DNA of 64,000 nucleotides from Octopus sinensis (lineage: Eukaryota). The number at the start of each line of letters is the position of its first letter. The stretch's first letter is position 1. This document shows positions 1 through 64,000 of this stretch, piece after piece. The stretch lies in the NCBI RefSeq assembly GCF_006345805.1, contig NC_043000.1, positions 8,432,001 through 8,496,000 of the forward strand, given 5' to 3'. The position numbers and the translations under genes were made by a program. The notes under the pieces were generated by a model, which was not told where the DNA came from, searched no databases, and saw only the letters and a list, made by a program, of their open reading frames with translations.

Positions 1-1455
1 ATGTGTCACCAACACGGATGCCAGTCAGGCGGCGCTGGCATCTCCCACTTTCGGACGGTGTATTGGTATATATTGCTAGAAACAGCAAGGTTTCTTTCCC
101 TAAAATTTCACATAGCTAACCTACACATGTTAATGTGAGAAAAGCAAAATCGGAATTTTGAAAGAAGTTTCTATAAAACTAGTTTTTAAACATCGAAAGG
201 CTATGGGGGTCCTTTAGAATAAAATAGTAACCAAAGGAGTCCATTGGTAAAAAATGGTTGAGAAGCCCTGATCTAAGCCAACCCAAAGGTTCTGAATTCA
301 ATTCCCAATAAAGGTGGCATTTAAATAATAGCAGGTGAACACCTAGGAGTCACTTCATAGGTGAGCTTGGCTCTTTTCTTAGCATATCAGAAAGGAATGG
401 GCTGGGCCACTTGTTTGAGAGTTCTTCTTTTGAAGATTTCTCCTGCTGTCTGTCCCCTCCATAAGTGAGTTTCCACTTTCACTTTCTGCTGTCTTCAGCT
501 GATAATGTGTGAGAATTACATTAAGATTATGACTACTTGATGTATAAACTGCTATTTAAAACTTTAAGTCAATAAGGTAATCTAGTTGATTGACCAAATG
601 GAATGCATATTGGTGACACCCAAGTTCTGTGGTTGTGTAGAAATGGCTCCAATTCTGATGGTAGCAAGAACGATAGAAACTGGAGGCAGCGCTGGTGCTA
701 GGATATTTTGTACCCTAGGTCAGTTCTTCAATGCATGCCCCTTCTCAAAGCTCAAAAGTGTATTCTTTCTACTGTAGCCATTTATTCTGCACCACTTTCA
801 ACAACTTTATCACTATAGATTCCTCCAGTTGTCATTCTGTTTACTTGACACCTTAGGCAAGTGTCCCCTACTACAACCTCAGGCTGACCTAGGCCTTGTG
901 AATGGATTTGGTAGGCTGAGAGTGAAAGATGCCTGTTAAATATCATCATCTTCATCGTGTGACGTCTGTTTTACCTGATGGCATGGGTGGGACAGTTTGA
1001 CAGGAACTAATAAGTCAGAAGACTGCTCCAAGCTTTGCCTTCCTTTTTTTGGCATCGTTTCTTTTGTTGGATGCTTTTATATTGCCCCAGCAGCAGTGAG
1101 GTCACAGAGTGCAGTGTATTTGGTGCTTTTTATGTAGCACCAACAGCAATGAAGTCATCAAATGACTTGCCAGACAAGACCCCCCCCTCAACAGGGAGGG
1201 GTGAAGTAGTAGTATTGAAGGACAGACAGATGTCTTGCGTTAGAAGAGAGACATGGCTACTTCAGGTGTAGAGAAAGATGGTGACAATGTGACGGAGAGG
1301 GGGTAGGGGCTGGACGTGTAAGTTACAGGGTGGTGTATATAGGTGATGTGGACCAGGGATTGGAGAGGGTAGATAGGTGGGGGAGTTCACAAGATTTCAA
1401 AAGGAGAGTGAGAGCTAGAGGGTGTGGTGGGGAAAAGGAAGAGATTGAACAGGTG

Positions 1456-1499
<44 letters not shown>

Positions 1500-2229
1500 A
1501 CTATCTCCATGCCTTGACTTTGTGTGTGTAGTTGTAAACGAATGTCACCATCATGCAAAGATGGGGTCTTTTGTTTCCAGTCTTCCATGAAAGCATGTTT
1601 GGCCATTGGGAGATATTACCTTACTTGGAAACAGGTGAGGGTTGACAACAGGATGGGCATCTGATCTTTAAAAAATCTGCCTTAACAAATTCCATCCCAT
1701 GCGAGAATGGAAACGTGCATGTTAAAATGATGATGATGATGGTGATGATGACGATGACGATGATAATTATTGAGTAAATGTGTTAACTGATAAAATTTGG
1801 AATTTGTTAAGCGAAATCATTCGACCGCCTCAAGGATGGCCATCATCTGTTCCGAGAGTGACCTCCCCTGCTCCCTTTCCTACTGAGGTTTTTGTGATTT
1901 CAGTTGCATGAAGAAATTTTGTTTAGGTGTTCAGAATTTGGGCAGTGTTCCTAGATTTTAAGATCTTAAACAACCATCAAGTTGTTCTAATGTGTAATGC
2001 TAGCCCTGACTAACCAGTGCAAAATTCCTAAATATTAAAAAATGATACTGCCCATCATACGTTAAGTATTGATCAATTTTAGGTTTCTGTGAATAAATTC
2101 AGACCAGGGGATATACGACAAAAAAAAAAATTCAAGATAACTTTTCATTTAGGTGTCCCAAGTAGAAATTCCGTGACGTATTTCGATCATCTTTCAAGTA
2201 TTTGATTTATGTGTAATCTAAACAAATGT

Positions 2230-2820
2230 AGAGTTAGAACTAAAGAGTTGTTTCCCTTGTTGTAGTTTTTTATTTTCTTTCCTTTTCTTTTTTTCTGAGG
2301 TTTCATTTTAGATTTGTATTTTTTTTTATTGTATCATTGTAGCTTAAAGACTTATGGCATATTTTTCTCTTCTTCTCTCATTAAATCACTGTTCTTAATG
2401 TTTATATAACTGTATATATAATCATAGTTCTCTGCTTGATATACTCTATTTATATAACACAAGCAAAACGCCCCCCCCCCATCCAATGGATGGTGCTGGG
2501 TTGTCAAACATTTAAACTTCTCCGACCGTCCCATAGGCCTCCTCTTTGAGAAACACTGATTTAACCGAAATTTGAGACACCAGCAAAAGAAGAAATAAAG
2601 ATAGACTTTATTTCAAGCTGATGTACTTGTGCGTACAGATGCATGTTCCCACGGCTTTATCAATCGCATTCTCACCTGGAATCGATTTTTGTAATTTTTT
2701 CAAGACTTATAAACGCCATGATACCATCGGTATCTACATATCAAATTTGAGCGCAATCGGATGGAGGATGCCCAACATCCTAGAAGACACATACAGACAG
2801 AACGGATTTTATATAATAGA
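2230..2820 (-). mobile_element. Helitron-like non-autonomous fragment (5' terminus only clear)
   Basis: Ends acatacagacagaacggattttatataataGA|t like the other Helitron 5' ends; CTAG end not found; left boundary approximate. Confidence 0.4.
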
Positions 2821-3891
2821 TTAGGAGCAAATAATATTCTTTACCAGCAATTGAGCAATTGATTGCTCTTTTTTTCAACATTGTTTGTGTGTGCAAAAAT
2901 AGATATCTTTATTCAGTAGCTGGTTAAAAGAATATATGAAGTTTGTAGAGGATATTCAGTTTGTTTTAAGGAATAATGACTTCTAAATTAATTACACTTG
3001 TTTGGTTTAAATTGTCAGCATATTTAAAAATATTTGGAGGTGTCTTTTGTTTTGCTACATAATTACTTCAACTTTGCTGTGAGTCTTGTTTAACCCTGAG
3101 TCAACCCCAATTGAGCTGACCTATAATCAAAGACATTCTAGTCATGACCACCACATCTTTTATTCTTTTTTTTTTTTACAAACAGTGAATGACATTATCC
3201 TATGTGTCCTTTCTTCACTTAAAATTGTTGGGTGTTATTTGAAGGAAATTGGGCTACTATTTCTAGCAATTGAAGTAACTATATAGAGGCTTTTTCATTG
3301 ATGTTTATAAGAATTTATATTCCTTATAGACTGTTATAGAGAGGTAATAAAAAGGGAGATAATGTTGCAAGCCTTCCCTAATAATCAATGGATACACAAC
3401 TGAATGTTTTAGATAAGCCATAGCGTCAACAGAGCATGTAATTAGTTTCTGGTCGCTTACCCCAATATGTTGCTGGTATTTGATGATCTTAATGGGATAA
3501 AGATTGGGAGCAATGTTTCTTCTAAATTTTTTTCTATGGGTGTCCACAGAAATTTACCAGTGAGCAAACTCAATCTTTCTTTGCAAAATATGTCTACAAT
3601 AATCACCACTTGAATTTGTTCTGTTAAAAAGAAAATTCAATTTCATCCTGCAAACTTTGAGTGTACACATTTTTTTTTTGTGTGTGTGCAAGTTGTAAAA
3701 TGTGTGAAGGTGCACAAATGCACAGTTTATAGAGTGCCCTGACTGAAATACGGAATACATTCATCATGTGATGTATGCATAGGTATCTTAAGATACTTGA
3801 CTACTTGAAAAGAAATGAGTGAATTGATGTATGAGATAATTCATATGAAATAGTAATATAGTTTATTTTCCTTTTTACTTTTAACTTCTAG

Positions 3892-3973
3892 GTCAAAATC
3901 ATCAACAAGAAGGAGAAATACGATGCAGTACAAAGTAGGGTTGGTTCAAAGGATAACATCACTCACAGACCAG
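3892..3973 (+). CDS. tau: tau exon A (82 nt, phase 0-1), repeat VKIINKKEKYDAVQSRVGSKDNITHRP(G)
   Basis: Acceptor ttttaacttctag at 3879-3891, donor CAG|GTATGA at 3974; RVGS and HRPG motifs. Confidence 0.93.
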
Positions 3974-6900
3974 GTATGATATATATATGTACATACTTAA
4001 TGATGTATATATACATACACTTATATTATTATTATCATTATTTCATATACATGCAGCAGATTAAATTGTTGGAAAAGAAGAATTCCTAACATCAGGTTAC
4101 AACAAGTAACCTTAGATGCCAAAAACCTTCCTAAGTGTCCTAGCTGTCCCTAATAACACTATTTTCTGGAGCTGCACTAAACTAGGTTTTGTGTCTATTT
4201 TCTCTATCCATTTGTTCAAATCTTTAGGGATAGTTCCTAATGCACCTATACAGGTGCAATGTTATCATCATCATCGTTATTATTTTTAAGGTGGTAAGGT
4301 GGCAGAATCATTAGCATGCCTGGCAAAATGCTTAGCAGCATTTTGTCTGTCTTTATATTCTGAGTTCAAATTCTATCAATGTCAGTTTTGACTTCCATCC
4401 TTTCAAGGGTAATAAAACAAGTACCAGTTATGCACTGAGGTCAATGTAATTGACTTACCTCTCCCAGAAGTTCCAGGCCTTAATCATATATACTTATGCA
4501 TGTATAAAAACATGGTACAGAAATCTGATTTCTTAATTGAAATATTAAATATACAGTTCACATATAAAACTTCCTAGACATATTAAGAATAAATATGCAA
4601 ATATTAACACATAAAGAATGATGGGCTACAATTGTAGCCATGAAGCAGAGGTCGACCAGCCACGATTATAGCCCAGATTGATGCATTTAACTTATGGGCG
4701 TTTGTTAGGGTCTAATGTCACTCAAACACTCTGACACCCCACCAGAATGCAAGAGGGCTGATAGTTCAACTAATGACTTTTCAGACGATGTAAAACTTGT
4801 CACCATTATATACTAAGAAAATATTTAAACTATTTTTGTTATGTGTGTATGGTAGTCTCATTTTCATTAAATGTGCTCAGCAGTCCATGCTATGTGAGTG
4901 CAAATCCCAGCACTTTATCAGTTGACACATATAAGCACCAATCAGCAAACAACTTGTTTGCTGAAATTATAAATAAAGCCTGTGCCTTTGTGTCGGCTCA
5001 GAATTCCAGCAACTTCTGGCTGATGAGATGCAACATGTCTAAACGATAGTGTCTCAGAATGCTGTGTAGCAATGAGCCAAGTGAGTTGAATACGTTGTTG
5101 TCATAAAATGAATGAGTTATTCTTCTATGGCATACACTACAGCGACCAGCATATTTTACATCTGAACTTGCCTTCATTTATTAACAATGAATATGCAAAC
5201 ATTTATTTTAGATTTTGCTGTGCATGATGTAAATAACAATTTTTTCATAGTTGGCAGATATAATTCATTTGCTGAAAGTATAAACAAAGCCACCAGCTTG
5301 GTTTGAGCTCAAAGGTCCGGGTACTTCTAGCTGGAAAGACACAGAATGTCACATCACTAGTGTCCCAGAATCCTGTGTGGAAACAAGCCAAGTGTGTTTT
5401 GACATTCATCATAAAAGAGAGAAGTTATTCTCCTATGATGGTGACCAGCATATTTTGTGTCTGAAACCTGCTGAAATATATTAAGAATAAATGCACAAAT
5501 ATTAATCCCAGATCTCACCATACATGGTGCAAATAATGATTTTGTTTATCATCTAGCAGATATAAGCACCAATCAGCTAACAACAAAAATTATGCTTAGT
5601 GACATTTTGTTGAGCTCTTCTGAGTTCAAATCCTGCCAAGGTTATATTATCCTTTCATCCATTTGGGACTGAACAGATAAAGTTGACTGGGGTCAATGTA
5701 ACCAACTTGATCCCTCCCCTCAAAATTGATGGCCTAAAACCCTGCAATGGACTAGCATCCCATTAAAGAAGGGCTGTTGTGATCAAAATCACTTATAGGC
5801 TATAGAAATCAGGGATAAAAAAAAAAATGTATAACAAATGTTTAACAAATATTTATTTATTGTAACTTTAATTTCTTAATCTTTTGAACTACTGCTCCTC
5901 TTTAGAGCAGTTTTTCCTCCATCTCTACTTTGTGTAGAAATTTTATGGGACATTTTTAAAAAATAGAAATTGGCAACCAAAATGTTTTTCTAAATATATG
6001 TCTCTGTCATGCAAGTAGTGTCCTTCATTTCCATTTTACTGTGAAACATATCTGGCCAATGGGAAATATTGCCTTGTTTAGAAGCAAGTGAGGATTGGTG
6101 ACAGGAAAGACATCTGGCCACAGAAAATCTGCCTTAACAAAATTCCATCTGGCCCTTGGAAAAGTGGATGTTAAAATGATGATTTTTTGAAAGATGTAAA
6201 ATTAGTTAACTGATATCAAGAAATGTATTTTCTTTTTTTTTTATATTTTGTACTAATTTTATAAAATTCTTTTATATTGTGCTAACTTTATTCAATTCTT
6301 TATCATATGTATTTAAATTACAGGTGGTGGAAATATAAGAATTGAAAACAAACGATTGTCTTATCTGGAAAGTGCTAAACCAAAGGTGGGCTCCTTGGAT
6401 AAAGTTGACCATAAACCTGGTGGTGGAGATAAAAAGGTTAGCTTTACACTACATTTGCATTACAGTTTTTTTTTATTTCTTTGTATTCTCCATCAATACA
6501 GATATTTCTATTTCAGCTATTTAACTATGGCCTGTTGTCATTATGAACTGCATTAACGTTTTGGTGAAAACTAAAATTAAATTATATATTACATCAAAAC
6601 TCTAGCTTTGATTTCAGATTTAGGCAGCCGTAAACAAGCAAAAAATATTAGTTATCATTATAGATTTTTTAATTTCATTTAGAAAATGGTATTGGCACTA
6701 TGAAGTAAGGTTCTATAATTGAAAAAAAAAAAAAAAAAAAAAAAAAAGGAGCTGGTTTGTTTTCCAAAAGACAGCACTGAATTGTTGACTGTAATTCCTA
6801 TTTTACAGCAGGTAATTATTAACTAATTGTTCTGAGCATTATAATTTACTAATTAATTTGTTAATAATTTGATTTAGAAGCTGTGTCATTTAGTTGGCTC

Positions 6901-7915
6901 CACATTCCTTCTTTTAGTTAATCAGAACTTTCAACATTAAAATAATCATCAGTTAAGCATTATTTTTAAATATAATCTTTTTTAATTTTTTTATTGCTTA
7001 AAATATCTTTTGTATTGCTATTTTTATCGTTATGCTTCTTTCTTTAATTATGTCATAGAAGTTTCTAAGTGCTTAAGATAATTTTAACATATTTTAGAAT
7101 ATGTTTCTCTTGTTTATTCAGAATTTCCCGGGTGTTGAGAGTTTTATAACAAGATACTCCATTTCATAATAAGTCCTCCATTTGTTATATATTTATCTAT
7201 TAGGGGATTAATTTTCTCTTGGATATCTAAATTAGTTTTAGGCTTGTACTCAATAGCTTCATAGCCAGTTATCCAGATCAGTTGCAACCAAGCTTGATGC
7301 TACTCAACTTATCAATTCTATTTCACTCCTATAATTTCAGAAAGTCAACTTTTACCCTTATATTTCTTACATTTTTGTCATTGTTAGTCAGATCATTACC
7401 ATTTTATATTCTGTTTCACAATTAGCACCGCAGTTAAATCTTTAACACATGCCAGTGTGGTGGCATGTGTTAAGGTAGTGGACTGGTAGGGTCATTAGAA
7501 TCTTGGACAAAAGCCATACATTTGTAATTCTTCTTGCTCATTACATTCTGAATTCAAACCCTGCTTTGGTCAGTTTTGCTTTCATCCTTTTGGGATTAAT
7601 GAAATAAATTACCAATCAAGTATTAGGGTTGAGTTAATTGGCCACTAAATTTCTGGCTTTTGCCCATGTTAGAAACAATATTTGTTGTCATGGATTAGAG
7701 GAGATCACCAAATTTCAATGATACTTCTGAGGTTGAGATAATCTTTTATCCATGTAGGTTTCATTAGGTCTTTTGAAGATGGAAAATTAAAACCCCCTTC
7801 AAAAAACAGTATGAGGCATTTTGGCACAGACATTTTAGTGCCACTTATTTGGTGTCACTGATTTGGTACTGACTTGTTTGGCATCAGATGTTTTAATGTT
7901 TCCCTCACTGTCTTT

Positions 7916-7980
<65 letters not shown>

Positions 7981-8368
7981 GCAGCGTGGAAGGTGTTTAT
8001 AAGCCATTTAAGAAACACACAAAAGCCGTTCGATTCACTTCAACATTTAAGTTTAATTTGTCAAAATATTTTCGTCGCTAAAATCCACGACCTGTTCACT
8101 GACAAAGTCCGTGCTTGTCAAAATATTTTCGTTGCTAAAATCCACGACCTGTTCACTGACAAAGTCCGTGCTGCAGCACGGACTTTGTCAGTGAACAGGT
8201 CGTGGATTTTAGCGACGAAAATATTTTGACAAATTAAACTTAAATGTTGAAGTGAATCGAACGGCTTTTGTGTGTTTCTTAAATGGCTTATAAACACCTT
8301 CCACGCTGCAATTGTTTTCGTTTCAGCACACGATCTCAGATCAAATTACTTGCTATGCGAGTACATCT

Positions 8369-8437
<69 letters not shown>

Positions 8438-9545
8438 CATATTTCTGTGTGTTTGCTCCAACAACAAAAAAGTACTGTTGCCAAAACAGGCCATTTACCT
8501 GCTCAGATGTGCTAAATCATCTGCGTCCAGGCTGTTGTGTCAAGTCATCTTATTGTAGTGACAGGAAAAGTATCCAACTGTAAAACAATGCCTTAATAAA
8601 ATGTAACAATCTTAACCCAAGCTATGTTTGAAAAATGGATGTAAAATGAGAACAGATGAATGATGTGTATGTGAGAGACAGAGAGAGAGCAGTGGAGTGG
8701 GAAAGAGAAAGAAAGAGGTAGATAGATAAATAGATGGAGAGAGGGGTGTGAAGCTTTTGTTCAAAAATATTTTTTTGTGTTGCTGCTATTGTTGCTTTGG
8801 AAATTGGCAAAATTGCTTGAGGATGCTTTTATTCATACAACTAAGAATTCTGTCTTAGTTTTCTCAAGGAATTCATTTGGTTATACTGACATTGTTGATA
8901 TTTATTCTAAAAGTTGTATTTTAAGACAAAAATTGATACATATATTCTAAACATTATTGCTCATGGTGTAATGGTTGACTAAAAGGCAGCTTTGGTTTGT
9001 GTTGTTAATTTTAATTCATATAGATGCCTATATACGCATTAGTGTGTGCATATACAAATATAGCCGGGCGAAATGCGTAGCTGTATTTCGTCTGCCATTA
9101 CGTTCTGAGTTCAAATTCCGCCGAGGTCGACTTTGCCTTTCTTCCTTTCGGGGTCGATAAATTAAGTACCAGTTACGCACTTTTTATTTAATTTCTCTTA
9201 GTTAACATATATCCTTTTTGACATTTCCAGTGCTTAGAAGTTCAATCATAAGGGATTATATATGTTTTGTCTACTTGAATGGAATCAACATAAATTTGAA
9301 GTTTTATAAAGTTATCTTACATTGTATGTTTATTTCTTAAGTTGATTGAGTTTCAAATAATGATGTCTGACAAAGTGAATGGACAATAAGAGTTTTATTT
9401 CATTTAATTGCAATGTGTTACATATATTGTATATATTATATATCTATATATGTGGTATGGTATGGAATAAAAAAAAAAAGCCCATTCATTTACTGAAATG
9501 GTTGTAATATCTCTTTGAATTTCTTTTTTTTCCTCATTTAAATTA

Positions 9546-9609
<64 letters not shown>

Positions 9610-9665
9610 TACATACATTCCTATATACATACATACATGTATGTATATATATATACATATATATA

Positions 9666-9711
<46 letters not shown>

Positions 9712-10907
9712 TAATTGTTTGGACTTTGGGTGTATGTCTAATAGTATGCCGGTTAAAGCACATTCACCATTTGGGCTACCTGATGTCATTCACAGTTATG
9801 TTATAATTTTCACTGGATCTCCATCAGCAATTCTGCTGTGTTTGTTTGGTTATAGTTCATGAGGGAATACATATATAATTTTATATATGTATATATATTG
9901 TATTTCGGGTTTGTCTTTTTTTTTTGTCAAATAAACACATGCACAATATGTTTGTTTTTCACTCATTTATTACTGTTCTTATTTGAACTCGTGTCCATTG
10001 CCTGGAAATCTTTTGTCATACCTCTGTGACCTCTTCAGCAACACTTTCTGTCTGCCTAGTGGACTAAGCAGAGCAGGAGTACACACGTGGACAGAAAGTG
10101 TTGCTGAAGAAGTCACAGATATGTGACGAAAAATTTCCAGACAATGGACACGAGTTCAAATAAGAACCGTAATAAACAAGTGAAAAACGAATATATAGTG
10201 TGTGTGTTTATTTGGCAAAAGAAAGAAAGAATGTCAACACACGGTTTCACATCAGGAATCTTGCAACACAAATTCTTAAACGTATATATGTGTATGTGTG
10301 TAAATAAATTATATGTATATATCTATATCATTGTAATCATTATAATTCAGAATACCTGAGGCATATCTAAGGTAATCTAGAGTAATTTATTTACAAGTCT
10401 GAACTGTGGGGGTTGCAGAGGATGCGAGAACCTCTTATTGTTCTCTTAGGTGACCAGAAAAATATTTGGAGATTTGAGTGCTTTCACATCATCAGCAATC
10501 TACAGCTAAAGCTTTCAAATGAATAAGTGTAGATATATCAGTATTATACACGTATATATATATATATATATACATATATATATAGGAGAGTATTGTAGTT
10601 CACTTGAAGTATTGTATATTGTTTGTAAAAAAATAATGTGTCTTGAATGACACAGCAATGTACTATAATATCAAAAATGAACTATAATAACTGTTATAAT
10701 TTAATCATCCACAGTCTGATATGATATTTCGGAATATAAAAATTCCTTCTTCAGATATCCCTAGGAATTGATTGAATCACGGTATGCCTGAAGAAGGAAT
10801 TTTTATATTCCAGAATATTATATCATATCAAACTATGGATGATTAAATTATAACAGTTATTACAGTCCATTGTTGTTATTATAGTGTATTGTTGTGCCAG
10901 TGAAGAC

Positions 10908-10969
<62 letters not shown>

Positions 10970-11619
10970 CATACATATATGTCCAATCCATGCAAGCTGG
11001 AACATAGATATTAAATGATGATGATGAGGATATGTATATAATAATAGACCCTCCCATCATTAGACGATGTATAAGGGTCTGTAATATTGTGTTTCAGCTG
11101 ATGGTTACGATTTTTTTTGTTTTTTTGTCATGAAGTCATGTTCTCATTCTTCTATTACAAAATGTGTAAGAAACAGCTGTAATTAACTGACAATTAACCA
11201 TCGTCTGTTATTGTTCATTTGTTTATAATATACCAAGAGGATTTATGACTTATTGGACACCCTAAAATATACCAACAACATACAATTCAATGTAACACTT
11301 ACTCTAGGCCAGCCGCTTAATGCTAGATACTCATAAGATTGGGTTTTCTCTGTGTACACAACCAGAATATCCTACTTTCTAACCATAGGCTGGAACCACA
11401 GGTTTATACAGCCCTATCTGGTGCATATCTTTTCAAGAACCTGATTCTATCTGAATCCTTCACCTTCCATGCTGGAATGGGTGGAACGGTTTGACAAGAG
11501 CTGGCCAGGCCTGCAACAGACTTCTGTAACTGTTTTGGCTGGATTTTTACAGCTGGATGCCCTTTCTAACACCAACCACCCTGCAGAGTGGATACACACA
11601 CACACATATATATATAAGA

Positions 11620-11658
<39 letters not shown>

Positions 11659-11886
11659 TATATATGCGTGTCAGCATCTGCACTGCTAAAAGTAGAAGTC
11701 AAAAATACTTCTGTGCCACGGAATAGTCACAAAATTAATACATGCATGATAGCAAAAAATTCCAGTGAACAATAAAATTGTCTTACCGTTGCTAGGTCAG
11801 CAAAAGTAATGCTGGTTAGTTTGATGTCACAATTTCAAATTTAGCACCAAATGGCACCTGATTCTTGTCAGCCAAACCTGCCTCCC

Positions 11887-11926
<40 letters not shown>

Positions 11927-14900
11927 AACATATTTATGGATATCATTGTTTTATTTTATTACGTTGACCAGATCTTAGATGATAAACTGGAATGGACTGT
12001 TCAACCTAAAGTGGGTTCGAAGATCAATATTACCCACAAACCTGGTGGTGGAGATAAAAAGGTAAGATTCAGTTGATTTACTCTGTTGCATCTCTTTTAT
12101 TTTGGCGCTATTCTTGATAAATAATTCCTTGCTTTCACAATACTATTAATCCTAAATTGCTTCAGTTCCGTATGTTACATATACTGAAAAAATGGAAACA
12201 TACATCTAGCGCTGCTGAGAATATGATTCAAAATTTAATAAAATATACTGAATTTATTAGAATCTTAAGGTTGTGATTGAAGTTATACAAATATAATAAT
12301 AGTAATTTTTCTTTTATCTTTTATTATTTTCTATTATTTACTTGTTTCAGTCATTATACTGTGGCTATGTTGAGACACCATCTTGAAGAGTTTGGTCAAA
12401 CAAATCAACTCTATCTTTTATTTCTAAGTCTAATTACTTATTTTATCTGTCTTTTTTGCCGAACTGTTAAGTTATGAGAATATAGTCAAACCTATAGTAG
12501 TTGTGGAGCAGTAGTGGGAAACAAACACAAAGACACACATACATATGTATGTATATACAAACACACACACACACACACAAACAAGCATTGGGCTTCTGCA
12601 CATTTTCCATGTATTAAATTCACCTACAAAGCATTGGAAGACTCACTCACCCAAAGTGCCACATAGTTGGAATGAATCTAAAACCAAGCAAGGTTGTTCA
12701 CCTCACAGCCATGTGTGTTGTTTTCTTTTCTTACTTTTAGGTACAGGCATGGCTATGTGGTAAGACGGTTGCTTCCCAACTACATGGTTCTGGGTTCATC
12801 CCACTGCTTGGCACCTTAGGCTAATATCTGCCACTATAGCTTCGGCTGACCAAAGCCTTGCGAGTGGATTTGGTAGACAGAAACTGAAAGAAGGCGGAAA
12901 CATTAGAACGCTGGGCGAAATGCTTAGTGGTATTTCATCTGTCTTTACGTTCTGAGTTCAAATTCCGCGGAGGTCGACTTTGCCTTTCATCCTTTAGGGG
13001 TCGATAAATTAAGTACCAGTTACGCACTGGGGTCGATGTAATCAACTTAATCTGTTTGTCTGTCCTTGTTTGTCCCCTCTATGTTTAGCCCCTTGTGGGC
13101 AATAAAGAAATAAGAAACTGAAAGAAGCTCATTGTATCTATTATTTGTGTGTGTTTGTCCCCTACTGCTGTTTGTTGACTAGTGCTGGTGTGTTTATGTC
13201 CCTGTAACTTAGCAGTTCAGCAAAAGAGTCTGATGGAATAAATACCAGGCTTTAAAAAAGAAATTATAAGTACTAGGGTTGATCCATTTGACTAAATATT
13301 CTTCAAGGCAATGCCCCAGCATGGTCACCACTGAATGACTGAAATGAGTAAAAGATAAAAGATTCTTTTAACTCTTTAGCATTCAGATAATTCTGTTAAA
13401 CGTAAAGCTTATTCATTCACATTATTTTTTAATTATCTTGTAGCTTGAAGACTTTGACGATGTAGTAGTTTATTTTTAGAATGACACTGTAGGGTAGATG
13501 TGAGGGGCCAATCTGGCCAGTCTGAACACAAAGCAAGTAGACTGGTCTAAATGCTAAAGAGTTAAATGAGTGGAAACGTTGAGAGCTTTTATGCCAAACA
13601 TTATATTGCTAATAATAATGATTGTTTTCTTTAACACCAGCAGCTACAAATTGGGGCTTTTCTAATATATTTTGCAGTGTTTCGCTATTAGCAGTGTGGT
13701 TTTTTTTTTTTTTTTTTTAATTTTGACTTCGACAAAAGCAACAATACTAAAAATGTATGATTGGATTAATTAATCTTTGTTTTAATTCAGGACAAAAATT
13801 CAAGATTAATTTGCTTATATAAATTCACATTTTATTCGGAAAGAAATTTGTTTGTGATTAGATATTTTTTTTCTTTTTACAATTAGTTAAATTTTAACTA
13901 ATATCTTATAAGCAAATATTTTTGTCATAAAACTTAGATTTTGCACTAATTATGTTGCCCCATAAAAATTTGTAGATAGTTTAATAAAATAACATCTTGT
14001 CTGAATTATATATTTTATTTTCTCAAATTCAAACCATTTAGTGATGCTCAGTAAACTCAAAGAAAGGAAAAAAAACCAAAAAAACAGTTATTTTTTTTTT
14101 CTTACTTGCATCTTCATAATTAGGCATATTCTGTAATTTACCTCCCTAATTCAGGTATTGGATGAGAAAGTAGAGTGGAATGTTCAGCCAAAAGTTGGCT
14201 CCAAGGATAATATTACTCACAAACCAGGTGGTGGGGATAAGAAGGTGAGTAGGTTAGAACCAGCTTGACTTTGAACTTCCATTTGTTTCTCAAGAGTCAG
14301 CATACCTTTTTTGGACTGCAAAAAATGTTCCAAATGTGTATATGTATGTAATTATGCATTTATGTATGTACATATATGTATGTGTGTGCATGTGTGTGTA
14401 ACTGCAAAAGAAAACACCTCAATCTGTCAAGAGTTACCACTAGCTTTGTAACTGCTTGTTTGATATTTCTCTGGACAATTGCTTTGGATTCAACCACAAT
14501 TGATCCGATATCATTGTAGCTTGTCTTGTTGCAAATGCATATGCAAACAGAACTAATTGTTTTGTTTTAAATGAAAAGAAAATGAAACAAACCCTACATT
14601 TTGTGAAAAGGCAAGTAGTAAGTAATCTTAAAGATATTAAAAGAGTCATTAATATTTGCTACTGGCTTCATATTCTGAGGTGAATGGAATGATTAATGAA
14701 TTCACTAAATGGTTCCTACTTACATGGAGTAATATAGTTTTTTTCTTCTATAAAATAGGAAACTAATTTTCTTTTTATTTGTGTATAAAATTCTGGCATG
14801 TGATTTTGTTTTTGATCTTGAATTAATGTTGTTTTTGTTGTGTTGGTGCAATGATAATCTTTTTTTCCTATGGTTTTCTGCATTATGCAGTTTTACTGTA

Positions 14901-17900
14901 ATTTACCTGGAGTAGAAACAGAAACTCTGGGAAACATTTTATATCAGATATACTACTGATATATACTTCTCAAATTGCACCTGGTGTTGTTTTTAACTTG
15001 TTTTCAAAGTAGGTGGACATAAAAAGTATCGATGAATTAAACACATTGAACAGATTCTGTACATATTGAAGTGCCTCCCAATGAATAATGAAGAAATCGG
15101 TGCATTGTATTACATGAACCGATTTCTTCAGAAATTTTCATTATTCAAATATCAAAACATTTTCATTTCACTTCTTGCGACATCTTCAATGAGTTAAGCA
15201 TATTCTTTAATTTACCTCCCTAACTCAGGTAATGGATGAGAAAGTAGAGTGGATTGCTCAGCCAAAAGTTGGCTCCAAGGATAATATTACTCACAAACCA
15301 GGTGGTGGGGATAAGAAGGTGAGTAGGTTAGAACCAGCTTGACTTTGAACTTCCATCTGTTTCTCAAGAGTCAGCATACCTTTTTTGGACTGCAAAAATT
15401 TCCCAAATGCATCTCTTCTGATAAATGTATTTGTATTATATATACATATTTATTTATTTATAAATATATGTAATCACAAAATAAAATACATTGATTTATC
15501 AAGTGTCAGCATGAAAGTTTTGCAACTCTGCTTATTTGATATTTCTTTGGACAGTTGCTTTGGTTCTGGCCCAATGATTTAATATCATTGTGGGTTGCAA
15601 TGGTGCAGTTGCATATACATTTAGAACAGATAAAACAAAATGGTAAAAAAAAACATGCCCTGCATTTTGAATAACAAATAAGTAATAAGTGGTCTTGAAG
15701 ACTTTTGCATTTTCGTCAGTAAATCTTCATAAGTTCAAGGAAACATTAGCATTTTCGATTGGGTTTTACATTCTGAAGTGAATCAAATTAATGAATTCAC
15801 GAAGAGTTCAAAGCCAAAATGGTACATACTTACTTGTAATGATATAAATATTTCTTCTGTAAAATGTGAAATTATTTTCTTAATATTCCTTATATTTGAT
15901 TGCAAAATATTATGTTGCATGCAATTTTGAATTAATGTTGTATTTGTTGATTGTGTTAGTGCAATGATACCTTTCTTTTTTGTGTGTGTGTGTGTCTGTG
16001 ATTTTCTGTGTAATGCAAGTTTTATTGTAATTTACCTGCATTAGTAACAGAAACTCTTGTAATCATGTCAAATATAGTATTAATGTAATCTTTGTGAATT
16101 GTACCTAGAGTGTTAGAGTGTTGTTTATTTTTTATATATATGTCATTTATTCTAGAATAGTTGGACAAAGTAAAAAAGATATGTGAAATAAAGCAATTAA
16201 CAGATTCTGTTGTGCACTGAAGTATTATCAAAGATAACACATGCACTTATTCACTATATTTTATTATTAGATTTTCAGAACATGTTCATCACCCTTTCTG
16301 TAATCTTTTCAATAATCTATGTTGCGACTAATTCCAACAACAAAGAAATCAGTGTGTGTGTTACTTTGTCAGCATTCCAATGTGCTGTGGAATCTATTCA
16401 TTGTTTACTTTGTTTCAACATACAGAGCCGTAGAAATACATCCAAATGAATGCAATATTTATATTCATGTTGCTGTTGTTTGACTATCTTTAGCTACTTT
16501 TATAGCTATAAATATGCTCCCTTTACTCTCATTTGAGTTCTAAGCCGTCAGTTAGGCAGTATTTTATATTGAAATATCCTAAAGCTGCTATATCTTGTTT
16601 GCGTTGGATTGGAAAACTGTCAGATGCCTGTTCCAGTTCTTTGTGTTCTGACAGAAATGCTTGCAACAACACTGGTGCCAAGCTGTATCAGCCCAATTTG
16701 GCAACTTTTCCCTCGGATAAACATCAAAGGTATAGAGTGGTGGGGAGGATACAGTACATACATGTACCAAGGTATGGTAACTGTTGACTGATGGTAGTCC
16801 TCTGAGTGCACTTACATTTAAGATTTCAGCACAGTCCATAGATATCAATTATTCTAGTGTTATAATTTTATATTTCATAGTTGATCTACTGTTAAGGTCT
16901 TATATCTACTTTTTGATATGTTATCATGTAAATTTTTTTTAATTTTAATTTTAGTTCTGTTGATGCTAACTTTTTTATATTTCTTATATTTAGTACCTTA
17001 TTAAAATTCATAGAATTCAAAATTTATTTTTGACAAAATCAGATATCCATTAAATCTATATTATACCAAATTTAGAAACATTTGAAGAATTACTATCATT
17101 TACTACTAAAATATATATAATTTTAGCATAATTCGGTATAATTGTCCTTGATATTTATTTTTATAATTCTTAATTGATTTTATGTTACACTGTGAATTTG
17201 GAGAAATAGTTTACATATAATTTTTACTTAACTCTTAAGGTCCTACAGTGCTTTCGCTATATAAATATCCTGTTAGAAGTTTTGATGAAATACAGCCAGC
17301 CCAATATAATAGTCATAAAAATATAACTATTGCATGAATTTGAATGGCATAGGATTATAGGATATGATGATTGTTAGTGTATATTGTAAACGTGATTTTT
17401 ACTTGTTGTCATGCCTTTTCACTTGCCCAGGTAGGATGAATATGGGTAGCTGATTAAACATAGGTGTTTTTTCACATATATTTACAAGATATTTCCTTAG
17501 TATCGATTTCCAGTCTCAGAGCTGAATTTGTGAGCCAGTTGTCTCTGTGACTTGGAAACTGCACAAATCCCTCCCTGATACCTTCATCTCTTCCATTGAT
17601 GGACCGACAGTGGTGTTGCCCTGGCGACTGGCAAAGATTGTGGTCTCATCATTCATTCTGTTAGATGTTTATTCAGGAAAAACCAAAGTTAAAGAAAATA
17701 CTTGATGTTCTAAATTCAAAGATTTTGAAGGACCAACATTACACCTGCAATGACTAATTCTGAGATCACTTACTCCTACTCAGAATCAGTAAATCCCAAT
17801 ATCACTTAGATTAATGGTGTGTAGAGATGACTCTGAAAGATCACTGATTATCTCCTCTGAATCCAAGCTTTCTTTCTCTAAATCCTTAATGAATAATAAC

Positions 17901-20569
17901 AAATAAGTCATTATTGAATAATATCACCTAATTCTAAGTCACTGACTCAGGTATTAATTGCCATAATGTTTTGTCAGACATTCACTCTGTTTACTGCAAA
18001 AAATAATAATAAATAAATAAATGTCTGTAGTGCAAACTGGAAGATTTTTAATAAGATATTTCTAAAATCTGGTGATATGTCCAAGAAGGTAACTAGAAGG
18101 GAGTACGGAGACAGGACAATTGACCGGGATGGGCACGTTTGCAAGCATGTGAAGGGAGATCAAAAGATGGAGGTAAGCATGGAGTGGAAGTAGTGAATGG
18201 TGCACAGGGCTATAAGAATTGATGGTAAACATTCATTGGGGAAGCAATAAAAATGATGAACTGATGTCAGTTGATGTAACTGAGAGGAAAGGAGAGGGTG
18301 AGTGGCAGTATAGAAATGGTTTGTGGTAACGTTCTGGTTTCATTACTTACTGCATCAGAATAATACAGAAGAAAAAAGAGTGATGCAAGGATCAAGTGCT
18401 AAAGAGATGCGGGATTGGGCTAAAGATTGCATTTGTAGGGATAAAAAAGGGGTGGGCAATGGTAAAAAAAAATTTTCTAAAATATGGGTGGGGGACTAGA
18501 AAGATACATTGCATATATGCTAGTCTTTTCTTTTAATTGCTTTGTAAACTCTATGGTTACCTATGATGCTTAATCAAAATTTATATTGTGCCTTCATGAA
18601 AATATTGCTAAAATTAGTTTGAAATTGATGTTGAAACCTACAGTATCTCTTGAACAAATGAAAAACGTATTTAAACACAGCACTTGCTGTAAGTTGGAAA
18701 GAGATCTTGTGAAAAATGTAAAGCTTTGAGAAAGATATTTAAAAATTCCATAAAATCAATGAAATTCAGAATTCAACTTAACTGTTTTCTCCTCTCACTG
18801 TCATATATGTAACTGGCAAAAATTTACACACACACACACACACATGTATATACACCAATATTTTTCTGTATATAAAAATGGCAATCATAGGTAAACAACT
18901 ATCACTTAGAGTTAAGATTCAGAATTAGAAATAAAAATTTCGATGCTGTCCGTTTATAAAATAAAGTGTATATATGTATGTGTGCATATATATATCTGTA
19001 TGTATGTATGTATGTATGTATGTTTGTATGTATACATACATACATAGATACATACATACATACATAGATACATACATACATACATACATACATAAATACA
19101 TACATACATATATACATACATACATACATGTATGTATGTGTATATATGTGTGTGTGTGTGCATACATGTATATCTATGTGTGTATTTATGTATTTATAGA
19201 TATATATTTATATTCCTAAATATATGTATGTTCATGTGTGTATCACATGATATGTGATCAACCAGATTATCAGCTGTTATACATCACTAGTCACAATGCA
19301 CTTTGCATCGTTCTAGCTTTCGAATGATGCCATCTCACTGAGTAGGCAAGCAGGCTATGTATATATATATATATTTATATATCCATGCACACATACAAAC
19401 ACTCATATCATGTATATATGTCTTACAATCTTGTTTTAGAAGTTTTTTAAACTGAATTTCCCTCTAAAACTATATACTTCAAAACGAAAATATATAAGAA
19501 ATGGAATCCCAAAACTATTAATTCCTATATGATGTTACACCTATAATTGATATGCACTCTTCTCTATCTTCTCTATTTACTAATATTGGTTCTTGCAGAA
19601 AACCTATTATTTATTTGTTCTTGCGGTGCTGTTGATGTTGTATTGCACTTCTATTGACTGTTTTTCTTTCACATCTCTAATCTTATTCTTCTTTTGGGAA
19701 ACTGGCCTTTCTACTTTCCTTCTTTTTAACATTTTTTTTTAATTAACTGTAAATTTCGTACCAATTATAATCTTATTAACTTACAGAAAACTCATAAAAG
19801 CTTAAATATTTTTGCTTTCTTCTTTTTTTTCTTCCACCTGGAATTTAATTTCATTTCATTGTCTTTTATTCCAAAATATCGTTTGATGATCTCTGAAAAT
19901 TATTAACTTTTCATTTAACTTGTTGTAAATAACATAGATTGAAGACCAGAAATTAGAATGGAAAGCTGGATCCAAAGTAGGATCTAAAGACAACCTGAAA
20001 CATGTACCTGGCGGTGGAGAAATTAAGGTAAGCAAAATTCCCTGAAATAATGGAAGAGTCTAAAAATGATTTTTTTATTAGTATTCATTTGTTTAATCAT
20101 CTTTGTTTCAGTTATGACATCAATGTTATGTGTATTGTTGTTGTTGTTGTTATTATTGTTATTATTATTGTTATTAAGGCAGCAAGCTGGCAGAATTGCT
20201 AGAACATCAGGTTAAATGTTTAGTAGCATTTTGTCTGTCTATATGTTCTGAATTCAAATTCACCCAAAGTTGACTTTGCCTTCCATCCTTTCAGGAGCAA
20301 TTAAATATGTACCAGTTTAGTACTGGTGTTGATATAATCCACAACTATCCCCTCCCACCCACCAAAAAAAAAAAAAATTCAGGCCTTGTTCTAATTGTAG
20401 AAACAATTAATTGAAGGCAGTGAGCTGGCAGAATCATCACTGCCCCACACAAATTGGTTAGCAGCACTTCTTTTGGTTCTATATTCCTAGTTCAAATTCC
20501 ACTAAGGGTCAATGTAATTGACTAATTCCCTCTCACAATATTTCAGGCCTTGTGCCTGTTATGGAAAAG

Positions 20570-20611
<42 letters not shown>

Positions 20612-20612
20612 G

Positions 20613-20650
<38 letters not shown>

Positions 20651-22841
20651 TAACATACTGGCTAAATCATTAGAACATTGCAGAAAATGCTTAGCAGTAT
20701 TTATTCTGGTCTTTTACATTCTGAGTTCAGTACACACCGATGTCAACTGTGCCTTTCATCCTTTCAAGGTTGATAAAATATTCTATATCAGTCAAGTATT
20801 GGGGGTGGGTGGGTCTGTGATAATGATTGACTAAAACTACTATTATTATCATTATTATTTTGATACTTTAGGATATCTATGTTTTGTACTAATGGTGTTT
20901 ATTTTCTTCATAGTTATAAGCTATTGCTATTTTTCATTTTTTTTTTTTTTGTTGGAGGTGGGATGGCAGATAATTTATTTACAGAGTAATTCCAGACCAT
21001 ATCAATTTTTGCTTTTTATTCAATAGCCCAAGAAAATAAAAGAATCAGACCCGCTCGAGTCGTTTAAACATACAAATTTAATTTATCTCATATTTTATTG
21101 CTACTAATTCCTGTTTTGATGTATTGCTTGTAATTCACGTTTTACAGATTTGATTTGTTATAGCTAACTAAAATTAACAAATAATCTATTTTTGAAAAGC
21201 CAAATAAATGAATTTAGTAAAATGTATTTATTCACAAAAAGAACTTCTTTCCTCACAAAGATTCCATTTAGACAGTTTCTGTTTCCTTTCCCATTTTCTT
21301 TTTAATGCTCAAGTGTCTACTGTTCTATGCTGGCATTCCTTAATAGTGCTACATTTTTATTTTAATCTATTAGAATCAATAGATTGGGCACGTTTTCTAA
21401 AATGTCTATCTTCTTTTTAAGTTTTTAACAGCACTCAATTAGATTTCTGTTCCCAATTTTATTTTGAATTGGCGGAATCTTTGTATTAGCATGAGGTGTG
21501 TGGTATCTTTATATTAATTTTTAAATAGTTTCACTTGCTGTTTATACTTCAGCTCATGGAAATGGTGTTGTTTTATATTTTGTTGTAAGTTAGATATGTC
21601 TATTTTGAAATTTTCCTCTCCTGGGTTGTGTTTATTATGGGATTTCTAATTTAGTTCATTTGATGCCTTTCTTCATTTCCCCCTTTTTTTTTTGTTTAAA
21701 TTAAATATATAGTACAATTTGCCTAATATGAAATTTCTTCCAATATTTTTTTTAATAATTTTTCCTTTATATTACTAAGAACAGTTAAGTTTATAAAATG
21801 AGTTCTGTAACTCTTTCAAGAAATTTTACTATTTTACATTAGTAATACAACACATAACTGGAGTTTACTTTGGTTTCATTAAAAGAAAGGAGAAACAAGT
21901 TGTCATTTATTGTTCTTTGTTAATCTTTGAGAATGATTTATGAATTTGTTTATTCTTCAGAATAATTTGTTATTCTTTAGAGTGACTGTAGACCCATTAG
22001 AACTGTCCCCCAACACCTATTTTGTATTTCTATTCAGTTTCATGTTTTGAAATGGAACTAGGAAAATATCCTCTTGTCTCTCAAATTATTTTATAGTTGG
22101 TTGGTAGCCACAATGAAACTATTCTGGTAGGAATTTTCTTTGAGGAATTTCATATTATTTTCATTTCAATAAATGTCCATTGTTACTTTGGTTATCTTGA
22201 CAAATCGAACATGTACTCACAAGTGAAAACTACTTAAGGATCAAATATTATTATATAATGTACTAAAACTGCTGAGTTCTATTTCCAGTGAAAATAAGTC
22301 TATTTATTTATTGATTTTTATACTGAGGAAACATCCTTTGAAGCTGTCAGTTATCTGTTAATAAAAACTGTTGGTTCTCTACAGATTCCATCGCAAAACG
22401 TTCTTGGAAAGGAAGTTGACTCAAACGTTGGTTGTATTAGTGACGAAGACCACCAAGCTGTTGGTGGTATTGCATCATCTCCTCCTCCTCCTTCTTCTTC
22501 ACTACCACAGGTAACATTGGCTTTGGTCTGGCTGCCCTCCTCCTCCATTTCAATAAAAAAAGTGAAAATTAGTGTAATGGCTATTGATTCACCTCTTAGT
22601 GAAATTAATTGCTACTCCACTTGGAACCTTTTCACAGATTATGAAAACTGACCCCGCCGATTTTAAAAAAAATCAAGGAATTTTACACTCCGTATTTATT
22701 AGCTTTTGATATGCATGGCTTCCTTTAGTTTTATATATTTGTAAACACCTGGCAAAAATACAAAGAAACACATTTGCTGTTTCTTTTTTTTTTCCAATTG
22801 ATTTACACTATTGCTTTGTTTTACACACACACATGTATATG

Positions 22842-22898
<57 letters not shown>

Positions 22899-25800
22899 GC
22901 ATCACTTTAGTTTAAAGACAAAATTACACAGCGGATTAAATGTTAATTAATTTCATTTATTTAATTACTTATGCCTCAAACTATATATGAATAAAGAGAG
23001 AATTCTTTTTACTTTTTTCAAAGATATAAGTCTAAATATGAAACTTTAAAATTAGCTTAAGGAAATTTTTACAATATCATGCCACAGAGATGAATATCAC
23101 TTAATTTAAGAACATTTAAAACATCTACAATTACTTGTTTTTCAACAAAATGGAATACGTGTATTAAAGACTAAGAAGAATAAAATCAAATGGCATTAAA
23201 ACAAGATTCGTGCTTGGAATTTCTGAACACTGAATCCTATCTATAAAGCATTGAATCTATGTGCTTGTTAATTTGATTACCTAGATTTATTTTCCATTTT
23301 TCGACTCTATAATCGTACAGTTCACTCAATTTCCTGGATCTCAGCCTACTTCTACAAGTTTTCTCTCTGATATAATTCTGAGGATTGTGCTAATCACTAT
23401 GACACTTAGATTTTCTTGCTGTTAATGAATGCATTGACTATTTCTGTGGCATGCTGGGGGTTGCTGTGATGCTGAAAAGTTCACAACTGGTCCAAATGAC
23501 TTTAAATATATGGACAGATAGTCTTTGTCAAGCTCCCCATATAGGCTGTACTGTCCATAATGCTCTCGATCTGATGTGTAGGACCAACATGTTTCCTAGA
23601 CATTCAAACATTACCACCACCATTCTTAGTTGTCAAATTCTTGCACTTTGGGTGAAATTCTTCTCCTGTATGTCATTCATTGACACGTACCTCAGCTGCA
23701 CAAATTTAAATCCAACTGATCTGTTCATAAGATTTTTGACCAGCCCGTTGACATCTAATTCTCATTTTCCTGAATGAACTGAATGTGGGCATATAAGTTT
23801 TCCAGAGAAATGTGTAGATTTTTAAATGCTCATCTACTACAATACCATACTACTTTAGTAAACTTTTGATGACTGAGATGCCAGTCTTAATGCACTATTT
23901 CTGTCAAATGCCACTGAATGTGTTAGCCCATCCTTTTAGTAGTCATACAGCTGTCCTGACCTTGGGCAGTCGGAGTGGCCATCAATGTCATCGAAGATAT
24001 CCACAGCATTACAAGTGACTGAGTGCCACTTTCAGCAGCTACAGCTTAAAATGTTCATTCCAGCCTCTACAGTTGGACAATCTCTGATGACAATCGTTTT
24101 CATTTACCCATCACAACAGATTTTCAGATGATATAAACAAATGACCATTAATAGTTTAGGTGCAATATTGAATATTAAGATTAAAATACTTAACATAATT
24201 AGCTTACACTTAAGACTAAGCTAAGTGATGCCATTGCATATACATATACACAAACATGCACACACACACACAAACAAGTGTAACTATATATATATATATA
24301 TACACACACACTTGCATAGACACACAAACACACACACATTCACACGCACACACACAAACACACATACATGTATAAACATTTATGTGTATATATATATATT
24401 TGTATATCTATACATGCATATATGTAATTTGTCATCCATATAAAATACTGTTGCTTCCGTATGCGTATGTATGAATGATTGTGTGCGTGCATGCAGGCGT
24501 GCGTGCAACATGTGCTTTTTCCACTGCAGATGTATAATTTCTCACTATTTTGTCATTTATGTTTTTTTTTTATTATTTGATCTTAAAGAAAGGGAGATGA
24601 ATTTTAAAATCTTTTTCAAGTTGAATTTTCTTTTGGAGAAATATTTTTATTGGTGCCTGTAATAAAATATTCTGTTATGAATCAGGGGCCGGAAAAAGAG
24701 GGAATTTATCGATAAAGTTCATTTACCCATTGTATCCTGAAACTTAAACCTTCAGCCTTCTAGCTTGCTTTGCTTTGTAGCTTATTCATTTTCACCTTTG
24801 TATTTCATTGGTAGAATTAAATGTTGTCATTGCCATTATTAACATCTTTGGATGTTAATAATTATTAACATCTTTGGATTAGAGATTAGCTCTCCATTGA
24901 ATCAAGCTTGGTTTTGATTCCTAGTTTAGAACCATTTCACCCTTTCTGTAAAAAGCCTCAAATTAACATCATTGCTATAGACATCTTAAAATATATTTTT
25001 CTCCTTTGCCGACACAAATTTAAATGAGTGAGTCTGGGCAGAACAGGATGCTTAATGTAGAAACAAAAAATTATGAATAAGGACCAGATAAAATGCTTAT
25101 TAAAGGGATTAAAGAGGCAGTGGTTATATTGTGTCGGTATATATTTGTTGTGTGAGTTCACAACCAAATTTCTATATCCAGTTACAACTATTTTAGTTGA
25201 CCGATACACAATTTCTTTGGAAGAGTCAACAAAGTTTCAAATGCTACTTCTGTTTTTCAAGTTTCAGACACCTTACCTGTCTCTCACAAAATATATATAT
25301 GAAAGACCCTGACATTGTTAGTGTACATGAGGTCTACTCATACTAGGTATCACAATCTTCTGATCTTAGAAAAACTTCCTTTTGTTGAATAACAATAGGT
25401 TCATTACAGAAAAAAAGACAAATATAAAATCACTGTTTTTTTTTTCTTCAAAATAAGAAATGGTTGTTATCATATTTTGCTTTTTCTCTTTTTAAACCAT
25501 AGAATCAAGGATTTAAAATTGTATATTAGCTCTTTACAAATGTTTTCATCAGAGGGTGGTGAAAAAACAATATCTCTGTGAAATCCTTGGTTATTCTTTA
25601 TCTGTCATCTGAAATGTAAATTAACAGCTCACAGATGCATTCATAAAAGAAAGAAACCATATAACTACCCATTGTGATATTTCTTTGTCTGCAATAAGTT
25701 CCATAACAAAACTCAGAACTTTTCATATGGAAGAGAAATCATACCATTATGCCATTATGTATCAATGGTATTTCATCCTCTTGTAGAACTTCCATAACTC

Positions 25801-27796
25801 ACAAATGTATGCTTGCCAGAGAGAAACTAAAAAACTGTGATAACTTTCATAAATCATATTTGACAAAAGCACCTTGACTACTCATTGAATATGCTGAGGA
25901 GTATGAATGTATTGTGTAAAGTCTGTGGTAAATGTTGTTTGATTACCTTAACTTGACACATTGTTTCATACAGTGGAGAGCTCGTAACTCTGAGAATTGC
26001 AGCAAATCATTCTTATAAAAGAAAAAGAAAAGAAAAAAAGAAAACAACCCTACAAGTGTGTGTTTATGCACTTGATTGACTGTATAAATGTCAAACTTGA
26101 TTGACTGTATAAATGTCAAACTTGATTCTATAAAAAATAATTTCCATATAAAATAAGACATTTTGAAAATGGAACAGTTTTATTAAGAAAGCATTTGAAC
26201 ATGTGATTGTGAGAATATGGGTAATGTAATTCTGTATATATATGGCACAAGTTTATGTACATGAGGCAATACATGTGCAACTGTATGTATAATATATGGA
26301 AGTGCATCTATATGTGTAAATGTTATAATATGTGCATGTAGCAGTATGTGTGTGTGTTTTCATAATATAATGTATACTCTGAAGAGTGTTTGCATTTATG
26401 TGTAAGTTTTTTTTTTTATTGGGTTTTAATGATTTTGCTGCTGCTATTGCCATGTTGTTCTGCTGCTGTTATTGTGTTTTATATCATAAGCCTTATACAT
26501 GTTTTCCCATGCTGGCATTAGCTTTGTATGGATTGTCATGGCCTGTGTCCTCTTGCACACACAGCTATGGAATATATCAGCTGATTTTGGTATTGTATGT
26601 CATATAGTGTAAGGGTGCATTTCATCATGCCACCTGCAATAAAGAGGTGATCCAGTGTAAGGTAGATTAAAGTTCCCTCTATATTGTTAGTGCTTGTTTG
26701 GAGTAACCACCTTTTTTTTTTAAGGCAGGTAGCCTGTGATGTGTGTCCAAGAGGGCAGCCATGTCTGTTTAAGAGAAGTCATGAACTTAGAACTCTGTGA
26801 GCAATATGACTTGTGTCTCTGTTATATGTTCCATTTTGGGGTGTATTTTCTACAGCTGGATATCCTTATCATATGCTGCTCACTGATTTTATAATATGAA
26901 TACAGAGAGTTTTTTTGCTAAATTTGACAATTTATATAAAAGGAATAGAAATCGCAGTATCCCATCCAAAAATAAAAGTATTTTAAAAATCAAAAAGTAT
27001 CAACTAGATTTGGGGGATAATAGTTTATTCAAAGCAGCCACCCTCAGCTTCCACCACCACCACCACCACCATCACCTCAACTCTGGAACTTAGTGCATGC
27101 ATTCCTCATGTATCCCTGGGAAGATCTTCAAACACCTCCTTGATCTTGGCCCCAACTTGGCCTTGGTGTTGCAGGCAGTGATTGGTGTCTTTCTCAACCG
27201 CACCTCGCTCATAATAATACATAGGATTACAACTGGGAGAATTAGGAGGCCAGAAATTAGGGCTGGTGAAGTCACAGAAATTCTCTGACAGCCATTTCTT
27301 ACTCTTTCCAGAAGTATGGCAAAAATCTTGCTGCCACACATATGGCCTTTCAGCAACAACCCTCTCCAGCCAGGATTTGACCACAGTCTCCAGTAACTTC
27401 ACATAATTGTCTGAATTGAAACTAAGGCCCTGTTCAATGATGTGGTGATAAAAATCCCAACATGCAGACATAGTCAGAACATCTGTTGTGTCTCTTCCTG
27501 CTGGCCATGGTTTCATAGTATCTGTGTAGCAGTAGTCCATGTCATGTCTCACTGCCTTTACAATGTTTCCAGGTCATGGAACAACAGTCATATTATTGTC
27601 GTTTTGATGCCCAATGTAAGCCATCATGGTACAAGTAACTCTTTTCTAATATTCAAATAGTTTCCAGTCCTAACTTTTTCTCAACTACAACTTTAATCTT
27701 TATGCTCTCCAATGCCTTTTACTCTTCACCATTACATCAAACTGTTGCTGAAAAAGGAAGGCATCACAAAATCTTCAAACCTAGCCCAAACACCCT

Positions 27797-27855
<59 letters not shown>

Positions 27856-30800
27856 CAGTCATCTTTAACTAATATAGTATAAGATATGTTTTTACATAAG
27901 GCAAAGAGTATCCCTAATTTCTTTTTACTTTGTCAGTGAAACCAATTGCAGCTTATAATATAAAGTAATATAAATATATAAATATGAATATGTATTTTAG
28001 TGGTCACAAATGTAATTCAAATTTGTTTACAAGATGTACTGGCTTCTATATGACTTGTGTGTAAAGTAGCATGGCTATTGCTTCACAGTAAATACATTTA
28101 TCATTCTGTTCAACAAATATCTTGGAAAGTTTTTGGTTTGCTGAATGCATGGAGCTCCTACCAAAGCCTACTGCAACTTAGAGTTATAATTAATAACAAA
28201 AAGGAACAGCTAAAAGTTAATAGCAGTGAAATTTTAAAGCAGTTTGTTAATTACTTTTGTATTAATGTATTGAAGACATTTGCAGTATATATATATATAT
28301 ATATATTTAAAAAACCATTGAATTTTGTATTTCTTTTCCTAATTGGGCAACTAATCAGAATCTTTGTTGATTACTTCAGGACATTGGGGACATGTAAAAT
28401 CTGGCAAGTGACATAACTTTCAGCTAATCCACTTACTTCCAACATAGTTGCAGATATGATCTGCAGGTTCTTAGTTAAGGAAATATTTCCAGATGATGGC
28501 TTATTCGTCTAAATAAAGCTAATTTAATGTGTGTGAGTCACTTTTCAGTCACTGGTCTCATATATCAGTGACGATGGATTTTATCTTAGCATGCAGCTGT
28601 CAATGGTTTCATGCTGCTGATGAGGCTCAAGGAGGCAGAAATTTGCATCATGCATTATCACTACTGCTGTTGGTTCATTTTCACCTGCTACTGATATTTG
28701 ATACAGTACATCTCTAATAGATATTATTTTCTGATGAAGATAACAACTTAATTTGGCTTTTCAAGATGTCTTTGCACAAATTGAGATATATATATATGTG
28801 TATTTGTATATGTATATGTATTTATCTATACGTGTATATCTACATACATAATTTTCTGTGTTTATATCCATCCATCCACCCATCTTTTCTACCTACTATT
28901 CCTGGTAGAGTTGTTTGGGTAGAGTCCTCAATTGCCTCTTCCATAGGGTCTTATCAGAAGCAACATTATCATACTTTCTGGATGGTTCCCAAGCATGACC
29001 AGCTGAGATTATGTATATCATCCAGCCGTCTCATTCTTGGTCTATCCCTATGACTCCTGCCAACAAGCAGGAGTCATAGGGATTCTTGCAATTCTTTCCT
29101 GAAGCATTCTAATCACATTTGTAGTGCCTGAGCTGGGTCCTCTCAATGCAGAGAAATTGTAGCTTGACCTGGAGAGACCCCCTAATCTTCTGATTGCGCA
29201 CCCTGTTGAGTAATATTTCTCCAGAGATCCTTTGGGGGAACCCTATTTTGGCTGCTTTTATTTGTGATCATATTCTTTCAGTGATTGCCGAACGTTGATG
29301 ACCATAGATGAAGATAGGCATTGAAACTAAGCTGAAGATAGCAAGTTAGACCTTTTACCAACCTCCCTCCTCTGAGAATCATATGCTAGAGCTGGTTGCA
29401 GTTTTAGCAGCCAATTCAACCTCCTGCCTTCGATCACTCTTGAATATAGCCCTGAGATACACTTCTCCACTTGTCTCAGTGATGGTCCACTAACATCACT
29501 GGGAATATTTTTTTTTTTGAGAGATTTAATGTTTAAATCTTTGCAACACTAATTTTCATCCCTGCTCTGTAGCACTCAACAACAAACCCATTCAGTACAT
29601 GCTGAGTATCACCTTCTGATGAGCCAAGTAACACTATGTCATCAGCTGACTAATCCTATACCCACATGTCAATCCAGTTCACAAAAATTGTTAAAGAGAC
29701 TGGTGACACTATGCACCCCTGCTGAAGTCCAACTTCCATGTTGAGAGCTTTTGAATCAGTACTAACTATTTACCTGAAAACAAACATCTGGGCATTTGCG
29801 TAACGACTTCACGGCAATCAGAAGTTGTCCATTAATTCCAAACTCCTGTAGAACCCTCCACAGCATGTCCCATAGTCCATTGTCATATGGTTTTTCAAAG
29901 TCTACAAAGGAAGGGCACACCTCTTGGCAATATTCCTATGATTTCTTGAAGACTTGCTTTAGAGCGAATATCTGGTTAGTTGTGCTGCTTCCAGGACAGA
30001 AGTCACATTGTTCTTCAGATAGCATGGGCTGGGCAACTTCCCTACATCCCTTTCCTAGATACCTGATGTACACTTTACGAGTGAGGCTCAGAAAGGAAAT
30101 TCATTTATAATTAGCACACTCTCTCTTTTCACCCTTTTAAAAAATTGGGATTATCACTCCAGTTTGCTGTTGCTTTGCTGTTTACCAGTGATCCAAGTCA
30201 GCTGGCATACATAAGTCAGCCAGAGAATATGTTCTCTATATAAAGTTTTTAACATGAGTCCGAATTTCATCCTCCCCTGTGGCCTTGCCACATTTAAGCA
30301 CTTCTCTCACCTTTATGACTAGTCATTGTTCCGAGATGCACTTTGCATCCACCAGAAGATTTTATCATGACTGGATTTAGATGAGTAAAGTACCTCTTAA
30401 GAATGCTCTTCTCTGTTGAGAGAAGAACCTCAGCCAACTTCTAATGGCAGGTATGGAAGAGGGCTTCTGGTTATGAAGTTGGCAGAGGGTTGACTAGAAT
30501 ACTTTATTGGCCAACCAAGTGTCAGAGTCCAGTTTAACCTCAAAGTTCTCTCCTGACTTAACCTTAGAAATTTTTACTGTCTCTGCTGCAACTTTTTGTG
30601 CTTCAGTGTACTGCATGCACAAAGGGAGAGACTTGATTGCTTGGTTAAACCGGGGGTGGGGTGGGGGTTAAAAAAAAAAAGAAACATATATCAGACAGTG
30701 CTTCACACAAGCTGTATATATGTATATATAAACTTATCTCTCCTAGTAGTGTTTGGAAAGCTATTCACACCATTTGAGCATTTACAATAAGACTCGGGGA

Positions 30801-31054
30801 ACTCCTGAGGTTCTCTGAAGAGAAAATGCTTTGTTTATAAGTGAAGCAAGTCTGATAGTTGCTTTGCTAATTGAATTTACTTGAAACTAAAAATAACAAA
30901 GATAGGCATTGAAACTGGTTTCTGTAATAGTTGAAATATACAAATTTATTTCATTTTTTTATGAGCGCTCTCTGCTTTGACATTAGAACTTGCTTGTTCA
31001 CTAATTGTATATAAGTATATTATAAGTATATACATGTGTTTGTGTATGTTTATA

Positions 31055-31127
<73 letters not shown>

Positions 31128-34100
31128 TGTATGTGTATGTATATATATATGCAAGTGTTATATATGTAAATTAAACAGTTTAATCATCTTTGCATACTTG
31201 TGTTTCATAAATTAGGTTTTCACAAATATAGCATAGGGTGAATACTTCAAATACTTTTATGAATATTTAAATAACTAACGTAATCTATTGTAAATTATAT
31301 TTCTCTGGTACCATTTTCTGAAAACCGCTTTAGTATAAATTATTATTGTACCAGTTTTATAAATACTATATCCCTGGATTTACTTATGTGGCTGAATTTG
31401 TAGTCGAATCTGCAGATAAATAAGATCTTTTTTTTTTCTTCTTTCTCCCTCTCTTCACTTACCTCTTAACCTAACTTAAGGTGTGCTGTTTTTCCAGAAA
31501 AGTTTGACAAGATACGAAGGAAAAGGTAGGCTTATTTCTACCTTTCGTTTGGGTTGAAGATTTGATGCTTTCATATAAAAAATCAGCTGAAGGTTTTTCT
31601 GCTTTTTTGTGTTGATTTCATAAGCTGTTTCTTTACTAAAGTATTTATTCTTGAATTATTTTAGAATATTGTTGGTGTTTATTTAATACAGAATAATATC
31701 CAATATTTTATGTGAAATATAAATGTGATATGGTTGTAACTTATGAGTATTTATTTTCTTGAAATCAGTGTTGCAGTGTACAAGATTGGATATTTACCCA
31801 TAAAATATATATATTTTGCAAACAAGATAATAATTTAAAAACAAACAAGGATAAATACTATTTGAGATGTGTAGTAATTACTTAAAAATAATGCAGCACT
31901 TGTAACAGACTTACAGATACTTTCAGTTTCTTTTAGTTTAAAATTGATAATTATCAGGGAAGGAATGTTTTAAATACAATTAACTTCTTCTGAAGATATG
32001 TCAAATGGTAAGTAACTAATCGATATAATATGGTGAATTAAATCCTTCACAGTTTAACTCTCTGCTTCTACCCATTATGTGTTTATTAATTTATGAGCTG
32101 ATAACACTTTACTCAAGTATTGCTTTGTAAGAAAATGCCTCATTCTGGATGATACTCTAATCTACATGGAAACCGTTATTGTACCATAAACGTATCCCAA
32201 AAATCTACAGGAAAATAAGGCCTTCATTTTCATATATGAAACATAAATCTAGTGATATTTTCTACTCATGAAGTTCTTGCTCAGGTTTCAAATTTATTAC
32301 AACTTATGGATTCAGAAAAACACAGAACTCATTAAAAGAATGCAGTGATATATTTTCTCTACAGCACATTAAATAAACTTCAGTTGCGTTGTATGATATT
32401 TCATAAATTTTATATTGCCTGAAAGAATATGTTATTAAGTTGTTTATTAAATACTGCTACACTATAACAAAAGACTATATTTATTCAATATCTTTAAAAT
32501 TGCATACAGGTGCTGTATCTAAATAAATATTCAGAAGCCAAATATTTTGAGAGATTTTAGGATATTTTGAAAGAGTACAGCATACATGTGATCACAAAAA
32601 CACAAATTTCACAGCTTGCGAAGTAAACACAGCTGTGTCGCTCCGTACACTGCCTCGTGAAAGTTGCTGTTAGCTCTCACTGGGCATGCAACTGTGTGCT
32701 GCCGTCTGTTGGGGCACTACAGAACTAGTCTGAGAACTTTTTGATGCCACTTTGTATATATAATGCTTTGGCTTTTGCCCTGTATCAAAAAAGTTAGAGA
32801 CCCAAGAAAGAAAACAAAAATAAATGATATCAAGTTTATAATGAGTTTTATATTGGAATGGCATGTCTGCTACAGTCTGGTTCCTGTATCATCATGGTCA
32901 TCACCATTAGATTTCCTTATTTCTCTTTGTGTCAAGAATTATTTAAAGGAATTCAATATCTATATTAACATATATTTTTGGATGTAAGCTGAAATATTAA
33001 ATGTATGTTATTTGGGTATGTTATCTATAATATCGTAATCAATCTTATAAAGATCTTTTAGTTTTCATTTTCCCTTTTTAACCTAATAGTTGCTGTATAT
33101 TTGCCTTATTTACTTGAATTCTACACATGTGCCTTTCTTTGTTCTTTATTGTTGGTTGTGATTTAAAATTTGTTGTGCAAGTTTTTAAATTGCAACAATT
33201 TAATCTGTCAGTTGTGCTCTAGGCAGTGACTTTCTAACACCCTTTATGTGATTTCATGAAATCAAAATAATATTTTAATTCTTTTTATGATAATGGTTAA
33301 ATAAATATTTGTCTTGAAATTTATTAATCACATTAATGATAATTTTTGAGAGAAACATACAATGAATGAAAGTAAGATACATAACTGAATAACAAGCTAG
33401 AATCTTTCTGACAAAGTGTGTGTGTGTGTGTGAGTGTGTGTATGTGTGTGAGTGTGTGTGTGTGTGTATAAATAGCCTGGGCAAAGTTCAGAGAGCTACT
33501 TCTGCTGGTAACAAAGGGCCTCTTGCTCAGAGTGAAAAGTAGACTGTATGACACATATGTACGAACAGCCATGCTACATGGCAATGAAACATGGGTTGTG
33601 ACTGCTGAGGATATGCATAAGCTTGCAAGAAATGAAGCTAATATACTCCATGGATGCGTATTGTCAGTGGGCATGCATGCCAAAGTGTAAGCACCCTGAG
33701 AGAAAAGTTGGACATAAGAAGCATCAGATGTGGTTTGCAAGAGAGCTGATTGCACTGGTAGGGTCATGTGTTGCATATGGATGAGGACAGCTGTGTGAAA
33801 AAGTGTCACACCCAACAGTGGAGGGAGCTTCTGGAGGAAGTAGACCCAGGAAGACCTGGGATGAGGTGGTGAAACATGACCTTCAAATGCTAGGCCTCAT
33901 GGAGACAATGACAAGTGACCAAGATCTTTGGGGATATGCTGTGTTTGAGCAAGCCAAGTGAGACTTAGCCATGGCCTATGTCTATGTTGCATAACTGGCC
34001 TATTTAAGAGTACCCGTCAATCAGTGGATGATATACTGTGTTTGAGAAGACCAGTTGAGTCAAGTGAAATCATTGTCATGGCCAATGCCAGTACCACCTG

Positions 34101-37100
34101 ACTGGCACGTGTACTTGTGGCACGTAAAAAGCACTATTCAAGTGTGGTCGATGCCAGTGCTGCCTGACTGGTTCCATGCTGGTGGCACATAAAAAGCACC
34201 ATTCAGGCATAGTTGCTGCCTATCTGGTTCCCATGCTGGTGGCATGTACTAAGCACCCACTATGGTCTCGGAATGATTGGCATCAGGAAGAGCATCCAGC
34301 TGTAGAAACCTTGCCAGATTCAGATTGGAGTCTGGTGCAGCCTCCTGGCTTGCCAGTCCTCAGTCAAACTGTCCAACCCATGCCAACATGGAAAGCAGAC
34401 ATTAAACGATGGTGATGATTTATGTATGTATAAATTTGTGTGTAGCTATATCTTACATACATATCAGAATACATTGTATTTACCAAGTGGTCTTCTGTTT
34501 CTGTGATTTACTCAGAAGTACATGAGTTAGTGTCAAATGAAAATGAAGCAATTTTTTTCTTATTGCCAGTATTCTATTATCATCATTGTTCACCATCCAT
34601 CATTGCACAGATAAAACAGAATTTGTTGAGGCAGATTTTCTATGGATGGTTGCCCTTTTTGCTGCAAACCCACTGGAAAACTAAAAAGAAACATCACTTA
34701 TATGATGGTGATATTTGTTTACAATGATCACATGATATCAAAACAAGGGTACATACACTCACACAAGATAGGCTTCTTTCAGTTTCTGTTTACAAAATCT
34801 ACTCACAAGGCTTTTGTTGGCCTAGGGCTAGAAAAAGACACTTGCCCAAGATGCCATCCAGTGGGACTGAACCTAATACCATATGGTTGGGAAGTAAGCT
34901 TCTTAACCACACAGCCATATCTCTATTATATTATATTCATTGATATTTACTAAATAAATTTTCCCAGTGATAATCCTTCTATGACCATATTTCTAATGAA
35001 ATACTCTGCATATGCATTTCAATTAATTCTGAAAATAACCTTATTAATACGAAACAACAGGATTTATCTATTAATATGATACAATAACCTACTTCAGGGT
35101 TATTAAGCTGGGGTTTGGAATATAACTTCAGAAAAGGTTTTCATATAACATGATAGGTTTTAAGGGAAATTTGAACACTCTGGAAAGCTGGTTGGTATCA
35201 AATGGGTTTTAAGTTGGCTTGATTAACCTTTCTGTTACTATATTTTTGTTGCAATATACTTCTTGTGTTTCAATAAATTTTGAAAATAGCGAAGAATTTG
35301 CAACAGAAGGTTTTAATTCAGACTAGCATTATCGCCCAGCATTGCTCGGGTTTGTTTCGACCCTTTAGAATTGGAATTTTTGAAAGTAAAAATTTGTCAT
35401 TATGTAGCTTGTTATTCTCTTTAAGAGAACATTTTTCTGGTTGAAATACACCGAAAAATGGTGACACAGCAGTCAAAAAATCGTAAAAAATAGGGATTTT
35501 CATAGAAAAAAAGCACCTTTTTGATGTAAATAATTTTTGGTGTTAACATGGTCCGATTTGAATTTTTTCAAAAGAGCAAGCCTTCTTCTATCATACTCTC
35601 AATTTTGGTCAACTTGTGCTGCAGGGTCTTGGAGGAGATAGTGTTAGTTGAAGGCTACCAAACCTGCCATACACAGAGAACTTCAGCTTTATACATATAA
35701 AGATTACTTTAATCCTTTTGTTACAATATTTCTGTTGAGATACTGTGCTTTTATTTCAATCAGTTTTGAAAGTAAAGAATTCAGTAAAATAACTTTTGAA
35801 ATGATTAAAATGGTGTTTGGAACATATTTTTATGAAATTTTGTTTGAAGGTTTTAATTTAGATCACTTTAAATGAGAACGTTTGTATAATAGAGGCTGGT
35901 GTCAAAGAAGTTAAAACAGGAAGTTTGTATCATAGAACTAGATGGAGGTGTTATCAAAAGTGTTGTTATTTATTCTATATTTATCAATGAATGCTGGGCT
36001 ACATTCCTTTGATATATCCATTTATTTTTGCAAGAAGTAAAGGAGGTATATGTAATCATGTATTTTTCAGGTGTTGCCTTATAGAGAAACATTTTTTTTT
36101 TTTAAGTTCATCTGCTCAACTGGTGATTCCTTTATTGGAAAAACTCCACAAAAAATTAAGACCTTAATGATTTTTTCTTTTTCTTTTTCTTTTTTTTATT
36201 AAGAATCAGTTCTATTACAGAGTGAATGTTCTTCTAAATCAGTGGTTCCCAACCTGTGGTTCACAAAGGCAGTATTGGGGGTCCATCAGTATTTTAAACT
36301 GACAGACCTTTCAATATCCCGTGGCCTGTGGGAAAACTTATTTAAATAAAAGGGGTCCTTGGTAGTGAAAAAGTTGGGAACCACTGTACTAAATGTTTTA
36401 TATTAGTATTGTTTCTTTCTCCCTTTGTTTTTTTTTTCTCTATATGTATTTTTTTCTATATTTGTTTTTTTCTCTGTATTTGTTTTTTTTCTCTATATTA
36501 ATACTTATTTGAAAAAGTTTAGTGTATCTATAGTTTATAAGGAATGTAATTTTATTTTTATGGTTGTTCTGTGGTGTTTTCTATTGATATTTAAATTTTT
36601 ATTTATTATTTAATAATAATAATAATAATAATTATTATTATTATTATCATTATTATTATTAGAGTTAATATGATAAACGCTGATTATATCCCAGTGTTAT
36701 ATCCCTAAAGTCTCAACACTGTGAAGAGAAAGTAACATTGGTTTTATTTCAATACACAATTGTCTAAAGACATGTATTGTTCCAATTATCACATTTCTTG
36801 CAGTCTTACTTGGATAAATAATTATACAAACAAAACAAAACAAAAACAACATGAATCTTACTAGATTTTGGAAAACTATTTATCTTATATTCTTGTTCAT
36901 AAAAATAAATGGTTGGTACCAACTTGCTGATTTGTTTTACATATTTGAAGTAAGATTGTTTTTGTTTTTATTGAGATTGTTGTGTCACACTATCTCTTTG
37001 TCATGTATCTTGAATATAACTGTTATTTCTCTTTTAAAGAGATGTTACCCAAATTAGACATGGCATTAGATTCTTCTCTTTGTGTTTTGGTATTTTGATT

Positions 37101-37767
37101 AATAATTGAATACAGGATACTGATTTAACTCTTTGTAATGGGACCTTGTATTAATTATTCATTAAAAAAGTGAAACAGATTTAATCATATAATTTTAGCA
37201 CTAAATTATGTATTTAGTATACATGCATATATGTATATGTATTCAGTATCTTGCAATATTTACAGTTGTGTCTTCTGCCCTTGAGACATTATTAATATTG
37301 TTCTTATTGTTGTTATCAAGGCAAACTGACAAAATTGTTAGCACATCAGACAAAATACTTAGCAATGCTTTATGTTCTGAGTTCAAATTCTGCCAAGGCT
37401 GACTTTGACTTTCATCCTTTCAAGATCGATGAAATAAGTAACTAGTTGAGGTCATTGTAACCTACTAATTCACTTCCCCTAAAATTGCTGGCCTTGTGCC
37501 AAAATTTGAAACCATTATTATTATAATTATTATTATTATCATTATTATTATTATTATTAGGCAGTGAGCTGACAGAATTGTTAGCATGCCAGGCTTTTAG
37601 GTTCTGAGTTCAAATTCCAGCGATGTTAGCTTTACCTTTCATTCTCTCAGGGTTGATAGAATAAGTACCAGTTGATCACTGAGGGTGATGTAATTGACTT
37701 ACTCCCTCCGCCGAAATTGCTGGCTTTGTGCTAAAATTTGAAACCATTATTATTATTATTATTATTA

Positions 37768-37803
<36 letters not shown>

Positions 37804-38382
37804 TATTATTATTATTATTATAGCTGGAGAGCTGGCAGAATTGTTAGCACTCTGGGCGAAATGCTTAACAGTATTTTGTCTGCTGCTGCATTCTGAGTTC
37901 AAATTTCACTGAGGTTGACTCTGCTTTTTAACCTTTCAGGGTTGATTAAATAAGTACCAGTTACGCTCTGGGGTCAATGTAATCAACTTAATCCCTTCCC
38001 CCATATTTGAGGCCTTGTACTCCCACTAGAAAGGATTATTATTATTATTATTATCATTATTATAGACGTCACTCTGTATACATTATTGCGAGGTTGTTGA
38101 GTGAAGATATTGTGTCTACCGGGGGTTTGTCAAGTCACAACAAGGACCTCAGACAGACACTACTTTACGCAATATTAGCATACAGGAGTGCATCGACAGT
38201 GAAAGAAGACCTTATTATTATTATTATTATTATTATTATCATCATTATTATCATTATTATTATTAATATCATTCTTCTTCTTCTTATTATTATTATTATT
38301 ATTTTTATTATTATTATTATTATTATCATTATTATTATTATTATTATTATCATTCTTCTTCTTCTTATTATTATTATTATTA

Positions 38383-38428
<46 letters not shown>

Positions 38429-40786
38429 CATTATTATTATTATTGTGAGTTAGTTTCCAATTGTATTATTTAAGATATATGCTTTATTCCATTACTCATA
38501 TTATTATCACCATCATCATCATTATCATCCATCAGCTTTATGTCTACTTCTCCACACCTTTAAGATTTGGATAAGTCTTCATTAGCAATGTGTATTGTGG
38601 ATTATTGCAGTTTTTTGTTATCTCCTCCACGAGACTCAACCTCTTCATCCAATATCTCTCACACCCTTACCTCATCAGCATAATTTTTCCACTTGGATTG
38701 CTTGGCATCTCTTTACCTGGTCATCCTCTATACGTATCGGATGCCCACACCGCTTCTGATTCCTCTTCCACTCAGTTTTTTTTTTCTCTCAGCTCATTGG
38801 TTCTTTATTGCTTCATGCATACTAACGTTACCACATTCGTGGGAGCATACTTGCCTAATTTCTTTCAAGCTAATTTGTATAAAGCAGATGCATAGAGTTC
38901 ATTAGCAAATTAGAACACTCATGAAGTGTACTATGTCAGTTGGTTGAAAAGTTCCCTCAAAGTTCTTGATAGCTAGTGTTATCTAGGTAACATAATTATC
39001 AGTTTCAGCTGGTGTTCTGAGAATGGAATAGTAAGTAAAGGATGGGAAAGAACAAATGGGGTTATTGCTCCTGCTCATAACAAGAATCTTCTCTCACTGA
39101 GTAGAATCATAACTTGTATGATGTTTGCAAATAAAGTCTGATGTTGTATAGTAATAAATCACATACTGAACACAGATGACAGTGACAATGATCACGATGG
39201 TGATGAGGATGGTATGTGTGCATGCGTATGTGTGTGTACATATATATATCACCGTGACTGACCAGGCTATCAGATGTTGCTACACATCGCTAGTCACAAT
39301 GCACTTTGCATTGTTTTAGCTTTCAAATGACACCACCCCGCTGGCTAAGTGAGCAGGCCAACTGAAGAAAGTGTGAGAGAAAGTTGTGGTGAAAGAGTAC
39401 AGTAGGGTTCGCCACCACCCCCTGCCGAGGCCTCGTGGATCTTTAGGTGTTTTCGCTCAATAAACACTCACAATGCCCAGCCTGGGAATCAAAACCACGA
39501 TCCTACAACCACGAGTCCGCTGCCCTAGCCACTGGGCTTTTGTACCTTCACATATATATATTTTAGCCTCAGTTTAGAGCATTTAAAAAAAAAAACAGTA
39601 ACAATTAACTATAAGGTATATATATATATATATATATATATACCTTATAGTTAATTGTCACTGTTTTATTTTAAATGCTCTAAACTGAAGCTAAAACCAT
39701 CATGAATAATTTAAGGCTAAAACATGATAGATGTTTTAATTGGCCTACATTTTCTCAGTTTTATTTAGCATCTCATCACTATTATTATTTCTTGAGTGGC
39801 AGAATGTTTAGTGACATTTATGACTCTTTACACTGTGAGTTCAAATTCGTTCAAGGTCAACTTTGTGTTTCATCTTGTTGGTGTTAATAAAATAAGCACC
39901 ATTCAAGTACTGGGATTGATGTAATCAACTGATGTCACTTCTCCTAAAATTGCTGGCCTTGTACCAAAATTTGAAACCTTGTGCACTCGTGCCACTCGAA
40001 ACATTGCATATGTCACATTGGCCTCATCGCTAGATGCTTGCCAAAGCACACTCAATGTCTCCAGAGCAGAATTCCTAAGTTTAAGACAAAATTTCATGTT
40101 GGCTCACTGTTTCAACTTCCTATCCGTGACAGAAATCGCAGACTATACCATACATGTGATCACACAAATTGCACAATTTGCAAAATAACACAGTGATGCC
40201 ACTCAGCGCATGAAGGTCATTGCTAGCTGTCACTGTGCATGCAACTGTATCCCACCATTTGTTGGTGCGTTATACAACTAGTCCAGGAAATTTTTGATGC
40301 CACCTTGTTATTCACAATTTCTCTCAGTGATCATTGTGGCCAATTCTGTAAATATTATGCAAATTTTTTTTCCATTTGGAGTTGAGAAAATTAGTACCGA
40401 GAAAATAAGTATTGACTTACCCACTATCTCAAAATTTCAGGCCTTGTGTCTACAATAGAAAGGATTATTATGATGATAATTATTTATTATCATTATTATT
40501 ATTATTGACCGTTCAATGGAATCGGATACCGTTGCGACACATACTTAAGAAATGATCCTTAAAAGCATCATTATTATTATTATTATTATTATTATTAGCG
40601 CACCAGGCAAAATGCGTTCTGATATTTTGTCTGTTTTAACGTTCTGAGTTCAAATTCCGCTGTGGTTGACTTTGCCTTTCATCCTTTCGAGGTCGATAAA
40701 TTAAGTACCAGTTGCATACTGGGGTCGATCAAATTGACTGGCCCCCTCCCAAAAAATTTTAGGCCTTGTGCCTAGAGTAGAAAAGC

Positions 40787-40835
<49 letters not shown>

Positions 40836-40976
40836 CATTATCATTGTTATTATTATTATTATTACTATTCTCATGCATTAATTGAATGTCTCCTTGTTTT
40901 GTAGGTTGAAAGCCAGGTACTAAAATTCAAAGAAAATGCAGAACCTCGAACAAACACTGGTATTAACAAGTCGTAG
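3892..40976 (+). CDS. tau: Tau/MAP2/MAP4-family microtubule-associated protein, 3' partial multi-exon gene model (8 exons in window; 5' end upstream of the window)
   Basis: Spliced translation: VKIINKKEKYDAVQSRVGSKDNITHRPG/GGNIRIENKRLSYLESAKPKVGSLDKVDHKPGGGDKK/ILDDKLEWTVQPKVGSKINITHKPGGGDKK/VLDEKVEWNVQPKVGSKDNITHKPGGGDKK/VMDEKVEWIAQPKVGSKDNITHKPGGGDKK/IEDQKLEWKAGSKVGSKDNLKHVPGGGEIK/IPSQNVLGKEVDSNVGCISDEDHQAVGGIASSPPPPSSSLPQ/VESQVLKFKENAEPRTNTGINKS*. All introns are GT-AG with compatible phases. KxGS and PGGG are the tubulin-binding repeat signature. Probably the single invertebrate co-orthologue of MAPT/MAP2/MAP4. Confidence 0.93.
6324..6436 (+). CDS. tau: tau exon B (113 nt, phase 1-0), GGGNIRIENKRLSYLESAKPKVGSLDKVDHKPGGGDKK
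   Basis: Acceptor aaattacag at 6315-6323, donor AAG|GTTAGC at 6437; completes the PGGG split from exon A and holds a full KVGS...HKPGGG repeat. Confidence 0.95.
7977..8313. mobile_element. Spacer-less palindromic (foldback/MITE-like) element, 140-bp arms, with an extra 57-bp direct duplication in the left arm
   Basis: aattgcagcgtggaagg...ccttccacgctgcaatt; symmetry centre in CTGCAG at 8173/8174; duplicated units start 8058 and 8115. Confidence 0.85.
9921..10220. mobile_element. Foldback MITE-like element, ~130-bp imperfect arms and 37-bp spacer
   Basis: ttcttatttgaactcgtgtccattg vs caatggacacgagttcaaataagaa; cttcagcaacactttctgtc vs gacagaaagtgttgctgaag. Confidence 0.8.
11972..12061 (+). CDS. 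tau: tau exon C (90 nt, phase 0-0), ILDDKLEWTVQPKVGSKINITHKPGGGDKK
   Basis: Acceptor ttgaccag ending 11971, donor AAG|GTAAGA at 12062; KVGS/HKPGGG repeat. Confidence 0.93.
12305..12715 (-). mobile_element. Diverged family-B SINE, inverted relative to the adjacent 12740 copy
   Basis: Reverse-orientation landmarks ttttacttgtttcagtcatt, ttttgccgaactgttaagtta, cccaaagtgccaca, cacagccatg. Confidence 0.7.
12740..13362 (+). mobile_element. tRNA-derived SINE (family B) hosting the family-A insertion
   Basis: Head ggcatggctatgtggtaag...ggttctgggttca, core gcaccttaggc...gatttggtagacagaaactg, tail gactgaaatgagtaaaagataaaa. Confidence 0.82.
12893..13112 (+). mobile_element. tRNA-derived SINE (family A) nested in a family-B SINE, 14-bp TSD
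   Basis: Box-B-like ttctgagttcaaattcc; core gtcgactttgcctttcatccttt.ggggtcgataaattaagtacc; TSD agaaactgaaagaa at 12879-12892 and 13113-13126. Confidence 0.88.
13372..13561. mobile_element. piggyBac-type MITE, 190 bp
   Basis: TTAA on both sides (13368-13371, 13562-13565); TIR CTCTTTAGCATTCAGA / TCTAAATGCTAAAGAG (15/16). Confidence 0.8.
14155..14244 (+). CDS. tau: tau exon D (90 nt, phase 0-0), VLDEKVEWNVQPKVGSKDNITHKPGGGDKK
   Basis: Acceptor cctccctaattcag ending 14154, donor AAG|GTGAGT at 14245. Confidence 0.92.
15229..15318 (+). CDS. tau: tau exon E (90 nt, phase 0-0), VMDEKVEWIAQPKVGSKDNITHKPGGGDKK; tandem duplicate of exon D
   Basis: Acceptor cctccctaactcag ending 15228, donor AAG|GTGAGT at 15319; 87/90 nt identical to exon D. 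Confidence 0.9.
18965..19165. repeat. (TATG)n/(TACA)n compound microsatellite, representative of dozens of (AT)n, (CA)n and (ATT)n tracts in the window
   Basis: Direct reading; other large tracts at ~1455, 7918, 8372, 9545, 10911, 20570, 46375, 50800, 53200, 55560, 59160. Confidence 0.95.
19938..20027 (+). CDS. tau: tau exon F (90 nt, phase 0-0), IEDQKLEWKAGSKVGSKDNLKHVPGGGEIK
   Basis: Acceptor aacatag ending 19937, donor AAG|GTAAGC at 20028; KVGS...HVPGGG. Confidence 0.93.
20177..20835 (+). mobile_element. Three head-to-tail family-A SINEs separated by (ATT)n
   Basis: Repeated ggcag..agctggcagaat / ttctga(a/g)ttcaaatt / ttcatcctttc landmarks at ~20177, ~20415, ~20660. Confidence 0.75.
22385..22510 (+). 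CDS. tau: tau exon G (126 nt, phase 0-0), degenerate repeat plus Pro/Ser linker IPSQNVLGKEVDSNVGCISDEDHQAVGGIASSPPPPSSSLPQ
   Basis: Acceptor ggttctctacag ending 22384, donor CAG|GTAACA at 22511; open in frame; S-x-V-G...H...GG spacing matches the other repeats. Confidence 0.7.
27075..27797 (-). mobile_element. Degenerate Tc1/mariner transposon, probably DD37D (maT)-type
   Basis: ORF 27106-27552 contains YVWQQD..CHTS..KWL....FWPPNSPSCNPMYYY (consensus WPPNSPDxNPxDY); CAGGGTG-type terminus at 27791-27797; other end not seen. Confidence 0.85.
28870..30580 (-). mobile_element. Degenerate RTE-clade LINE, reverse transcriptase region
   Basis: Minus-strand remnants FVDFEKPYD (~29890), GLQQGCIVSP (~29715), ADDIVLLGSSEGDTQHVL...AGMKIS (~29550-29645), interrupted by stops and frameshifts; boundaries approximate. 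Confidence 0.8.
31498..31525 (+). CDS. Candidate 28-nt microexon of tau (KSLTRYEGK + G)
   Basis: Long pyrimidine tract ~31428-31470, CTAAC at 31471-31475, TGC at 31484-31486, ttttccag acceptor ending 31497, donor AAG|GTAGGC at 31526. No protein homology support. Confidence 0.35.
32595..32756. mobile_element. mariner-like MITE end; related copy at ~40165-40307
   Basis: Shared terminus actagtc...tttttgatgccac(t/c)ttg followed by TA. Confidence 0.45.
33465..34420 (+). mobile_element. RTE-clade LINE 3' fragment (RT C-terminus plus 3'UTR with GAT tail)
   Basis: + strand reads AWAKFRELL...RLYDTYVRTAMLHGNETW...GHVLHMDEDS...RPRKTWDEVVKHDL; 3'UTR ends cattaaacgatggtgatgat. Confidence 0.85.
35323..35703 (-). 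mobile_element. Non-autonomous Helitron (381 bp), different internal sequence
   Basis: a|CTAGcattatcgcccagcattgctcggg ... tttatacatataaaGA|t: same terminal structure and AT target. Confidence 0.8.
36240..36386. mobile_element. hAT (Charlie-like) MITE, 147 bp
   Basis: Perfect 14-bp TIR CAGTGGTTCCCAAC/GTTGGGAACCACTG; 8-bp TSD ttctaaat/tactaaat (7/8). Confidence 0.85.
37318..38040 (+). mobile_element. Three head-to-tail family-A SINEs separated by (ATT)n
   Basis: ttctgagttcaaatt at ~37375, ~37602, ~37892; each ends aaatttgaaacc or agaaagg followed by (ATT)n. Confidence 0.8.
38215..38446. repeat. Compound (ATT)n/(CTT)n microsatellite with an 81-bp higher-order duplication
   Basis: atcattcttcttcttcttatt...ttttatt recurs at 38268 and 38349. 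Confidence 0.9.
39245..39540 (-). mobile_element. tRNA-derived SINE of a third family; related copies at ~19250-19355 and 56126-56330(+)
   Basis: Reverse tRNA-like head gggaatcaaaaccacgatcc...cctagccactggg; shared accaggctatcagatgttgctacacatcgctagtcacaatgcac end. Confidence 0.65.
39561..39696. repeat. 136-bp near-perfect palindrome centred on (TA)13
   Basis: ttttagcctcagtttagagcattt...aattaactataagg (TA)13 ccttatagttaatt...aaatgctctaaactgaagctaaaa. Confidence 0.9.
40598..40790 (+). mobile_element. Family-A SINE just upstream of terminal exon H; further + copies at ~4290-4480, 5592-5735, 7477-7680, 9062-9180, 39795-39978, 51670-51885, 51960-52165
   Basis: Same box-B and gcctttcatcctttcg.ggtcgataaattaagtacc core. 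Confidence 0.82.
40905..40976 (+). CDS. tau: tau terminal coding exon H, R' pseudo-repeat VESQVLKFKENAEPRTNTGINKS*
   Basis: Acceptor tccttgttttgtag ending 40904; aligns to human tau IETHKLTFRENAKAKTDHG (E, L, F, ENA, T, G identical); TAG at 40974-40976. Confidence 0.9.
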   Translation, partial: VESQVLKFKENAEPRTNTGINKS

Positions 40977-43900
40977 CCGTAAATGCAACTTTTATTCCAG
41001 TTTTTTTTTCTTAATTTTTCCCCCCCAGAGTTGGCTCAGTCTGTCTTCTCTGTATTTCAGACTGTTAAAAATAGCTCATCCAACCCAACAAATATACATA
41101 CATATATACATATATATACATACATATATCTATAGATATATATAGATATATAGATATATATATATATATATAGATATATATACATTTATATACATATATA
41201 TATATATATATAAATATATATTTATACACATATATAGATAAGTATATATATATATATATACATTCACATACATTTACATATATCTGCACGTACACTCACA
41301 CAAACATTTACATAAATGGGGGGGAAAAATGAAAAATGTGAAGAAGACTATGAAAAATTTTTCTTTTTCTTTTTAAATTTTTCTTTTTTTAAGTTTCTTT
41401 TCTGAACAATTATTGCGACTCCCCTCCCCCCACTATGTTTTAATTCATACAATCACACCCAAGCATTGTTGATTTGATGTTATACTAGTAAAGAAAACGA
41501 TAACAAGCAGTCGATATTAGTAAAATTTTCAGTTCTTCACTAGACCAAAAATAAAAAAAAAATATGAAAAAAAAAAGGAAAAAAACGAAAGAAAATTGAA
41601 AAAAAAATAGCACAATTCTTTTAAAGTTTAAAAACTTCACAAAAAAATAGCATAAAAAGAAAAGAAGAAAAATATAAAGAAAAGCAAATTGTTCTCCCCG
41701 GACACCTTATTATTGTTTACAAAACCTACAAAATACAAACAAACCTTATGGTGGTACTGTATAACAGCCTTTGTGATATTGTACTCTATGGCAAACATCA
41801 ATCTCACAACTGCAGCAGAGAAGGAGACGAAAAGAATTGCATTTCTGAAGATGGATCTTGAAGACTCTCTAGAAGCAGGTTGAGTATGTCTTATTGTAAT
41901 AAATGGGAACAGTAAGATGGTTATTGCATTCACATTTTCTAAGAACTAAATTGTGAACACTCCACACGAAATAGTTCAAGAACAGTATGACTATGTTTGT
42001 TTAATTAATTATTTGATTTTTTTTTAATGTTATTTTTTCCTTCTCATTCTTCTACTTCTTCTATTTCTTCAATATTGCTCTTTGATAGTTTTCTTCCCCC
42101 TTTGCTCCATACATTCTCATTCTCTGTTCCTTCTTCAATAGAATACTGAGTATTAATCTTGACCCTTATGTACATATATGTGTGTTTGTGTTTGTGTGTG
42201 TGTATGTGTGTCTGTGAATATATGTATATATATATATATATATATAATATATATTTATACACATATATAGATAAGTATATATATATATATACATTCACAT
42301 ACATTTACATATATCTGCACGTACACTCACACAAACATTTACATAAATGGGGGGGAAAAATGAAAAATGTGAAGAAGACTATGAAAAATTTTTCTTTTTC
42401 TTTTTAATTTTTCTTTTTTTAAGTTTCTTTTCTGAACAATTATTGCGACTCCCCTCCCCCCACTATGTTTTAATTCATACAATCACACCCAAGCATTGTT
42501 GATTTGATGTTATACTAGTAAAGAAAACGATAACAAGCAGTCGATATTAGTAAAATTTTCAGTTCTTCACTAGACCAAAAATAAAAAAAAAATATGAAAA
42601 AAAAAAGGAAAAAAACGAAAGAAAATTGAAAAAAAAATAGCACAATTCTTTTAAAGTTTAAAAACTTCACAAAAAAATAGCATAAAAAGAAAAGAAGAAA
42701 AATATAAAGAAAAGCAAATTGTTCTCCCCGGACACCTTATTATTGTTTACAAAACCTACAAAATACAAACAAACCTTATGGTGGTACTGTATAACAGCCT
42801 TTGTGATATTGTACTCTATGGCAAACATCAATCTCACAACTGCAGCAGAGAAGGAGACGAAAAGAATTGCATTTCTGAAGATGGATCTTGAAGACTCTCT
42901 AGAAGCAGGTTGAGTATGTCTTATTGTAATAAATGGGAACAGTAAGATGGTTATTGCATTCACATTTTCTAAGAACTAAATTGTGAACACTCCACACGAA
43001 ATAGTTCAAGAACAGTATGACTATGTTTGTTTAATTAATTATTTGATTTTTTTTTTAATGTTATTTTTTCCTTCTCATTCTTCTACTTCTTCTATTTCTT
43101 CAATATTGCTCTTTGATAGTTTTCTTCCCCCTTTGCTCCATACATTCTCATTCTCTGTTCCTTCTTCAATAGAATACTGAGTATTAATCTTGACCCTTAT
43201 GTACATATATGTGTGTTTGTGTTTGTGTGTGTGTATGTGTGTCTGTGAATATATGTATATATATATATTATATATATATATATATATATATTTACATATA
43301 GAAAATTCATGTATCTACATTGTATACATAGCTGTATATTTATATAAAATACATATATCTGTATTTTGTATGCGTGTGTATAAAAGTTTGAGCACATACA
43401 CACACACAAAACACACATACTTGTGTGCATTTGTATATATATTGTGCATATGTATATAGTAAATATACATATAATACATATATAGAATAATATATTTATA
43501 GTTTATAAACATATATAATAATATATATGTATGTATATATATATATATATATATATATACTATACATACAGAGCTCCGGGTGGTTGTTACTTTATTACAT
43601 TCACATAAGATTTACCATAGCTGGAATAACCTTACACCATGAATTAAAATATTTATGTATAGAGAGTTAATTAAATTAACAACTATCCTTATGCAGCACA
43701 CGCACACATATACTAACAAACATACACATAAAGAAAAATTCATGCACAAAACCAGCTGATATGACAACGCATATCAATACATCAGTTACTACTATTAAAT
43801 AGCTTGTTTATATGAATTAAAGCTGTGTGGCTGGATGTTATAAGTTTACATTTCTAAACTACATTTCATTTTGCTTGTCGCTCTTTTAATTCTAATTTCC

Positions 43901-44893
43901 TTCAATATTTGTTAATATATGTTTATTTTTGACATGTCAGTATATAATTCAAGCATATATTCTGGTAGTTAGTGGCAGTAGGTGTAGGAATTAATATCAC
44001 TCACCTGTACGTGCTTGTTTGCTTACACATGTGCAGATAGATACACAAGTGTATATATATATATGATATCTTAATTAAAAGTCTTCACTGTCATCCTTTT
44101 GATTTTAATTAACCAAATCAGTTTTCTGCCCTTCTTTATTGTTATTGTTTTATTTAGAAACATTTCTGTATATTTTCTAACTTCTTCAATACTTAAGTCG
44201 TGTTACAAAACAGAGCACATACACATATACAATTATACATACATACACACAAGCATGAATTTATGTGTGCATTTTCTCCACTATTGTGTAAACAACAGAT
44301 ATAAATAAGAAAATTTAACTTTTTATTAAAAAGGAGTAAAAAAAGATAATTAAAAATTAAAGTTAGTATTAATATAACATTTAATCAGAATCAAATGGTA
44401 TTTTTGCATTAGAGCATTTCAAATTGCTTTTAAGATTTCATTATTCACAATTTCCAGAAAATTCCGTTTATTGTGCATGTATGCTATTTATTTGCTATAA
44501 TTATTTAATTAACAGCTTATAATTGTACTTCATTTATATAAGCACCACACAATTGCCATTTCTGTGAACCACAGCTAACATGGTAGATCTATTTAGCTCC
44601 TTATTTTTATATTGCTCTGTGTGCCGTTCCTCTCCCCCTTCCTTCTCTCAAGATTACACTAATTCTTCAGCTGATTATTTCCTATTATGGTTGGCACTAT
44701 GGCTGAGAAATGGAGATGATGATTAAACAGTCTGAGATATGTGTTGGTTGAAGTACAAAAATGAAAATCAAAACATGTTGTGATAATGCAGTCATAGGGA
44801 GACATCAGCTATTCTTTCTGTTCATAGAATATATGTGTGTATTTGTATATATGGATGCATATGCATATATATATATATGTATGTATATATATA

Positions 44894-44925
<32 letters not shown>

Positions 44926-45913
44926 TTATCTACGACTTTATACATATGTGTATATATATTTATGTGTGTGTGTGTGTGTATGTGTATATATATATATATA
45001 TATTTATACATATATATTGTCAGAGATTTGTATTCTTTTGTGTAAGGTTATTTAAAGTATTTATTAGGTTTCTATGTACATACATGTGTGTTTGGGTTCA
45101 TATCTCAAAGACTTTGAGCTTCTGTTGTATACTCACTCACACGTATTCATGTATATGCACACTAAGAGTTCTTATACATAGACACAAGCATTTATTAAAA
45201 TAGATGTATACATAACAGTGTCCACATTGTATTACATAATGAAATTTAATCATTATTTAGATTGTAGCTACACACTTGACAGAATTGTCTCCATCAAAGG
45301 AAAGAATGGATATTAAGACTAATGGAAAATTACAAGCATTACATAGCAATGTGCCAAATAATTAAATGAAATGCAAAAACCATTTGAATCGAAGAAAGAC
45401 TCTTCCTTTTGTCTTTTTGTTTTATTTCGTTTATTGAAACAGTTTCTTTGCTCTTTGCTCTTACTCTGATATTTCATTAATAGGAAATATTTTCTCGTGT
45501 CTGTTTTATGCTGAAGTCATTATTATATCGATATTATAAAGCTGTGTTCTGTTGCTTCAAAAACACAAAAAAAAAGCCAAAAAAACTAACTGGTCGAGCT
45601 CACTTAATCAGTTGCGGTATCAAGAGAATGTGATTTAGATGAAACTATTATCGCTTTAGCTAACCAATACAATGATCAGTGTCCGCAAGTTATTTCTCTC
45701 TTCCTCTTTACACACAAACTGTCATATCAACTTCTCCTATTTATTAAATATGTATAATATATTGTTTCTAAATGTATTATCAATAATGACTTGTTACTCA
45801 CTTAAAAGACATTCTACTACTCAGTTGCTTGCTGGTTTTTTGTATATTTGACAAAGCGGGACAAGATATAGTGACAGCGATGGTGTCAGAGCTTACAATG
45901 GACTTTTATTTAA

Positions 45914-45945
<32 letters not shown>

Positions 45946-46459
45946 GTCATCATATATTATTATTAATATTATTATGATCATCATCACTGTCATTGTCATC
46001 ATCATTGCCACCATCATTACCATCACCATCATTACCATCACCTTCATCATCATCATCATCATTATATAATTAATTTATCTATTACTAACATGACTTCATG
46101 CTGGATCAGTCAGGAAGTGTTTGTGAGCTTTAATGAGAAATCCTTTTAACACTGATAAAGATAAAAAAACGTTTTTTAAATTAAAAACAAAAAAAATTTA
46201 AAAGCAAATTAGCTGAATTAAATAGTTGCAGAAGAGATTGATTCGTTAATGTAATCTCCATTTTTAAAGATATTAACTGCAATTATGAAAAATATGTATT
46301 AGGCATACAAAAACAAAAGTGAAAAATGTTGTCTTAAAATAACAACCCCAAAAACAGAAAGTTCACAATTACTATATATACATACATTTATATATACATT
46401 TACATACATATATATCTATATATATATATATGTATCTATATACATATATATATATATAC

Positions 46460-46511
<52 letters not shown>

Positions 46512-46539
46512 GATATATATGTATGTAAATGTATATATA

Positions 46540-46614
<75 letters not shown>

Positions 46615-46868
46615 GTATGTATTTGTATATCAGGATATGTGTAATTAATAGTTTGCTGTCACTAAAATGTCTTTCAGTTTATCGACATAGATTATATATC
46701 AACTGTATAACGACTAAGAAAAATGCAACAAAACTAGCATGTTCATGTCTTTGGAATTGTCTAGTTGTTGTTACAATGTTAAATGAACTAGAAACAAAAA
46801 CAATAAAATAAATGTATAACCATATTCCAGTGCACACATTCTTTTATATAGGTATATATCTATTTATA

Positions 46869-46909
<41 letters not shown>

Positions 46910-47746
46910 CTATGCATGTGTGTCTTTATGTTTTCTTGCTGAATGTTAAGTTGAGCTTTGAGACTTAAAGAAGCATACATTCAAGTCATGGAGCGCTCCT
47001 TACTGAAGCTTGAACATCCACACATATACACCTGTGTGTGTGTGTTTATATAAACTTTAACATATGTATGCATATAAAATATACATGTATGTGTGTATAT
47101 ATATATGTATAGATGCTTACACATACATACATACATACATACAGACAGACAGACAGACAGACATATACGTATATCTGCATTTGCTATATATGTATATGTT
47201 TATATATAAGTATATATTACATGCATACTTATGCACATATGCTTCCTCTTAATATATATACATATATATACATACACACATGTGTGTGTGTGTATCTCGT
47301 TTATTTACTAATACACACACATACATATATATGCACGTATACATGCACACATCAGTTGTTAGATGGAATGTGTAATTATTCTCGTGTCCAATTAAATCTT
47401 TATTGTTTACTTTCATTTGGGGAATATAATAAAACAAACAAAAAAATATACCAATTACAATAAATTAATATCTTTAGAGTAGAGATAAACAATTATTTCT
47501 AAAGAAAAAAATATTTATATAATTTCTATGGTTATCGATTCCTATTTGGTAGCTTTTCCCATTTTATTTGTCTTGGCTCCAGAATCATAACACCATCACA
47601 GAAAATGTACACCATTTAATTCCTTTTATTTCTAGAACAGTACTCAACTTAAAAATAAGGGCAACCTTGATCCCTTATCATGCTATATTTCTAACTGATC
47701 CCTTTGCATAAGAAGTAACGATACATATATATACATATATATATAC

Positions 47747-47812
<66 letters not shown>

Positions 47813-48906
47813 ATAATATATATACATGATCTCTTACACTCTCTTCATCACTCCTGCCTATCTCTAACTTTCCATATTTCTTTCTCTCTCTCACACTGTT
47901 CACCTCCTACTAACTCTCTCACTTTTTCTTTCTCTCTCTCTCTCTCTCTTTCTCTCTGACTCACTTCCTCTCTCATTTCAAGCTATTTGTGATAAATTGT
48001 TCTTCACAGAATAAATTTTGGCATGATAAGAATTCGATGCTATATAAAGTGTTGATGCGATATCTGCAACAAACCAATTTTGTTTAGAATCCTTGATATA
48101 TGTTTAGTTATGATAGTAGAGGTTTAGTTGAGTCCATGTCGGTTTCTATCCATCCTGTGATTATATCTTTTTCTTGTCGTCATTAAAGTGTATGTAATTA
48201 TTAGTGAATAAATTGTCAATATTAAGGCAGTTATTGGACTAACAAACTTGTTCAGTTGTTCAAAAATTCATTTCGTCTTTGTTTTATTTTTTAAGAATTT
48301 CAAGAGAAGCTTTTTTTTTTCATTTCTTTTCGCTTCTATGATTTATTTATTGACTGTGTATTGTAATGTGTGGAATCCTTAAGAAGCATGCATTATTATT
48401 ATTATGGTCTTATCATTATATAAATTCAGTTCTTGCTGGCCATTTGAAATTAATTGCTAGTTTTGTTTCCACAGAATTTCATCGCCTTTTATTTCTTTAT
48501 TTCTTTATTGATCTCTTGAAAAAAAAAAAATAATCAAAATTTGCTTAAGGAATTGTTTTATATTTGTAAAATTCCATATTTTTATTATTTTTCCTTTAGT
48601 TTTGTGCGTGTATATTGATAATGACAATGATTAAGTACATTAATTTCATAATTTCCTTTAATGAATTAATGTAAAATTCAAATCTCTAGAGTGTGTGTTC
48701 AAGCTCTGTAATTTCCTTAAAGAAGGCTAGCAACATCTTTTCTATGATCAAGTGCTCTTTAATGGATCCAACCATGACCATGCCAGAGCAACTGAATGAT
48801 ATATACTGACAAGAGCTGTGTTATGTTATTTAATTATCTGCATGATCTGTTATTGTCGAGGCATGAAGCATGTTATTATTTAATTATAAAATCTCATATG
48901 TCTCTC

Positions 48907-48966
<60 letters not shown>

Positions 48967-49480
48967 AATATTTATTGTCTTGCAAATCTTTATGCAGACT
49001 TTTTAATTTTGCAATTTATTATTCCTTAAAAAAAAATTAAAAAATTTAGAATTAATAGCACAGTCTATTCCTTCACTTTTCGCTTACATTTTCGAATATA
49101 CCAAATGTTGCGAAGGAAAAAGGGAGTTAGGTATTTAAAATACTGAATCTTCTCATGCTGTGCCTATGTTTCTAAATTATCTTATACACATCATTGTTGG
49201 TTATAGTCGCAAAAAAGCTTTCTTTGCTATCGTATTCTTGTATTTTAAAAAGTCTTTCATTTCTTATTCGACCTAAACGTATTTCTCTAGTTATTTGTCA
49301 TTTGGCTTGCTGCTGCTTTTTACAAAAGATTGATGTAGCCATAAATTTCGACAATTACACAGAATTAATAGCTGTTAAAAGAACTATAAGTGCTACTGCT
49401 TGCAGACGTTCTGTTGTACATAATGTAAAATTATATACATATATATATATTTAATAAAATAAAAGTGTTGGATTGTGTAA
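40977..49480 (+). other. Putative long 3'UTR of tau
   Basis: Follows the stop codon; AT-rich; I could not find the SINE families that are common elsewhere; ends at a well-formed poly(A) site. Proximal AATAAA sites (e.g. 41550) could give shorter isoforms. Confidence 0.4.
41221..43270 (+). repeat. Near-identical 1,030-bp direct tandem duplication bounded by (AT)n tracts
   Basis: ORF-track entries 41637-41933 and 42667-42963 are identical at offset 1030; visible differences only in microsatellite/homopolymer length. Confidence 0.95.
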
Positions 49481-49490
49481 CTCTTGGTGT
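49415..49490 (+). terminator. Candidate cleavage/polyadenylation site
   Basis: TGTA at 49415 and 49424, overlapping AATAAA at 49453 and 49458, GT-rich downstream element gtgttggattgtgtaactcttggtgt from 49465. Confidence 0.45.
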
Positions 49491-50616
49491 AGGGTTATCT
49501 CCCTTACGTATCTTTCCGCACACCCCTACCTCGTCAATAATTGTCGTCAGAATTAACTCCCTTGGACCTCCTATTTGTTTTTTGCTTTTCACTAGATATG
49601 CTTATGACTATCTGGAGACAGTTTAGCTTCGAAAAGATCCATCTCGAAATATTTACCACAAACGGTGTTTTAATGATACTCTATTATTCGCAATTATTAT
49701 AAATCTTAGCCGCTGTTCACTTGTTTTTTTTCTTCTTTTTTTTTTTTTTAACTTACTGCTTCAGTAATCTTCTTAACTGATTTATATTCTAAACTTCTTC
49801 TGTTGCATATTTTTTAGTTTATCTTCTGAACAATAGTAATTATAATTATCTCTGTTAAAATATTATATTGTCATTTTAATTACAATGTTACTCTTTCCAT
49901 TTACTTTATACATTAAAGAAAGAAAAAACAACAAACAAACCCAACACAGACTTTTTGCTTCTTATCGATAAAAAAAAAGAGAAAATATTAATAAAATTTA
50001 TTTGTAAATGGATTTCTTGTTTCTGTTCTAACAAATGAAGGAATTCCTTTGCTACATTTTGCTATTATCTTCTATTGGCAGCATTTGCTTCTCCTGTCGA
50101 GTTTCCTTATTTTATGATGTGCAATTCTTCTCTCCTCCTCCTTCTTCTTCTTCTTCTTTTCTCATTCCTTAAAATTCTACTTCTGCTTATATATTCAACC
50201 GCTTCTTGTGCTTCCCTACACTGCATCTGATAATACTTCTATAGTCAATGCAGGATGTCGATGTCCCCTATTGCTTTTTCTAGTTTTCATTTTATAAAAA
50301 GAAAAAAATCCGCCCTTCTTCAGATTTTTATCTATCTATCTCTATATCGACCTTAATCACAAAGATATGGTTTCCCCAATTCCCCCCATTACCCAGAGAC
50401 TTTCATGAGCAATGTTTATTGTTTTGGTCTATTAGGAGAAAAATATGTGATAATTCCAGAATATTACAAAATTGGCACAATGTCAACTATTTATTTATTC
50501 AAAACATAAACATATTTTTAAGCATGAGACAATTTTCTTGTTTTGCTTTATATTGTATGTCAAAATCCATCAGATTGCACCACTATATTGTATACAGAAC
50601 CACCTTTTATTTGTTA

Positions 50617-50664
<48 letters not shown>

Positions 50665-50747
50665 AACTGTTATTACCATTTTGAAACTCATATATATATA
50701 TTATCATAAAAGGAAATGACTATGTCTGTGTTAATGAATCCATATAT

Positions 50748-50792
<45 letters not shown>

Positions 50793-51286
50793 CATGCACA
50801 CATAAAACACACACACAGACATACAGAGAGAGAGACACATACACAAACACACACACACACTCAAACACACACACACACACACACACACTCAAACACACAC
50901 ACACACACACTCAAACACACACACACATACTGTGGAAAAAAAATTCTCCCGCATTTTATAGTTGACAGAGTTTTTGACAGCAAATGCAAGCTGTACATTA
51001 GTCCAAGCCATAATGAGGAATGGGGGTGGGGGGAAAGATTAAAAAAAAAAGCTGGTAAAATGTTACCTACATGAAGACTGTTACCACCAGCCGAACTGGC
51101 TAATTTGCATCGAAACAAGTGTGGCAGGCTTTTTTTGCTGCATCCAGTGTGTATGTGTGTGTGTACACATACATTTAATTCAAAGATGAGGTCCTGATAT
51201 TGTCCGTATAGAATAGACTTAGTAGTGCTCAAGTAGTTAAAACTTGAGTAGATATAGAAGTTTAACTTGCTTATCCTTACTTTACT

Positions 51287-51331
<45 letters not shown>

Positions 51332-51890
51332 GTATCTTCTAGTTCAAATATGTCCAAATTTAGTTACTCTGGTCCTGTTATGTCTTTGTATAAATTAAGG
51401 GAATCCTTGGAAAAGACATACCCATTTTTTTCTTTTGTTTTATTATAATATTCATGAAACAACTTCCTTAGAATACGTTATCTGGAGCACCAAGCAACTG
51501 TTTTGTTGGGATAAAAATATATTATAAAACCTCAACTCAAACCAATCTTAATTTAAATAAAGCAATTTCATTCTTCCCTTATTTTATCTTTGTATTATAT
51601 TCTTCAACTCTAACATTAGTTGAATATAGACTAGTCAGCCAATAGTAGTAGTCGTTAAGAAATATTCATGCAGTGAACTGGCAGAATTGTTAGCACACTG
51701 GGCAGGATGCTTAGCGGCATTTTGTCTGTCTTTGCGTTCTGAGTTCAAATTCCACCAAGGTTGACTTTGCCTTTCATCCTTTTGGGGTGGATAAAATAAG
51801 TACCGGATGAGCACTGGGGTTGATGTAATCAACTTTCCTTTTCCCCCAAAACTACTGGCCTTGTCCCAAAATTTGAAACCATTATTATTA

Positions 51891-51935
<45 letters not shown>

Positions 51936-52317
51936 GTATCATTACTGCTTGGATGATGTTGGACTGGCAGAATCATTAGCAACCAGGAAGAATACTTAGT
52001 GGCATTTCTTCCAGCTCTTTAGGTTCTGTGTTCAAATTCCACCAAGGTTGACTTTGCCTTTCATCCTTTCGGGGTCAATAAAATAAGTAGCAGTTTAGCA
52101 CTGGGGTCATAGTAATTGACTAACCACCCTTCCCCCTTGTGCCTACAGTAGAAAGCATTATTGTTGTTATTATTTGGTGTGGTTTATTAGAAAGTAATGT
52201 CAGATATTCAACCTGTATTTCTAACAGACTAAAGATATTTCTTTTTGGTTTTCATAGCGTTTGGCAGCGTCATTTGTAAAAATTGTTTTTGAGTTTTTTA
52301 GAATAATTAATGTCTCA

Positions 52318-52362
<45 letters not shown>

Positions 52363-53041
52363 CACACACACACACACATACATGCATACACAATTGTCCT
52401 GATGCTTTGTAGAAAAACAATGTGACTGGCTTTTCTTCAATCTATTCTGATTTATACACAAATATCACAAAATACATCCACACTCAGGTATATTTTCCTC
52501 GTTACTCACCCCTCCCCCAACAACCACCACCACCACCTCTTTACTAATCACTATAAAATATGATCTCTACTGACCAACATGATATCAAATGGTAATAACA
52601 ATTGCATCATTATATTGTTGTTTGTTGTTTTTTCTTTCAGTAGTTTCTCCTAGTTCAGTTGATATCAGAACAATTTGCATGCAAGGCAAGCTCTTATAAT
52701 CTGTTCTATTAAATGTTACTTGTTAGTGTCACCTCAGTATCTTTTTTTTTTTTTCTTGTTCCTTTTTTTTTATGATACATTGCCTTTGTGATTTTGCACT
52801 TTGTGGATTTGCACTGGTCTTGTGCATGGGCTTCTTCCTTAGTGTTTTATTTTTATTTTCAACTTCATTAGCGGTTGATGCAAACAATTCTTTGTTTAAA
52901 TTCTTCTGTTTGTGTTCTATGTATGCTATATGAATAAATTCTTTTTCTACTCTCTTTACTGGATTTTTGTTTTTTTGCATCTGTTTCTGTTTAGTACTCT
53001 TTATGTATGTGTGTGTATGCATATATATATATATAAACACA

Positions 53042-53078
<37 letters not shown>

Positions 53079-53341
53079 ATGTGTATGTGTGTGTGTGTGT
53101 GGTATGTATTGTACGTGTGTGTCTATATGCATATATATAAATGTGTACGTTGGGTGTATGATATATAAAATATAAATGTATGCATGTGGTATGTGTGAGG
53201 TATAAATATATATTTATATAATGCATATATATTTGTATATATATTATATATATATATATATATATTATGTATATTTATATTTGTATGTGTGTAAGTGTAT
53301 ATATGTATAATATATATATAAATCTATATATATATATGCAC

Positions 53342-53418
<77 letters not shown>

Positions 53419-53460
53419 TATGTATATTTATATTTGTATGTGTGTAAGTGTATATATGTA

Positions 53461-53507
<47 letters not shown>

Positions 53508-54049
53508 TGTTTTCAGTATTATGTCCAATTTTGTTTATTTCAGTCAATGTTCAACAAGCGACATTGAATTACTTTTCAGGAGGAAACAAGTGAATTTGGG
53601 TATTCAGTTTATTGTTTATATAGACTATACCCAACTGTGATGAAATCCACTCGTGTGATTAGCAACATCTGGAAACCTATTACATGAACTTCACCTACTC
53701 ACTCAGAATTAAATTACTTCAGTTTTGTCACCATATTTTGATATTTTATTCTCTGCTATACACGTATACATATATATGAATGTGTGTGTGTGTGTAAATA
53801 TAAATATATTCACATATATATGCATACACGTCTATATACATATATATAAATGAATATATAAATATGTATATTTATACATGAATATATAGAGTTGCATTTA
53901 CATACATAAGAATATATACATCTGTATAAGATATACATAAATATACATATGTATATATATATATATATATATATAAATACATATACATATGTACATATAT
54001 ACATATACCTACAAATATATATGCATATGTATATATATATACATATGTA

Positions 54050-54240
54050 TGGGTGGCACGTAAAAAGTACCCACTACACTCACGGAGTGGTTGGCATTAG
54101 GAAGGGCATCCAGCCGTAGAAACACTGCCAGATTTGACTGGGCCTGATGAAGCCTTCTGGCTTCACAGACCCCAGTAGAACCGTCCAACCCATGCTAGCA
54201 TGGAAAACGGACGCTAAACGATGATGATGATGATGATGAT
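54050..54240 (+). mobile_element. RTE-related 3'-end short element; related copies at ~945-1150(-), 1560-1760(+), 6010-6185(+), 11455-11590(-), 61160-61520(+)
   Basis: Shared ggaagggcatccagc.gtagaaac...ccaacccatgctagcatggaaaacggacg.taaacgatgatgat end. Confidence 0.75.
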
Positions 54241-54508
54241 GTATATATGTTATATATATATATATATATAATATATAAATATATGCATATATACATACAT
54301 ATATATACATATATACATGCATCTATGGATACAAAACATCAAAAAAACATTGAACACAATGAGAAACAAAAACATAGAAAATGAACTTATTTTCGAACGA
54401 CGAAAAAAACAACAGAGAAATGAGAGATGCAAGATAAAGCATATTTCCCTTCATCAGTTGTCCCTGTTTCATCCACTCCGCGTTTCGAAGTATACATGTA
54501 TATATATA

Positions 54509-55182
54509 CTAGCAGTATCGCCCAGCGTTGCTCTGGTTTGTAAGGGAAAAAACTATATAAGCATTTTTAGAGAGTTACTTTCCTTATATAATAGCCAAAA
54601 ATTGCATTAAAAATGGGAAAAAATTATGGTAAATTTTTTTTTAAATCGTAGACTCATCGTAGACGCGCGCTAATACCCAGAAGGGCTTGATATGAATCAC
54701 GACTATAAGATACCCGGTTAAACTGGGTAAACTGCACTGCAAAATGTGGGAGTAGTTAGGAATCTAAATCGTAGGAGACAGACACACAACCTTACTTTTA
54801 TATATAAAGACTAACAGTATCGCCTGGTGTTGCTCGGGTTTGTAAGGGAAATAACTATAAAGCATTTTTAGATAGTTATAGCCAAAAAATAGCAAAAAAT
54901 GCATTAAAAATGGAAAAAATATGATGGTAAATTTTTTTTTAAATCGTTGACTCATCGTAGACATTTTTAGAGAGTTACTTCCCTTTAAAAAAATATGCAT
55001 TAAAATGGAAAAAAATGATGTTAAATTATTTTTTAAATCGTAGACTCATCGTAGACGCGCGCTAATACCCAGAAGGGCTCGATATGAATCCCGACTATAA
55101 GATACCCACTTTTGGTTAAACTGCACCGCAAAATGTGGGAGTAGTTAGGAATCTAAATCGTAGGAGACAGACACACAACCTT

Positions 55183-55195
<13 letters not shown>
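54509..55195 (-). mobile_element. Head-to-tail dimer of non-autonomous Helitrons (54509-54810 and 54811-~55195)
   Basis: CTAG at 54509-54512 followed by hairpin-like cccagcgttgctctgg; junction tatataaaga|ctaacagtatcgcctggtgttgctcggg; 5' part matches 58150-58385. Confidence 0.85.
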
Positions 55196-55221
<26 letters not shown>

Positions 55222-55249
55222 TACATAATTATATGTATATATATAAAGC

Positions 55250-55562
55250 AGCACTCCGTCAGTTATGATGACGAGGGTCCCAACTGATACGATCAACAGA
55301 ACAGTTTGCTCGTAAAATTAACAAGCAGTGGCAGAGCATTCCACAGATATATTTATCCTTAACATAGCTGAGAGATTCAGCGTGACACAGAGTGTGACAA
55401 GGCTGGCCCTTCGAAATACACGTACTACTTATTTTTACCAGTTGAGTGGACTGGAGGAATGTGAAATAAAGTGTCTTGCTTAAGGACAGAACGTGTGACC
55501 GGAAATTGAACTCACAACCTTATGATCATGAGCTGAATGCCCTAACCACTAAGCCACGTGCC
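55250..55562 (-). mobile_element. tRNA-derived SINE of a fourth family; partial copy at ~59850-59985
   Basis: Reverse head gaaattgaactcacaacc...ctaaccactaagccacg; core gagtggactggag..atgtgaaataaagtgtcttgct.aagga. Confidence 0.65.
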
Positions 55563-55588
55563 TTCACTTATGTATATATATACATATA

Positions 55589-55636
<48 letters not shown>

Positions 55637-57466
55637 ACATGTGTGCATATATATATATGCATATATATATGTATACATATATGTATATATATATACATAT
55701 ATATACATATACATATGTGTTTATATATATACACTTACATATACATATGTGTGTATATATATATATATAAATATAAAAATGGAACAAAACAATAAAGAGC
55801 ATTAAAACGTTCAGACAGATAGACAACACAAAGGCAGATAAGAGAAACAACAATTAGAAGGACAGGCAAAAAAGACGGGTCATTCTTAACTTTCTTTCTT
55901 CAGTCAGGTACCTAAAGTCACAACCATTTTGGACGGTTACACTTAAGATGGTTCGATCTGGTTGTCCCCCAAAAAGTCTAAGCTGAGAGCATTAGACCCC
56001 TTTGTAAAAAAGCTAGCAAGTGTGTATGGCAACAAAGACAAAAAATGGAGAACATGGTACAGAATTACAAATACAAACAACATATATGTACGTATATATA
56101 TGTATGTATATATATATATATATTTGGAGACGCAATGGCCCAGTGGTTAGGACAGCGAAATCGCAGTTTCGATTTCCTGATCAGGCATTGCGAGTGTTTA
56201 TTGAACAAAAACATATGAAGCTCCATCAGTGGGTGGTGGCGAACCCTGCTATACTCTTTCACCACAACTTTCTCACACTCTTCCTTTCGTCCTGTTTCTC
56301 TTGTACTTGTATTTCAAAGGGCCAGCTTTGAAATTCAATAAATTCTCATAAGCCTAGTTTCCCAGATTCTGTGGCATATATATTCCCCCTCCTGGATGGC
56401 ACATTGGTTTGCTGTAGGATTACTCATTTTGCCACCTGAGTGAACTGGAGCAACGTGAAATGAGATCTTTTTATCCAAACAGCTTGAAACAATTTATTTA
56501 AATAGGTTCAATTTTATTATTTATTTTACTGAAACAAAAAGAACTTCAAATTTTGGTGTTAAAAACACTTGAAATTATGGTTTAAAATCATATCTTTCAC
56601 AAAAAATAAGTCCTACCTATTAAAAAAGCTTATTAGAAGAGTAAGAGATGCAGCAGAGACTATCAAAATTAAGATAAACACATAAATGTCAACTGAGTTT
56701 GGATATTATATCATTATATCAAACCTTTGCATTTTGAGAATGCCAGAGACAGTAATAAGTTTTACTAACAAGCTAGTTTATGTTTTGTTAGTACAATGCT
56801 ATTGTTACTTCGACTAGCCAGATATTGTAGTTTTCTTGAAAACAGCTTTCATTACAGAAATATTGCATTTTCATAAGAATGATGCTTGTATTTTGTATTG
56901 TATGAAAACAACAGCGAGATTAAGAAATATAAAAAATTTCAATACCTTCAACCACCACCATCACTGCTGCTGTCACTACTATCATCAGCATCATCATTAT
57001 CATCCATCAATGATCTCTTCTCAAAGCTTGCATGGATCAGACGAAATTTGTTGGAGCAGATCTTCCATAGCTAGTTCTCCTCCTTGTCACCAATGCTCAC
57101 CTGTTTTCAAATAAGACCTGCTCTTCCGTATTCTCTCTGTTGTTTCTCCTCAAGGGCTAGAATTACAATCTTCAGCGACCGGTGCCACTCCTAACACCAC
57201 AAGGCCTTCTCCTCCCAGGTGCCTCGGGAGATACTGGAGTTCTTCACTTATCACTTTAGTACCTCCCTGTATCACAACCTTTGGTCACCATGACTGCAAC
57301 CATGCTGGAGCACTGCCTTTAGTCAAACAAACTGACCACAGGACTTATTCTTTGTAAGCCTAGTACTTATTCTATCAGTCTCTTTTGCTGAACTGCTAAG
57401 TTACATAAATACACCAACATTGGTTGTCAAGTGATGGTCAGAGAACAAACATAGACACACAAATGT

Positions 57467-57523
<57 letters not shown>

Positions 57524-57538
57524 ATATATATATATATA

Positions 57539-58385
57539 CTAGCAGAATTGCCCGGCGTTGCTCGGGGCTGAATTGCTTGAAAGTACTGTTAATGATTGCA
57601 CTGAATTATGATGATTATTCAGGCAAATATTGATATAAGTTTACGCTGGGAGATAAGGACTTAACGATCAAACGTGTGCCATTGCATTGTTTTGGGGGAA
57701 CCAAATTTCTGATGAGCATTATAGGGGCACCAACTTTAAGTTTGAGAATGTGTGGTGGTAGTCCGGGGTGCTCAAAGGAATTGAGTACCTCTATTGGATA
57801 GTTGATGACGTCCTCTGGGTCAGGAGTTGTATCGATAGACTGATATACATAGACTTCCCCAGGAATGAGTTTTAGCATTTCATCATTAATATGGTGAACA
57901 GTTTTATTCCTCGGGGCCAGTATAGCCTTTTGGCCAATCCAATCTATATTCTGATAATTAGCTTGTAGATCTGGGAACACTGCATCTCTGAGATCAGAAG
58001 GCGTCTTAACAATGGTACAAATGGAATCGATGGCAATATTACCATTTTCATCCCCTGGTATTTTGCCTTCGCCAAGTGCAAGGAGGGTGTGAGGAAATGC
58101 TGCTGATGTGATATTACGTCGCATATGAGCACACATATTGGTGTGAAGTTTGAGAGTTACTTCTCTTTATTAAAAAAAATATGCATTAAAATGGAAAAAA
58201 ATGATGGTAAATTATTTTTTAAATCGTAGACTCATCGTAGACGCGCGCTAATACCCAGAAGGTCTCGATATGAATCACGACTATAAGATACCCGGTTTTG
58301 GTTAAACTGCATCGCAAAATGTGGGAGTAGTTAGGAATCTAAATCGGAGTAGACAGACACACAACCTTTCTTTTATATATAAAGA
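57539..58385 (-). mobile_element. Internally deleted Helitron (847 bp) with a PIF1-like helicase fragment
   Basis: Minus strand A|TC...CTAG|T termini; subterminal hairpin CCCGAGCAACGCCGGG (57551-57566); ORF 57615-58136 has AILAPRN..V..IN and GLPPHILKLKVGAPIMLIRNL...CNGTRL, typical of Helitron RepHel helicase. Confidence 0.92.
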
Positions 58386-58905
58386 TTTTCGTCCTAAAAA
58401 ACTGTGTATGGATTGAATGGTTACCTCTATGGAAATATATACATGCACATTATACATAAATGTGTGTATAGATGAATATATAAATACATTTAAATATCTA
58501 TATACACTTTTGGGTGATCTTTCTGCTTCTTAGAGATAACTTTAGATCTTATTTTCGTCCTAAAAAACTTTGTATGGAGTGAATGGTTACCTCTATGGAA
58601 ATATATACACACACGTTATACATACATGTGTGCATAGATGAATATATAAATACATTTATATATCTATATACACTTTTGGGCGATCTTTCTGCTACTTAGA
58701 GATAACTTTAGATCTTATTTTCGTCCTAAAAAACTTTGTGCGGAGTGAATGGTTACGTCTATGGAAATATATACACACACATTATACATACATCTGTATA
58801 TAGATGAATATATAAATACATTCAAATATCTATATACACTTTTGGGCGATCTTTCTGCTACTTGGATATACTTTAGATCTTATATTCGTCCTAAAAAACT
58901 TTATA
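58386..58905. repeat. 166-bp minisatellite, 3 full copies plus a partial
   Basis: ttcgtcctaaaaaac recurs at 58388, 58554, 58720, 58885. Confidence 0.92.
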
Positions 58906-59161
58906 TGAATTGAAAAAGAAAATGAATTGAAATTTTTAAGAAAGGGATTTGTTTACATACATGTGTCAAATGGCAAATGTTTGTGCAGTTGTCCGAAATG
59001 GAACCAGGGTAAATGTGTGGAACTGATGTATTATAATGAATAGTCCTTCTTGTTGTGAATATTAATTTGATTAATATGAACTGAAAACCAGTGGTGTAGC
59101 ATATTAGACCATAGGTGATCTTCTAGCAAAAAGGATGACCAGTCTGACTGGCTCATCCCTG

Positions 59162-59217
<56 letters not shown>

Positions 59218-59249
59218 CCTCACACACACGCACACACACACACTCACAC

Positions 59250-59281
<32 letters not shown>

Positions 59282-61542
59282 GTTAGCTTACAATGTTATT
59301 TATATATTTGCGTGTCTATGTGTGTAAAGAGAAAGTGGGAGTAATAGGCAGGAGAAAGTAGGAGAAATTATGGTGATAGCATGAGTGAAGCAGTTCATCC
59401 CTTTTATATAAATACTTTCACTTTAATCGTTGCACACTTGCAAAGAGAAAGGAGGAGAAAGTGTAGTGGTAATGGTATGAGTGAATCACTTGAACTGAAA
59501 GAGAAAAATCGTTAAATAGTTAGTTTTCTTGAATTTTTGCTTAATTGGGGGTGAAATTGAAAAAACTTTACATGCCACGACCCGATGTATTCTACTTATA
59601 AAAATGTTAGGTAAATTCTAATTGAAGAAATTCTATATTGTAGATTTGTATAATAAACAAACGGTTTGGGAGGCAGATAAAATCTGCCTTTTATAATAAG
59701 AGATATATATATATACATGATGGGCTTCTTTCAGTTTCTGTCTACCAAATCCACTCACAAGACTTGGCCCAAGGTTATAGTAGAAGATGCTTTCCCAAGG
59801 TGCCATGCAGTGGGACAGCACCTGGAGCCCTGTGGTTGGGAAGCAAGCCTCTTACCACACAGTGGACTGGAGAAATGTGAAATGAAGTGTTTTGCTCAGG
59901 AACACAATACATTTCCTGGTCCAGGAATTAAAACCACAATCTTAGAATCATATTTTCATCACTCTGACCACTAAGCCATGCACCTACACACACATGCACA
60001 CACACACACACATGTGCGCATTTATGAACATAGTATTTACATTACTTTCTACATTAAGAAATATAATTATATTATGTAGAAGTGGTTACAATCCAAGATG
60101 TCATTATGAAGCATGTTGACATGTTCCAATAATCAAATGTATGTATACAGGAGTTTTATTTTAAATGAGGCATACGTACTTGTTGAGATTTCTGTGGGAT
60201 TATATTATTATATTTGCAGAGTTAGCATATTTTAAAACAAAGACTGGAGAATTTGGTATATTTGTAACATGGAATTAGAGATATACCAAATCTTCCAATC
60301 TTTTGTTTTAATTCATAATTGTTATATACGATATAATTCAATAAATTTGATTGGCTCAAAAATGATACAAAAAGGTTGTTAATTATTTAATTAGATTCAT
60401 ACAATGACAGCAACAATCAGTGAAAACAATTATATAATTCCCCTGCCTGCAATACCTACAAAATATATTATGTTTTCTTGACAATTTACTTTTCTTGTGT
60501 GACTTTCTGTCAACACTATTCTCTGATGAGGCTTACATTTCCAGTTTATATAAATCTGTTATAAATACATTGATTACGACAAAAAACAGGTTAAAGAATA
60601 TGCTATCTTCAGCACTATCCAAAGAACAAAATGTATTGAATCCTCTACAGGAAATGGAACTAAGTCTCTACTCTACAGGTCAAGTATGTATTCTGTATTC
60701 ATTCACATTCAAAATTCATTGCACTTATAAATGTCATTTAACTGTAATTTGCTGTAATTATTTCAAATGCATATCTTTCTTCTTCTTCTTCTTCTTCTTC
60801 TTCTTCTTCTTTGCCCCTTGTTTTATCATAATTTCTTCCTCACTCTTTTTCTTCTCATATTGTCACTTACCCACACGTGTAAAAAATATACCTGTCCCTG
60901 CTTCAACCAAGTTTATTTTCAGGCTCACCTGACCAAAATGAGTTGATGGACATGGTATAGAAAGAAAGTTCAACAACTACAATGCCAGTTACCTGCTGAC
61001 CTGGAACCAAAAACTCCAAATGTGACTCACAAAATTTGGCTTTGAATAAATATGATTCTACTCTAACCATATTGACTACTTTTTTTTCACTTAATTCTAA
61101 CTCTAACTTCAGTGAAATCACAACTCACTGTATATGTGTGTGTGTATATATATATGTGAGTTCATGGCTGTTTCCTGCACCAGCTTCACATAGAAGCCCC
61201 AGCCCATCCAAAGTGCCTTGGGTTGCAGGATGGCCTGCTGTGCTTACCTTGGAACGTCGGGCGACCTGCTGTTGTTGAGGAGACTTATTGAGTCAAGTAC
61301 ATCAACATCAAAAATCAAATGGAAATTGTAGTTGTGATACCTGTGCTGGTGGCACGTATAAAGCACCCACTACACTCATGGAGTGGTTGGTGTTAGGAAG
61401 AGCATCCAGCTGTAGAAACACTGCCAGATCAGACAGGAGCCTGGTGCAGCCTCCTGGCTTCCCAAACCCCAGTCGAACTGTCCAACCTATGCTAGCATGG
61501 AAAATGGACGTTAAACGTAGAGAAGAGAGAAATATATATATG

Positions 61543-62075
61543 CAGGGTGATTGAAAAGTAACTCCCTATTTTAAAATAATTATAAATTATTTATTAATTG
61601 TAATTTTTACAAAAAACTGGATATGAGACGAAAGATTTTAGTGTGAGGCTTTATTTAAAATTTGATTTGGGCTCCAGATGTCACCACCAGCTTCTTGAGT
61701 TGCCCAGGAATTGCGTTGACAGATTTCGTCAGAAACTCTTGTGGGATGGAAGGAGACATAACTTCTCATATTCACCCTTCAAGTTCTTCCAAAGTCTTTG
61801 GTTTGGTACAGTAGAATTGTTCTTTTAACCAACACCCAAAAAGAAGTCACAGGGTGTTACATTGGGACTTTTTGCTGGCCACTCATGTGGACAACAACGA
61901 CCCATCCATCTCCTGGGAAAGTGGGCATTCAACCATTTGTGAATGACAAAAGCAATACAATTAAAGAATAAATTCTCATACTTCAAAAAATGAACAAAAA
62001 ATTTAAGGAAAAAATTACAAATGATAAATAATTCTTAAGTATTTTAATATAGGGAGTTACTTTCCAATCACCCTG
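61543..62075 (-). mobile_element. Tc1/mariner deletion derivative (533 bp) with both TIRs
   Basis: CAGGGTGATTGAAAAGTAACTCCCTAT / ATAGGGAGTTACTTTCCAATCACCCTG|TA; minus-strand 61834-61881 reads WPAKSPNVTPCDFFLG (consensus WPPRSPDLTPCDFFLWG). Confidence 0.88.
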
Positions 62076-62080
62076 TATGG

Positions 62081-62118
<38 letters not shown>

Positions 62119-62360
62119 TTGAAACATTCCTGTCACAACCTGGGACCTTGAAGACTGCTTAAATGCAAGAAAGTATACTAGTCCCTTAATATTTGATATT
62201 CAATATTTCATCTATTCAATAAGACAATCAATATTTCATTTCATTTTACTATATATACTATTTATACTATATATTCTATATTCTACATTAATATTATAAA
62301 GAGTATAAATAAAACAGACACAGTTAGAATTCCTTTGAATAATAATATATATATATATAT

Positions 62361-63000
62361 AGGTGCAGAAGCGGCTGTGTGGTAAGTAGCTTGCTTACCA
62401 ACAACATGGTTCTGGGTTCAGATCCACTGCGTGGCACCTTGGGCAAGTCTTCTACTATAGCCTCGGGCTGACCAAAGCCTTGTGAGTAGATTTGGTAGAC
62501 AGAAACTGAAAAAAGCCCGTCGTGTATATGTATATATATATTTCTTTACTACCCACAAGGGGCTAAACACAGAGGGGACAAACAAGGACAGACAAAGGGA
62601 TTAAGTCGACTACATCGACTCCAGTGCGTAACTGGTACTTAATTTATTGACCCCGAAAAGATGAAAGGCAAAGTCGACTTCGGCGGAATTTGAACTCGGA
62701 ACGTAACGACAGACGAAATACGGCTACGAATTTCGCCCAGCCTGTTAACATTTCTACCAGCTCGCCGCTAGTATATATATGTTTGTGTGTCTGTCTCCCC
62801 CACCCAACGTTGCTTGACAACCAATGCTGGTGTGTTTACGTTCCTGTAACTTAACGGTTCAGCAAAAAAGACTGATAGAATAAGTACTAGGCTTACAAAG
62901 AATAAGTACTGGGGTCGATTTGCTTGACTAAAGGCGGTGCTTCAGCATGGCCACATTCAAATGACTGAAACAGGTAAAAGAGTAAAAAAGAGTGAAGAGT
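62361..63000 (+). mobile_element. Family-B SINE with a family-A SINE inserted in reverse orientation (~62541-62768)
   Basis: B head ggtgcagaagcggctgtgtggtaag; insert contains cggcggaatttgaactcggaacgt (reverse of the A head); B body resumes at gtttgtgtgtctgtc. Confidence 0.85.
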
Positions 63001-63177
63001 ATATATATATATATATGAGATAGAGATATTGTCAATGCTGGTATCACATAAAAAGTATCCAGTCTACTCTGTAAAGTGGTTAGCATTATGAAGGGCATCC
63101 AGCTGTAATAACCATGCCAAATCAGGCAATAGAGCTTGGTACATGATGATATATATATATATATATATATATATATC

Positions 63178-64000
63178 ATCATCATCATCGTCGTTTAACG
63201 TCCGTTCTCCATGCTAGCATGGGTTGGACGGTTCGACCGGGGTTCTGGGAAGCCAGAAGGCTGCACCAGGCTCCAGTCTAATTTGGCAATGTTTCTACAG
63301 CTGGATGCCCTTCCTAACGCCAACCACTCCGTGAGTGTAGTGGGTGCTTTTTACGTGCCACCTGCACAGGTGCCAGGCGGGGCTGGCAACGGCCACGGTC
63401 AGATTGGTGTATTTTATGTGCCACCGGCACGGAAGCCAGTCGAGGCGGTGCTGGCATCGGCCACGAGTCGGATAGTGCTTTTTACGTACCACCAGACCAG
63501 GGATCCTGGCTGGTTCAATTCGATTTCGATTTCGCTTGCCCCAACATGTCTTCACAAGCAAAGGGGGTTGGCAAGGGTGCCTGTCGTACGGTCGCATTGG
63601 AGTATTTTACGTGCCACGGCCACGAGTCGGATAGTGCTTTTTACGTACCACCAGACCAGGGATCCTGGCTGGTTCAATTCGATTTCGATTTCGCTTGCCC
63701 CAACATGTCTTCACAAGCAAAGGGGGTTGGCATGGGTGCCTGTCGTACGGTCGCATTGGAGTATTTTACGTGCCACGGCCCCGAGTCGGATAGTGCTTTT
63801 TACGTACCACCAGGCCAGGGATCCTGGCTGGTTCAATTCGGTTTCGATTTCGATTTCGATTTCGATTTCGATTTCGCTTGCCCCAACATGTCTTCGCAAG
63901 CATGGGGGGTTGGGATGGGTGTCTGTCGTCGGATGAGGTTCTATATCGACTTCGCTTGCCTCAACCGGTCTTTGTGTCCAAGGGAGGAAAGGCATTCATA
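63178..64000 (-). mobile_element. Young RTE-related 3'-end element with an internal 159-bp tandem array; runs off the window
   Basis: (ATC)n tail then cgtttaacgtccgttctccatgctagcatggg, the reverse of the 54050-54240 and 61300-61520 ends; units start 63459, 63618, 63777; CpG-rich. Confidence 0.75.

What the first reader, a model, noticed from the sequence alone, without database searches (positions are those of the whole stretch)
11972..22510. Tau-family gene with an expanded, modular microtubule-binding array built from single-repeat 90-nt exons
Seen: after the 82+113-nt exon pair come four 90-nt phase-0/0 exons (C, D, E, F), each encoding exactly one 30-aa repeat, then a fifth degenerate one (G). 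That is six canonical repeats in the window, and more may lie upstream. Known: vertebrate tau/MAP2 have 3-4 repeats, MAP4, Drosophila tau and C. elegans PTL-1 up to about 5, and the human 3R/4R switch is one skippable symmetric exon (exon 10). Inference: each of C-G can be skipped in frame, so this locus could make a combinatorial 2R-7R series. The added repeats are weakly basic (net +1 to +2, counting K/R against D/E) versus +4 for exons A and B, so repeat number and affinity could be tuned separately.
Basis: partly seen in the sequence, partly recalled or inferred. Interest (0 to 1): 0.82.

Follow-up and report, generated by a model that had tools for sequence, protein, structure and literature searches.

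The report
Octopus tau-like gene, eight-repeat array
This is the microtubule-binding half of an octopus's single tau/MAP2/MAP4-type gene, really built from one-repeat exons, but long repeat arrays of this kind are already known in molluscs and fish, and only two of its exons show hints of being optional.

Summary
On the + strand there are an 82-nt and a 113-nt exon, four 90-nt exons (C-F), a 126-nt exon G and a last 72-nt exon H. All internal exons have AG/GT borders and join in frame. Pfam finds exactly six tau/MAP tubulin-binding repeats (E=1e-75). G is not a detectable repeat.

All eight exons match Octopus vulgaris chromosome OX597817.1 exactly, and the window is about 98.5% identical overall. 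Two more repeats lie upstream of the window, giving eight in the gene.

The claimed novelty does not hold:
- The same exon plan (82 + 107 + 90 + 90 nt) occurs in a land snail.
- Bivalves, other snails and a brachiopod carry 6-12 repeats.
- Zebrafish mapta has five 93-nt one-repeat exons and published 4R-6R isoforms.
- A 2022 paper already reports high repeat numbers in molluscs.

The combinatorial-splicing idea is untested. The hints concern D and E only. The annotated O. vulgaris protein skips exactly these two. The Argonauta model, and one transcript that carries four such repeats, include them. Their intron flanks are conserved between Octopus and Argonauta, while the flanks of A, B, C and H are not. 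D and E are an old tandem duplicate kept alike by gene conversion.

Verdict: a real, ordinary member of a known family. Interest is low to moderate.

The parts
3892..3973 (+). Exon A, 82 nt. It encodes a repeat up to ...HRPG and ends inside the PGGG motif. It is the counterpart of the 82-nt exon of vertebrate tau.
   Evidence: AG/GT borders. Pfam stretch. 86% identical to P0001. Exact in O. vulgaris L004. An 82-nt exon sits at the same place in Candidula, Argonauta and zebrafish mapta.
6324..6436 (+). Exon B, 113 nt. It completes the PGGG of A and encodes the next 32-aa repeat. Its donor GTTAGC is non-consensus.
   Evidence: The donor lies in a predicted hairpin, -13.8 kcal/mol, z=-2.6.
11972..12061 (+). 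Exon C, 90 nt, one 30-aa repeat (ILDDKLEW...PGGGDKK).
   Evidence: Present in the O. vulgaris protein P0236 and in Argonauta P0235. The orthologue Arg_C is 26/30 identical. Intron flanks are barely conserved: the block extends 40 nt upstream and 22 nt downstream.
14155..14244 (+). Exon D, 90 nt, one 30-aa repeat (VLDEKVEWNVQ...). It is the first copy of a tandem duplicate.
   Evidence: Exact in the O. vulgaris genome but absent from its annotated protein. Present in the Argonauta model.
15229..15318 (+). Exon E, 90 nt, one 30-aa repeat (VMDEKVEWIAQ...). It is the second copy and is 87/90 nt identical to D. All three differences change an amino acid.
14120..14324 (+). Homogenised core of duplication unit 1: exon D plus about 35 nt of upstream and about 80 nt of downstream intron. 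It is 97% identical to 15194-15398. The rest of the roughly 1074-nt unit is only 50-75% identical, with indels.
   Evidence: The same flanks are conserved in Argonauta D and E.
15194..15398 (+). Homogenised core of duplication unit 2: exon E plus conserved intron flanks.
   Evidence: A downstream motif specific to E is shared by Octopus E and Argonauta E, so the duplication predates their split.
19938..20027 (+). Exon F, 90 nt, one 30-aa repeat (IEDQKLEWKAGSK...PGGGEIK). It belongs to a distinct, older repeat type. Its acceptor has a weak pyrimidine tract (11/22).
   Evidence: It groups with the F repeats of Argonauta, L001 and L002.
22385..22510 (+). Exon G, 126 nt. It is acidic and Pro/Ser-rich (net -4) and is not a detectable repeat.
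   Evidence: Counterparts exist in P0001, L002, Argonauta (114 nt) and Candidula.
40905..40976 (+). Last coding exon H: 23 codons plus TAG (VESQVLKFKENAEPRTNTGINKS*).
   Evidence: Identical to the C-terminus of P0236. The tail motif is shared with the Dreissena and Haliotis proteins.

Best explanation
The window holds the 3' half of the single tau/MAP2/MAP4-family gene of an octopus of the Octopus vulgaris complex, either another individual or the sister species O. sinensis.

It encodes the C-terminal microtubule-binding region. An 82-nt and a 113-nt exon are shared with vertebrate tau. They are followed by four 90-nt exons that each add one 30-aa repeat, then an acidic linker exon and a short tail exon. 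With the two repeats encoded upstream of the window, the full protein has eight PGGG-type repeats.

The one-repeat exons arose by exon duplication. The plan of 82 + about 110 + 90 + 90 nt predates cephalopods. Cephalopods then copied one repeat type again: C, D and E in octopods, X and Y in the other lineage sampled. D and E are an old tandem duplicate, older than the Octopus/Argonauta split, whose exons and near flanks are kept alike by gene conversion.

Inferred from the family, not shown here: each repeat binds along a protofilament, as in tau-microtubule structures, so the number of repeats sets footprint and affinity.

Inferred from indirect evidence: D and E, rather than all of C to G, are the likely optional exons, which would give 6-, 7- and 8-repeat proteins.
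For: Family and anatomy:
- Pfam PF00418 matches six stretches, E=1e-75.
- The best solved relatives are tau chains, led by a microtubule-associated protein tau chain of entry 6CVN, E=7e-32.

Identity of the gene:
- All eight exons are exact in O. vulgaris OX597817.1, and the window is 98.3-98.7% identical with indels.
- The O. vulgaris protein CAI9722284.1 (A0AA36F2P5) is 100% identical over A, B, C, F, G and H.
- A profile scan of the O. vulgaris locus gives eight repeat segments in the whole gene, counting R0 only weakly (E=0.34).

Age of the architecture:
- Candidula has 82+107+90+90 nt.
- Argonauta has 82+113+4x90 nt.
- Zebrafish mapta has an 82+107 pair and five 93-nt exons.

Duplication and conversion:
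- document the unit, its homogenised core and the repeat types.

Use in mRNA:
- Spliced transcripts L001 and L002 from two other cephalopod-like species carry 3 and 4 post-B repeats joined exactly at the predicted borders.

Optional D and E:
- The O. vulgaris model skips exactly D and E. That annotation drew on Iso-Seq, RNA-seq, protein alignments and ab initio models (PMC10700109).
- The conserved block extends 140-177 nt upstream and 89-316 nt downstream of D and E. For A, B and H it extends 5-42 nt.
- As a precedent, Mercenaria isoforms X3 and X10 differ by exactly three 30-aa repeats.
Against: No reads from this species could be examined, so inclusion or skipping of any exon is unproven.

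The O. vulgaris model may be an annotation artefact. It comes from a consensus of mixed evidence, and near-identical tandem exons are hard to align.

The Argonauta model and L002 include the full set, which would fit constitutive use.

Conserved flanks are also seen, more weakly, at F and G, so the signal is not unique to D and E. Part of it could come from gene conversion combined with a slow local rate.

The species is assigned only by about 98.5% identity.
Confidence: 0.85

Rival explanations
1. Every one of C to G is an independently skippable cassette, and the locus produces a combinatorial 2R-7R series that tunes repeat number and affinity separately.
For: C to F are 90 nt and G is 126 nt, so all are multiples of three in phase 0. 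The charge difference between A/B and C-F is real. F has a weak acceptor tract. Repeat-number isoforms exist in zebrafish (PMC4236441) and are annotated in a clam.
Against: No isoform lacking C, F or G was seen in any of the models or transcripts examined. C has no conserved intron flanks. The gene holds eight repeats, not seven, and R0, R1, A and B give a floor of four. G is not a repeat.
Confidence: 0.1
2. All exons are constitutive. The octopus makes one eight-repeat protein, apart from N-terminal variants, and the O. vulgaris model without D and E is an annotation error.
For: The Argonauta model includes C, D, E and F. L002 includes four post-B repeats. D and E have strong donors (AAG|GTGAGT) and fair acceptor tracts. 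The O. vulgaris annotation merges protein alignments and ab initio calls. The O. bimaculoides proteins available to it were fragments (PMC8985376).
Against: A typical alignment artefact would drop one of two near-identical exons, not both. About 30 nt of upstream and 90 nt of downstream intron are conserved across species around D and E only at this strength. Constitutive exons A, B and H lack this.
Confidence: 0.4
3. D and E are an assembly artefact, such as an uncollapsed haplotype, or they are dead pseudo-exons.
For: The two copies are 97% identical over 205 nt.
Against: The remainder of the 1.07-kb units is only 50-75% identical, with many indels. Both copies are present and exact in an independent O. 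vulgaris assembly and in Argonauta, where an E-specific flank is shared. Frames and splice sites are intact in both species, and the Argonauta model uses them.
Confidence: 0.02

Closest known systems
Human MAPT exon 10, the 3R/4R switch
   Same: A symmetric exon that encodes exactly one repeat. Skipping it changes repeat number in frame. The neighbouring 82-nt and roughly 113-nt exons have the same split inside PGGG. The human exon sizes are from my own knowledge; the split was checked here only in zebrafish.
   Different: The octopus one-repeat exons are 90 nt, not 93. They lie after the 113-nt exon, not before the 82-nt exon. There are four of them. Alternative use is unproven.
Zebrafish mapta (4R-6R isoforms; P0123)
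   Same: A tau gene with a run of single-repeat exons. Five 93-nt exons were read here, Pfam finds 8 repeats, and repeat-number isoforms by splicing are published (PMC4236441).
   Different: The added exons are copies of the second-repeat type and sit upstream of the 82-nt exon. This is an independent expansion in a vertebrate paralogue.
Molluscan tau-like proteins (Crassostrea gigas K1QDY2 with 10 repeats; Mercenaria isoforms X3/X10; Nucella; Haliotis; Candidula)
   Same: The same single invertebrate family member with 5-10 repeats (PMC8985376). Candidula has the same 82+107+90+90 exon plan. The Mercenaria isoforms differ by exactly three 30-aa repeats.
   Different: Which repeat types were copied differs by lineage. 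Bivalves copy B-like 32-aa repeats, and Nucella has four identical terminal repeats. Octopods copied the C/D/E type.
Octopus bimaculoides LOC106878541, as discussed in PMC8985376
   Same: Probably the orthologous gene. That paper lists three UniProt fragments with 1+3+3 = 7 repeats and maps them to one gene.
   Different: The fragments were never joined, and the exon structure and the D/E duplicate were not described. I could not retrieve these sequences, so orthology is inferred.
Argonauta hians MAP4-like protein GAB1598187.1 (P0235)
   Same: The orthologue, with the same A-B-C-D-E-F-G-H exon series.
   Different: G is 114 nt and the B-C intron is only about 380 nt. The G-H intron carries five extra 96-nt repeat-coding, exon-like units that are absent from Octopus.

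Membership tests
Tau/MAP2/MAP4 family of microtubule-associated proteins | Tandem 30-32-aa tubulin-binding repeats ending in PGGG (Pfam PF00418) | tested here: met
   Six stretches, 249.6 bits against a cut-off of 27, E=1.1e-75. Six segments and no others in six-frame scans.
Tau/MAP2/MAP4 family of microtubule-associated proteins | Repeats lie at the C-terminal end, preceded by a basic Pro/Ser-rich region and a long N-terminal projection domain | tested here: met
   The stop codon falls 65 codons after the last repeat. O. vulgaris protein P0236 has about 560 residues before exon A, including Ser/Pro/Lys-rich stretches. This part lies outside the window.
Tau/MAP2/MAP4 family of microtubule-associated proteins | Conserved exon plan: an 82-nt exon ending inside PGGG, followed by a 107-113-nt exon | tested here: met
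   Window 82+113. Zebrafish mapta 82+107. Candidula 82+107. Argonauta 82+113.
Tau/MAP2/MAP4 family of microtubule-associated proteins | The closest characterised and solved relatives are tau or MAP proteins | tested here: met
   The named hits among those listed are almost all tau, MAP4 or MAP2 proteins. All 49 PDB matches are tau, and the top one is a microtubule-associated protein tau chain, 6CVN_D.
Tau/MAP2/MAP4 family of microtubule-associated proteins | Binds and stabilises microtubules | not testable with these tools
   This needs co-sedimentation or imaging with recombinant protein.
Repeat-number switch by cassette exon (MAPT exon 10 type) | A symmetric exon encoding exactly one repeat | tested here: met
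   C, D, E and F are each 90 nt, phase 0/0, one repeat each.
Repeat-number switch by cassette exon (MAPT exon 10 type) | mRNAs with and without the exon in the same species | tested here: inconclusive
   The O. vulgaris model lacks D and E although both are intact in its genome. Argonauta and L002 include the full set. No reads or second isoform of the same species were available.
Repeat-number switch by cassette exon (MAPT exon 10 type) | Conserved intronic flanks or a regulatory structure at the splice sites | tested here: inconclusive
   D and E flanks are conserved between Octopus and Argonauta and between the paralogues. The flanks of A, B, C and H are not, and those of F and G are conserved more weakly. 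A donor-sequestering hairpin is predicted, with z from -1.4 to -2.9 and no covariation. Exon B shows a similar hairpin.

The most novel reading that the evidence does not exclude
D and E may be a conserved pair of regulated cassette exons. They are flanked by intronic elements kept since before the Octopus/Argonauta split, and their donor sites are masked by pairing with exon sequence. Octopus neurons could then switch between 6-, 7- and 8-repeat tau-like proteins. That would be a repeat-number switch that arose independently of the vertebrate exon 10 switch, at a different place in the array.
Probability: 0.3. Interest if true: 0.5.

Novelty: already known. Interest (0 to 1): 0.25.

Why it matters
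The result has little general significance. It confirms that the tau-family exon plan is very old, shared from mollusc to fish. It also shows that repeat number in this family changes easily by exon duplication, which has already been reported for molluscs and fish.

Three modest practical points remain:
- The public O. vulgaris protein is misnamed 'titin-like' and lacks two intact exons.
- The octopod gene has eight repeats.
- D and E are concrete, cheaply testable candidates for a repeat-number splice switch in a large-brained invertebrate.

Tried and rejected
1. The first two protein searches found no octopus protein. The tool appears to keep only targets about 0.57 to 1.75 times the query length. 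Doubling the query brought in the 752-aa O. vulgaris and 793-aa Argonauta proteins.
2. Looking up the SRA runs of the two transcripts in the literature gave nothing, so their species remain unknown.
3. The genomic loci of Dreissena P0003 and Mya P0134 are not on record. Bivalve exon structure was therefore not checked.
4. A search for a paper stating the human exon sizes of 82 and 113 bp found nothing. Zebrafish mapta was read instead.
5. The extra exon of L002 and the Argonauta 96-nt units have no counterpart in the window.
6. Exon G as a repeat was rejected by Pfam and by my own profile.
7. An RNA structure spanning D with its flanks gave an overall fold of z=-0.5 and almost no covariation. 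Only the local donor hairpin stands out, and exon B has one too.
8. Mutually exclusive use of D and E was considered and set aside. Both are multiples of three, L002 carries two such copies together, and the products would differ by only 1-3 residues.
9. Structure prediction was not run, because these repeats are intrinsically disordered.
10. No tRNA genes were found in the window.
Full report
**What is in the sequence**

The + strand between 3.9 and 41 kb carries eight short exons with canonical AG/GT borders:
- A, 3892-3973 (82 nt)
- B, 6324-6436 (113 nt)
- C, 11972-12061 (90 nt)
- D, 14155-14244 (90 nt)
- E, 15229-15318 (90 nt)
- F, 19938-20027 (90 nt)
- G, 22385-22510 (126 nt)
- H, 40905-40976 (23 codons plus TAG)

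A to G join in frame into 227 codons. Pfam finds six stretches of PF00418, the tau/MAP tubulin-binding repeat, with E=1.1e-75. A profile built from the repeats and run over all six frames of the window finds these six segments and nothing else; the next hit has E=0.3.

Two details are not correct. G is 126 nt, acidic and Pro/Ser-rich, and is not a detectable repeat.

**Which gene and which organism**

Two protein searches returned only distant relatives and two cephalopod-like transcripts. The search tool seems to keep only targets of similar length to the query. A doubled query then retrieved 'titin-like [Octopus vulgaris]' (CAI9722284.1, UniProt A0AA36F2P5, 752 aa) and 'microtubule-associated protein 4-like [Argonauta hians]' (GAB1598187.1, 793 aa).

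The O. vulgaris protein is identical to the window over A, B, C, F, G and H. The O. vulgaris locus (OX597817.1:175146395-175225489, L004) contains all eight exons exactly. It aligns to the window at 98.3-98.7% identity with many small indels, and window position 1 corresponds to L004 position 36524. O. vulgaris and O. sinensis diverged about 2.5 million years ago (PMC10700109). The window therefore comes from another O. vulgaris individual or from O. sinensis.

Upstream of the window the gene has a 449-codon first exon, a small exon, and two exons that encode a weak repeat R0 and a clear repeat R1. The whole gene therefore holds eight PGGG-type repeats. The annotated model without D and E scores six Pfam stretches.

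**Evidence that the exons are used**

Two spliced contigs assembled from public RNA runs, L001 (SRR9970008) and L002 (SRR27666069), come from two other species. They are about 80% identical at the nucleotide level to each other and to the window.
- L001 encodes R0, R1, A and B, then three 30-aa repeats, then G and H.
- L002 contains a one-base frameshift. It encodes four 30-aa repeats, then G, an extra degenerate 29-aa exon, and H.

The joins fall exactly where the window's exon borders predict. The Argonauta locus (L005) has the same series: 82, 113, 90, 90, 90, 90 and 114 nt, then the last exon.

**Is the array an unusual expansion?**

It is not. The land snail Candidula unifasciata has 82 + 107 + 90 + 90 nt exons followed by a G-like exon. 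One-repeat 90-nt exons after the 82/113 pair are therefore older than cephalopods.

Pfam stretch counts in other proteins:

| Species or protein | Stretches |
|---|---|
| Dreissena, Mya | 6 |
| Mactra | 5 |
| Mercenaria X10 / X3 | 6 / 9 |
| Haliotis, Gigantopelta | 6 |
| Nucella | 10 |
| Lingula | 12 |
| Zebrafish mapta | 8 |
| Unnamed transcript-derived protein P0129 | 11 |
| Elephant tau | 4 |

My own repeat profile, which counts differently, gave 7 segments for a sea star protein and 9 for Ciona.

A 2022 study states that molluscs have the highest repeat numbers, some with 7-10 and an oyster protein with 10. It lists three O. bimaculoides fragments with 1+3+3 repeats that belong to one gene, LOC106878541 (PMC8985376). 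Seven repeats in an Antarctic fish tau were noted in 2016 (PMC4815063). Zebrafish mapta gives 4R-6R isoforms by splicing (PMC4236441). I read its locus and found five 93-nt one-repeat exons followed by an 82-nt and a 107-nt exon. Two RefSeq isoforms of the clam Mercenaria differ by an in-frame block of exactly three 30-aa repeats.

**What is specific to cephalopods**

Comparing the 30-aa repeats shows three groups:
- An F type, shared by all four cephalopod sequences.
- A Y type, present as C, D and E in Octopus and Argonauta, and as one or two copies in L001 and L002.
- An X type, found only in L001 and L002.

Repeat copies have therefore turned over within cephalopods.

**The D/E pair**

D and E lie in a tandem duplication of about 1074 nt. 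The exon, about 35 nt upstream and about 80 nt downstream are 97-99% identical. The rest of the unit is 50-75% identical, with many gaps. This rules out an assembly artefact.

Within each species D and E share substitutions that the other species lacks, which is concerted evolution. Octopus E and Argonauta E nevertheless share an E-specific stretch of downstream intron, so the duplication predates their split. The three D/E differences in Octopus all change amino acids, and no synonymous site differs. This fits recent gene conversion.

**Splicing**

In-frame skipping is arithmetically possible for C, D, E, F and G. A and B must go together, since 82+113 = 195. Direct evidence could not be obtained, because no reads or transcripts of this species are reachable with the tools. 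Indirect evidence points to D and E only.
1. The O. vulgaris model joins C directly to F although D and E are intact in that genome. That annotation used Iso-Seq and RNA-seq, but also protein alignments and ab initio models, so this evidence is weak.
2. Between Octopus and Argonauta, the alignable block extends well beyond some exons but not others. The flanks of D and E within 50 nt are 73-82% identical, against about 50-65% for A, B, C, F and H.

| Exon | Block beyond exon, upstream / downstream (nt) |
|---|---|
| D | 177 / 89 |
| E | 140 / 316 |
| A | 9 / 5 |
| B | 16 / 14 |
| C | 40 / 22 |
| H | 7 / 42 |
| F (lower identity) | 115 / 81 |
| G (lower identity) | 130 / 279 |

3. The D and E donor (GUGAGUAGGUUA) is predicted to pair with exon bases 25-37 nt upstream (UAAUAUUACUCAC). 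The energy is -10.4 kcal/mol with z=-1.9 in Octopus, and -15.8 and -14.1 kcal/mol with z=-2.9 and -1.4 in Argonauta. There is no covariation, and exon B shows a similar hairpin (z=-2.6). This is only a lead.

Against optional use, the Argonauta model and L002 contain the full set.

**Mechanism**

Shown here: the family, the exon plan, the repeat count, the duplication history and use in mRNA of relatives.

Inferred from the family: the repeats bind along microtubule protofilaments. The top solved match is a microtubule-associated protein tau chain of entry 6CVN. That this entry shows tau on the microtubule is from my own knowledge. More repeats would then lengthen the footprint.

Inferred from indirect evidence: D and E are optional.

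**Verdict**

The gene is already annotated in public octopod genomes, and large repeat numbers in molluscs are published, so I rate it already known, with low to moderate interest. The useful residue is a correction to the O. vulgaris model and a simple testable prediction about D and E.

Noticed in passing
L005:51605-58184 (Argonauta hians; intron between exons G and H): There are five tandem copies, with a period of about 1.6 kb, of a 96-nt exon-like unit with AG/GT borders. Each encodes a 32-aa repeat (IEDHKLEFTEKAQPKVGSKKNLIHQPGGGNVQ). They are not in the annotated protein. Transcript L002 has one degenerate exon at the same place. There is no counterpart in the window or in O. vulgaris.
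   Followed up: partly
window 14205-14258 and 15279-15332; also 6397-6450: The donor sites of D and E are predicted to be sequestered by pairing with exon bases, in a 12-bp helix that is conserved and stronger in Argonauta. Exon B, which has a non-consensus GTTAGC donor, also sits in a hairpin (z=-2.6). No covariation is available.
   Followed up: partly
L004 (O. vulgaris OX597817.1), protein CAI9722284.1: The public O. vulgaris protein for this gene is named 'titin-like'. It omits exons D and E, which are intact in that assembly.
   Followed up: yes
window 12944-13011, 20240-20307, 20713-20780: Three copies, 75-76% identical, of a short dispersed repeat lie in the introns. By eye they look like SINE copies, but ARAGORN calls no tRNA gene there.
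   Followed up: no
window 57615-58136 (- strand): An ORF of 173 aa carries a Pif1 helicase 2B domain (PF21530, E=2e-15). It is probably a fragment of a Helitron-like or Pif1-like element downstream of the gene.
   Followed up: partly
window 27106-27552 (- strand): An ORF of 148 aa in the G-H intron looks to me like the C-terminal part of a mariner/Tc1-type transposase. Pfam gave no match.
   Followed up: partly
window 63458-63852: A tandem repeat of 159 nt is present in 2.5 copies at 98% identity, in the GC-richer end of the window. A related 323-nt stretch (63175-63497) also occurs in the first intron of the gene in O. vulgaris at 92.6% identity.
   Followed up: no
window 11600-11670, 11890-11920, 18950-19230, 20560-20650, 40790-40870 and elsewhere: The introns contain very many microsatellites of the (TA)n, (CA)n, (ATT)n and (GTAT)n kinds. 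Overall G+C is about 30%.
   Followed up: no
The search for homologous proteins (tool behaviour): Listed targets were always between about 0.57 and 1.75 times the query length: 155-398 aa for a 227-aa query, 252-699 aa for 399 aa, and 456-1310 aa for 798 aa. Long orthologues are therefore missed with a short query.
   Followed up: yes

What the first reader, a model, noticed from the sequence alone, without database searches (positions are those of the whole stretch)
14100..16210. Repeat-number gain caught in the act: exons D and E lie in a ~1.07-kb tandem duplication and differ only by amino-acid-changing substitutions
Seen: exon D plus flanking intron is duplicated at offset 1,074 bp, with collinear intron homology for about 800 bp downstream. 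The exons differ at 3 of 90 nt (TTG/ATG L-M, AAT/ATT N-I, GTT/GCT V-A). All three are non-synonymous, none synonymous, and all fall in the inter-repeat segment before QPKVGS. Both keep intact AG/GT sites. Inference: this shows the mechanism (intronic tandem duplication) that made the array, with possible early functional divergence. Three changes are too few for a selection test alone.
Basis: partly seen in the sequence, partly recalled or inferred. Interest (0 to 1): 0.72.

Follow-up and report, generated by a model that had tools for sequence, protein, structure and literature searches.

The report
Old exon pair homogenised by gene conversion
Two neighbouring 90-base exons of an octopus tau/MAP-type microtubule-binding gene really are tandem duplicates, but the duplication is old (the paper nautilus Argonauta has it too) and the exons look freshly copied only because gene conversion keeps overwriting one with the other.

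Summary
Exons D (14155-14244) and E (15229-15318) are 90-nt, phase-0 exons 1,074 bp apart with AG/GT sites. They differ at 3 nt, all non-synonymous, and lie in a head-to-tail duplication of about 1.07-1.15 kb.

The "caught in the act" reading is not correct. The gene is an octopod tau/MAP2/MAP4-family gene (Pfam PF00418). The same D/E pair is present, unchanged, in Octopus vulgaris and also in Argonauta hians. The intron around E and the 3' end of the D-E intron are orthologous between the two genera.

Within the window, the two units' introns differ by about 25% plus many indels, but a ~205-bp exon-centred core differs at only 6 sites. In that core, 19 sites show paralogues agreeing within a species while the species differ, and none shows the orthologue pattern. 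Five of the 8 such exon sites are synonymous. So a duplication older than the Octopus-Argonauta split (fossil minimum ~29 Ma) is kept looking young by gene conversion.

Three of three changes being non-synonymous is expected about half the time by chance. Their clustering marks the edge of the converted tract.

D and E are under purifying selection (pN/pS ~0.27). The O. vulgaris model skips them and the Argonauta model includes them, so they are probably cassette exons. This is a known mechanism and a clean example.

The parts
3892..3973 (+). Repeat exon A (VKIINKKEKYDAVQSRVGSKDNITHRPG-). It ends with the first base of a Gly codon.
   Evidence: tblastn and sequence. Identical to residues of O. 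vulgaris P0278.
6324..6436 (+). Repeat exon B (-GGGNIRIENKRLSYLESAKPKVGSLDKVDHKPGGGDKK)
   Evidence: matches P0278
11972..12061 (+). Repeat exon C, 90 nt, phase 0 (ILDDKLEWTVQPKVGSKINITHKPGGGDKK). It is an older paralogue of D/E and shares only the exon plus about 40 nt upstream with them.
   Evidence: 72-74% over 118-138 nt; pS against D = 0.74
14081..15153 (+). Tandem duplication unit 1 (exon D plus its downstream intron)
   Evidence: gapped alignment
14120..14324 (+). Homogenised (gene-converted) core of unit 1: 35 nt of upstream intron, exon D and 80 nt of downstream intron. 6 mismatches to the E core, with only 1 in 14184-14319.
   Evidence: P of 6 or fewer mismatches at intron divergence = 2e-18
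14155..14244 (+). Exon D, one tau-type repeat (VLDEKVEWNVQPKVGSKDNITHKPGGGDKK)
15154..16300 (+). Tandem duplication unit 2 (exon E plus its downstream intron). The 3' end is approximate.
15194..15398 (+). Homogenised core of unit 2
15229..15318 (+). Exon E, one tau-type repeat (VMDEKVEWIAQPKVGSKDNITHKPGGGDKK)
15089..15153 (+). The 3' part of the D-E intron just upstream of the unit-2 start. It is homologous to the same position upstream of Argonauta exon E but not to anything upstream of D, so the duplication junction is shared.
   Evidence: z = 4.0; 2 of 300 shuffles reach the score; all D-by-E comparisons at chance
19938..20027 (+). Repeat exon F (IEDQKLEWKAGSKVGSKDNLKHVPGGGEIK)
   Evidence: matches P0278
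22385..22510 (+). Exon G (IPSQNVLGKEVDSNVGCISDEDHQAVGGIASSPPPPSSSLPQ)
40905..40976 (+). Terminal coding exon H (VESQVLKFKENAEPRTNTGINKS, then a stop), equivalent to the segment after tau's repeats

Best explanation
The window carries the repeat region of an octopod tau/MAP2/MAP4-family gene. Each microtubule-binding repeat is encoded by its own 90-nt, phase-0 exon.

Exons D and E arose when one exon and about 1 kb of its intron were duplicated in tandem. This happened before the Octopus and Argonauta lineages split. Since then the introns have drifted apart. A short exon-centred tract has been repeatedly homogenised by non-reciprocal recombination (gene conversion) between the two copies, independently in each lineage. 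The tract is about 205 bp in Octopus and about 155 bp in Argonauta.

In Octopus the most recently converted stretch begins at about 14184 and runs 75 nt into the intron. The KVGS...PGGG tubulin-contact half of the repeat is therefore identical in D and E, and the three surviving differences all sit in the inter-repeat linker 5' of that stretch.

Shown: the duplication, its age relative to the Argonauta split, the concerted pattern, and purifying selection on the coding sequence.

Inferred: D and E are cassette exons whose inclusion adds one or two repeats and so tunes microtubule affinity, as exon 10 does in human tau.
For: Family: five PF00418 repeats, E = 2e-64. The best solved-structure match is tau R2x4 on microtubules, 6CVN, E = 4e-44. 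The closest proteins are Argonauta hians GAB1598187.1 and O. vulgaris P0278.

Age: intron mismatch between the units is 25% plus indels. D and E are identical in O. vulgaris, whose locus is 98.4-98.7% identical to the window. Argonauta has D and E 1,875 bp apart.

Orthology outside the core: the intron downstream of Octopus E aligns collinearly to that of Argonauta E (688 columns, 219 bits), against 312 columns and 128 bits for the Octopus D-E intron. In the proximal intron, p(D,E) = 0.33 exceeds p(Octopus E, Argonauta E) = 0.24. The branch asymmetry is 89 against 37, P = 4e-6. Four-sequence sites outside the core give 17 orthologue-pattern sites against 6 for the third topology, P = 0.017. 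The sequence upstream of the unit-2 boundary is shared only by the two E copies, z = 4.0.

Conversion: in the core there are 19 within-species-paralogue sites and none of either other pattern, P = 4e-6. Eight of these are in the exon and five are synonymous: GAG/GAA, CCA/CCT, AAG/AAA, AAT/AAC and the third base of codon 10. The 80-nt downstream flank that is 98-99% identical between Octopus D and E is only about 64% conserved between genera, and only 78% or less identical between Argonauta D and E beyond +30. It is therefore not simply constrained.

Coding function: all six copies in three assemblies keep 90 nt, an open frame and AG/GT. pN/pS between Octopus and Argonauta is 0.22-0.32, P = 0.002.

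Cassette hint: the O. vulgaris model joins C directly to F, while the Argonauta model includes D and E. Synonymous divergence in D is lower than in C plus F, P = 0.011. Isoform lengths in Lingula and Clavelina relatives step by 30-31 aa.
Against: Over the whole intron, the Octopus D-E distance (0.30) is smaller than the Octopus E to Argonauta E distance (0.39). Under a strict clock this would put the duplication after the split. I attribute it to poor distal alignment, a long Argonauta branch, or older and wider homogenisation, but that is an assumption.

The intron downstream of Argonauta D is mostly microsatellite, so D-to-D orthology downstream could not be tested.

Only two lineages were available.

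No RNA data exist here. The longest O. vulgaris product on record lacks both D and E, so their inclusion in Octopus transcripts is unproven.

D and E are not independent data points in the pN/pS test.
Confidence: 0.78

Rival explanations
1. Independent duplications. The common ancestor had one exon, Octopus and Argonauta each duplicated it separately (units of 1.07 kb and 1.88 kb), and the core is kept similar by conversion and/or constraint within each lineage.
For: The unit lengths differ (1,074 against 1,875 bp). The whole-intron distance between Octopus D and E (0.30) is less than that between Octopus E and Argonauta E (0.39). In the noisy distal four-way alignment the within-species pattern leads: 38 P, 22 O, 10 X. 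Recurrent duplication in this gene is shown by the Argonauta five-copy array.
Against: The sequence at the 3' end of the D-E intron, beyond the unit boundary, is shared by the E copies of the two genera and by no other pair. The asymmetry of 89 against 37, P = 4e-6, is not expected for two neutral sister introns. Proximal intron distances and four-sequence sites favour D/D and E/E orthology. An indel in the -75 to -36 region groups D with D and E with E. The length difference is explained by microsatellite insertions in Argonauta.
Confidence: 0.12
2. One reading: a very recent duplication, with three early amino-acid changes as incipient functional divergence.
For: Exon identity is 87/90 with no synonymous change. 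The flanks are 97% identical over 205 nt.
Against: The rest of the unit is only 66-79% identical with many indels. The chance of 6 or fewer differences in the core at the intron rate is 2e-18. The same pair with the same three differences is in O. vulgaris, and a pair exists in Argonauta. Three of three being non-synonymous has P = 0.50.
Confidence: 0.02
3. An old duplication with no conversion. The core is similar only because the exon and its splice-regulatory flanks are under very strong purifying selection.
For: The upstream 35 nt and the first ~30 nt of the downstream intron are conserved in all four copies (27 of 35 sites invariant). Synonymous divergence in D/E is reduced, as is usual for alternative exons.
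Against: Selection preserves ancestral states. It does not make both paralogues of one species share 19 derived differences from both paralogues of the other, including 5 synonymous and 11 intronic sites, with no conflicting site. Intron positions +31 to +80 are near-identical between Octopus D and E but diverged in Argonauta and between the genera.
Confidence: 0.04
4. D and E are decaying or unused pseudo-exons in Octopus, and the gene normally splices C to F.
For: The longest O. vulgaris product on record (P0278, 752 aa) lacks both exons.
Against: All six copies keep their length, frame and consensus AG / AAG|GTGAGT sites. pN/pS is 0.27 between genera whose introns have diverged by 24-39%. 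The Argonauta model includes both.
Confidence: 0.05

Closest known systems
Human MAPT exon 10 (repeat R2; 3R/4R tau) and the alternatively spliced repeat exons of MAP2 and MAP4
   Same: One repeat of the KxGS...PGGG type is encoded by one symmetric exon, and including or skipping it changes the repeat number. The octopus repeats align to tau R2 (6CVN, 7PQC) and match PF00418. Knowledge of 3R/4R splicing comes from the literature (e.g. PMC9735940) and was not tested here.
   Different: Here two adjacent, near-identical copies exist and evolve in concert. The exons are 90 nt (30 aa). Alternative splicing is only inferred, from one model that skips them and one that includes them.
Tandem duplication of MTBD2 in Notothenia coriiceps MAPT (7 repeats; PMC4815063)
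   Same: A lineage-specific gain of repeats by tandem duplication of one repeat exon within the tau/MAP family.
   Different: That case is described at the protein and transcript level. No intron-based dating and no concerted evolution were reported.
Concerted evolution of tandem duplicates by gene conversion (review PMC3966226; duplicated Dscam exons, PMC3236188)
   Same: Paralogues within a genome are more alike than orthologues between species inside a bounded tract, while flanking sequence keeps the orthologous history.
   Different: The tract here is exon-sized (~150-200 bp) within a single gene. Dscam exon arrays are mutually exclusive and mostly diverge, whereas D and E can both be included without breaking the frame.
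Argonauta hians MAP4-like protein GAB1598187.1 (P0123) and O. vulgaris 'titin-like' protein (P0278)
   Same: They are orthologues. P0278 is identical to window exons A, B, C, F, G and H. P0123 has the same exon order, including a D/E pair.
   Different: P0278 omits D and E. Argonauta D and E carry their own shared substitutions, and the gene has an extra five-copy exon array that is absent from Octopus.

Membership tests
Tau/MAP2/MAP4 family (Pfam PF00418 tubulin-binding repeat) | Several tandem 30-32-aa repeats with the KxGS...PGGG signature that score above the Pfam gathering threshold | tested here: met
   Five stretches, 213 bits against a cut-off of 27, E = 2e-64. Tau chains in the PDB match at E = 4e-44.
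Tau/MAP2/MAP4 family (Pfam PF00418 tubulin-binding repeat) | Repeats lie in the C-terminal part, after a basic Ser/Pro/Lys-rich region, and are followed by a KL.F.E.A...-type segment | tested here: met
   O. vulgaris P0278 and Argonauta P0123 show this architecture. Exon H (VESQVLKFKENAEPR) is at 40905.
Tau/MAP2/MAP4 family (Pfam PF00418 tubulin-binding repeat) | Binds and stabilises microtubules | not testable with these tools
   Needs biochemistry.
Tandem exon duplication | Adjacent exons of the same length and phase with homologous sequence, and collinear homology of the accompanying intron | tested here: met
   90 nt each, phase 0-0. The units at 14081-15153 and 15154 to about 16300 align end to end.
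Recent ('caught in the act') duplication | Uniformly high identity across the whole unit, and the second copy absent from close relatives | tested here: not met
   Intron identity is 66-79%. The pair is present in O. vulgaris and Argonauta.
Concerted evolution by gene conversion | Within a bounded tract, paralogues of one species share derived states not found in the other species' paralogues, and flanking sequence follows orthology | tested here: met
   Core: 19 within-species sites, 0 orthologue sites, 0 for the third topology. Outside the core: 17 orthologue-pattern sites against 6 for the third topology. The junction is shared.
Concerted evolution by gene conversion | Shared states include selectively silent positions (synonymous or intronic) | tested here: met
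   5 synonymous exon sites and 11 intronic sites.
Cassette (skipped or included) alternative exons | Symmetric phase and a length divisible by three, so that skipping keeps the frame | tested here: met
   90 nt, phase 0-0. C|F, C|D|F, C|E|F and C|D|E|F are all in frame.
Cassette (skipped or included) alternative exons | Transcripts with and without the exon in the same species | not testable with these tools
   The evidence is only cross-species: the O. vulgaris model skips them and the Argonauta model includes them. No RNA data are available here.
Mutually exclusive exons (Dscam type) | Competing docking/selector RNA pairings, or a steric or frame incompatibility that prevents joint inclusion | tested here: not met
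   Inverted repeats in 12062-19937 are all microsatellite. The D-E intron is 984 nt. Joint inclusion is in frame and is annotated in Argonauta.
Intronic non-coding RNA or RNA-editing duplex as the cause of flank conservation | An Rfam match or an unusually stable fold across the conserved core | tested here: not met
   Fold z-scores are -0.56 and +0.67. There is no Rfam hit in either core, and all sub-threshold hits fall on TG/TA microsatellites.

The most novel reading that the evidence does not exclude
Conversion in this exon pair is not a passive by-product but is shaped by selection. For tens of millions of years, in two octopod families, the tubulin-contact half of two alternatively spliced tau-type repeats (KVGS...PGGG) is kept identical. 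The inter-repeat linker, 5' of the most recently converted stretch, is free to diversify. Codon 9 was hit independently in D (Thr to Asn) and in E (Thr to Ile). On this reading Octopus can make isoforms that differ only in linker chemistry, which would be a small combinatorial system for tuning microtubule binding in a large nervous system.
Probability: 0.25. Interest if true: 0.45.

Novelty: new member of a known kind. Interest (0 to 1): 0.3.

Why it matters
This is a warning for sequence-only reading. Near-identical exons with only amino-acid-changing differences suggest a new duplication under positive selection, but here they result from gene conversion acting on an old duplicate. That changes both the dating and any selection inference.

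For cephalopod neurobiology, it shows that the octopod tau/MAP gene has two extra repeat exons that are conserved and probably optional, and that the current O. vulgaris gene model omits them. It also shows that repeat number in this gene is evolutionarily labile, given Argonauta's additional five-copy array.

For the tau field, it adds an invertebrate case in which repeat exons are duplicated, retained and homogenised. Both processes are already well known in general.

Tried and rejected
1. RNA structure or an editing-site duplex as the reason for the conserved exon and intron flank. Fold energies are no better than shuffled sequence.

2. A known ncRNA in the conserved flank. No Rfam hit falls there, and the sub-threshold hits are microsatellite-derived miRNA families.

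3. Docking/selector pairing for mutually exclusive splicing. Only microsatellite inverted repeats were found.

4. The unit as a transposable or dispersed repeat. There are no other copies.

5. A minus-strand or overlapping gene. Only short AT-rich ORFs are present.

6. Finding octopus isoforms that contain D and/or E. The first word-indexed search returned only proteins under 280 aa, none cephalopod. The full-length Argonauta query returned only P0278. A long composite query returned only the upstream PEVK/'titin' gene of O. bimaculoides. Its neighbour gene model (659 aa, no Pfam hit on record) was uninformative and lies outside the D/E region.

7. A metagenome scan for further cephalopod copies found nothing.

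8. Shared indels in a three-sequence comparison as proof of E/E orthology. I rejected this argument of my own, because with three sequences they may be changes on the D branch. I replaced it with four-sequence site patterns, the branch asymmetry and the shared-junction test.

9. A selection test on the three differences. P = 0.50, so it is not informative.


Full report
**What is in the sequence**

The window is AT-rich eukaryotic DNA (GC about 0.31, many TA/CA microsatellites). On the + strand it carries a series of short exons, each encoding one repeat of the type ..KVGSK.NI.HKPGGG..K.
- Exon D is 14155-14244 and exon E is 15229-15318.
- Both are 90 nt, follow an AG, are followed by GTGAGT, and read in frame 0.
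- They differ at three bases (TTG/ATG, AAT/ATT, GTT/GCT), all non-synonymous and all within the first 29 nt.
- A gapped alignment shows a complete head-to-tail duplication. Unit 1 is 14081-15153 and unit 2 runs from 15154 to about 16300, collinear over about 1 kb (E = 1e-96).
- The unit occurs nowhere else in the window, so it is not a dispersed repeat.

**What the gene is**

The concatenated repeats match Pfam PF00418, the tau/MAP tubulin-binding repeat, five times (E = 2e-64). They align to human tau R2 in the microtubule-bound cryo-EM entries 6CVN and 7PQC.

An exhaustive profile search found the closest relative to be GAB1598187.1, 'microtubule-associated protein 4-like' of the octopod Argonauta hians (P0123). 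A further search found P0278 of Octopus vulgaris. P0278's C-terminal sequence is identical to window exons A (3892-3973), B (6324-6436), C (11972-12061), F (19938-20027), G (22385-22510) and H (40905-40976).

The window is 98.4-98.7% identical to the O. vulgaris locus L002. It therefore comes from O. vulgaris or a very close sister species.

**Why the duplication is not recent**

Identity between the two units is very uneven.
- A 205-bp core (14120-14324 against 15194-15398: 35 nt of upstream intron, the exon, and 80 nt of downstream intron) has 6 mismatches. Only one of these falls in 14184-14319.
- The remaining ~850 bp is 66-79% identical with many indels.
- At the intron mismatch rate of 0.25, the chance of 6 or fewer differences in 205 nt is 2e-18, and the chance of no synonymous difference is 0.004.

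O. vulgaris has both exons with exactly the same sequences. Argonauta hians also has a D/E pair, 1,875 bp apart.

**Is it the same duplication in both genera?**

With only three sequences, indels shared by the two E copies could simply be changes on the D branch, so I looked for tests that can separate one old duplication from two independent ones.
1. Four-sequence site patterns just outside the core give 17 sites that group D with D and E with E, against 6 for the third (noise) topology (P = 0.017).
2. In a three-way alignment of Octopus D, Octopus E and Argonauta E introns, the D branch carries 89 changes and the Octopus E branch 37 (P = 4e-6). That is not expected if D and E were sister copies evolving neutrally side by side.
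3. In the proximal intron (14325-14500) the paralogue distance (0.33) exceeds the E-to-E orthologue distance (0.24). The Jukes-Cantor ratio is about 1.5.
4. The 3' end of the D-E intron lies upstream of the unit-2 boundary. With the conserved -75 to -1 stretch excluded, it is significantly similar only between Octopus E and Argonauta E (z = 4.0; 2 of 300 shuffles reach the score). All D-by-E comparisons are at chance (also the second HSP).

A shared junction is what a single ancestral duplication predicts.

One result points the other way. Over the whole intron, the Octopus D-E distance (0.30) is smaller than the Octopus E to Argonauta E distance (0.39). I attribute this to poor distal alignment, a long Argonauta branch or older wider homogenisation, but it keeps the independent-duplication rival alive at about 0.12.

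The Argonauta-Octopus split has a fossil minimum of about 29 Ma (calibration cited in PMC12682272). Molecular estimates are, to my knowledge, considerably older, but I did not verify that here.

**Why the exons still look alike**

Inside the core, 19 sites have both Octopus copies sharing one base and both Argonauta copies sharing another. No site groups the orthologues, and none supports the third topology (P = 4e-6).
- Eight of these sites are in the exon. Five are synonymous: GAG/GAA, CCA/CCT, AAG/AAA, AAT/AAC and the third base of codon 10.
- Eleven are intronic.

Selection on the protein cannot produce this pattern. Gene conversion (or an equivalent unequal exchange) between D and E, acting independently in each lineage, can.

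Intron positions +31 to +80 are nearly identical between Octopus D and E, but diverged between Argonauta D and E (78%, then 61%) and between the genera (46 of 72 four-way sites invariant). That stretch is therefore converted rather than constrained.

The homogenised tract is about 205 bp in Octopus and about 155 bp in Argonauta, and in both it begins about 35 nt upstream of the exon. Those 35 nt and the first ~30 nt of the downstream intron are also conserved across genera, so some splice-site constraint is probably superimposed.

**The three differences**

With about 71 non-synonymous and 19 synonymous sites, three of three changes being non-synonymous has P = 0.50. This is no evidence of selection.

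Their confinement to the first 29 nt (P = 0.033) fits the 5' edge of the latest conversion tract, near 14184.

Polarised with Argonauta and exon C:
- Met in E is derived from Leu.
- Codon 9 was ACT (Thr) and changed at the same base to AAT in D and to ATT in E.
- Val/Ala at codon 10 is ambiguous.

Aligned to tau R2, the three differences map to the inter-repeat segment (the equivalent of VQIINKKLDLSNV), and the homogenised half is the KxGS...PGGG core.

**Are D and E used?**

All six copies in three assemblies keep their length, frame and consensus splice sites. pN/pS between Octopus and Argonauta is 0.22-0.32 (pooled 0.27, P = 0.002, with the caveat that D and E are not independent). They therefore behave as coding sequence.

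The O. vulgaris model, which is the longest product on record for that gene, joins C to F and omits both exons. The Argonauta model includes both.

Several features are typical of cassette exons:
- The exons are symmetric.
- Synonymous divergence in D is lower than in the constitutive neighbours C and F (P = 0.011).
- The immediate flanks are conserved.
- Annotated isoforms of the Lingula and Clavelina relatives differ in steps of 30-31 aa.

I therefore infer, but cannot show, that D and E are optional repeats that tune microtubule binding in the way exon 10 does in human tau.

I found no support for mutually exclusive splicing, for an RNA duplex, or for a known ncRNA in the flanks.

**Comparison with what is known**

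Tandem duplication of repeat exons in this family is documented, for example the four-fold duplication of MTBD2 in Notothenia MAPT (PMC4815063). Concerted evolution of tandem duplicates by gene conversion is textbook (PMC3966226).

What is new here is the particular case: an octopod tau/MAP exon pair that has been retained since before the Argonauta split and is homogenised over an exon-sized tract. I rate it a new member of a known kind, with modest interest.

Its main practical value is to correct an attractive but wrong reading, and to flag two conserved exons that are missing from the current O. vulgaris gene model.

**Limits**

All three word-indexed protein searches and the one representative search were used without recovering further cephalopod orthologues or isoforms. 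The metagenome scan was empty. The O. bimaculoides locus could be reached only at the upstream neighbour gene.

No RNA data and only two octopod lineages were available. The dating and the splicing inference are therefore the weakest parts.

Noticed in passing
window 41216-43277: A ~1,030-bp head-to-tail tandem duplication (41216-42246 and 42247-43277). Gap-free blocks are 90-100% identical. It lies just downstream of the last MAP exon and is single-copy in the O. vulgaris locus L002. This is a genuinely recent duplication of the same size class as the D/E unit, or else an assembly artefact.
   Followed up: partly
L001 (Argonauta hians) 60599-67184: Five tandem copies of a 96-nt phase-0 exon encoding IEDHKLEFTEKAQPKVGSKKNLIHQPGGGNVQ. 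All five have AG/GT sites. The period is 1,577-1,719 bp and the units, introns included, are 88-100% identical. The array is not in the annotated protein P0123 and has no counterpart in the window or in O. vulgaris. This is the truly young repeat-exon amplification in this gene.
   Followed up: partly
window 11972-12061 against 14155-14244 and 15229-15318; L001 34913, 42735, 44610: Exon C shares species-specific states with D and E at codon 17 (AAG in all three Octopus exons, AAA in all three Argonauta exons; synonymous) and at the first base of codon 20 (ATT against CTY). This may be a short conversion tract that also involves C.
   Followed up: no
window 14179-14181 and 15253-15255 (codon 9 of D and E): The same nucleotide of an ancestral ACT (Thr) codon changed to A in D (Asn) and to T in E (Ile). 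The numbers are too few to test, but it is the one hint of diversification in the linker.
   Followed up: no
L002 41-7585 (O. vulgaris, 2.4 kb upstream of the MAP gene start); L003 10001-20604 (O. bimaculoides): The neighbouring gene is a giant single ORF (2,514 aa in the locus). Its last ~1,100 residues are PEVK-like PEEKPVEAPEVKPVEA repeats, which explains the 'titin'/'titin-like' names. Whether it is a separate gene or a projection domain of the MAP gene was not resolved.
   Followed up: partly
L002 60252-61415 against protein P0278: The deposited O. vulgaris gene model omits exons D and E even though both are intact in that genome. The annotation probably lacks one or more isoforms.
   Followed up: partly
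proteins P0121 (Nucella lapillus), P0130: Other lophotrochozoan tau-like proteins also have runs of near-identical neighbouring repeats: four copies of IETQKLDFKEKASSKVGSMDNATHVP.GGEKQ in Nucella, and two to three copies of IESKKLEWKTESRVGSLDNTKHVAGGGDKK in P0130. Recent duplication or concerted evolution of repeat exons may be common in this family.
   Followed up: no
window 18955-19231 and 14334-14410: Long TG/TA-CA/TA microsatellite palindromes give many sub-threshold Rfam hits to microsatellite-derived miRNA families (mir-297, mir-466, mir-3149). These are composition artefacts, not genes.
   Followed up: yes
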